A stretch of 33,931 nt of DNA from a virus (taxonomy: Duplodnaviria > Caudoviricetes), in IMG/VR virus record IMGVR_UViG_3300016476_000798, positions 1-33,931 of that record; one strand, written 5' to 3'. The notes below the pieces were generated by a model. It was not told where the DNA came from. It saw only the letters and a program-made list of their open reading frames with translations, and did not search any database. Below, piece by piece: positions 1 through 33,931 of this stretch. Position 1 is the first letter of the stretch. Every line of letters begins with the position of its first letter. Position numbers and translations under genes: made by a program.

Positions 1-16
1 ACTGAGCTATATCCCC
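1..16 (-). tRNA. 5' fragment of a tRNA truncated by the window edge (Ala-like 5' end, anticodon not visible)
   Basis: Minus strand reads GGGGATA-TA-GCTC-AGT, an acceptor 5' strand plus D-arm start. Confidence 0.7.
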
Positions 17-43
17 ATTATAACAATACTTATCATTTAAAGT

Positions 44-121
44 TGGTCGGGGTGGCAGGATTCGAACCTGCGACCTCCTGCTCCCAAAGCAGGCCGTCTA
101 ACCGGACTGACGTACACCCCG
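44..121 (-). tRNA. tRNA-Pro(UGG)
   Basis: Cloverleaf: CGGGGTG/CACCCCG acceptor, CCTGC-TTTGGGA-GCAGG anticodon arm, TTCGAAT T-loop, encoded CCA. Confidence 0.97.
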
Positions 122-757
122 AAATAACTTATATAAAGTATTACCTTTATTAAAAACTTCTAACACATCAACATGCTGTTCAACAAACGTTTGCGTGAAC
201 GCTGAATCATATGTATAGCTATATGTATCATTGTACTTGGTAAAACCATTTACAGAATAGGTTTCTTTTTTGTTTTCTAATACACACAGCTCACCGCTAA
301 AAGATTTGTACCATTCACCCATAATGCTTATTTCATTGATGAGATCATTTACAATATGCTTTGCGGCTGCTCCTGTAAAATTTAAATTTTTGTGATCAGT
401 TCTAGCATCACATATTCCAGTTTCTGTAATACCGTGTATGCTTTTTACTTGATCTGTAAAATTTAATCTAAAACAGTAATATAGTTTTGAATTTGAAAAC
501 AAATCATTTATAACATTTATATCTTGAGGATATAACATCAGTAAATGATTTACGTGAAACTTAGCAACAACATCTTCTGTTTTAGCACGTTCAATTAACT
601 GCTTCACTATCAGTGTGATTGGTGTTGTGAGTTCATTATCTTTGTTTCTGTGATCAGTTACAGGCTCATATAAATTTGTTGCACTGTATTGACCAGCTAA
701 CAATCTACACAACGAATTGCTTCCGCTCCTAGGTGTAGATATAATTAAATGTAGCAT
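98..757 (-). CDS. Sulfotransferase-fold (P-loop) protein
   Basis: N-terminal STPRSGSNSL resembles the PAPS-binding 5'-PSB loop; stop codon lies inside tRNA-Pro. Confidence 0.6.
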   Translation of the reverse strand: MLHLIISTPRSGSNSLCRLLAGQYSATNLYEPVTDHRNKDNELTTPITLIVKQLIERAKTEDVVAKFHVNHLLMLYPQDINVINDLFSNSKLYYCFRLNFTDQVKSIHGITETGICDARTDHKNLNFTGAAAKHIVNDLINEISIMGEWYKSFSGELCVLENKKETYSVNGFTKYNDTYSYTYDSAFTQTFVEQHVDVLEVFNKGNTLYKLFRGVRQSG

Positions 758-778
758 AATACTACTTATCTTTGCAAT

Positions 779-873
779 TGGTACTCCCAGCAGGATTCGA
801 ACCTGCGGCCTTGCGCTAATCTGGCGCTAATACCGTGTATAAGACGGCTGCTCTACCGCTGAGCTATGGGAGT
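779..873 (-). tRNA. tRNA-Ile(UAU) with a long variable arm
   Basis: ACTCCCA/TGGGAGT acceptor, GCCGT-CTTATAC-ACGGT anticodon arm, about 25-nt variable region with GCGC-CAGATTA-GCGC hairpin, T-arm, ACCA end. Confidence 0.88.
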
Positions 874-874
874 A

Positions 875-950
875 TGGTATCAGCAGGTGGGTTCGAACCA
901 CCGACCTACACCTTATCAGGGTGTTGCTCTACCTACTGAGCTATGCTGAT
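875..950 (-). tRNA. tRNA-Ile(GAU)
   Basis: ATCAGCA/TGCTGAT acceptor, ACACC-CTGATAA-GGTGT, encoded CCA. Confidence 0.97.
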
Positions 951-960
951 ATACTACAAT

Positions 961-1107
961 TTTAGATAACTGTTCAGTTTACTACTCTTTTGCCGACTGA
1001 TGTAGCAGAATCTACACTGTGCTTTTCCTAGGATCACAGTCATTAAGCCGCAAGCAAGGTTAGTCCTCGGTATGTCGATTCGCCAACGAGCTAAACAGTT
1101 ATCTAAA
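961..1107 (-). ncRNA. Candidate structured ncRNA A within the tRNA array
   Basis: 17-bp closing helix (961-977 with 1091-1107, one G-U on the minus strand) enclosing hairpins ACTGTG/CACAGT, TGTAG/CTACA and AGG/CCT. Confidence 0.65.
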
Positions 1108-1110
1108 CTT

Positions 1111-1188
1111 TGGAGGGACGGGCCAGATTTGAACTGGCGGCTTTAAGGTTTTGCAGACCTTTGCGTTGGGCCACTCCGCCACCGTCCC
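1111..1188 (-). tRNA. tRNA-Cys(GCA)
   Basis: GGGACGG/CCGTCCC acceptor, AAGGT-CTGCAAA-ACCTT, U discriminator, CCA. Confidence 0.96.
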
Positions 1189-1194
1189 AAGAAA

Positions 1195-1302
1195 CTGATG
1201 CCCGGGTTATTTTACTAGCATACGGGCGGCGCTAGCCGTTTTGTTTTCAATGTCCTTGGCAGAAATGCGCTGTAACATTGGTTCAGCAGACGGGACTGCT
1301 TG
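1195..1302 (-). ncRNA. Candidate structured ncRNA B with an H-type pseudoknot
   Basis: Hairpins AGCAG/CTGCT and CAATGT/ACATTG followed by interleaved CTAGC..GCCCG..GCTAG..CGGGC. Confidence 0.5.
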
Positions 1303-1305
1303 TTC

Positions 1306-1381
1306 TGGTGCCGGGTAAAGGAGTCGAACCCTCGACCTTCTCATTACAAGTGAGCTGCTCTACCAACTGAGCTAACCCGGC
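1306..1381 (-). tRNA. tRNA-Thr(UGU), copy 1
   Basis: GCCGGGT/ACCCGGC acceptor, CTCA-CTTGTAA-TGAG, CCA. Confidence 0.96.
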
Positions 1382-1394
1382 GTATCTCTTATAG

Positions 1395-1551
1395 CCACAC
1401 TCTTTCGAATGTGGGTATTAAAACACACTATACAAATGTGCTTTAATACTCTAGGTTTTTACCACCGGTGTTGTCGCCACCAGCTTCTCATCCCCTAGGC
1501 CGCCCACGTTAGTAGCAACTTGTTTAAAGTGTCTTGCAGGACCGCGTTCCC
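1395..1551 (-). ncRNA. Candidate structured ncRNA C at the head of the tRNA array
   Basis: CTAGG/CCTAG enclosing CTGGTG/CACCGG, then GTATTAAAGCACA/TGTGTTTTAATAC and CCACATTC-GAAA-GAGTGTGG hairpins; starts just after a sigma70 promoter. Confidence 0.55.
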
Positions 1552-1567
1552 TATTAACACTTGACTA

Positions 1568-1596
1568 ACTATACGCTAACTTTAACTATGTGTCAA
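1568..1596 (-). promoter_or_regulatory. sigma70-like promoter proximal to the tRNA array
   Basis: TTGACA-N17-TATAGT. Confidence 0.8.
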
Positions 1597-1620
1597 CATC
1601 TTTTTTTGATCTAACACTAA

Positions 1621-1656
1621 AATAAAAAACCCCCGGTTGCTTCTGCTTCCGGGGGT
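1621..1656 (-). terminator. Intrinsic terminator (attenuator) upstream of the tRNA array
   Basis: ACCCCCGG-12 nt loop-CCGGGGGT followed by a U-rich tract (TTTTTATTTT). Confidence 0.88.
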
Positions 1657-1704
1657 CTCAATTAACGTAAATTTATGCGTATAGCTAGATTACGTTAAGC
1701 CCCC
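1651..1704 (-). promoter_or_regulatory. Putative antiterminator helix
   Basis: GGGGG-C-TTAACGTAA (1690-1704) is complementary to TTACGTTAA-TTGAGA-CCCCC (1651-1670), sequestering the 5' arm of the terminator. Confidence 0.7.
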
Positions 1705-1801
1705 TCATATCGATTGTAAATGCACAACCGTAATGGGTCACCTGCCAATTACTTGGCATGCGGTTCTCTGGTTTTGCTATCGATACTGTTTGCTTTATCA
1801 T
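1685..1801 (-). CDS. Putative 38-aa leader peptide MIKQTVSIAKPENRMPSNWQVTHYGCAFTIDMRGLNVI (not in ORF track)
   Basis: Hand-translated open frame ATG..TAG; ATG is 6 nt after a perfect -10 box; contains all 20 amino acids; ends in the antiterminator strand. Confidence 0.7.
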   Translation of the reverse strand: MIKQTVSIAKPENRMPSNWQVTHYGCAFTIDMRGLNVI

Positions 1802-1807
1802 AACCTT

Positions 1808-1835
1808 ATTATACACAACTATAGATTGTTGTCAA
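1808..1835 (-). promoter_or_regulatory. sigma70-like promoter for the leader peptide
   Basis: TTGACA-N16-TATAAT; a late-type GATAAATA also lies at 1852-1859. Confidence 0.82.
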
Positions 1836-1881
1836 CCTTTTTTGTTAATTTTATTTATCATCTTGAATTAAAAAGGGTTTT

Positions 1882-2199
1882 TTAACTGAATATATCCGAG
1901 AAAGTTAAGCCAACTACGTCCAAATAACGTTCCCAATACTTCTTTTCAATAGCCCTAATATCATCAGTGAGGAATTCTTTAAGATAAGAATTCCACGTTT
2001 CTACATCCTTCCAAATGACTTGGTCTTCGTTATAATATGCATCCTGTCTAGACACAGCGATGTCTACCATCTTACTGTGCATAGAAGTTGCTTGAGACCA
2101 TTCGGCTTGCTCTTCAGCTGACAACGTTTCGATCCACTTGTCGATGCTGAAATCTCCGCCCTCATCATCTTTAGGCCAGTGTACGTTAATAACTTGCAT
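1882..2199 (-). CDS. Hypothetical acidic protein
   Basis: 105-aa ORF translationally coupled (TAATG) to queD. Confidence 0.75.
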   Translation of the reverse strand: MQVINVHWPKDDEGGDFSIDKWIETLSAEEQAEWSQATSMHSKMVDIAVSRQDAYYNEDQVIWKDVETWNSYLKEFLTDDIRAIEKKYWERYLDVVGLTFSDIFS

Positions 2200-2705
2200 T
2201 AGTCAAACAATTCCTCATTCCATTCACGGTGTCCCTCACGGAAAGCCATGTTAGCTTGCGTTTCACGAACTTCTACGCGGTAGCACCACAGACGTTCAGC
2301 CTCTGACTTACCCCACATATCAGGAATATAAACCCCGTTTACGTACTTGTAGATCTGGTCAGCGAGACTTTCGCAACCTAGACGGGGAAGAATGTTCAGC
2401 TTTGCTAGACCCTTAGATTCAAGTAGCTTGAACGTTTCAAGCTCAGGATCATCCTCTGCAACAAGCAGTGTGTGATCAAACTGATCTTCTAGAAGGTTCT
2501 TCAGTTCCTTAAGACCACCATAGTCAGCAGCCCAGTTGCGAACGTCTAGATCATTAGTACCAAAGAAAAGTTTGATAGAAAAACTGTAGCCGTGAATTAG
2601 ATTACAGTGACTATCAGCTCTCCATTGGCGATAAGCACATGGGAACTGATCAACATATTCTTTTGTGCTAGTGTACTTGTACAGTACTGGTTCATATTTT
2701 GCCAT
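2199..2705 (-). CDS. queD: QueD / 6-pyruvoyl-tetrahydropterin synthase family protein
   Basis: CNLIHGYSF, DYGGLK, FDHTLL and C-terminal VEVRET motifs; start moved to MAKY behind SD GAGGAG. Confidence 0.9.
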   Translation of the reverse strand: MAKYEPVLYKYTSTKEYVDQFPCAYRQWRADSHCNLIHGYSFSIKLFFGTNDLDVRNWAADYGGLKELKNLLEDQFDHTLLVAEDDPELETFKLLESKGLAKLNILPRLGCESLADQIYKYVNGVYIPDMWGKSEAERLWCYRVEVRETQANMAFREGHREWNEELFD

Positions 2706-2728
2706 TGTTATTTCTCCTCTAAATAGCA

Positions 2729-2774
2729 ATGACACGCAGAATTTTTAAAGAGGGATGAGCGTCCTAAGTCCTCT
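2729..2774 (-). promoter_or_regulatory. preQ1-I-like pseudoknot element in the queD 5' UTR
   Basis: AGAGG-ACTTAGGACGCTCATC-CCTCT-TTAAAAATT-CTGCGTGTC: 5-bp P1, A-rich tail, loop ACGC pairing with tail GCGT. Confidence 0.5.
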
Positions 2775-2779
2775 ACTAT

Positions 2780-2826
2780 TATTTATATAGTACGTAAAGT
2801 ATACAACATAAATTCGGTATTGTCAA
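2780..2826 (-). promoter_or_regulatory. Tandem sigma70-like and T4-late-like promoters for queD
   Basis: TTGACA-N17-TATACT (2798-2826) and TATAAATA (2780-2787). Confidence 0.75.
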
Positions 2827-4046
2827 GCAAATGATTTCGTAATCATTTCATTTAAAGTTTGAACACTGCCCAATGCATTCTTTTCTAATTGAGCAAAATT
2901 ATATTCTGTTATAAATTTTATTTCGTCGTAGTTAGAAGACTGGATTAGTTCTTTAGTAGCGTCAATTACCATTATTAGTCGCTTTCGATCGTTCCGACAA
3001 ACATCATACATTTCATTACACAGTGTTCCAAATGTCTTATAACCTCTGCTTTTTAAGACTTCCAATAGACCGGGTGTACCTAATATAGTAAACGGATGAT
3101 GGTTATAAATTGTTTTAAATATTTTTTCTGTCAAGAACGAACCTTGGTTATTATAAAAGAAGGTTTCCGGGACTAGACTAACTTTAGTGTCACTGAATAT
3201 TTTTTCGTGATCATACGGGTACCCAGGACAATGATTAATAAATTCTTCTTTCTTAGTTATAGGACTGTTGCGTTTAAAATAAAAATATCTAACGTTATCA
3301 ATTGATCCGTGATGCTGTAACAGCATGTTAGCGATTGTTTCTTTATCAACCTGTTTTTTAAACCAACTTTGATATTCCTGTGCAGTATCCTCGGCTAACG
3401 AGTCTATATCATCTTTGTCAATTAAGCAGCCTGTTACTGCACGATCTAGTAGGTTACTTTGCCATAGTTCACACATAGCAATTATTCTAACCAGTTTACT
3501 TACTTTACCGTACTGGTATCTTAGTAGTTTAGGTGCAGCACTATTGAACGACTTGTTGCACCCACAACCTAACACTTGATGAAAAAAGAATGTTTGTAAC
3601 TCGTAGTAGTCTATTAAAATTATTTGTTGGTCAGACAAACCAATTCCTTTACCAACCTTTGAAAAGCATTGGTTGTATTGATATAGATTACCAATCAGAA
3701 TAATGTCTTTTAGTGGAATGTTGTAATGATTGATACAACTTTTTATAAAATCTATTTCTGCATCAATTACTGCTTCACTGTGTGCATTTCCATAATTTAA
3801 TACAGATTCATTTGCGTAATAAAGAACTACTTTATCACCAGCAGAGTATGTTCCTCGACTAAAAGCTATTGACCTACCTTTTAGCCAAGGAACACTCTTA
3901 GACTCTAGCTGATTTGCTTCATTTAAAAATAAAAAATTTAAAGGAATGTTTGCAGTATAATAGTCACTATTTAGAAACCAATCCAAACTTTGATTAAATC
4001 TAGGATCCAAACCACCGTTTATTGATTTAACATTAGAATCTAACAT
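2823..4046 (-). CDS. Glycosyltransferase-like protein, 'ET..TEK..HPF..G.PG..KTF' family paralog 1
   Basis: C-terminal VPETFF..FLTEKIFK..HPFTILGTPG..GYKTF..YD block shared with two other ORFs in the window. Confidence 0.6.
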   Translation of the reverse strand: MLDSNVKSINGGLDPRFNQSLDWFLNSDYYTANIPLNFLFLNEANQLESKSVPWLKGRSIAFSRGTYSAGDKVVLYYANESVLNYGNAHSEAVIDAEIDFIKSCINHYNIPLKDIILIGNLYQYNQCFSKVGKGIGLSDQQIILIDYYELQTFFFHQVLGCGCNKSFNSAAPKLLRYQYGKVSKLVRIIAMCELWQSNLLDRAVTGCLIDKDDIDSLAEDTAQEYQSWFKKQVDKETIANMLLQHHGSIDNVRYFYFKRNSPITKKEEFINHCPGYPYDHEKIFSDTKVSLVPETFFYNNQGSFLTEKIFKTIYNHHPFTILGTPGLLEVLKSRGYKTFGTLCNEMYDVCRNDRKRLIMVIDATKELIQSSNYDEIKFITEYNFAQLEKNALGSVQTLNEMITKSFA

Positions 4047-4067
4047 TATATACTGCTCATAGTAAAG

Positions 4068-4511
4068 TTATTTGCACCAGCTTTGTTTAGCGTCGCCGTA
4101 ATATTCGCGAGCAAAGCCATTCTTAATTAGCAGTGCGCGAAGACTCATACCATCTAGTATAATATCACCTAGAACACGACCACCAAACTTATCCCAGCTG
4201 TAAAGAACAACCTGATGCTTTTTAGTAGCTTTGATCACATCTTTAGTGAAGATAGAAGCCTGCTCGCCTCGTTGCTTTTCGCTTTCGCACTGACCGCGAA
4301 AGCCCTTTTCAGGAGTATCTACACCAAATACTCTAACAGCAAGTTCTGGCTTTAATGGAGCCGGAAGATAAGGTGCTGCGATTACTACAGTGTCTCCGTC
4401 GGTTGCTCGGATAATTTGAGCGTCATAGGTTACACCAACTGGTGTCTTTTGTGCTAGTGCCGGTGTTGCTGATACTAGTAATGCTGCTACCAGCATAAAT
4501 TGCTTAATCAT
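4068..4511 (-). CDS. Thermonuclease (SNase family) with signal peptide
   Basis: DGDT, RVFGVDTPE and DKFGGRVLG motifs; N-terminal signal ending in ALA. Confidence 0.9.
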   Translation of the reverse strand: MIKQFMLVAALLVSATPALAQKTPVGVTYDAQIIRATDGDTVVIAAPYLPAPLKPELAVRVFGVDTPEKGFRGQCESEKQRGEQASIFTKDVIKATKKHQVVLYSWDKFGGRVLGDIILDGMSLRALLIKNGFAREYYGDAKQSWCK

Positions 4512-4516
4512 GAAAA

Positions 4517-4561
4517 ATCTCCTGTGTTGATTATAGTAGTATTTATTTCAACACAGGAGAT
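4517..4561 (-). promoter_or_regulatory. SD-sequestering hairpin with a late promoter in its loop
   Basis: 14-bp perfect inverted repeat ATCTCCTGTGTTGA/TCAACACAGGAGAT; loop contains AATAAATA; 3' arm contains the AGGAGA SD of the nuclease gene. Confidence 0.75.
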
Positions 4562-4565
4562 CTCA

Positions 4566-5165
4566 TTAATGTGAACGTCTGTAAAAAATGTGGTTACCTA
4601 TGCGTATGGTCTTTTTAAATGTTCTAGACCAACTAGGCTGCACATAGACTGCGTGGAAGAATAGCGCACCATAGGTGGGGTCAAAAATCTTACCCGCCAT
4701 GGCCTGTTTGGCTATTCTTAGGCTCTCCCTCCAGCTGTCTGAATGCTGTTTAGGTTGAGCTTTTCTAGCACACACCCAACTAAATTGGCAGACTCCTCTG
4801 CTTTTCTGATACACTACGTTACATACTGAATCAGGAAAGTGTGAGCTGTTCGCTCTGTTAAGTGTGACGTGCGCTACGGCTGCTTTGCCTTTCGCACTTT
4901 CTGCACCAGCTTCATGGTAAATGTTTGTAGCTAAACACATTAGCTGTTTGTTGTTTACCTGAGGCTCTTGTTGTTTTAGCAGCAAGGCCCTTGTTGGTAC
5001 AGGTGTGTATAATGCACGTGATTCTTCAATCTTGTCTATGTGTTGTTGAGTAAAGCTACTAGAGCTCTCCTCTGCTAACGCATTAGTTGACGCAAATAAA
5101 ACTCCGATAGTTAAAGCTACGACAACATTTCTAATGGTTAGACTAATGCCTTGTTTAAGGGACAT
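4566..5165 (-). CDS. SleB-like cell wall hydrolase (Hydrolase_2), paralog 1
   Basis: CLATNIYHEAG, VVYQ..CQFSW, ALFFHA, IGNHIFY; N-terminal signal/TM; strong SD GGAGGAG. Confidence 0.92.
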   Translation of the reverse strand: MSLKQGISLTIRNVVVALTIGVLFASTNALAEESSSSFTQQHIDKIEESRALYTPVPTRALLLKQQEPQVNNKQLMCLATNIYHEAGAESAKGKAAVAHVTLNRANSSHFPDSVCNVVYQKSRGVCQFSWVCARKAQPKQHSDSWRESLRIAKQAMAGKIFDPTYGALFFHAVYVQPSWSRTFKKTIRIGNHIFYRRSH

Positions 5166-5198
5166 TACTCCTCCTCCTTATTAATGTTTGTTTTTGCC

Positions 5199-5528
5199 TT
5201 ACTTAAAGAATATCAATGCCATCAATATTGATTGTCCAATAAAACCAAAACCAATGATATTCAACGCTACGAAATTTCTTTCCAAGATAGACTTGACATA
5301 GAAAAGTCCTAACGCTGCCCAAAGAATAATAACCATGTCAATGGGCGGTGTGTTGTCTGTAAGTCCTGTCATCAGCCCAAGTAAGGAAGGAACTGTGACA
5401 GCATGTAGCGCAATTAGAGCAGTCCAACCGATACTATCGATAGAAACTTTTCTAATGCTGTTCTTAAACTCAACTGCACACTTGTTAAAAAAGTTTTTCA
5501 TTTTGAGTTTGAGAATTTCTGTGTTCAT
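5199..5528 (-). CDS. Small 3-TM membrane protein (PQ-loop/SemiSWEET-like pattern)
   Basis: Three hydrophobic segments with IG..P spacing; family assignment tentative. Confidence 0.55.
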   Translation of the reverse strand: MNTEILKLKMKNFFNKCAVEFKNSIRKVSIDSIGWTALIALHAVTVPSLLGLMTGLTDNTPPIDMVIILWAALGLFYVKSILERNFVALNIIGFGFIGQSILMALIFFK

Positions 5529-6070
5529 GTTGTTTGTTTACCTTTGTAAAAAATATGCTGTCCAATTTTTGTGATCTTTTTATAACCCCAATTTGGATTC
5601 ACATAATCTGCATGATAAAACAATGCTTGATCCAGAGACTCTAATCTAAAGTTCTCTAGTAGAACCATCTTAGCTACACGATAACTTTCGTCATATAGCT
5701 CTCGATTTACCGGGCGGTTCCTATGTGTTGAATCGCAGTACCAGCTAAACTGGCATACAACCCTTCCGGTGAAACTGTTCTTTTGGTACACTACATCACA
5801 AACCTCACTAGGGAAATCTGGGTTCTGCGTACGGTTCATTGTAACTTGTGCTACAGCAACCTTGCCTTCAAAAGGTTCGTTTCCTGCTTCTCTATAAATG
5901 TTAATAGCTAGGCAGTTTAGATCCTTTTTAACCTGTTCGGCAGATGCTGTGTTCATTCCAGTTTTAGGATCGGTGTGCTTAAACTTGTATGTGGTTACTG
6001 CGGAAGTAAGCAAGCCTACAACTACTACACCGGCTACAAGATTAGCCCATTTCATCGACTTTTCTATCAT
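5525..6070 (-). CDS. SleB-like cell wall hydrolase (Hydrolase_2), paralog 2
   Basis: CLAINIYREAG, CQFSW, LFYHADYVNP, IGQHIFY; start moved to MIEK behind SD AAGGAGG. Confidence 0.92.
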   Translation of the reverse strand: MIEKSMKWANLVAGVVVVGLLTSAVTTYKFKHTDPKTGMNTASAEQVKKDLNCLAINIYREAGNEPFEGKVAVAQVTMNRTQNPDFPSEVCDVVYQKNSFTGRVVCQFSWYCDSTHRNRPVNRELYDESYRVAKMVLLENFRLESLDQALFYHADYVNPNWGYKKITKIGQHIFYKGKQTT

Positions 6071-6141
6071 ATATTCCTCCTTTTGGGCAAAGCCCTCGGT
6101 TGGTAACAAGACGTCCTTCGACAACTTTACATTGTCGTTAC

Positions 6142-6170
6142 ATTATATAACACTAAAACGGAAATGTCAA
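6142..6170 (-). promoter_or_regulatory. sigma70-like promoter
   Basis: Perfect TTGACA-N17-TATAAT. Confidence 0.85.
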
Positions 6171-6193
6171 GTTTATGTGTTTTTGGGCATCCG

Positions 6194-6481
6194 TTAAGCT
6201 AGCTTAATGGATGAAGTTGCTTCTGTGTACGCCTTAGCAATTTCGCTGTCTGTTGGCGCATAAGCTATTACCGTGTGTTTATTTAGCTTTGTAACCTCTG
6301 GCTGCGTAGTCATCATCCAGGGCACAATACCCATTCCTTGCTGTCCCATAGCTAAGGTGCAGGGTTTACGTACATGAATTTCTGTGTCTGTTTCGGAAAC
6401 GAATCTTCCGAGTACTTCTTCACCAGTAAGAAGTTTAATACTAACGATATCGCCTTGATCTAGTGGCTTTTGAATTAACAT
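6194..6481 (-). CDS. Small phage protein, possible Sm/LSm-like fold
   Basis: GDIVSIKLLTGEEVLGRF resembles the Sm1 strand-turn-strand pattern. Confidence 0.55.
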   Translation of the reverse strand: MLIQKPLDQGDIVSIKLLTGEEVLGRFVSETDTEIHVRKPCTLAMGQQGMGIVPWMMTTQPEVTKLNKHTVIAYAPTDSEIAKAYTEATSSIKLA

Positions 6482-6753
6482 GTGTTTGCCTTTTTCTATA
6501 TTTTATTTAATGTTTTTGAACTTGTTTTAAAGAGGTTCTAGGTGCTATTACATGCAGCTTGCCTTGTTTTTAACACGCTTTATCGTCGGGCATTAAAAAT
6601 ACACCATTTTCTTACTATTTTTTAGTGATTGCATTAAATAATAGCACGGACAGAATATGTTCAGTCTAACAAATAATGTTTTTTGCGTCCCTCTTAGTAT
6701 ACGCTATATAGTAGCTGAGTGCTGCAACTAGACTGTCCTAGAATAAAAAAAGT

Positions 6754-6773
6754 TTTGGTAGGCGCCTACCAAA
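6754..6773. repeat. Perfect 20-bp palindrome (terminator or protein-binding site)
   Basis: TTTGGTAGGCGCCTACCAAA immediately after the stop at 6779; U-tract follows on the minus strand. Confidence 0.7.
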
Positions 6774-6778
6774 TACTT

Positions 6779-7519
6779 TTACAGAACTAACACTTCCTCT
6801 CGGAAGTTTCCATCTAGCAAATCTTGCATGATTTGCAGTCTGTTACCGCTCCCTCTACTTCCGTGTACATGCACAGCGGCAGCATCTCTAATATCAATTC
6901 TATTAAACTCTGTGTTCGCTTGATGTAGCGGAGTGTCTCTGAGCATCTGGAATGCTAGGTCTGGTCTATAAAACAGTTGTGGCGCTACGTTTTGACTCCA
7001 CAGCATTTGATTGTAAATGACTTGCTCACTGTCCCAACGATCTGGGTTCCAGTTGTCGAGCATAGTAAATCCTACGTCCCAAGTTTCTTGCTTCATAGTA
7101 TGCGGATAATATCTAATTCCGCAGTTAAAGAAACGCTCAAAGTTTAAACCGTAATGGTCGTCAAATGTTTGAGGAGGATCAGTGAAGTTGAACATAGCAA
7201 AGAAATCGTATTGGTTAAAATACATAGCCTTCTGCAAGAATACAACATCTAAGTCACAGTAAAGAATATTACATTCTTCGTTCTGCCAAAGATCGTAAAT
7301 CTCTTTGAAGTGAATCTTAAAGACTTCACGAATATTTTCTGCTTCGCCTCGATGAATAACAACTTCATCTAGATTAACCAAATTATCCTTGGCTGAATCA
7401 ATTAGCAGTGTTTCCATTGCATTGTAATTTTCAACAAGATTGTGTTCGTGTGTTCTATCATCGTACCACTTAGTGTGGTCAACAATCTTATAATTTTTTG
7501 CCACTAGATAGTTTTTCAT
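6779..7519 (-). CDS. GT-A fold nucleotide-diphospho-sugar transferase
   Basis: ILYCDLDVVF DxD motif, FNCG, SEQ..N, HVHGS; start moved to MKNY. Confidence 0.78.
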   Translation of the reverse strand: MKNYLVAKNYKIVDHTKWYDDRTHEHNLVENYNAMETLLIDSAKDNLVNLDEVVIHRGEAENIREVFKIHFKEIYDLWQNEECNILYCDLDVVFLQKAMYFNQYDFFAMFNFTDPPQTFDDHYGLNFERFFNCGIRYYPHTMKQETWDVGFTMLDNWNPDRWDSEQVIYNQMLWSQNVAPQLFYRPDLAFQMLRDTPLHQANTEFNRIDIRDAAAVHVHGSRGSGNRLQIMQDLLDGNFREEVLVL

Positions 7520-7526
7520 AATCTTC

Positions 7527-8129
7527 TCAAAAGAATAGGTTTTCGTTACCTTTACAGAATACCCAGCTTGGATTAGTCCCGTTAGTAACAGCAAACTGAA
7601 GATTCTTTTCCGTAGCAAAGTCAGTTACTGCTTGGATAACACCAAACTTCTCAATATGGCTTCCTTCAATAAAATCGTCACCGCATAGAATGCCGCCCGG
7701 GCGGACCTTTTCATACCATGCACGAATATCTGCTAGAACAGGTTCATACTTGTGGTCAGCATCAACGTAAACTACATCAAGGCTGTTGTCTTCAAATGTG
7801 TTAACTACATTGCAGCTCATGTCTCGTAGAAGAACGCTTCTACCTTCTGGTAGCATCTTGCTAACTCGTTCAGCGGCTCTTGCTGCTAGGTTATCTAGAT
7901 TCTGTTGATTTGCAAATTCGTTTTGATCTGGCTTATCAGTGTAGCCTTCGTAAAGTGCAAAAGGATCTACAGCGTAAAACTTAGCTGGGTTCAACTTATT
8001 ACACATTACTTGTGCAAAGTCGCCGCGCCAAGTACCAATCTCGATAGCAGTTTCAACTGAACCAAGATGCTGCTTAATCTTATCCATTAGTGTGTGACGG
8101 GTATAACCTAAATGTACTGGTGTTGACAT
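7527..8129 (-). CDS. Class I SAM-dependent methyltransferase (Methyltransf_24-like)
   Basis: EIGTWRG, VDP, VYVDADHKY, VRPGGILCGDD. Confidence 0.88.
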   Translation of the reverse strand: MSTPVHLGYTRHTLMDKIKQHLGSVETAIEIGTWRGDFAQVMCNKLNPAKFYAVDPFALYEGYTDKPDQNEFANQQNLDNLAARAAERVSKMLPEGRSVLLRDMSCNVVNTFEDNSLDVVYVDADHKYEPVLADIRAWYEKVRPGGILCGDDFIEGSHIEKFGVIQAVTDFATEKNLQFAVTNGTNPSWVFCKGNENLFF

Positions 8130-8164
8130 AAAATAAATTCCTAACTTATTCCGTTATTTAATAG

Positions 8165-8434
8165 CTAAAATAGATCTCGCAAACTATTATTGGCTTCAGC
8201 ATCTCCCCATCTCAACAAGAACATGCTCATATCTGCACGATTGCGAAACTTAAAAGTATCGAAACTTGTTCGCGTTCCAATACCAGTTTGTTTGCACCAT
8301 TCATGAATGGGATCAATGTCACTTTCGTTGAGACCAACAATAATATCTCTAGTTAGTCTAGCACTGTGAAAATTATTAACACCGGCAGTTAGTGTAAACG
8401 GTGTTGCTTCGACCCAAACAATTTTTTTAGGCAT
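8165..8434 (-). CDS. Small 'F.L.W' family phage protein
   Basis: C-terminal FRNRADMSMFLLRWG; start moved to MPKK. Confidence 0.7.
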   Translation of the reverse strand: MPKKIVWVEATPFTLTAGVNNFHSARLTRDIIVGLNESDIDPIHEWCKQTGIGTRTSFDTFKFRNRADMSMFLLRWGDAEANNSLRDLF

Positions 8435-8810
8435 AGGACTTGACCCATTGCAGTTTAAAAAATGATGCTTCGGATGGATCTTCAAACCAATAGTGGCTAG
8501 TACCTGATCTAGAAAATGCGCTAGTGCAGTTGTTAATCATCCACCAAACACGCTGAGTCGGTAAGTTTTCATCATCGTATCCTGAACTAATGTAAGTCCA
8601 GCCCATCATGTCTAAACACATTTCATAATGCTGACGCTGCTCTAATGTGAGACCAGAGGTTCGTGTGTCCATTTCTTGCATAACACGCATAAGTACAGCT
8701 TCATTAAATCTCTGATCGTTTTGATAGAGAAACTCATAGCTAAGACTTAGCGTATAAATTTTTACAGTGTCTGCACAGGGCACAGCATAATTGATTCTCT
8801 TAGGCATCAT
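8427..8810 (-). CDS. Small 'F.L.W' family phage protein
   Basis: C-terminal FEDPSEASFFKLQW. Confidence 0.72.
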   Translation of the reverse strand: MMPKRINYAVPCADTVKIYTLSLSYEFLYQNDQRFNEAVLMRVMQEMDTRTSGLTLEQRQHYEMCLDMMGWTYISSGYDDENLPTQRVWWMINNCTSAFSRSGTSHYWFEDPSEASFFKLQWVKSYA

Positions 8811-9010
8811 GACATAGTCTCTAATATCTCTAGTGCATCACGGGCCCATTGCACATCGGGCTCATCGATCCAGCCACCGTCATTTACCATAACATCACGA
8901 TAAAAACAACGCTGCATCCATACCCACTTACCAGTTATAGTTTTATGAGGTAATATTGCAAAAGCTGGTTTCCAGTAGCTTCTAGCATAGACATGCAGAT
9001 ATTCTGCCAC
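8807..9010 (-). CDS. Hypothetical Trp-rich small protein
   Basis: Tiles the operon with ATGA overlap; FA..P..T.TGKWVW pattern. Confidence 0.65.
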   Translation of the reverse strand: MAEYLHVYARSYWKPAFAILPHKTITGKWVWMQRCFYRDVMVNDGGWIDEPDVQWARDALEILETMS

Positions 9011-9014
9011 ACTG

Positions 9015-9245
9015 TTAGCCCCACCTCAACACAAACATTGCTAGGTCTTCTTTACATTCAAATGTAAGCACCATACCTTCGTGTTTATAACGGGCAGCGA
9101 TTCCTGTATCATCCAACCATTCCGCAATGCTGTCAACATTTTCCATCCACCAAGTGGCTTTCTTGATGATGGCGTAGTTACCTATACCTTCGAGGTCTCC
9201 TACAAGAAAGTTTCCTGCATCGTTGCCTAGTGTAACTACGCCCAT
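9015..9245 (-). CDS. Small 'F.L.W' family phage protein
   Basis: C-terminal FECKEDLAMFVLRWG; start moved to MGVV to remove overlap with uvsE. Confidence 0.7.
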   Translation of the reverse strand: MGVVTLGNDAGNFLVGDLEGIGNYAIIKKATWWMENVDSIAEWLDDTGIAARYKHEGMVLTFECKEDLAMFVLRWG

Positions 9246-9249
9246 TTTA

Positions 9250-10272
9250 TTAGTTAGCCTGTTGGGCATGATCATAGAGTGCGCGGCTTGCAAGATTCTT
9301 AGCCTTGCTCTCGCACATGATGTCAAACTCATCACGGAAGGTTAATGCCCAATCATTGACCGCACGGTTCCAGTAGTAGTCACTGTGTGCGCGAAGTTTT
9401 GCTTTCTTGTAGCCCTGCGCTAGCAGTGTGTCAAGATCGGGTCGAGTGTCCCCACAGTGCTGCGGTAACAGTTCTTCACGGGAAACTGAGTAATGAATAA
9501 CAGGGCGAACGCCCCGCCAACTATCAATAACCCTTTTAACACGGTCGTCATTAGCTTCAATGTATTCTCCATTTCTAATCCATTGGTGATGGATGTCTAG
9601 CACCAGCGCACAATCCTTAGCTAGTGCTAGGCTCGAATTGAGACCCCAGGACATTTCGTCGTTTTCGATTGTGAGGGTGTTTCTTGCTTCGGTGCTGAGT
9701 CTTGGGATAACTCGCTTGATACCTTCGGGGCCTTGGCGACCCGCGATGTGGACGTTAATTTTAAAGTCCTGAAAAGACCTTCCGTAGCCCATCCAACGTG
9801 CCATGTCTGCATGATATTCAAACTCCTCTATACTTCGGTTAACGATTTCTGGATTGACACTGGCGAGGACGCAAAATTGTCCGGGGTGGAAACTAAGTCG
9901 GACCCCTGTCCTACGAGCAAGCTCACCAATAGCTGCAAAGCGAGGTACCATAGCATCAATGACGTCCATACGATGCCAAAAATAAGACCAACTAGGCTCA
10001 GTATAAACGGGAAGGATATCACTGCCAAGACGCACCATGCGAAGATCTTCAGGTAACGTGGAAACATATTCAACTAATCTCCTTGCCGATTCAGTGTTGT
10101 GTAGCATAATTTCCCACAGGCGTTCTTCGGCGACTTCCCGTGTTTGTCTATTTAACCATGCTACAGTGGTTGCTTTGGTGTTTAGCGGCCGCTGCAATTC
10201 TTCTAGAATTCGCTTAGGTTGTGTCTGATCCGGGTGCATGTACTTACATGCAAAACCAATGCGTTTAATCAC
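9250..10272 (-). CDS. uvsE: UV DNA damage endonuclease (UvsE/UvdE)
   Basis: RIGFAC, RLSFHPGQF.VL.S, EFEYH, TIENDE, LDIHH, HYS, RAHSD, MCESKAK. Confidence 0.95.
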   Translation of the reverse strand: MIKRIGFACKYMHPDQTQPKRILEELQRPLNTKATTVAWLNRQTREVAEERLWEIMLHNTESARRLVEYVSTLPEDLRMVRLGSDILPVYTEPSWSYFWHRMDVIDAMVPRFAAIGELARRTGVRLSFHPGQFCVLASVNPEIVNRSIEEFEYHADMARWMGYGRSFQDFKINVHIAGRQGPEGIKRVIPRLSTEARNTLTIENDEMSWGLNSSLALAKDCALVLDIHHQWIRNGEYIEANDDRVKRVIDSWRGVRPVIHYSVSREELLPQHCGDTRPDLDTLLAQGYKKAKLRAHSDYYWNRAVNDWALTFRDEFDIMCESKAKNLASRALYDHAQQAN

Positions 10273-10531
10273 GGGTACCTCTCATAAGTTCTGCTGCTTT
10301 CTGTGCAGCGGCGTTGACATCATGCTTTACAAACATATTAACATCTAATGCAGGTTTAGTCAAACTTGCACTAGCATGTAATACTGTAGATACTAATTCT
10401 TGTAGAGACTCTGCTGAAAGATCAATACTTTCTGGGTCGATAGCAACAGGATTGCCTTCATTATCCAAAAAGACCCGTCTAATTTGCACAATATCTTCTG
10501 CAAAAACTATGACTCTGAGCTCGTAATTCAT
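10265..10531 (-). CDS. Hypothetical phage protein
   Basis: ORF heading the uvsE operon; second Met lies 6 nt after the -10 box. Confidence 0.75.
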   Translation of the reverse strand: MNYELRVIVFAEDIVQIRRVFLDNEGNPVAIDPESIDLSAESLQELVSTVLHASASLTKPALDVNMFVKHDVNAAAQKAAELMRGTRD

Positions 10532-10537
10532 ACTCAT

Positions 10538-10582
10538 AGTATAGCAGAATTAATTTTAAAGTCAAGTGGTTTTTGATAAATA
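10538..10582. promoter_or_regulatory. Divergent promoters: sigma70-like (minus) and late-like (plus)
   Basis: TTGACT-N16-TATACT at 10538-10565 (minus); GATAAATA at 10575-10582 (plus). Confidence 0.72.
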
Positions 10583-10615
10583 TGTTTATACAATTTATCC
10601 AATTTGGAGATTTCA

Positions 10616-11227
10616 ATGGCTGCTGTCAAAAAATACAATTTAGCTGGTTTAAATGCTAACGTCGAACTAGGTAAGCAAGGTTCTTATATCTCAGGAAACG
10701 CAAGTGCAATTGGCTTTTATACCAGTGCTGGTGCGCTACAAAAGATTGCAATCGCTAACGCTACTGTTGGGTCAGAAGCTGTCACTAAAGCACAGTTAGA
10801 TGCACTTGCTAGTGACCTTGTTCAGCACATTACACTTGATGTTGATTACAACTCAGGTAGTGCTAACCTAGCAACTATTGCTGCTGGTAGCAGAATCCTA
10901 AGCGTCACTGTAGACATTCCAGGTGCTTGGGGCGGTACAGGCGACAACACTACTACATTTATTGAAGTTGGTGACAGTAACAATGGTAGCAGATTTATCC
11001 GCGCCCAAGATGTTGATGTACTAAAAGTAGGCCAGTATCATAGCCAATACCAGTACGAATACGCTAGTGCTGGTACACTAACATATAGTGTAACACAAGG
11101 CAGTGCTACAAGCGGAACAGCTACAATCAGTGTTGTATTAGCTGCCGATAACTTAACTGTAACAGATTACGGTTCAATTAACCAAGCACAGAATAGCAAT
11201 CCTGATCTAGGCAACATCACACTGTAA
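10616..11227 (+). CDS. Probable virion structural protein, paralog 1
   Basis: G/A/S/T-rich, beta-rich; SD GGAG; late promoter; shares VK.Y...G....VELGKQG and QG.A..GTAT with the next ORF. Confidence 0.68.
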   Translation: MAAVKKYNLAGLNANVELGKQGSYISGNASAIGFYTSAGALQKIAIANATVGSEAVTKAQLDALASDLVQHITLDVDYNSGSANLATIAAGSRILSVTVDIPGAWGGTGDNTTTFIEVGDSNNGSRFIRAQDVDVLKVGQYHSQYQYEYASAGTLTYSVTQGSATSGTATISVVLAADNLTVTDYGSINQAQNSNPDLGNITL

Positions 11228-11239
11228 TAGGAGACTAAT

Positions 11240-11773
11240 GTGGTAGACTCAGTAAAGAACTATGGTATAACCGGCGTTAGCTCAACTGTTGAGTTAGGTA
11301 AGCAAGGTCCTAAAATCGACGGTAGCAATGCTAGTGTGATCAGCTTCAAAGACAAAAACGATGCACTTACAGTAGTTGCAGTAGCTGAAGGTACTGACCC
11401 AGAACATGCTGTAGCACTCAGTCAGTTAGGAAGTGCTAGTTTAGGTAAGTTATCTTATCTAACTGCACAAGTATCATATGACAGCGGTACTGTTGCATTA
11501 GGTAATGCTTCAGCTGACACTTATATCCATAGTGTTGTAGTAGAAAAGACAGCTGGTAACTGGACTGGTGCAGACTCTAGTACTGAAATCACAGTAGGCG
11601 ACAGCGGCGATAATGCTAGACTGTTTTCGGGGTTTGATCCATCAGTTCAAAACACTAGCGAAGTAGATCACGTTTACGCATCTGCAACAACCATTAACGC
11701 TTATGTTACACAGGGCGGTGCAAGTGCAGGCACTGCAACAGTAACAATTTGGTATTCAGGAACTATCCTCTAA
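11240..11773 (+). CDS. Probable virion structural protein, paralog 2
   Basis: Full-length similarity to the preceding ORF; SD AGGAGA, GTG start. Confidence 0.68.
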   Translation: MVDSVKNYGITGVSSTVELGKQGPKIDGSNASVISFKDKNDALTVVAVAEGTDPEHAVALSQLGSASLGKLSYLTAQVSYDSGTVALGNASADTYIHSVVVEKTAGNWTGADSSTEITVGDSGDNARLFSGFDPSVQNTSEVDHVYASATTINAYVTQGGASAGTATVTIWYSGTIL

Positions 11774-12366
11774 TGAAAATTATTGACATCATCGAAGGCA
11801 AATCTGAGAATCGCGATCTTTGGGATCGCATTAAGTCTAAGGGTGTAGTACCCAGCATTGATCGCGAACGCTATACTGACATGTCAGATCAAGGACTTGA
11901 AGGTCCATTCCGTATGAAGAACGGTCAAGTGTTGTATTACGATCCAAAAGAAGGCAAGTACTACAATCGCGACACTGATATGTATGTTGACTACGATGAA
12001 TACAAGAAGATGGACGAGCAAGGTGTAGCGGAAGGTGACAAGCGTCCTGGATATGTAGTTAAGGCTAGCGATAAGCCTAAGAAGGTGAAGCCTAGCACAG
12101 GTGCTAGCAGCCCTCATCCATATCAAGGCAAGCTAGTAGGCGAAGCAGACGTAAGCAACACAGACTATCAATGGACACATGGTAAGAAGCCCGGTGGTCA
12201 TGGTAGTTGGTTCTTTGTTGCACATCGCGGCGGGATCAACTTCAATAAAGATGTCGAAGGCGAAGACTACATTCAACTGCACGGTATGAGCTATGGCGAA
12301 GCTAAAAAAGCTGCTGTTAAGTGGGCTAAGTCAAAAGGCCACACTAGCTTATTCGTTGCTGCCTAA
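11773..12366 (+). CDS. Modular probable head/internal protein (MKI.D/E N-terminus)
   Basis: Coupled TAATG start; modules separated by IIEG, VAEG, VGEA. Confidence 0.6.
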   Translation: MKIIDIIEGKSENRDLWDRIKSKGVVPSIDRERYTDMSDQGLEGPFRMKNGQVLYYDPKEGKYYNRDTDMYVDYDEYKKMDEQGVAEGDKRPGYVVKASDKPKKVKPSTGASSPHPYQGKLVGEADVSNTDYQWTHGKKPGGHGSWFFVAHRGGINFNKDVEGEDYIQLHGMSYGEAKKAAVKWAKSKGHTSLFVAA

Positions 12367-12395
12367 CTCTTTTTAAATTATTTTGAGTCACATGC

Positions 12396-13703
12396 TTGTG
12401 TAAATACAAGCATAGGATACCGTGCCGGAACAACAGTGTGACTCAAATGTTTAAAGTATTTAAAAATCCTCTTATCGAAGCTAACGGCTTCACCCAAGAT
12501 TATCTAGAAAAAATCAAAGATAAAAAGCCACGCTCTTGGCTAAAGCACTGGGAACATCAACAGTTTACGCCCGATCACTTCTTTAACAGTGAAGTACTAA
12601 AACCCACAGTAGACAAATCGTCAACTGACAATTACATTTACCCAATTTTCTTTGACCCTGTTATCTCATCAATAAAAGAAGATGTACGCTTAGAATTTTT
12701 TGATATTCCTACAAAAGTCATTAAAGATATTGACAGCGGAAAGTGCAAATTATATATTGATCATAGCTCTGAGGGATATGACGTTACATACCATATGAAA
12801 GGGTTTGACGATCTCACCCATGATATGATATGCAACACTTCAGAAATACATGGAATTGATCCTAAAAATATTTTCCTAGGTTCAGCAAACTTAAAGTGTT
12901 ATACTAATGTTCCTTACAACATTACTATTCTTAACGGGCCAATGTTTTGGAACGAAGCCGAACAGTCAGAAGAATGGTGGCAAAATCTTAGACTAATCAA
13001 AAGTCGCACTCGCCGACCTAAAAAGCTACTGTCATTAACTAGAACTGTAAGACAGCATAGATTACAATTTGCTAGAGAATTATACGTAAGGCAACTACTT
13101 GCTGAAAACATTTATACTATGCCAGTTGTTAATGATTATATTATTGAGAATCATAAATTCATCCATAAGCCTATTCCAGATAGTTTATTCAAGACACTAC
13201 CATGGTATTATGATATTAGAACTATCAACGACATTAACCCAGTCAATCACTCGCTTCCTTCTAGCAGAAGGTTTTATCAAGAAGGATATGTTAGCTTTGT
13301 GCTAGAAACATTTTTCTGCTATAGTGATTATAACTTAGTTGATACGCCTCTAGAATACGAACTAGACATTAGCGAAAAGGTTATGAAACCTATTGCTATG
13401 CTGCATCCTTTTATTGTAATGGGACAGCCTGGTATTTTGAAGCACCTACGTAGTATGGGGTTCAAAACTTTCCACGGTTGGTGGGATGAAAGCTATGATG
13501 ATATTCTAGATCCTAACGAGCGGTTCAATGCATTACTAAAGCTCTATGAGGAAATAAACAGCTACTCACATAAAACACTTGCTGACATGATGTACGAGAT
13601 GGCTGATATATTAATGCACAATTTTAATCTGTATTCATCACTAAAAGAAAATGAAAACTACACAAATGGCTTTATTCAAGAGTTAAACAATAGTTTTAAA
13701 TAA
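12396..13703 (+). CDS. Glycosyltransferase-like protein, 'ET..TEK' family paralog 2 (true start probably about 12438-12447)
   Basis: VLETFF..ISEKVMKPI..HPFIVMGQPG..GFKTF..DESYD. Confidence 0.6.
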   Translation: MCKYKHRIPCRNNSVTQMFKVFKNPLIEANGFTQDYLEKIKDKKPRSWLKHWEHQQFTPDHFFNSEVLKPTVDKSSTDNYIYPIFFDPVISSIKEDVRLEFFDIPTKVIKDIDSGKCKLYIDHSSEGYDVTYHMKGFDDLTHDMICNTSEIHGIDPKNIFLGSANLKCYTNVPYNITILNGPMFWNEAEQSEEWWQNLRLIKSRTRRPKKLLSLTRTVRQHRLQFARELYVRQLLAENIYTMPVVNDYIIENHKFIHKPIPDSLFKTLPWYYDIRTINDINPVNHSLPSSRRFYQEGYVSFVLETFFCYSDYNLVDTPLEYELDISEKVMKPIAMLHPFIVMGQPGILKHLRSMGFKTFHGWWDESYDDILDPNERFNALLKLYEEINSYSHKTLADMMYEMADILMHNFNLYSSLKENENYTNGFIQELNNSFK

Positions 13704-13749
13704 ATAGTGTGTACTTTAGTAATAAAGTCTACATAGGAGTAACACACTA

Positions 13750-13905
13750 ATGGCAAAGCAGATTAAGAGTGGCGGTAACGCAAAGACTGTATTAAACGCA
13801 AACAGCGTAAAAGGCACAAGCATCGGACGTGGTCGCATTAAGACCAGTAGCATGAACAAGCATAAACGCCGTGGGTACAAAAAGTATAGAGGCCAGGGCA
13901 AGTAA
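13750..13905 (+). CDS. Small basic protein MAKQIK...KKYRGQGK, 51 aa (not in ORF track)
   Basis: SD AGGAG, late motif AATAAATA at 13699-13706; C-terminal YRGQGK recalled from small proteins of T4-like phages. Confidence 0.85.
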   Translation: MAKQIKSGGNAKTVLNANSVKGTSIGRGRIKTSSMNKHKRRGYKKYRGQGK

Positions 13906-13945
13906 CTTTTGATAAATAGCTGTAATAAGCACAAAAGGATGCCCA

Positions 13946-14800
13946 ATGAAAATTACAGAACTAGGCACTAGTGATAAGCGTCATGCATCTATCCAAGATG
14001 CAGGAGACTATACTCCTGATAGCATACAAGTACTTGTACACGGAGTAGGCGTTTATTCTCTTAGCGCCCTTAAGAACAGACTTAAGAAGCGACTACAAGA
14101 CTTCATCGATGCTATCGACGGTAATTCAGAATACGTAGAGCGAGTTCTCACTGATAAAAGTTGGGATGCTTTTATGAGTATGCTTAAAGGCTACAACGAA
14201 GTATTAGCTGATCTCAATACTCCACAGATGAAGCGCAAGCGCACACTAGCACTAAGACGTTCACCAACTGAAAGTTATGATAGTGTTGTTGCTGCGCTTC
14301 GTCATGTTAAGGAAGGTGTTCCTTTTACAGAAAGCATGTTCCGTTACGGTAGCGATGCATACTTTGAAACTATTAATATTGGTCGTCACTTAGCATCACT
14401 AGTAGAAAACTTAGATTGGGAAAGTGCAGACTTATTTGCTAGCAATATTGGCGAAAGCGTAAAGCTAAAGGGTGTCGGTGAAGTATACTTAGACGCACCT
14501 TTTATGGAAGACGACTTAGACGAAGCTGAATACCAAGGCAAAGAAGTTGAGCTAAACAAGCCTAAGCGCGGCGGCAGCAAAAAGTATTACGTATATACAA
14601 AGAATCCAAAGACCGGTAAAGTAAAGAAGATCAGCTTTGGTGACGTAACAGGGTTACGTACTAAGAGCGGTAATAAGGATCGCGCTAGAAACTTTGCTGC
14701 CCGTCACAACTGTGAAAAGAAAAACGACCGCACTAAGGCAGGATATTGGGCTTGCCGCTTGCCTCGATACGGCCTAGTCAAAGGCGGCAAGTGGTGGTAA
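13946..14800 (+). CDS. Modular probable head/internal protein with basic C-terminal domain
   Basis: MKITE start, late motif GATAAATA at 13911-13918, C-terminal EAEYQG..KVKKISFGD..FAARHNC..AGYWAC domain. Confidence 0.65.
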   Translation: MKITELGTSDKRHASIQDAGDYTPDSIQVLVHGVGVYSLSALKNRLKKRLQDFIDAIDGNSEYVERVLTDKSWDAFMSMLKGYNEVLADLNTPQMKRKRTLALRRSPTESYDSVVAALRHVKEGVPFTESMFRYGSDAYFETINIGRHLASLVENLDWESADLFASNIGESVKLKGVGEVYLDAPFMEDDLDEAEYQGKEVELNKPKRGGSKKYYVYTKNPKTGKVKKISFGDVTGLRTKSGNKDRARNFAARHNCEKKNDRTKAGYWACRLPRYGLVKGGKWW

Positions 14801-14806
14801 TAGGTT

Positions 14807-15202
14807 ATGCGAGATACTCCATATACCGACAGAAGAATTAATGAAGAATCATTCTTACGTGAGTTTTCAGAACTTACAGAGGATGAAGAATTGGTCTGGC
14901 ACAGAGACCGCAAAGACAGATATGTTACAGTAGTAGAAGGCGCAGGCTGGCAGCTACAGTTCGACAACAGATTACCTGTTCCTTTACAAGTAGGTGAGAC
15001 TGTGTTTATTCCAAAGAACACATATCATAGATTACACAAGGGTTCGTCTAAACTCGCTGTCGAGATTAGCGAATTCGTTGCCCCGAAGAAAATCTATAAT
15101 ACACCAGACGACTACATCAAAGCTCGTAATCATAGGTTTGACAATATGTGGAGTAGGCCTGTTCGTGTTAAATCTAAAAAGAACAAATCTAAGTCTAAAT
15201 AG
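14807..15202 (+). CDS. Cupin-fold protein
   Basis: WHRD..R...VVEG.G and L..GE.VFIP..TYHRL cupin motifs. Confidence 0.72.
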   Translation: MRDTPYTDRRINEESFLREFSELTEDEELVWHRDRKDRYVTVVEGAGWQLQFDNRLPVPLQVGETVFIPKNTYHRLHKGSSKLAVEISEFVAPKKIYNTPDDYIKARNHRFDNMWSRPVRVKSKKNKSKSK

Positions 15203-15797
15203 TACTCCTACTTGGGGCATACCGTTAGATCTTGAATACATTCCTAACAAGGACTGCATGAAGCATTTTGATCAAAACGGTTACGATCTTACACCACTAG
15301 AACAAGAATACGCTAAGGTTAACCTCACTGAAACAGAGAGCGTTCGCTGGCGCACAGCTATCAAAAAGAATTGGTTTACATCTGACGCTATTAGTGGCGT
15401 TCATTTAAATCATGCAGACTTATACGAGCGTAAAGGCTATCATGGCTATGCTCTAGAGCAGATTGGCTGCTACGCAGAAAATGTGCCTACTATATACAAG
15501 CTGATGCATATGAAGCCGAAATGGGGCATAGACATCAGTATAGACTATGTTGACCAAGCTAAAGCATTTGAAGTGTTTCACTACGAGTGGGATGATTTTA
15601 ATCATTCTACTGTTACCGAGAAACAACAACTGATAGAAGAACTAGTATTAAATATTGATTGGGAGCATCTTGCTAAAGTCTTTTGGGATAAAAGAGATCA
15701 GTGGATGCATTTAGACTTTGATGGTCAGACACGTTTTAAAACTGACTTTTTGGGGTTAGAGCCAGAGAGATTTAAGCTAGTAGCATGGACTATATAA
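15165..15797 (+). CDS. Hypothetical phage protein (start uncertain; GTG at 15165 chosen)
   Basis: Long open frame; GGAG upstream of an in-frame GTG. Confidence 0.65.
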   Translation: MLNLKRTNLSLNSTPTWGIPLDLEYIPNKDCMKHFDQNGYDLTPLEQEYAKVNLTETESVRWRTAIKKNWFTSDAISGVHLNHADLYERKGYHGYALEQIGCYAENVPTIYKLMHMKPKWGIDISIDYVDQAKAFEVFHYEWDDFNHSTVTEKQQLIEELVLNIDWEHLAKVFWDKRDQWMHLDFDGQTRFKTDFLGLEPERFKLVAWTI

Positions 15798-16348
15798 AAC
15801 TTATACATTCAGATATAGATAACGAGCGTCTCGCTAAGGAGATGTTTGATCTAATCAAGCACTTTAATTTAGAGCAACATCCTCAAATCAGCATTACTAG
15901 CCTCGCCGGGGAAAACAATTGGATCAACAGCACCGGAAAACGGCACCTTCTCAAGTATCCAGAACGATATTTTAATAAAGTCAACGAATATCTACAAGGT
16001 AGCTACATCGAACAATGCATTAATCGTTACCCCGATTATTATCGTTGGAGAATCATGAAGGTAATTCCTCGAGCAACATACAGTATTCATGACGACGGAT
16101 TACCGTTTAGACAAAATATTAGGCTGCATATACCTATTATAACCAATCCACAATCATTCTTAACTTTCTATGATTTAAAACCGCAAGATGATACTACTGT
16201 TACTGTGTATCATGCTAATCTTAAAGTAGGCCATTCATATGAAGTTAACACTACAGGACTACATACTGCTGTCAACTACGGTACTGAAGATAGATACCAT
16301 ATGGTTGGTGTAAAGTATATCAAAGAACAAGTAAGAGGCCCAAAATGA
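15785..16348 (+). CDS. Asp/Asn beta-hydroxylase-like 2OG-Fe(II) oxygenase
   Basis: SIHDD (HxD), RLHIPIITNP, HTAVN.G..DR.H. Confidence 0.82.
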   Translation: MDYIKLIHSDIDNERLAKEMFDLIKHFNLEQHPQISITSLAGENNWINSTGKRHLLKYPERYFNKVNEYLQGSYIEQCINRYPDYYRWRIMKVIPRATYSIHDDGLPFRQNIRLHIPIITNPQSFLTFYDLKPQDDTTVTVYHANLKVGHSYEVNTTGLHTAVNYGTEDRYHMVGVKYIKEQVRGPK

Positions 16349-16887
16349 AAATAGCAGTTACAGGACACACTAGGGGAATTGGTAAAGCTATTGCTGAGCT
16401 ATACTACACTGACGAAGTGTTAGGATTTAGTAAAAGCAACGGATATGATTTAACAGATATTGCTGCAATTGATAGGATTGTTGCTGAATCGCTAGACTGC
16501 GATGTATTTGTAAACAATGCGTACAACGGTACAGCGCAAACAACTATATTTGAAAAACTATTAGACCACTGGAATTTAGATTCTTCAAAAACTATTGTTA
16601 ATATGAATAGCAGAACTATTTACAATGGACCTAATCAGCGCCAGTATACCTCAGACAAAAAGCTACTAAGGTCTAGTGCTGTTAATGCAATTCGTGATGT
16701 TAATAGAAAATGTCGAGTAATCAACATTAATCCTGGTTACATTAAAACAGATATGACACAAAATGTGCATCATAAATTTAATATGCTGACACCCGAGCAA
16801 TTAGCAAGTATGGTTAAATGGTGTTTAGACCAACCCCAAGGTATTGAGGTTGGTGAATTAAGCGTTTGGTGTACTACGCTGGACTAG
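16345..16887 (+). CDS. Short-chain dehydrogenase/reductase
   Basis: TGHTRGIG, FVNNA, YxxxK (YTSDK), INPGYIKTDM. Confidence 0.9.
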   Translation: MKIAVTGHTRGIGKAIAELYYTDEVLGFSKSNGYDLTDIAAIDRIVAESLDCDVFVNNAYNGTAQTTIFEKLLDHWNLDSSKTIVNMNSRTIYNGPNQRQYTSDKKLLRSSAVNAIRDVNRKCRVININPGYIKTDMTQNVHHKFNMLTPEQLASMVKWCLDQPQGIEVGELSVWCTTLD

Positions 16888-17269
16888 AGCAACTGCACTT
16901 AGCTTCGTAATCGCTAATTGCTGCTTTAATAGCATCTTCTGCTAAAATACTGCAATGTATCTTAACTGGGGGCAGTGCTAGTTCTTCGGCTATCTGAGTA
17001 TTTTTAATCTGGCTAGCCTCTTTAATACTTTTTCCTTTGACCCATTCCGTAACCAACGAACTACTCGCGATTGCCGAACCACATCCATATGTCTTAAAGC
17101 GGGCATCTTGAATAATTCCATTTTCGTCTACTTTGATTTGAAGCTTCATAACATCACCGCAAGCCGGTGCTCCAACCATACCTGTTCCCACTGACGGATC
17201 GCCCTTCTCAAAACTACCAACATTTCGGGGATTTTCGTAGTGGTCAATGACTTGATTTGAGTAAGCCAT
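16874..17269 (-). CDS. iscU: Fe-S cluster scaffold IscU
   Basis: MAYS..VIDHYENPRNVG, APACGDVM, FKTYGCGSAIAS, LPPVKIHC. Confidence 0.98.
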   Translation of the reverse strand: MAYSNQVIDHYENPRNVGSFEKGDPSVGTGMVGAPACGDVMKLQIKVDENGIIQDARFKTYGCGSAIASSSLVTEWVKGKSIKEASQIKNTQIAEELALPPVKIHCSILAEDAIKAAISDYEAKCSCSSPA

Positions 17270-17295
17270 AACCATCCTTTCTAAAGTGATACAAA

Positions 17296-17316
17296 TATTT
17301 ATCACTATGATAAATA
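17296..17316. promoter_or_regulatory. Back-to-back late-like promoters
   Basis: Inverted repeat TATTTATCA-CTA-TGATAAATA between divergent genes. Confidence 0.72.
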
Positions 17317-17321
17317 CTAAT

Positions 17322-18953
17322 ATGAACAAAGTCGTTATATATCCTGGTAGATTTCAGCCTATGCTGAGTCACCATGCTGAAGTATTTAAACAGCTTCAAT
17401 CACAGTTTCCTGATGCTGAAGTGTATGTTGGTACTAGCGATAAAGTAGAGCTACCTAAAAGCCCTTTTAACTTTAAGGAAAAACAGCTAATTGCTGCTGC
17501 ACACGGTATCCCGGCTGATCGTGTACTAGCAGTAACTCGTCCTTATAATCAGGAAGATTACGCAAAATACTTTAACCCAGCAGAAACAGTGATTATTTTT
17601 GCGGTTGGCGAAAAAGATTTAGATCGCTTTCCATTCAATAACACAGACCCAAAAACAGGTTTAGATATGACCGTTAAGGGCGAACCAAAACCCAAGTACT
17701 ACCAGAAGATAAATACACTACAAGCAGATCCAAAGCCAATGAGTGAGCGTGGGTATATTACCCTTGCTCCTACTATTAAAATTGGTGATGAAGTTGCTAG
17801 TGCTAGTGCGTTTAGAGATGCGCTAAAAGCTGCACCAGATGCAGAAACAGCAAAGCAGATTTATACTAAGCAGTTTGGTACATATAACGAAAAAGTTTTC
17901 AACTTAATTTATAACAAAATAGCGAGTGCAAATATGAGCGAACAAATTAACATCCTAAGAAAGCTAGCAGGTCTTACTGTTGCAGAAGCAGCGCCTGTAG
18001 AATTTAGTGGCGCTGATGCAAAGGCAGCAAAGTTTTTACCACCTAGCACTTCAAGTGCAAAGATGAGTATTGCTAACCGTTTTCCAAAGGGTGCAGATGT
18101 AAACGATCCTAAGGTTAAGCAAGAGCAGTTTATTCAAGCATTGCTACGCTCACCAGAAGCACTAATTGCAGAGTTCAGCGAAAGACTAGATCCTAAAGAC
18201 GACAACAGCCTAGCAGTTGGTCAGAAGCTAAGTGATATTGTTCAGCTTATGAACCAAAATGATACAGGTGTTTCAGGACTTCCAAAGGACCTAAAGCAGT
18301 TTGTACTAGATCTAACAGTTAATGCTGTTAAGAATATGGATCTAAGTGCAGGCGATAATAGCCCTGCATACGACGATGGCGAAGATGATTTTGAAAAGGA
18401 AAGTGTCGACTTAAGCACCATTCGTAACGACTACGGTATTGAAGAAACAAAGCCAGATTTTCTAGACTTAGATAAAGACGGCGACGAAGAAGAATCAATG
18501 AAGAAGGCTGCTAAGGATAAAGTCAAAGAAGGCGATGACGAAGAAGATGAGGAAGATTGGGACGACGAAAGCTGGATTCCAAGTGAGGATGATTTCCAAA
18601 AAGAAATTGATCGCGGATACAAAGGTCGTACCACAGAAGAAACTGAGGATGACAGCGATGATGAATGGTACGACAAGGATGGTAATGTAGATCCTAATGG
18701 TGCGTTTGATGCTGCTGGTCATTATTACCCAGAGCGCGATGATCGTTACGAAGAAGCAGTTAACCCATACGCTGTCGGAATGGCACAAGCTATGAAGTCA
18801 ACAGGTGATCGTCCTCCACTTAAGAAGTCAACTATTAAGAAGGGTCATAAGATCGCTAAAGCCGTTGCTAAGAATGAAGCAGTTGAGGAAACCTCAATTA
18901 ATGCTATGGAAGCTGCACTAGCAGAACTACGTAAACTAGCAGGACTAAGATAA
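17322..18953 (+). CDS. Cytidylyltransferase-like domain fused to an acidic, modular C-terminus
   Basis: YPGRFQPMLSHH (HxGH-like), SPFNF.EK, GEKD.DR, SAS.FR; then LRKLAGL twice and D/E-rich tracts. Confidence 0.72.
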   Translation: MNKVVIYPGRFQPMLSHHAEVFKQLQSQFPDAEVYVGTSDKVELPKSPFNFKEKQLIAAAHGIPADRVLAVTRPYNQEDYAKYFNPAETVIIFAVGEKDLDRFPFNNTDPKTGLDMTVKGEPKPKYYQKINTLQADPKPMSERGYITLAPTIKIGDEVASASAFRDALKAAPDAETAKQIYTKQFGTYNEKVFNLIYNKIASANMSEQINILRKLAGLTVAEAAPVEFSGADAKAAKFLPPSTSSAKMSIANRFPKGADVNDPKVKQEQFIQALLRSPEALIAEFSERLDPKDDNSLAVGQKLSDIVQLMNQNDTGVSGLPKDLKQFVLDLTVNAVKNMDLSAGDNSPAYDDGEDDFEKESVDLSTIRNDYGIEETKPDFLDLDKDGDEEESMKKAAKDKVKEGDDEEDEEDWDDESWIPSEDDFQKEIDRGYKGRTTEETEDDSDDEWYDKDGNVDPNGAFDAAGHYYPERDDRYEEAVNPYAVGMAQAMKSTGDRPPLKKSTIKKGHKIAKAVAKNEAVEETSINAMEAALAELRKLAGLR

Positions 18954-19297
18954 TGAACGACTTAGAAAGATTACAAAAGCTAGCTGGCATTCTTAAAGAA
19001 GAACCAGAAACTGGTGACGAAGTTGTAAAGACTGTAGTTGGTCACGTAGATGATGAACCAGACATGCTTCGTCAAGAGCTTTACAAGATCGGCAAATATG
19101 CTGTAGAGCTACACAAGATGCTAAAGGAAATTCCAAACGGTGATCTTCCACAATGGTGGACTTCTAAGATTGTACGTGCCAGTGATTACATTAGCAGCGC
19201 AAAGCACTACTTAGAAGCAGAGCTAAACAATCCAGGTGATGAAGTTGCTGTTAGTGTTGATGTTCAAGACAACACTGACCCAAGCGGCGTTAGCTAA
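18953..19297 (+). CDS. Probable head-associated protein with LQKLAGI motif
   Basis: Coupled start; MNDLERLQKLAGILKE; LPQWW.SKI..A.DYI...KHYLE. Confidence 0.65.
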   Translation: MNDLERLQKLAGILKEEPETGDEVVKTVVGHVDDEPDMLRQELYKIGKYAVELHKMLKEIPNGDLPQWWTSKIVRASDYISSAKHYLEAELNNPGDEVAVSVDVQDNTDPSGVS

Positions 19298-20141
19298 TCC
19301 AACTAGTATTAAGAACTAATTGTTCTGCATAAACGGGCCAGAAGCGACCAGCTCTTGGCCCGTTATTTTTTGTTCCATCACTCTCACCCGGGATCTTAAT
19401 CCACAAGTATGCATCACAAAGTGGATGATCAGTGTTTGTAGTAGGTGACTGCCCTATTGCTCGTCCCGGTGGATTGCACCATTCATTACCATATGGCCCG
19501 TTACCATTACGGCTAGTATCTACTACAAAGTGATTATACTGTGTGTACTCGCCTACACGTTCTGCCCAGCTAACAGATTCTGCTGTAGTGCGGAAATTGC
19601 TTACGTTAACACTAAAACCGCGAACACCGGGAACGCATACAGTGTTTAGTAGTTTACCTGCTTCTTCAGGGCTAAGCCAGTTACTGTGGCCAATGTCAGC
19701 ATATACAATTGCGTTAGTCTTACTTGTAAGAACAGTTAGTGCTTCGCGCATCAACTTTTGACGCCATTGTGCGTCTGCTGGCTCCATTTGTGTACTGTGA
19801 GGAAGTGCATCTGGTTCAAATATAACAATAGGTGCAAGTTCGCCTACACCTAGTGCAAAACTTTCAATAAACTCTAGATAACTATCTGCACTACCTGCTC
19901 CGCCTTTGCTGTAGTGGCCCATATCACGGTTAGGAAGATTGTACAGCACAAAAACAGGAAGGCTTGGCAGCGTTCGTCGGAACAATCTTGCCAAGCTCTT
20001 CTCTAAATGTTTAACGGGTTTGCCGTTCCTTTGGCCGTACCAGAACGCAACTGGATGCTCAAATATCTTTCTTACTAGAGGATATTTTTCTGCATGGTCC
20101 TGTACACGGTCAAAGTTGTTAACATAGAACGGATAGTCCAT
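19290..20141 (-). CDS. Glycoside hydrolase family 6 (endoglucanase/cellulase)
   Basis: YNLPNRD, IFEPDAL, DIGHSNWL, GFSVNVSNF, DTSRNG, WCNPPGRAIG, DAYLWIKIPGESDG. Confidence 0.93.
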   Translation of the reverse strand: MDYPFYVNNFDRVQDHAEKYPLVRKIFEHPVAFWYGQRNGKPVKHLEKSLARLFRRTLPSLPVFVLYNLPNRDMGHYSKGGAGSADSYLEFIESFALGVGELAPIVIFEPDALPHSTQMEPADAQWRQKLMREALTVLTSKTNAIVYADIGHSNWLSPEEAGKLLNTVCVPGVRGFSVNVSNFRTTAESVSWAERVGEYTQYNHFVVDTSRNGNGPYGNEWCNPPGRAIGQSPTTNTDHPLCDAYLWIKIPGESDGTKNNGPRAGRFWPVYAEQLVLNTSWIS

Positions 20142-20148
20142 CCTTATC

Positions 20149-20664
20149 TCATCGTTTAGCTAGTGCTCGCGATAGTTTTTCATAACGCTTGTTACGCTTA
20201 TTTATAGCCATCTTTAGTTTCATATCGCTAACTAGGTTAACAAATAGTACACCCTGAAGATGATCGTATTCGTGCAGGAAGCAACGTGCATCAATACCAG
20301 TTAGTTCTTCTTCTACTACAGTTACGCCGTCTGTCTTTGTGTATCGTACTTTAATTGTAGCGGGGCGTGTCATTACCATATACAGTAGTGGAAAAGTAAG
20401 ACAGCCTTCTTCCATACCTACTGAACCCGTAGCTTCTAGAATCTCTGGATTGTAAACGCCGATTAGCCCATGTTGGCTATGCTTCATAACAAACATACGA
20501 TATGGGTCACCAATTTGTGGTGCTGCTAAACCAATGCCAAAGCGGCGTTCCATAAGTTCAAACATTTCGCTTTCGCGATCAGCCCAAGCAATATCAGTAC
20601 TAAAAGGATCAACTGTTGCGGGGCTGTTTAAAACAGGATCTTTTGCGTCAACTACGTCTAACAT
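20149..20664 (-). CDS. def: Peptide deformylase
   Basis: GIGLAAPQIG, EGCLT, HEYDHLQG. Confidence 0.96.
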   Translation of the reverse strand: MLDVVDAKDPVLNSPATVDPFSTDIAWADRESEMFELMERRFGIGLAAPQIGDPYRMFVMKHSQHGLIGVYNPEILEATGSVGMEEGCLTFPLLYMVMTRPATIKVRYTKTDGVTVVEEELTGIDARCFLHEYDHLQGVLFVNLVSDMKLKMAINKRNKRYEKLSRALAKR

Positions 20665-20667
20665 ATT

Positions 20668-20994
20668 TTACCTCAAATAATCTTTCTTGTCTGTTACCTT
20701 TGCCCACTCATCTGCATCGGGCAATGGATCTTTCTTTTCAGTGATGTTTTTATTGCTCCAAGCACGGCTAAGATCACTGTTAAGTTCTATCATAAAACGC
20801 TGATCGTCGGGAATGTCGCGTTCTGAATAAATTGCGTTTACCGGGCATTCTGGCTCGCATAACGAACAGTCAATGCAAGTGTCAGGATCAATGACCAGCA
20901 TGTTCTCTCCTTCATAGAAACAATCTACAGGACAAACACTTACACAATCTGTATACTTGCATTTAATACATGCTTCTGTTACAACGTATGCCAT
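20668..20994 (-). CDS. fdxA: FdxA-type dicluster ferredoxin
   Basis: [18 protein letters not shown] and [12 protein letters not shown]. Confidence 0.95.
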
Positions 20995-22286
20995 TATAGC
21001 TTCTCTCCTGGAGCGAATCCGCGGAATCGTAAGAAGCGAGGGAAGCGTAGGCTATAACTACCGTCTTGATTTTGTGTTACAGCATCAGCGCGGACTTCAA
21101 CAATGTTACCAACACAGCTATCGCGGTGAGTCCAAAACTCATCTCGGTTAGAGTCACTAAAGCCACTCCCAACATTGACAGTAATAGTTCTGTTGTCGTC
21201 AACTCCGGAGCAAACAAAAGCGCCAAGTCGTCCCACGTTTCTTCCAGTGCCTTCTTCAACATTTACAACCTCCAATGAAACTTCAATGAAGGGCTTAGAC
21301 TTCAGCCATGCTGCACTGCGCTTACATTCATAAGGCGCATCCAAGTCCTTAATCATAATACCTTCGTAGCCGTTCTCTACTGCACTCTTGTTGTACATAG
21401 CAAATAGCTTACGACCGTCTTCTGTTTCTAAGTCAACCACAGCATGGTCTAGTACAGTAACATTAGGCAGCGCATTCATGTTATTCTGGTACCATTGCTG
21501 TAGCCATGCGGTGCGCTCACGCTGCTTTAGATTGTATTTGCCTTGTTGAAAATCTGCAAGAGGAATAACATCAAATAGGTGCAAGACTGCGTCACCAGCC
21601 GCTACGTTTTCCTTTCGGTGGACCTGCTTCATTAGGTCCTGGAAGCTGCTGCTCATGATCTCGCCGTCGAACATATAAGGCTTCGTCAAGCCAGCCGCTA
21701 CTGTTGCGAACTGCTCCTTGATGTGTCCAAAGTTTAGTAGTTCCTTGCCGTTGCGACTGAACTGATCTACTCGCCCATCCGGATAAACTAGTGTTAGTAC
21801 ACGTACTCCATCCAGCTTTACTTCTAGCATCTTTTTGCCACATACCTTGCTTTCATGGTTAGCACTGTCATGACTCAGCTGACATTCAAAAATAGGAATA
21901 GCGCCCTTAACAACTTTGTTAATGGTCTTTTCGCTTACACCGCAACGTAGGTCCTTGATAAGGATACGGCGGTACCAATAGTTCCACTGCTCTTGTGTAG
22001 CAGTGTTCATCATTGTGTTTACTACGTCACGAGCTGTATTACCGGTGACGTTGCGAGTAGTGAAACCAGTAATAGCGAGAGTAAAACTATCCCAATCCAA
22101 ACCAGAACCATCTTCATTTGTTTTCTCCGGAATTTGTTTAAGCCCAAATGTAATCATTGGGTCTAGAGCGAACCTACAACCTTCCAAAAACTCTGAGTTG
22201 TCTCGATTAGCATCAATAATCTGCTCCTTACTGGTACGCAGATTGTTTGCTTCTAGTTCCTTAATAATTTGCCAAGGGTTAGTCAT
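20994..22286 (-). CDS. lig: ATP-dependent DNA ligase
   Basis: [36 protein letters not shown]. Confidence 0.96.
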
Positions 22287-22316
22287 TTGATACCTTACAC
22301 ATTTAATTTACTTACT

Positions 22317-22345
22317 ATTATAACAACAAAAACTCTGTTTGTCAA
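22317..22345 (-). promoter_or_regulatory. sigma70-like promoter for the ligase operon
   Basis: Perfect TTGACA-N17-TATAAT. Confidence 0.85.
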
Positions 22346-23472
22346 GAGCACAAGCTATCAAACAGTCGATTAAATTCGGATATGTTTTTGGGTAGAGAAT
22401 TAATAATTGTGTGCTTATTATGCTCAATTACCGTAGGATTTGTATTTTGCCATTGTACTAATTCTGCTTGGGTCATCGAACTTAACTTAGCGCATATGTT
22501 TTTAATCTCGCCCAACAATAGATACAATCTTTTTTCAGTGTTAGGTTCCAAATCAAAACTTAAATCAAACCAATCCTCATATGTTTTAAGGCCAAGGTTA
22601 GTCATTTGCCATGTATTAACACCCGGTGTGCCCCAAACTAATACTGGGACTGAATTTACGATTGGTTTAAAAAGTTTCTCAGTGTTATGTACATGCAAAC
22701 CTTCTTGATAAGACTCCATGCATACATCAAATACAACTTTAGAATAAACTTCAGGTAAATGCGACATTACCTGATCAAATGGCATTTGATCTGTTAGCGG
22801 TGACTCAGTTGACACTTGCATTTCGTCCGCTGCTAGAAAAAAATCTAACATACTATCTTCAACCTCAAACCCAGTATGATCTGATATTTGATTCTTAGAA
22901 GTTATTTTAGGATGAGAACATAACGCATTAGATTTTAAAATTTGATCAGTGTTAATAAGATATATTAGCTTTGATCGCCAATATCTAGGTTTGCGATTTA
23001 AACAACTAAAAAAGTATTTTTTATCATTGGTACTAGTTACAGTGTGCAAATCTTTAAAAAAGCTATCTAGTGTATTAATATGATATAGATTACGATAGGA
23101 TGGATATAAACTTTTTTCTATTCCATCACCTGATAAGTAATAAAAATTTGAAAAGTCATAACCATGTTTATTGAAACTAGCGAGAAATCTCTCAAAGTAT
23201 GGGAAGTCAATATGTGACCCTTCAATAGAGCAATCAAAAATAATTTTTAGATTGCCCTTGTATAAATCGTGCAATAATCGGTTAGAGAAGAAACTTAACG
23301 GATCAAAATATGTTACTGAGAGATCTAGATTGCTGTATTCTGGTTCTAGTAAGATGTAGTTTGTGTTAGATGGTATTTTTTCTATGTATAAGTAAAAATA
23401 TTCATCTATACTATAACTAGCTTCTTTAAAGAATAAATTAGGTCTAATACCTTTGGTAAATATTTGAGGCAT
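22342..23472 (-). CDS. Glycosyltransferase-like protein, 'ET..TEK' family paralog 3
   Basis: FSCLNRKPR, CMES..NTEKLFKPI..PVLVWGTPG..GLKTY..FD. Confidence 0.6.
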   Translation of the reverse strand: MPQIFTKGIRPNLFFKEASYSIDEYFYLYIEKIPSNTNYILLEPEYSNLDLSVTYFDPLSFFSNRLLHDLYKGNLKIIFDCSIEGSHIDFPYFERFLASFNKHGYDFSNFYYLSGDGIEKSLYPSYRNLYHINTLDSFFKDLHTVTSTNDKKYFFSCLNRKPRYWRSKLIYLINTDQILKSNALCSHPKITSKNQISDHTGFEVEDSMLDFFLAADEMQVSTESPLTDQMPFDQVMSHLPEVYSKVVFDVCMESYQEGLHVHNTEKLFKPIVNSVPVLVWGTPGVNTWQMTNLGLKTYEDWFDLSFDLEPNTEKRLYLLLGEIKNICAKLSSMTQAELVQWQNTNPTVIEHNKHTIINSLPKNISEFNRLFDSLCS

Positions 23473-24800
23473 TATCGCCCCTTCTTGCTCTCAAATACAT
23501 AATCGTGTAGTTGTACATTAACGTATTCAGCTAGTCTAGGATACAATGCTTTCCAATCTAAGTTGCGGCGCTTATCTAACTCATCTAAGTGAGAGCGGAA
23601 ACGATACATTTCATACTTATTTGGTGTTGCGTTAGAAAGCTGCTTTCGGATGCCTTCGAGGTATGAAATATCTCTGTTGAAGGTTTGGTTTCTGCTTTCC
23701 AGTGTGCGTAATAATTGGTCAATTTCGGGAACGCAGAAATCACCAAAGATACTTGGATTCATCCACTTAGGATCTTGAATAGTGTTCCAACTGTAGAAAA
23801 TTGGCTTAGGCTTACCCCAAGGCATAATCTGGTTATCTTCCCACTTAATAATATTATCGTATAGCTTCCACATGGTTGGTGTGGTTAGAGAAGTGATTGT
23901 ACTATGTACTTGTAGCTTTACCCAACGCTTGTTGTGCAGTAGTAGGAAGTTGCGCTCCCATTGCTCTAGGTCCATACCGTAACGAGCATACTCTGCTTCC
24001 GGACCCCAACAATCCATACTAGCAACAACTTGGAAACTCTTTAGCTTCTTATCAGCAATTAAGCGTTCAATCTGATCTAGCTGCTTTTCTAGACGTTCAG
24101 TCTTATGCTTAAGGTTACTAAAGATATGCCACTCTAAGTTGGGGCAAGGATTCTTATCAAACCATTCAATACAACGATCAAACTCTGGCTGGTATAATGG
24201 TTCGCCACCGAGGATCTGAAACTTGTATAGACTCTGACCGTGCTTGTCCATCCAGTTCCAGAACTTTTCACGCATGATGTCATAGTCTGGATTGTTAGGC
24301 CACTTGTAGACTTCTAAGTCGTCTTTAAGAATCTCACCGAAGCGTTGATTCTCTGCTTGGATAACACTGCTAAACTTAGCACTACAATATGTACAGGCTT
24401 GATTGCAAAGGTTGCTAAAATACACTTCTAGCAGTCTAGGTGTTACTGATGTAGCCTTTGGATCCTGCTGCATCTCTGGCGGAAGCATTGGCAAGTCTTT
24501 GATGTAGGACTGACGTTCGCTTGTGCCGCCAACATCTTCTACTACTTTACAATACTCGCAACCATTACCAGGCCATTGACCTTGCAGCATCTTTTCACGA
24601 TCCTGCAACTTACCGGGGACGTTGTGAAAGTCCTCAATAGTATCAACAGTTACGGGCCAGTGCTTACAGCGATGGCAACTACTGGTTGTACCAAAGTTCA
24701 AGAACAGTGTACTCCATGTCCATTTAAACTGACATGCAGTGTCCTTGTTGATTGGTAACTCGTTCCAGTGCTTGTAATGCTTTGTATAGATTTCGCTCAT
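23472..24800 (-). CDS. Radical SAM protein with N-terminal Cys-rich (twitch-like) region
   Basis: CNQACTYC, GGEP; N-terminal C..SCHRC..CEYC. Confidence 0.88.
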   Translation of the reverse strand: MSEIYTKHYKHWNELPINKDTACQFKWTWSTLFLNFGTTSSCHRCKHWPVTVDTIEDFHNVPGKLQDREKMLQGQWPGNGCEYCKVVEDVGGTSERQSYIKDLPMLPPEMQQDPKATSVTPRLLEVYFSNLCNQACTYCSAKFSSVIQAENQRFGEILKDDLEVYKWPNNPDYDIMREKFWNWMDKHGQSLYKFQILGGEPLYQPEFDRCIEWFDKNPCPNLEWHIFSNLKHKTERLEKQLDQIERLIADKKLKSFQVVASMDCWGPEAEYARYGMDLEQWERNFLLLHNKRWVKLQVHSTITSLTTPTMWKLYDNIIKWEDNQIMPWGKPKPIFYSWNTIQDPKWMNPSIFGDFCVPEIDQLLRTLESRNQTFNRDISYLEGIRKQLSNATPNKYEMYRFRSHLDELDKRRNLDWKALYPRLAEYVNVQLHDYVFESKKGR

Positions 24801-24846
24801 GCTACTATTTACCAAGCATTAAATACGCTGTTATTTTTTACTGATT

Positions 24847-25233
24847 TTAGTCAGCGGTTGGAAGTGGAATTTCTACTAAGTTATGTTCCCGATCGAGATA
24901 CTTCATCTCAACAAGAACAGGATCAAACTCAGCTAGTGCATCAACTACATCGTAAGGATCGAGCGGACCACAAGTATATACATCCAGTTGCATCATAGCA
25001 GGACTTTCCTCGTCCCAAATGTGCATAGCGATATGACTGGTCTCGATAATAGTTACTGCTGTAAGTCCTCGATTACCTGGGACGTCACAATAAGTTGCAT
25101 ACGGACCCATTAGTGTTTTCATGCCAATCCTGTCAATTAGATTAGGCATCCATGTTTCTGAAATATATTTTGGGTCTACTGCGGGTTTATTAATTTCTGC
25201 TCGAATAATAAGATGTTTGTGAAACTGAGCCAA
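24847..25233 (-). CDS. speD: S-adenosylmethionine decarboxylase proenzyme
   Basis: GLT...IETSHIAMHIWDE (self-cleavage SH) and DVYTCG. Confidence 0.88.
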   Translation of the reverse strand: MAQFHKHLIIRAEINKPAVDPKYISETWMPNLIDRIGMKTLMGPYATYCDVPGNRGLTAVTIIETSHIAMHIWDEESPAMMQLDVYTCGPLDPYDVVDALAEFDPVLVEMKYLDREHNLVEIPLPTAD

Positions 25234-25245
25234 TAGTGTATCCTC

Positions 25246-25434
25246 TTAGTCCTTGCTATCTAGCGGGCGAAGTTCGATCTCGCCGTTAACTTTACGCCAC
25301 TTAACAAAGTTCTTAGAGACTAGAATATCAATAGTAAGCCCAGAGCCACGAATAACGCCGTGCTTGAATGCCATGATGCCAGTTACAATCGAACCAGCTA
25401 CATAACCAATTATTAGAGCAACTTCAAGCGACAT
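25246..25434 (-). CDS. Small single-TM protein
   Basis: SD AAGGAGA; hydrophobic N-terminus. Confidence 0.7.
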   Translation of the reverse strand: MSLEVALIIGYVAGSIVTGIMAFKHGVIRGSGLTIDILVSKNFVKWRKVNGEIELRPLDSKD

Positions 25435-25477
25435 CTACATCTCCTTAAACTGGTACCTGCTTAGAGGTATTAAAAAC

Positions 25478-25562
25478 TGGTGCGGGCGGCCGGACTCGAA
25501 CCGGCATGACCAAGGTCGTCAGATTTTAAGTCTGATGCGGCTACCAATTACGCCACGCCCGC
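25478..25562 (-). tRNA. tRNA-Leu(UAA)
   Basis: GCGGGCG/CGCCCGC acceptor, TCAGA-CTTAAAA-TCTGA, variable arm, ACCA. Confidence 0.96.
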
Positions 25563-25967
25563 ATTTTTGCGTCTAATTGCTTCCGCAATCTTCTGCTTAT
25601 GTTCTTCACTTTTAGGCTTGCCTCTGTTTCCAGAACCATTTTTATTGCCTATTCGCTTATTCATTGCTTTCGCATTTTCTAAGCCATGTTTTTCAACTCT
25701 ACGAGTCCAAACATCTTTCCACGTACCATTTTCTTTTTGGTCTTCGATGTTGTCCTTGTATGTCCCCCAGTACATATGTAACGGGTTAGAACAGTTTTGA
25801 TTATGACATGCATGACACAAAACTATGTTCCTATCAACATAAATTTCCGTACCTAAATAGTCTGCAAGCAATCCTCTAAACATTGTGGAATTACCACCTC
25901 GTTCTTTACATGCTTCAGCCAAATTTAAGTGTGATCGTCTTTCTTCTCTTGTATTAGGTAAACACAT
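25548..25967 (-). mobile_element. Free-standing HNH/His-Cys-type homing endonuclease with NUMOD3-like tail
   Basis: LCHACHN..C.NP.H...GT..DN and GKPKSEEHKQKIAEA; SD GGAGG; late motif at 25990-25997; stop lies inside tRNA-Leu. Confidence 0.8.
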
Positions 25968-26072
25968 AGAAAGTCCTCCCCTATGTGTTTATTTATCTTT
26001 TTACTGCAAAACTATTTAACACCTATGTATGCATTCTATACTATAAAGTGACTCATTTTTAAGTCATTAAGT

Positions 26073-26180
26073 GAACTAGACCCCGCACTCGTTTTGCCGA
26101 GTTGTACCTCTCTGCTGATACTGCACCTCACGAAGCCACCCGCCTAAGGGTTTCAACACACTGCTGACCCCGTCTAGTCC
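26073..26180 (-). ncRNA. Candidate structured ncRNA D downstream of tRNA-Arg
   Basis: 9-bp closing stem GGACTAGAC/GTCTAGTTC (G-U on minus), inner hairpins ACCC/GGGT and ACTCG/CGAGT; GC-rich in AT-rich context. Confidence 0.55.
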
Positions 26181-26206
26181 TTGCCCTCTACTTTCCCTCG
26201 GTTGTC

Positions 26207-26283
26207 TGGCCTGCCCGGAGGGATTCGAACCCCCGGCCCTGAGATTAGAAGTCTCATGCTCTATCCAGCTGAGCTACGGGCAG
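26207..26283 (-). tRNA. tRNA-Arg(UCU)
   Basis: CTGCCCG/CGGGCAG acceptor, TGAGA-CTTCTAA-TCTCA, GCCA end. Confidence 0.97.
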
Positions 26284-26319
26284 ATAAAAACTTTTTGCTA
26301 ACTCCTAACTAACAAACAC

Positions 26320-26348
26320 AGTATACTAAATTTGTACGTTGTTGTCAA
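26320..26348 (-). promoter_or_regulatory. sigma70-like promoter for tRNA-Arg
   Basis: TTGACA-N17-TATACT. Confidence 0.8.
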
Positions 26349-26607
26349 GATCTTTTTTGAATTCCACAGGATAAAAAAGATAAGTTTTGTTTGAAATATC
26401 TCCGTAGTATTTAGCTTTTAGTTCTAGATACTTTTTATCCTTTGGCTGTGTTGCTTCCACTTTACCATCATATGCTCTAGACACCGTACCCCCGTGATGA
26501 AAAAGATATGTTATCTTATTGCGAGCAGTTTCAATACCTATACCTTTTTCTGCACGAATAATATATGCAAAATCATCTTGTAAAAGTTTACCAGTTTGTT
26601 CGTCCAT
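26326..26607 (-). CDS. Hypothetical protein
   Basis: 93-aa ORF tiling the operon. Confidence 0.65.
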   Translation of the reverse strand: MDEQTGKLLQDDFAYIIRAEKGIGIETARNKITYLFHHGGTVSRAYDGKVEATQPKDKKYLELKAKYYGDISNKTYLFYPVEFKKDLDNNVQI

Positions 26608-26608
26608 A

Positions 26609-27382
26609 TTAGAATGTGAAGTCCTCTACAATATATTTACTATCTAGTTTACCTACTACAAAATCATAACCTTTGAGCTTGGTATATGTTACTTGGCCAG
26701 ATACTACCAAAGTCTTAATCTTATCAAAGATTTTAGTAATAGGCATTAGAACAGACGCATTGTTAACACTTAGTTCAAACACAACGTTGTCTGAATTTTT
26801 AAAGTAGAAGTTCTTTGCTCTAAAACCTCTGCGATAAAAATCAAAACTGCCAATGTATGTGAGCGGTACTGTTGAAATCGCAGAGCGGCCGCGACTTTCT
26901 AGAAATGAGTTATAGTTTGCTGTTAGATCATCATAGAAACGATCTTCTACGTAGAAATCAGGAAGTCGATATAGTAGACGAATGTGTGGTTCTTCTAGCA
27001 CATGTTTGCCACTTAGTTTAAGTGACTTAACCATATCACGTTTGAAGTCACTGTCGCGATATGTGCTGCTTAGTTTCTGTGTAACGATCTTATCTAGATA
27101 GTATTCACGAATAGTTTGTGCATAGCGATTAGTTTCTTCTGAAGGAATATGTCGCTTGATCATCTCAACTTCTGGAAAACGGCCAGCAGCCTTAAGCTCA
27201 ATGATTGCTGCTAGTGGATCAATGTCTAGATCATATACAACAGATGCCTTTGGCTTTTCGTCATAGCCATTTAGGAAATCGTTAATGCTACTTTTTACAT
27301 CATCAGCGCCAATTGTAATTGTGTCGGGGCCAGCAGCGTATGAATATACGCTAGGTGACATTGTTACATCATCTTTATTCAT
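26609..27382 (-). CDS. Hypothetical phage protein
   Basis: 257-aa ORF with ATGA overlap with the exonuclease. Confidence 0.78.
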   Translation of the reverse strand: MNKDDVTMSPSVYSYAAGPDTITIGADDVKSSINDFLNGYDEKPKASVVYDLDIDPLAAIIELKAAGRFPEVEMIKRHIPSEETNRYAQTIREYYLDKIVTQKLSSTYRDSDFKRDMVKSLKLSGKHVLEEPHIRLLYRLPDFYVEDRFYDDLTANYNSFLESRGRSAISTVPLTYIGSFDFYRRGFRAKNFYFKNSDNVVFELSVNNASVLMPITKIFDKIKTLVVSGQVTYTKLKGYDFVVGKLDSKYIVEDFTF

Positions 27383-27918
27383 CGAGGTTGAACTCCAAAG
27401 TGTTTAAAGGTTCGTTGAACACATACAGCTTGCCAGTATGAATCCTCGTCTGCACTGTGTAAATTTTGCTGAATAGCCTTACGTGGATCTACTGGCATCA
27501 TGTTAAAGATAGTGCGGCAATCAGAAACTTGCCAGTATGCCCAGTTACGATGATGATTAAACTGTCGGAACAAGTCCTCTAGAATAACCATATCAAACTG
27601 CGGGCCTTGACACCAAATCTTATCTACACCAACTAGATAACGATTTAGGTCTTTAAAGAACATATCCAAATCAATGCGTCCAAACTCACTGAATGCTTCT
27701 TCTCTGATATGTTCTGCTTGCTTGCCCCACCACTCTAGTGTACCCTGATCTACGCTGCGATCAGCTTTAAGCTGCTCGTCTGCGCTCGGACGCCAAAGTG
27801 TTTTTGAGTGTGGTTCAATAAGTGTATAAGGATCGAATTTAACTGCGCCAACACTAAGTACTACGCAATCTGGATTAGTGCCTAGTGTTTCGATATCGAT
27901 CATTGCATGTGTAGTCAT
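27379..27918 (-). CDS. DEDDh 3'-5' exonuclease (DexA/ExoVIII-N-like)
   Basis: MIDIETLG, FDMVIL, DCRT, HSADED; start moved to MTTH, 6 nt after the -10 box. Confidence 0.9.
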   Translation of the reverse strand: MTTHAMIDIETLGTNPDCVVLSVGAVKFDPYTLIEPHSKTLWRPSADEQLKADRSVDQGTLEWWGKQAEHIREEAFSEFGRIDLDMFFKDLNRYLVGVDKIWCQGPQFDMVILEDLFRQFNHHRNWAYWQVSDCRTIFNMMPVDPRKAIQQNLHSADEDSYWQAVCVQRTFKHFGVQPR

Positions 27919-27948
27919 AGTATTACTATAACACCTTTGCAAATTACG

Positions 27949-28650
27949 TCAAGATCTTTTTTGAATAACTAGTGCTGATTGATACATATCACGCACTTTT
28001 TGTAAAACATGATTAATTATTCTACTGTCATATGGTAAAGTTGACAATAACCATTCTTCATTATAAATCGTTAGGAATTGGTCACACTTGGTTTCCCAGT
28101 TCTTTGTTATAATCTTGTCGTCTATATAGTAGACATAGTCACTAACAATGTCAAATGAAAAAGTATTGATAGCTGGAGAAACATTGTAGTTCATCTTTCG
28201 TTTGTGCATAAACCAGGGCATCATAGTCTTAGTTAGAATAGTAGTTACTATTTTGCCGCCGGGTCTGCAAACCCTATACAGTTCTTCTAAATCGTGTAAC
28301 AACATTTCAACCGTGCAGTGACTATGAACACTATACGCACAAACCACATCAAAAGTGTTATCGTCAAAAGGAATCTGACTGTTTGGAATTCCAGTCGGAT
28401 TGTAATGCCAGTTTAATGGATTATATTTGACCCAAGACGCATCAGGAAAACGCGAATGTCCATGAGTTAATGCTTCATTGCTTAAATCTAAACAAGTGTA
28501 ATCTGCTGGATTAAGTTCTCCAGCAGCTACACCATCTTCAAGTATATTTCCTCGATTTCCACCAAAATCTAAAATTTTAAGATTAGCTAAAGTTTCTATC
28601 CCTAACGCTGTCTTAAAATATGTTAATCTAGGTACTCTAGGAAATAACAT
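27949..28650 (-). CDS. Class I SAM-dependent methyltransferase
   Basis: ILDFGGNRG, IPFDDNTFDVV, RVCRPGG. Confidence 0.88.
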   Translation of the reverse strand: MLFPRVPRLTYFKTALGIETLANLKILDFGGNRGNILEDGVAAGELNPADYTCLDLSNEALTHGHSRFPDASWVKYNPLNWHYNPTGIPNSQIPFDDNTFDVVCAYSVHSHCTVEMLLHDLEELYRVCRPGGKIVTTILTKTMMPWFMHKRKMNYNVSPAINTFSFDIVSDYVYYIDDKIITKNWETKCDQFLTIYNEEWLLSTLPYDSRIINHVLQKVRDMYQSALVIQKRS

Positions 28651-28655
28651 GCAAC

Positions 28656-29510
28656 TTAAAGAACAATTTTTTCTTCGTCAGGGATACGATTTTTGTTTAC
28701 AGAATCAAGTTGCCCTGCGCCTTTGACGCCTTCTGCCCATTTCATTTTCTCAAATGGATCCTGCTTACCAGCAACTACATTATCCCACCAAGTGCTATGT
28801 TGCCCAATGCGATCAAGGAACCACGCAATCTTATATGCAGTTGCTACACGAGCCTGTTGCATTGTTGAATGACCAAAGTCCTTAGGATCACTTGGATTGC
28901 CTTCCATATACTTGCGGTTCTGGAAAGTTGGATCATCGTTATTGCCAGTAATATCTGCACGATCGTGAATGAATTCAACATCAATGCGTTCAAAGATGTC
29001 TAACATATAAGCAATGTGACTTAGCCATGCATCGTTTTGTGCGTTCTGACTTAGGTGGTCAATCAGCATAAACCAATCACGTGGGACAATTGGGAAAATT
29101 GCATAAGGATGACCATTATGATTATCGCGTGGTGCAAGTAACTTAAACTGTCCGGTGTATCCACGGATAACTTCGTCCCAGTTATCAGTAACCATTACTC
29201 CGTCGTCATTCCAGAAGAACAGCCATTCGCCGCTAGCGTTTCCTGCTAGTGTGTTTACATACACATGTAGGTTTTCATAACCTAATGGCTTAAAAATATT
29301 AGCTCTGCACTCAACCTTATGCTCGCGCAACATTGGGGCAATTTCTGCTTCAATGTATTCGCGTAAGCCTTCATCATCATCATCAATGCCAAGTAAGAGC
29401 TCTACCTTTTCAGGATTCTTGGCTTTAGTAATTAGGCTTTCTAAACTGCTCTTTAATACTTCTCTTCTACCGCGAGTTGGTAGTAGTACTGAAATTACTG
29501 AGTCGCTCAT
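28656..29510 (-). CDS. GT2-like glycosyltransferase
   Basis: ISVLLPTRGR, IDDDD, GEWLFFWNDD. Confidence 0.85.
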   Translation of the reverse strand: MSDSVISVLLPTRGRREVLKSSLESLITKAKNPEKVELLLGIDDDDEGLREYIEAEIAPMLREHKVECRANIFKPLGYENLHVYVNTLAGNASGEWLFFWNDDGVMVTDNWDEVIRGYTGQFKLLAPRDNHNGHPYAIFPIVPRDWFMLIDHLSQNAQNDAWLSHIAYMLDIFERIDVEFIHDRADITGNNDDPTFQNRKYMEGNPSDPKDFGHSTMQQARVATAYKIAWFLDRIGQHSTWWDNVVAGKQDPFEKMKWAEGVKGAGQLDSVNKNRIPDEEKIVL

Positions 29511-30463
29511 TATACAATTTGCTTCCTATTGTGCTTGTTTTCGCCTGTAAACAACTTACGAATATTACCACGGAAAGTATAGTGGCCAACATGGTTAAGT
29601 GCTGTGCGAGGATCTAGGTATACTTCACCGCCTGCTTGCTGCCATAGACGACAGAACATATAATCTTCACTTAGATAACGTCTGCTCTCTGGATCGATCA
29701 TAGTATCAAACAGTGCATACATATATGGTTCAAACTTCTTGTCAACGTTAATATCGTTAACGTATTTTAGTTCTGGATGAAGGTCCATTAGCTGCTGAAT
29801 GACTTCCTTCTTGATGCACATAAAGCCTGTGCCAGCGTCCTTGAGACGTACTAGGTTGTCAACAATCTGAACCTGTGGTGTGCGGTTACCGTTTTCATCC
29901 TTGAGGAAGTCAAAGTTTACAACATAGTTTGAACTGTGACCTTCGATGGTTTCTGCTGTTTCTTCGAGATCTGGGTTTCTTGCAGCATGTAAGATGCTGT
30001 CCCAGTTAATTGCTTTCTTAGGATACGCACCAACTGTAATAGGCTTGTCATACGCAACCATACGTAGAAGGTCTTCTGGTTGGAATTCAATATCAGCATC
30101 GATAAAGAACAAGTGCGTTGCATCCTTGTTTTCCATAAAGAAGCTAACAAGTGTATTACGTCCGCGAGTGATCAAACTTTCATTAGCTAGTGTGCTAATA
30201 GTGTACTTGATTTCGTACTTGTTGCATAGGATAGCAAGGCGCATCATACTGCGGAAGTAAGGTTCACCAATCTGGCCGCCGTAACAAGGAGTAGCGATAA
30301 AAATGTGCTTCTGGCGTAGTAGCCCTACGGGGATTTCAATCTTAGCATCCAATAAGCGATACATTACATCATCATGTGCAGTTTCTGCACCGGGCTGAGT
30401 TACTGGATTTGAACCTTTCTTTTCTGCTTTAGCAGCTAGTCTGCGTTCGTTGCGTTTTGACAT
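29510..30463 (-). CDS. GT-A fold glycosyltransferase-like protein
   Basis: IATPCYGG, SLITRGRN, THLFFIDADI, GTGFMCI, SEDY.FC, HVG. Confidence 0.82.
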   Translation of the reverse strand: MSKRNERRLAAKAEKKGSNPVTQPGAETAHDDVMYRLLDAKIEIPVGLLRQKHIFIATPCYGGQIGEPYFRSMMRLAILCNKYEIKYTISTLANESLITRGRNTLVSFFMENKDATHLFFIDADIEFQPEDLLRMVAYDKPITVGAYPKKAINWDSILHAARNPDLEETAETIEGHSSNYVVNFDFLKDENGNRTPQVQIVDNLVRLKDAGTGFMCIKKEVIQQLMDLHPELKYVNDINVDKKFEPYMYALFDTMIDPESRRYLSEDYMFCRLWQQAGGEVYLDPRTALNHVGHYTFRGNIRKLFTGENKHNRKQIV

Positions 30464-30502
30464 AAGGTTGTGTGTTTCCTGTTAAAATATTCGTGTGTGG
30501 TG

Positions 30503-30578
30503 TGGTGCCCATTGACGGATTCGAACCGCCGACCTACTGATTACAAATCAGTTGCTCTACCAGCTGAGCTAAATGGGC
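30503..30578 (-). tRNA. tRNA-Thr(UGU), copy 2
   Basis: GCCCATT/AATGGGC acceptor, ACTGA-TTTGTAA-TCAGT, ACCA; late-like CATAAATA 7 nt upstream. Confidence 0.97.
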
Positions 30579-30612
30579 GCATGAATATTTATGATACAGA
30601 ATTTTTACAGAC

Positions 30613-30647
30613 AAAAAAATAGGCACAAAGTGCCTATTTTAAAAAAA
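30613..30647 (-). terminator. Intrinsic terminator
   Basis: AAAATAGGCAC-TTT-GTGCCTATTTTTTT. Confidence 0.82.
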
Positions 30648-30660
30648 GAAGTTTAAGATT

Positions 30661-30828
30661 TTATCTTTCGTTTGGTTTCTTGCTAACGAATTCATTTAAC
30701 TTTTCTGCTTCAGCCAGAACGTCTTCTGTGCTGGGCATGTCTTCATGATTTTTAGCTTTCGCCTGTAAGATTTCTCTGGCTTCTTTAACCAGATCTAATC
30801 TAATCTCATATGGAGTCTTGTTAGACAT
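30661..30828 (-). CDS. Small 55-aa protein MSNKTPYEIRLDL...KLNEFVSKKPNER (not in ORF track)
   Basis: SD GGGAG, exact TATAAATA at 30859-30866, own terminator; PYEIRL..FVS pattern recalled from small phage proteins. Confidence 0.85.
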   Translation of the reverse strand: MSNKTPYEIRLDLVKEAREILQAKAKNHEDMPSTEDVLAEAEKLNEFVSKKPNER

Positions 30829-30899
30829 GTTATTACTCCCAAAATTTTACTTATGTAATATTTATACTTTTTGGGGGATAAAGTAATCTATATATTTAA

Positions 30900-30994
30900 C
30901 TCAAGGTGGCACTCTAGCGTAAATGGTAGCGAATCATTAATGGCTCAGCAGTTCCCGCTGTTGACGCCCTGCCGTTGAACGGTCCTAGGGACAT
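30900..30994 (-). ncRNA. Candidate late-expressed structured RNA E (or 26-aa leaderless ORF)
   Basis: GC-rich island starting 5 nt after GATAAATA (31000-31007); stems CCCT/AGGG, CCG/CGG, CAGCGG/CTGCTG, AATG/CATT. Confidence 0.5.
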
Positions 30995-31005
30995 AAAGTT
31001 ATTTA

Positions 31006-32025
31006 TCAAAGGTCAAAGTTGTATATTTCGATATATCTTAAATCTGGTGTTTCTTTACAGAAAAGTTCAAATTCTTGCTTTATAGTATCAATGTGTAGTG
31101 TGCTAAAATTAAGTAAGTACATATCATGATTATACCAACTCTCATTCTTTAAAGTGTTCACAAGCGGGTATCTAAACAATAAATCGTATTGATTGTATAT
31201 TCCTGACTCTTTTGCTAAATGAACCTTTAGCATTTCAAACCCGGTATTTTTAAGCAGCGGTGGCAGCAAAGTATCACCAACAATGTCTGTATAGAATAAT
31301 TTTCTAAAAGGTTGAGTAACACCAGTTCCCGATGACCTGCTAGGTACAACAATCTTATGCTTTTTTACAGTATCTAGTGATTGTTTAAAACCTAGGTAAT
31401 TTGTTTCTGCGCTAACTCTAAATAAGTCTTTAATTACAATACGTTGATTTTTTAAACCATAATTTAAAAAAGAATTAGTTATAAATTGCTGATAGCTAAG
31501 ACCTGAAATAGTAGATGTGCGGTCATCAAAATTAAAGGTCAAAAAAGGAATATCACCACCTAAAAACACAGGAATAGACTTATCTTCGATTAAATCTATC
31601 ATTTTTAACTGAAGTGCAATCTGTGGGCTAGTAGCTTTATATTCCTTACATATTTTTAAATGCTGTCCTGTATACAGAAAATGTTTGTAGTCTATTTCAA
31701 TATTAGTATAGCTATATCCTAATTTGTTGCATAGGCGAATAGCATGTAGCACATCTGCACTGTTAAAAACATTGTCATCCCAAACAAAAGAGAATATGTA
31801 TACGTTTATGCGTTTTTCTAGTTGTCTTAACACTGATAACGTAAATTGGCTATCAATACCACTGCTTAAACACAAGTTAACTTCTTCAAAACTTTCGAAC
31901 GCTTTAGCCCATACATCCATTAAAGTTTCATTATTAGCAGGAGGGTAGGCAAAAATTTCTAAGGTTTTTTCGTCGTAGTTTACTTCAAATCCTTTATAAA
32001 ATGCTGACGAATCCATTATCTGCAC
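31006..32025 (-). CDS. Adenine nucleotide alpha-hydrolase (PP-loop, asparagine-synthase-like) protein
   Basis: LCLSSGIDSQ PP-loop-like motif. Confidence 0.6.
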   Translation of the reverse strand: MQIMDSSAFYKGFEVNYDEKTLEIFAYPPANNETLMDVWAKAFESFEEVNLCLSSGIDSQFTLSVLRQLEKRINVYIFSFVWDDNVFNSADVLHAIRLCNKLGYSYTNIEIDYKHFLYTGQHLKICKEYKATSPQIALQLKMIDLIEDKSIPVFLGGDIPFLTFNFDDRTSTISGLSYQQFITNSFLNYGLKNQRIVIKDLFRVSAETNYLGFKQSLDTVKKHKIVVPSRSSGTGVTQPFRKLFYTDIVGDTLLPPLLKNTGFEMLKVHLAKESGIYNQYDLLFRYPLVNTLKNESWYNHDMYLLNFSTLHIDTIKQEFELFCKETPDLRYIEIYNFDL

Positions 32026-32095
32026 AGTAACCTCCTAAGTATGATAAATACTTATATTAATTCAGTGGTAACACAACCATATTCATGGAGCACAA

Positions 32096-33613
32096 ATGGC
32101 TAGATTTTTAATAACACTTGATTCAGGGGTACACGCAGACGAATCTGCTGCACAATCAGCGATTACAGCAGCTGGTGCTTCGATCATCAAAACATATGCA
32201 TTTGCTTTAACTTTTGAAGTTGAAGCTACCGCAGAACAAATTTCGTCAATTACAGGTTTACTAGATCATATTGACGCAGCAACTACTACTTCTGTTAGTG
32301 TACAAATGGCGAACCAAGACCACTTAATAACACTAGCTGTAGGTAGCTCAGATGAAGCAACTTCTTACAATCCTCAGTCTACCGGTGCTGGAAGTCACAT
32401 TTATCTAGTTGATACTGGATTATATGCAGAACACGAACAGTTTACTGGAAGAAACATTAATTACTTGTACAGTAACTTTGACGGTGACTTCACAGACGAG
32501 TCAGGTCACGGTACAGCAGTAGCAAGTGTTATTGTTGGCAATACTCAAGGTGTTTCTAAGGATGCCACACTTCATGTTATTAAGCTGTTTGATACTGGTA
32601 CTGGTGACATTACTATTGGTGAAATTTTAAATGCACTAGATGCAGTGCTAACACATCACCAAGCAAATGATCCTTCTAAGGCTAAGGTAGTGTGTTTGCC
32701 ATGGGTCACTCCTCAGAATAACTTTATTGATAGCAAAATTACTGAATTAAATACCAATAACTTAGTAGTAGTTGCGGCAGCGGGTAATGATGGTCAAGAT
32801 GTTAACAACTATTCACCAGCTGGTGTAGAGTCAGTAATTACTGTTGGTTCACATAACGCTCAGTTTGAAGTATCTTCATTTACTAACGTACCTTGGACTA
32901 ATCCTGCAACTCCCTACTATAATAACTACGGTGCAGCACTTGATATTTTTGCCGTTGGGGTTGACGTGTCCTGTGCAGTAATTGGTGATGTAGATTCGTA
33001 TGGCTTAGTATCAGGAACTAGTGTTTCTAGCGGTATTGTTGCTGGTGTTGCAGCTCAGTGGGCTGCAAAGTATTCGACAAAAACATCGTCAGAACTCAAA
33101 GATATTATCTTGCAGGAAGGTCATCTTCCAGCAGTAGGTAAGTTAAATATTGATCCTAGTTTACCAATTGCTACCGCTAACTTGTATCGCTCTATTATTA
33201 CAGTTGACCTAGTAGGCGATGCATCTATTGGTAATCTACCTTCAGGTAGGGTAATGAATGTTGAGTTAGGACAAAGTCTTACTAAAGACTTAGAACTAAA
33301 TCTGTCAGGGGGTACTGAGTTTAGTACTTTAGAATTCGCTCCTTTACCACCTTGGTTAACACTTGATATGTCAACCGGTGTACTAACTGCAAATACTGTC
33401 GGATTAGATGCAAGCCTTGCTCCGGGTATTTACTTATTTGGTATTAAAGCAACTGTAAACGGTAAAGTTCAAGTAGAAGAATATTCCGTTGGTCTTTACG
33501 CTAATGACCCATCAGAATTAGAGCAAGCTAGCCAATTCTATTATGATACTGAAACTGCAAATTACGATGAGGTTATCAGCTATCAAGTTGCGCCGAATGC
33601 AAGCAAATTCTAA
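32096..33613 (+). CDS. Subtilisin-like S8 serine protease with propeptide and C-terminal Ig-like domain
   Basis: Triad LVDTG, GHGTAVAS, SGTSVS; oxyanion AAAGN; LPPWLTLD..TGVL Ig motif; late motif at 32043-32050. Confidence 0.92.
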   Translation: MARFLITLDSGVHADESAAQSAITAAGASIIKTYAFALTFEVEATAEQISSITGLLDHIDAATTTSVSVQMANQDHLITLAVGSSDEATSYNPQSTGAGSHIYLVDTGLYAEHEQFTGRNINYLYSNFDGDFTDESGHGTAVASVIVGNTQGVSKDATLHVIKLFDTGTGDITIGEILNALDAVLTHHQANDPSKAKVVCLPWVTPQNNFIDSKITELNTNNLVVVAAAGNDGQDVNNYSPAGVESVITVGSHNAQFEVSSFTNVPWTNPATPYYNNYGAALDIFAVGVDVSCAVIGDVDSYGLVSGTSVSSGIVAGVAAQWAAKYSTKTSSELKDIILQEGHLPAVGKLNIDPSLPIATANLYRSIITVDLVGDASIGNLPSGRVMNVELGQSLTKDLELNLSGGTEFSTLEFAPLPPWLTLDMSTGVLTANTVGLDASLAPGIYLFGIKATVNGKVQVEEYSVGLYANDPSELEQASQFYYDTETANYDEVISYQVAPNASKF

Positions 33614-33634
33614 ATTCACATTTAGACTATAAAC

Positions 33635-33670
33635 AAAAAAACCGTGTTAAATACTTAGCACGGTTTTTTT
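33635..33670 (+). terminator. Intrinsic terminator containing a late-like TAAATA in its loop
   Basis: AAACCGTGTTAA-ATAC-TTAGCACGGTTTTTTT. Confidence 0.8.
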
Positions 33671-33931
33671 ATGATCAATTTAGATATAACTACTAAAAAC
33701 TCAGTTTACAACACTCTTGGCGCACAATCTCAGTGGGTCCAACACCGATTTGGGAAAAGGGATTATCCCAAAACTGAGATAGATCTAACTCTAATCAATA
33801 AGATATTACATCATACTGACGACACCGTTCATTTTACTTCTATTTTTGGTGATCCTACTAGTCATTCACAATTTTTAGAAGTACTGAATGCTACATCTCA
33901 TGGTAAAAATGTTATTAGCACTAATTTAAAT
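33671..33931 (+). CDS. Partial ORF, degenerate radical-SAM-like protein
   Basis: Open to the window end: MINLDITTKNSVYN...FGDPTSHSQFLE...ISTNL. Confidence 0.5.
   Translation, partial: MINLDITTKNSVYNTLGAQSQWVQHRFGKRDYPKTEIDLTLINKILHHTDDTVHFTSIFGDPTSHSQFLEVLNATSHGKNVISTNLN

Follow-up and report, generated by a model that had tools for sequence, protein, structure and literature searches.

A candidate ribosome-mediated attenuator with an all-amino-acid leader peptide upstream of a phage tRNA array

Described systems and layout of the locus

Attenuation by leader peptides has been described for genes of biosynthesis, for synthetase genes and for stress genes, and the leaders of the amino-acid operons (trpL, hisL, pheL, thrL and ilvL) are the textbook cases; in trp and his, termination at an untranslated leader is brought about by a protector helix. 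The pheST attenuator (with its PheM leader) and the T-box riboswitches extend tRNA-charging control through antitermination to translation-machinery genes. It has long been asked why tRNA genes occur in phages; codon bias, replacement of degraded host tRNA and escape from tRNA-cleaving defences are discussed.

In M. smegmatis, the uORF of whiB7 (wblC) contains 19 of the 20 residues and senses single-codon starvation, one Trp codon being sufficient (PMC10274678, accessible parts). The trn operon of Anabaena is a long tRNA array which, according to the accessible parts of two papers, is stress-induced through the DNA-binding repressor TrcR (PMC8421152, PMC10272220); the strings 'attenuat' and 'leader' do not occur in the available portion of PMC8421152. 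No attenuator of tRNA genes or of phage genes was found in the literature searched, with subscription papers mostly beyond its reach.

The present locus lies on the minus strand of a 33.9-kb contig from an uncultured large aquatic phage (IMG/VR record IMGVR_UViG_3300016476_000798), which was analyzed over its whole length of 33,931 nt and is called the window below. The contig also carries genes for QueD, a DNA ligase, endolysins and a radical SAM protein, and near-identical DNA is contained in freshwater and estuary sequencing runs. Read along the minus strand, to which all window coordinates below refer, the order is promoter P1, a start codon at 1801, the leader ORF, a terminator, promoter P2, a structured RNA, five tRNA genes and the contig end. 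P1 (1808..1835) is a promoter of the sigma70 type, TTGACA-16-TATAAT, preceded by an A-rich tract; it matches the consensus at 12/12 positions, and the ATG follows six bases beyond its -10 box, both as originally predicted. Since this places the A of the ATG at the usual start-site distance, the sequence suggests that the P1 mRNA is leaderless, a mode of initiation reviewed in PMC9031893 (accessible parts). A longer start giving 41–43 codons was rejected, as it precedes the predicted start site and falls in the -10 region. The leader ORF (1801..1685) has 38 codons, 29 of them distinct, and encodes the peptide MIKQTVSIAKPENRMPSNWQVTHYGCAFTIDMRGLNVI, in which a count confirmed every one of the 20 amino acids.

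Behind the ORF stand the intrinsic terminator (1621..1657) and P2, a second sigma70-type promoter (1568..1596; 11/12 consensus). The first tRNA gene is separated from P2 by a conserved structured RNA (1385..1562), which shows a z-score of -5.5, is supported by the alignment, and has no Rfam match at threshold. It folds into several hairpins, one of which differs in length by approximately 39 nt among relatives, and a sequence partly like it stands after tRNA-Trp in the L094/L110 group. According to tRNA prediction, the array starts with tRNA-Thr(UGU) at 1306..1381 and continues with tRNA-Cys(GCA) at 1111..1188, tRNA-Ile(GAU) at 875..950, tRNA-Ile(UAU) at 779..873 and tRNA-Pro(UGG) at 44..121, the last before the contig end, which cuts the array. 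The tRNA-Ile(UAU) is 95 nt long, its anticodon arm being followed by approximately 18 additional bases (either inserted sequence or a long variable arm), and has the same length in relatives; an ATA codon is kept by the leader in 11/11 elements of the family described below. A 219-aa ORF (98–757), whose N-terminus is P-loop-like and which lacks a PHROG match, is inserted in the array; relative G003 has it in a similar place, and it is absent there in relative G001. Upstream of P1, a 105-aa ORF (1882–2199) has no database relatives except itself; a diverged counterpart occupies the same place in locus L084, and other sequence stands there in L098. Positions 2736–2798 are the leader of a queD-like gene.

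In comparison with the trpL/hisL type, the locus shares a short, presumably translated leader, an antiterminator and a terminator that exclude each other, and, within the coding region, a likely pause hairpin. Those leaders, however, repeat codons for one to three amino acids in runs and control biosynthetic genes, whereas each residue occurs at most 4 times among the window's 38 codons, which have no run for one or a few amino acids. What was found here is a frame-selected ORF between a promoter and genes, a terminator, an exclusive antiterminator overlapping the ORF and a relation of codons to cargo; the codon run, the protector helix and a match to a catalogued family, which mark the trp/his type, are absent. 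The leader ORF and its RNA had no match in Pfam, NCBIfam, PHROG or Rfam, whose catalogues cover leader peptide and leader RNA families, and the T-box and other catalogued RNA families were rejected on the lack of an Rfam match. From these features, the element likely works like a leader-peptide attenuator, yet outside the trp/his type, as a variant of a known mechanism. It also differs from pheST and the T-boxes, each of which senses one tRNA and controls synthetases, the T-boxes by binding the tRNA directly.

The original view that there is no described equivalent was too strong, since the whiB7 uORF is a precedent: it likewise combines a uORF and an antiterminator with broad amino-acid content and single-codon sensing, and start-codon loss, reported to give read-through there, is predicted to do so here (PMC10274678, accessible parts). 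As far as that text goes, the whiB7 uORF controls a bacterial transcription factor, varies in length, is Ala-enriched, is unconnected with tRNA genes or phages and, unlike the window's leader, is not selected for full coverage in approximately 30 codons; the window has tRNA genes downstream and 2 Ala in 38 codons. The Anabaena array resembles the present one in its length and in being induced by translational stress (the latter proposed for the window) but has, in the accessible parts of the papers cited above, a DNA-binding repressor as its control.

Leader composition and its conservation in the close family

The chance level that the original prediction had asked about was calculated in several ways. 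All 20 residues are present in 42/8354 of the 38-codon windows taken from the genes of the window (0.5%), in 49/13064 stop-free six-frame windows and in 946/200000 random ORFs; among 61 short ATG ORFs in the window, the leader is the only one that has them. The number of distinct codons, 29 by count as predicted, lost its weight as evidence and was dropped, as at least 29 are reached by 29% of random ORFs. Given 61 short ORFs, the all-20 composition alone could have been a product of chance. That the leader is nothing but a chance ORF in an intergenic region has, nevertheless, a negligible probability, because the homologues refute it through coding selection, composition and recurrence.

Relatives were collected by DNA pattern searches from viral contigs and from 14 of 16 metagenome hits, the metagenome pattern describing the terminator only, so that the ORF was not selected for. 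The resulting 19 loci represent 11 distinct elements, with three loci left out (one truncated, two unrelated). The ORF stands at the same place in 11/11 elements and has 36 codons in the relatives; in the window, one extra base near the end moves the stop by two codons. This allele is no assembly error, since contigs from two other studies match it letter for letter. Over the 11 distinct elements, the pooled pN/pS is 0.30 and 19 of 32 variable columns fall on third positions, while the other two frames have stops in 11/11 and 8/11 elements and ratios above 1.

The composition is kept as well. All 20 residues are present in 9/11 elements and the other two lack only Asp (Asp31); 10/10 distinct peptides have 18 residues inside codons 2–29 (column shuffle p 1.5e-4, a test inflated by relatedness). 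The rare singletons Trp, Cys, Tyr, His and Phe are all retained across the family, and His is found in every element, at position 5, 13, 20, 23 or 24 (p 0.014, likewise inflated by relatedness). A residue that is kept but moves points to selection on composition and not on fold, and the sequences support a translated leader selected for amino-acid coverage rather than for its peptide sequence. The conserved short ORF that had been anticipated in related phages was thus found with both frame and composition preserved, and the leader element is real, conserved and under selection.

Other routes to relatives were less productive: of the neighboring proteins, the 105-aa ORF gave nothing new and 80 QueD loci contained no homologous element, and BLAST against cultured phages returned no homologue of the window's element. 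Two contigs from RNA libraries, X14 and X20, cover the element, one of them extending 65 nt upstream of the P1 -10 box; they were rejected as expression evidence because contigs do not show ends or strand.

RNA structures and the predicted switch

The terminator, predicted from a GC-rich stem (1655–1630) followed by a U-tract (1629–1621), is conserved in 12/12 aligned sequences; a simple terminator scan missed it on account of its interrupted stem. The last codons of the ORF do pair with its 5' arm and flank over 9 bp + 5 bp, as had been noticed at the outset: in this antiterminator (1651..1704), the GGGGG at 1704–1700 pairs with the CCCCC at 1655–1651 in the terminator 5' arm, and 1699–1690 pairs with 1670–1657. 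Competition with the terminator is limited to the 5-bp G-C helix, whereas the 9-bp stem is compatible with it. Across the family, whose 11 elements all have the ORF, 99.1% of 220 antiterminator cells are paired, with none of 500 shuffles as high and slid controls at 30–55%, so that the ORF and the alternative pairing are both present in the homologous loci. The proposed search for covarying pairs gave compensatory changes on both sides of four antiterminator pairs; these lie in the upper stems, which do not preclude termination, and the five competing pairs of G-run and C-run are invariant and therefore show no covariation.

The ORF itself folds as an 80-nt hairpin (1707..1786; arms 1786–1779 and 1714–1707) with 97.1% of cells paired and two pairs changed on both sides. 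Its inner hairpin (1758–1743) has a GNRA loop in 11/11 elements, and synonymous sites in codons 7 and 30 covary. At 12–14 nt past the hairpin base, 11/11 elements have a predicted pause-like sequence, in the window at 1693..1704, with G at -10, a pyrimidine at -1 (position 1694) and G at +1; the hairpin-to-pause spacing in the window is -14. The base identities of the consensus by which this pause was called are our working assumption. In attenuation, hairpin-stabilized pauses couple the polymerase to ribosomes, and positions -10, -1 and +1 are enriched (PMC11077087, accessible parts). The hairpin with its pause-like sequence is a predicted candidate for a synchronizing pause.

Folding of the nascent RNA was in line with a switch. 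The G-run lies beyond the end of the ORF hairpin and is protected by no helix, and the antiterminator forms without a ribosome; the C-run was sequestered (P 0.88–1.0) unless a ribosome covered the G-run, which began at codon 31 or 32, depending on the assumed footprint edge. With a ribosome at the stop, sequestration in the window fell to 0.00–0.13, consistent with the original idea that such a ribosome masks the antiterminator. With the boundary at +11, however, it stayed at 0.5–0.6 in 4/11 elements (0.13 in the window), and the predicted switching is therefore not clean in all models. In the full RNA at equilibrium, the terminator wins (P 0.99 without ribosome), being 6–11 kcal/mol more stable than the antiterminator, so that read-through must be kinetic, through trapping.

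The predicted sensing zone is limited to codons 2 to approximately 30–31, from which alone a stalled ribosome can free the antiterminator, and hence comprises 18–19 of the 20 residues. The original claim that a stall at almost any earlier codon suffices stands for these codons in folding; it fails for Leu35, which lies outside the zone, and Asp31, the residue lost in 2/11 relatives, is borderline. Leu is conserved although it could not be sensed, and part of the 'all 20' is accordingly structure. The anticodon nuclease PARIS cleaves tRNAs with the anticodons UUU (Lys), UGU (Thr) and GUU (Asn), and phage tRNAs rescue from it (PMC12409363, accessible parts); codons cognate to these targets are in the sensing zone, as is nearly every other amino acid.

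Based on these sequence features, it is probable that the element is a ribosome-mediated transcription attenuator that gauges decoding speed over codons 2–30/31 and boosts transcription of the phage tRNA genes. P1 would make a leaderless RNA starting at the AUG, and the polymerase would pause near nt 108 behind the ORF hairpin until a loading ribosome melts the base of this hairpin. In the race that follows, approximately 28 codons would be left to the ribosome and approximately 72 nt to the polymerase. With plentiful charged tRNAs, the ribosome would occupy the G-run from codon 31–32 to the stop, leaving the C-run free for the terminator to form, and transcription would end at approximately 1625. 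A delay of the ribosome anywhere in codons 2–30/31, or its failure to load, would let the G-run and C-run pair first and the polymerase proceed into the tRNA genes, so that slow decoding would add P1 read-through to what P2 delivers. A toy race model (28 codons against 72 nt, with assumed rates), which speaks for plausibility only, predicted basal read-through of 0.02–0.55 and 0.38–0.90 with one codon 20-fold slower.

In the same model, a general twofold slowdown gave 0.67–1.0 read-through, at least that of the single slow codon under the assumed rates. Moreover, since the G-run has no protecting helix, failed initiation or a lack of translation should also give read-through, the opposite of trp and his, in which an untranslated leader terminates. 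Both points would suit a translation-coupled switch that reads overall ribosome availability or speed (leaderless initiation, antibiotics, Mg2+, host shut-off), the codon diversity merely providing an 'average' frame. Such a frame would need neither the retention of all five rare singletons nor the relocation of His, and we consider this explanation unlikely compared with a gauge of individual codons.

The size of the effect is bounded by the other promoters. The caution voiced at the beginning, that P2 downstream of the terminator would make the leader a booster rather than the only switch, holds: P2 is present in 20/20 family loci (P1 in 19/20, the exception being the truncated locus). Since P2 is conserved, the leader device in this lineage can only boost the first tRNA block. 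The arrays of relatives G001 and G003 contain 6–7 further consensus promoters, and these together with P2 may supply most of the tRNA. The attenuator might even be an inherited one that is now largely redundant in this lineage, with P2 and the internal promoters driving the array; but selection still acts on the ORF, on both helices and on the terminator in 11/11 elements, which makes this very improbable and favors a functional attenuator.

Recurrence in other phage lineages and the tRNA cargo

A search pattern consisting of a G-run before a five-C terminator, and nothing else, matched 64 viral loci. An ORF of 15–60 codons ending just after the G-run was found at 26/27 loci with tRNAs behind the terminator vs. 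1/37 without. After de-duplication, the proportions were 12/13 for tRNA-linked and 1/32 for other loci, relatedness inflating the Fisher test. The expected divergent short ORFs upstream of tRNA arrays are therefore present: the 12 de-duplicated leaders come from approximately seven lineages and their peptides are mostly unrelated; 8/12 contain 19–20 residues, from four lineages. The terminator of locus L099 and of the L094 group has a tRNA behind it within approximately 45 nt of its start. One match without tRNAs was a known ilv operon leader, which indicates that the pattern of G-run plus terminator finds real attenuators. A short ORF with at least 19 residues was found at 0/123 terminators without tRNAs (five dropped for short flanks and three duplicates). 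A terminator scan free of the G-run covered 5/64 parts of the collection and serves as background, not as an unbiased test of G-run enrichment; the one tRNA-linked terminator in it had no leader element. At locus L298 (complete genome G010), ARAGORN calls a tRNA with the amber anticodon CUA near position 130.

The unrelated sequences of same-position peptides in other lineages also bear on whether the function lies in the peptide or in the terminated RNA of 180 nt (as a small protein or a dual-function RNA), with a terminator that merely ends the RNA. Purifying selection on the peptide, the conserved hairpin in the coding region, and P2, which serves the tRNAs independently, would fit such a product. 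A C-terminus that tolerates a frameshift would not, and neither would a peptide profile search in which 1 of 10 hits was a true relative or an invariant G-run for which a plain terminator has no need, so that a functional product is quite improbable, and the attenuator remains the preferred reading.

The leader codons also relate to the tRNAs behind them. The array of G001 has 28 tRNAs for 20 amino acids and that of G003 25 for 19; 23 of the 24 G001 anticodons read codons of the window's leader (p 1e-4), 21 of them within codons 2–30. Leaders with 12–17 residues precede smaller tRNA sets, whose amino acids they cover at 4/4, 5/5, 6/6 and 9/10, a match that is weak and post hoc with single p-values of 0.02–0.16. 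The tracking of their own cargo by short leaders is nothing that an 'average' frame would need. Overall, the sequences support a match between leader codons and the anticodons of the tRNAs behind them.

Among six cultured-phage tRNA regions scanned, one, that of CcrBL10, had the full layout; it was not found in DC31, XacN1 (array partly covered), Vibrio 1.081.O, T5-like TrudiGerster or 7t3 by a detector that needs an ATG and a strong terminator. The CcrBL10 unit matches 49 records, including phiCbK, and was present in 5/5 regions examined. It is unannotated in these Caulobacter and Brevundimonas phages and lies at 9402–9552 of L301 (CcrBL10) and 4005–4160 of L305 (phiCbK), where the leader ORF begins at 51341 of NC_019405.1, ahead of tRNAs for Phe, Val, Ile and Gln; the accessible text of the phiCbK-group genome paper PMC3556154 contains no mention of 'attenuat' or 'leader'. 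Like the window, these units have a promoter, a likely leaderless ORF (31–32 codons), an antiterminator and a terminator before tRNA genes, and their codons are enriched for the cargo (p 1e-4 to 9e-3). Unlike it, they are unrelated in sequence, are matched to a tRNA sub-cluster instead of all 20 amino acids, and have the antiterminator mid-ORF by whole-leader folding, its score varying with the folding window (5/5 vs. 0/6). A mid-ORF antiterminator would not be blocked by a ribosome at the stop, so that a pure timing model would be needed there.

The same genomes hold further candidates. A second candidate leader stands before a terminator and tRNAs for Pro, Thr, Lys, Leu, His and Ala (L301 7407–7737 in MH588544.1; L305 2204–2433 in phiCbK), where the annotated gp078 (L301 7500–7637) is a 45-aa peptide composed almost entirely of Ser, Ala, Leu, Thr, Lys, Pro and His. 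The third candidate is a 20-aa ORF at L301 6801–6863, ahead of tRNA-Glu and tRNA-Asp. At L301 8796–9075 and 9620–9780, tRNA-like genes, by eye apparently for Ser, Tyr and Phe, were missed by both the record annotation and ARAGORN.

A wider interpretation, to which we give somewhat less than an even chance, is that large phages carry an evolved tRNA gauge. This would be a minimal test message, its codons matched to the phage's own tRNA set, that registers when nearly any host tRNA is lost, anticodon-nuclease cleavage included, and answers with transcription of replacements. Such counter-defence feedback would act without a protein regulator and would have been rebuilt with unrelated peptides in many lineages. 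If this is true, phages treat their tRNA genes as an inducible response to tRNA shortage, and the codons of each leader are a readable list of what that phage monitors. With the analogue in the cultured phage phiCbK, the idea can be tested directly, and an element of approximately 200 nt might serve as a general reporter of tRNA depletion.
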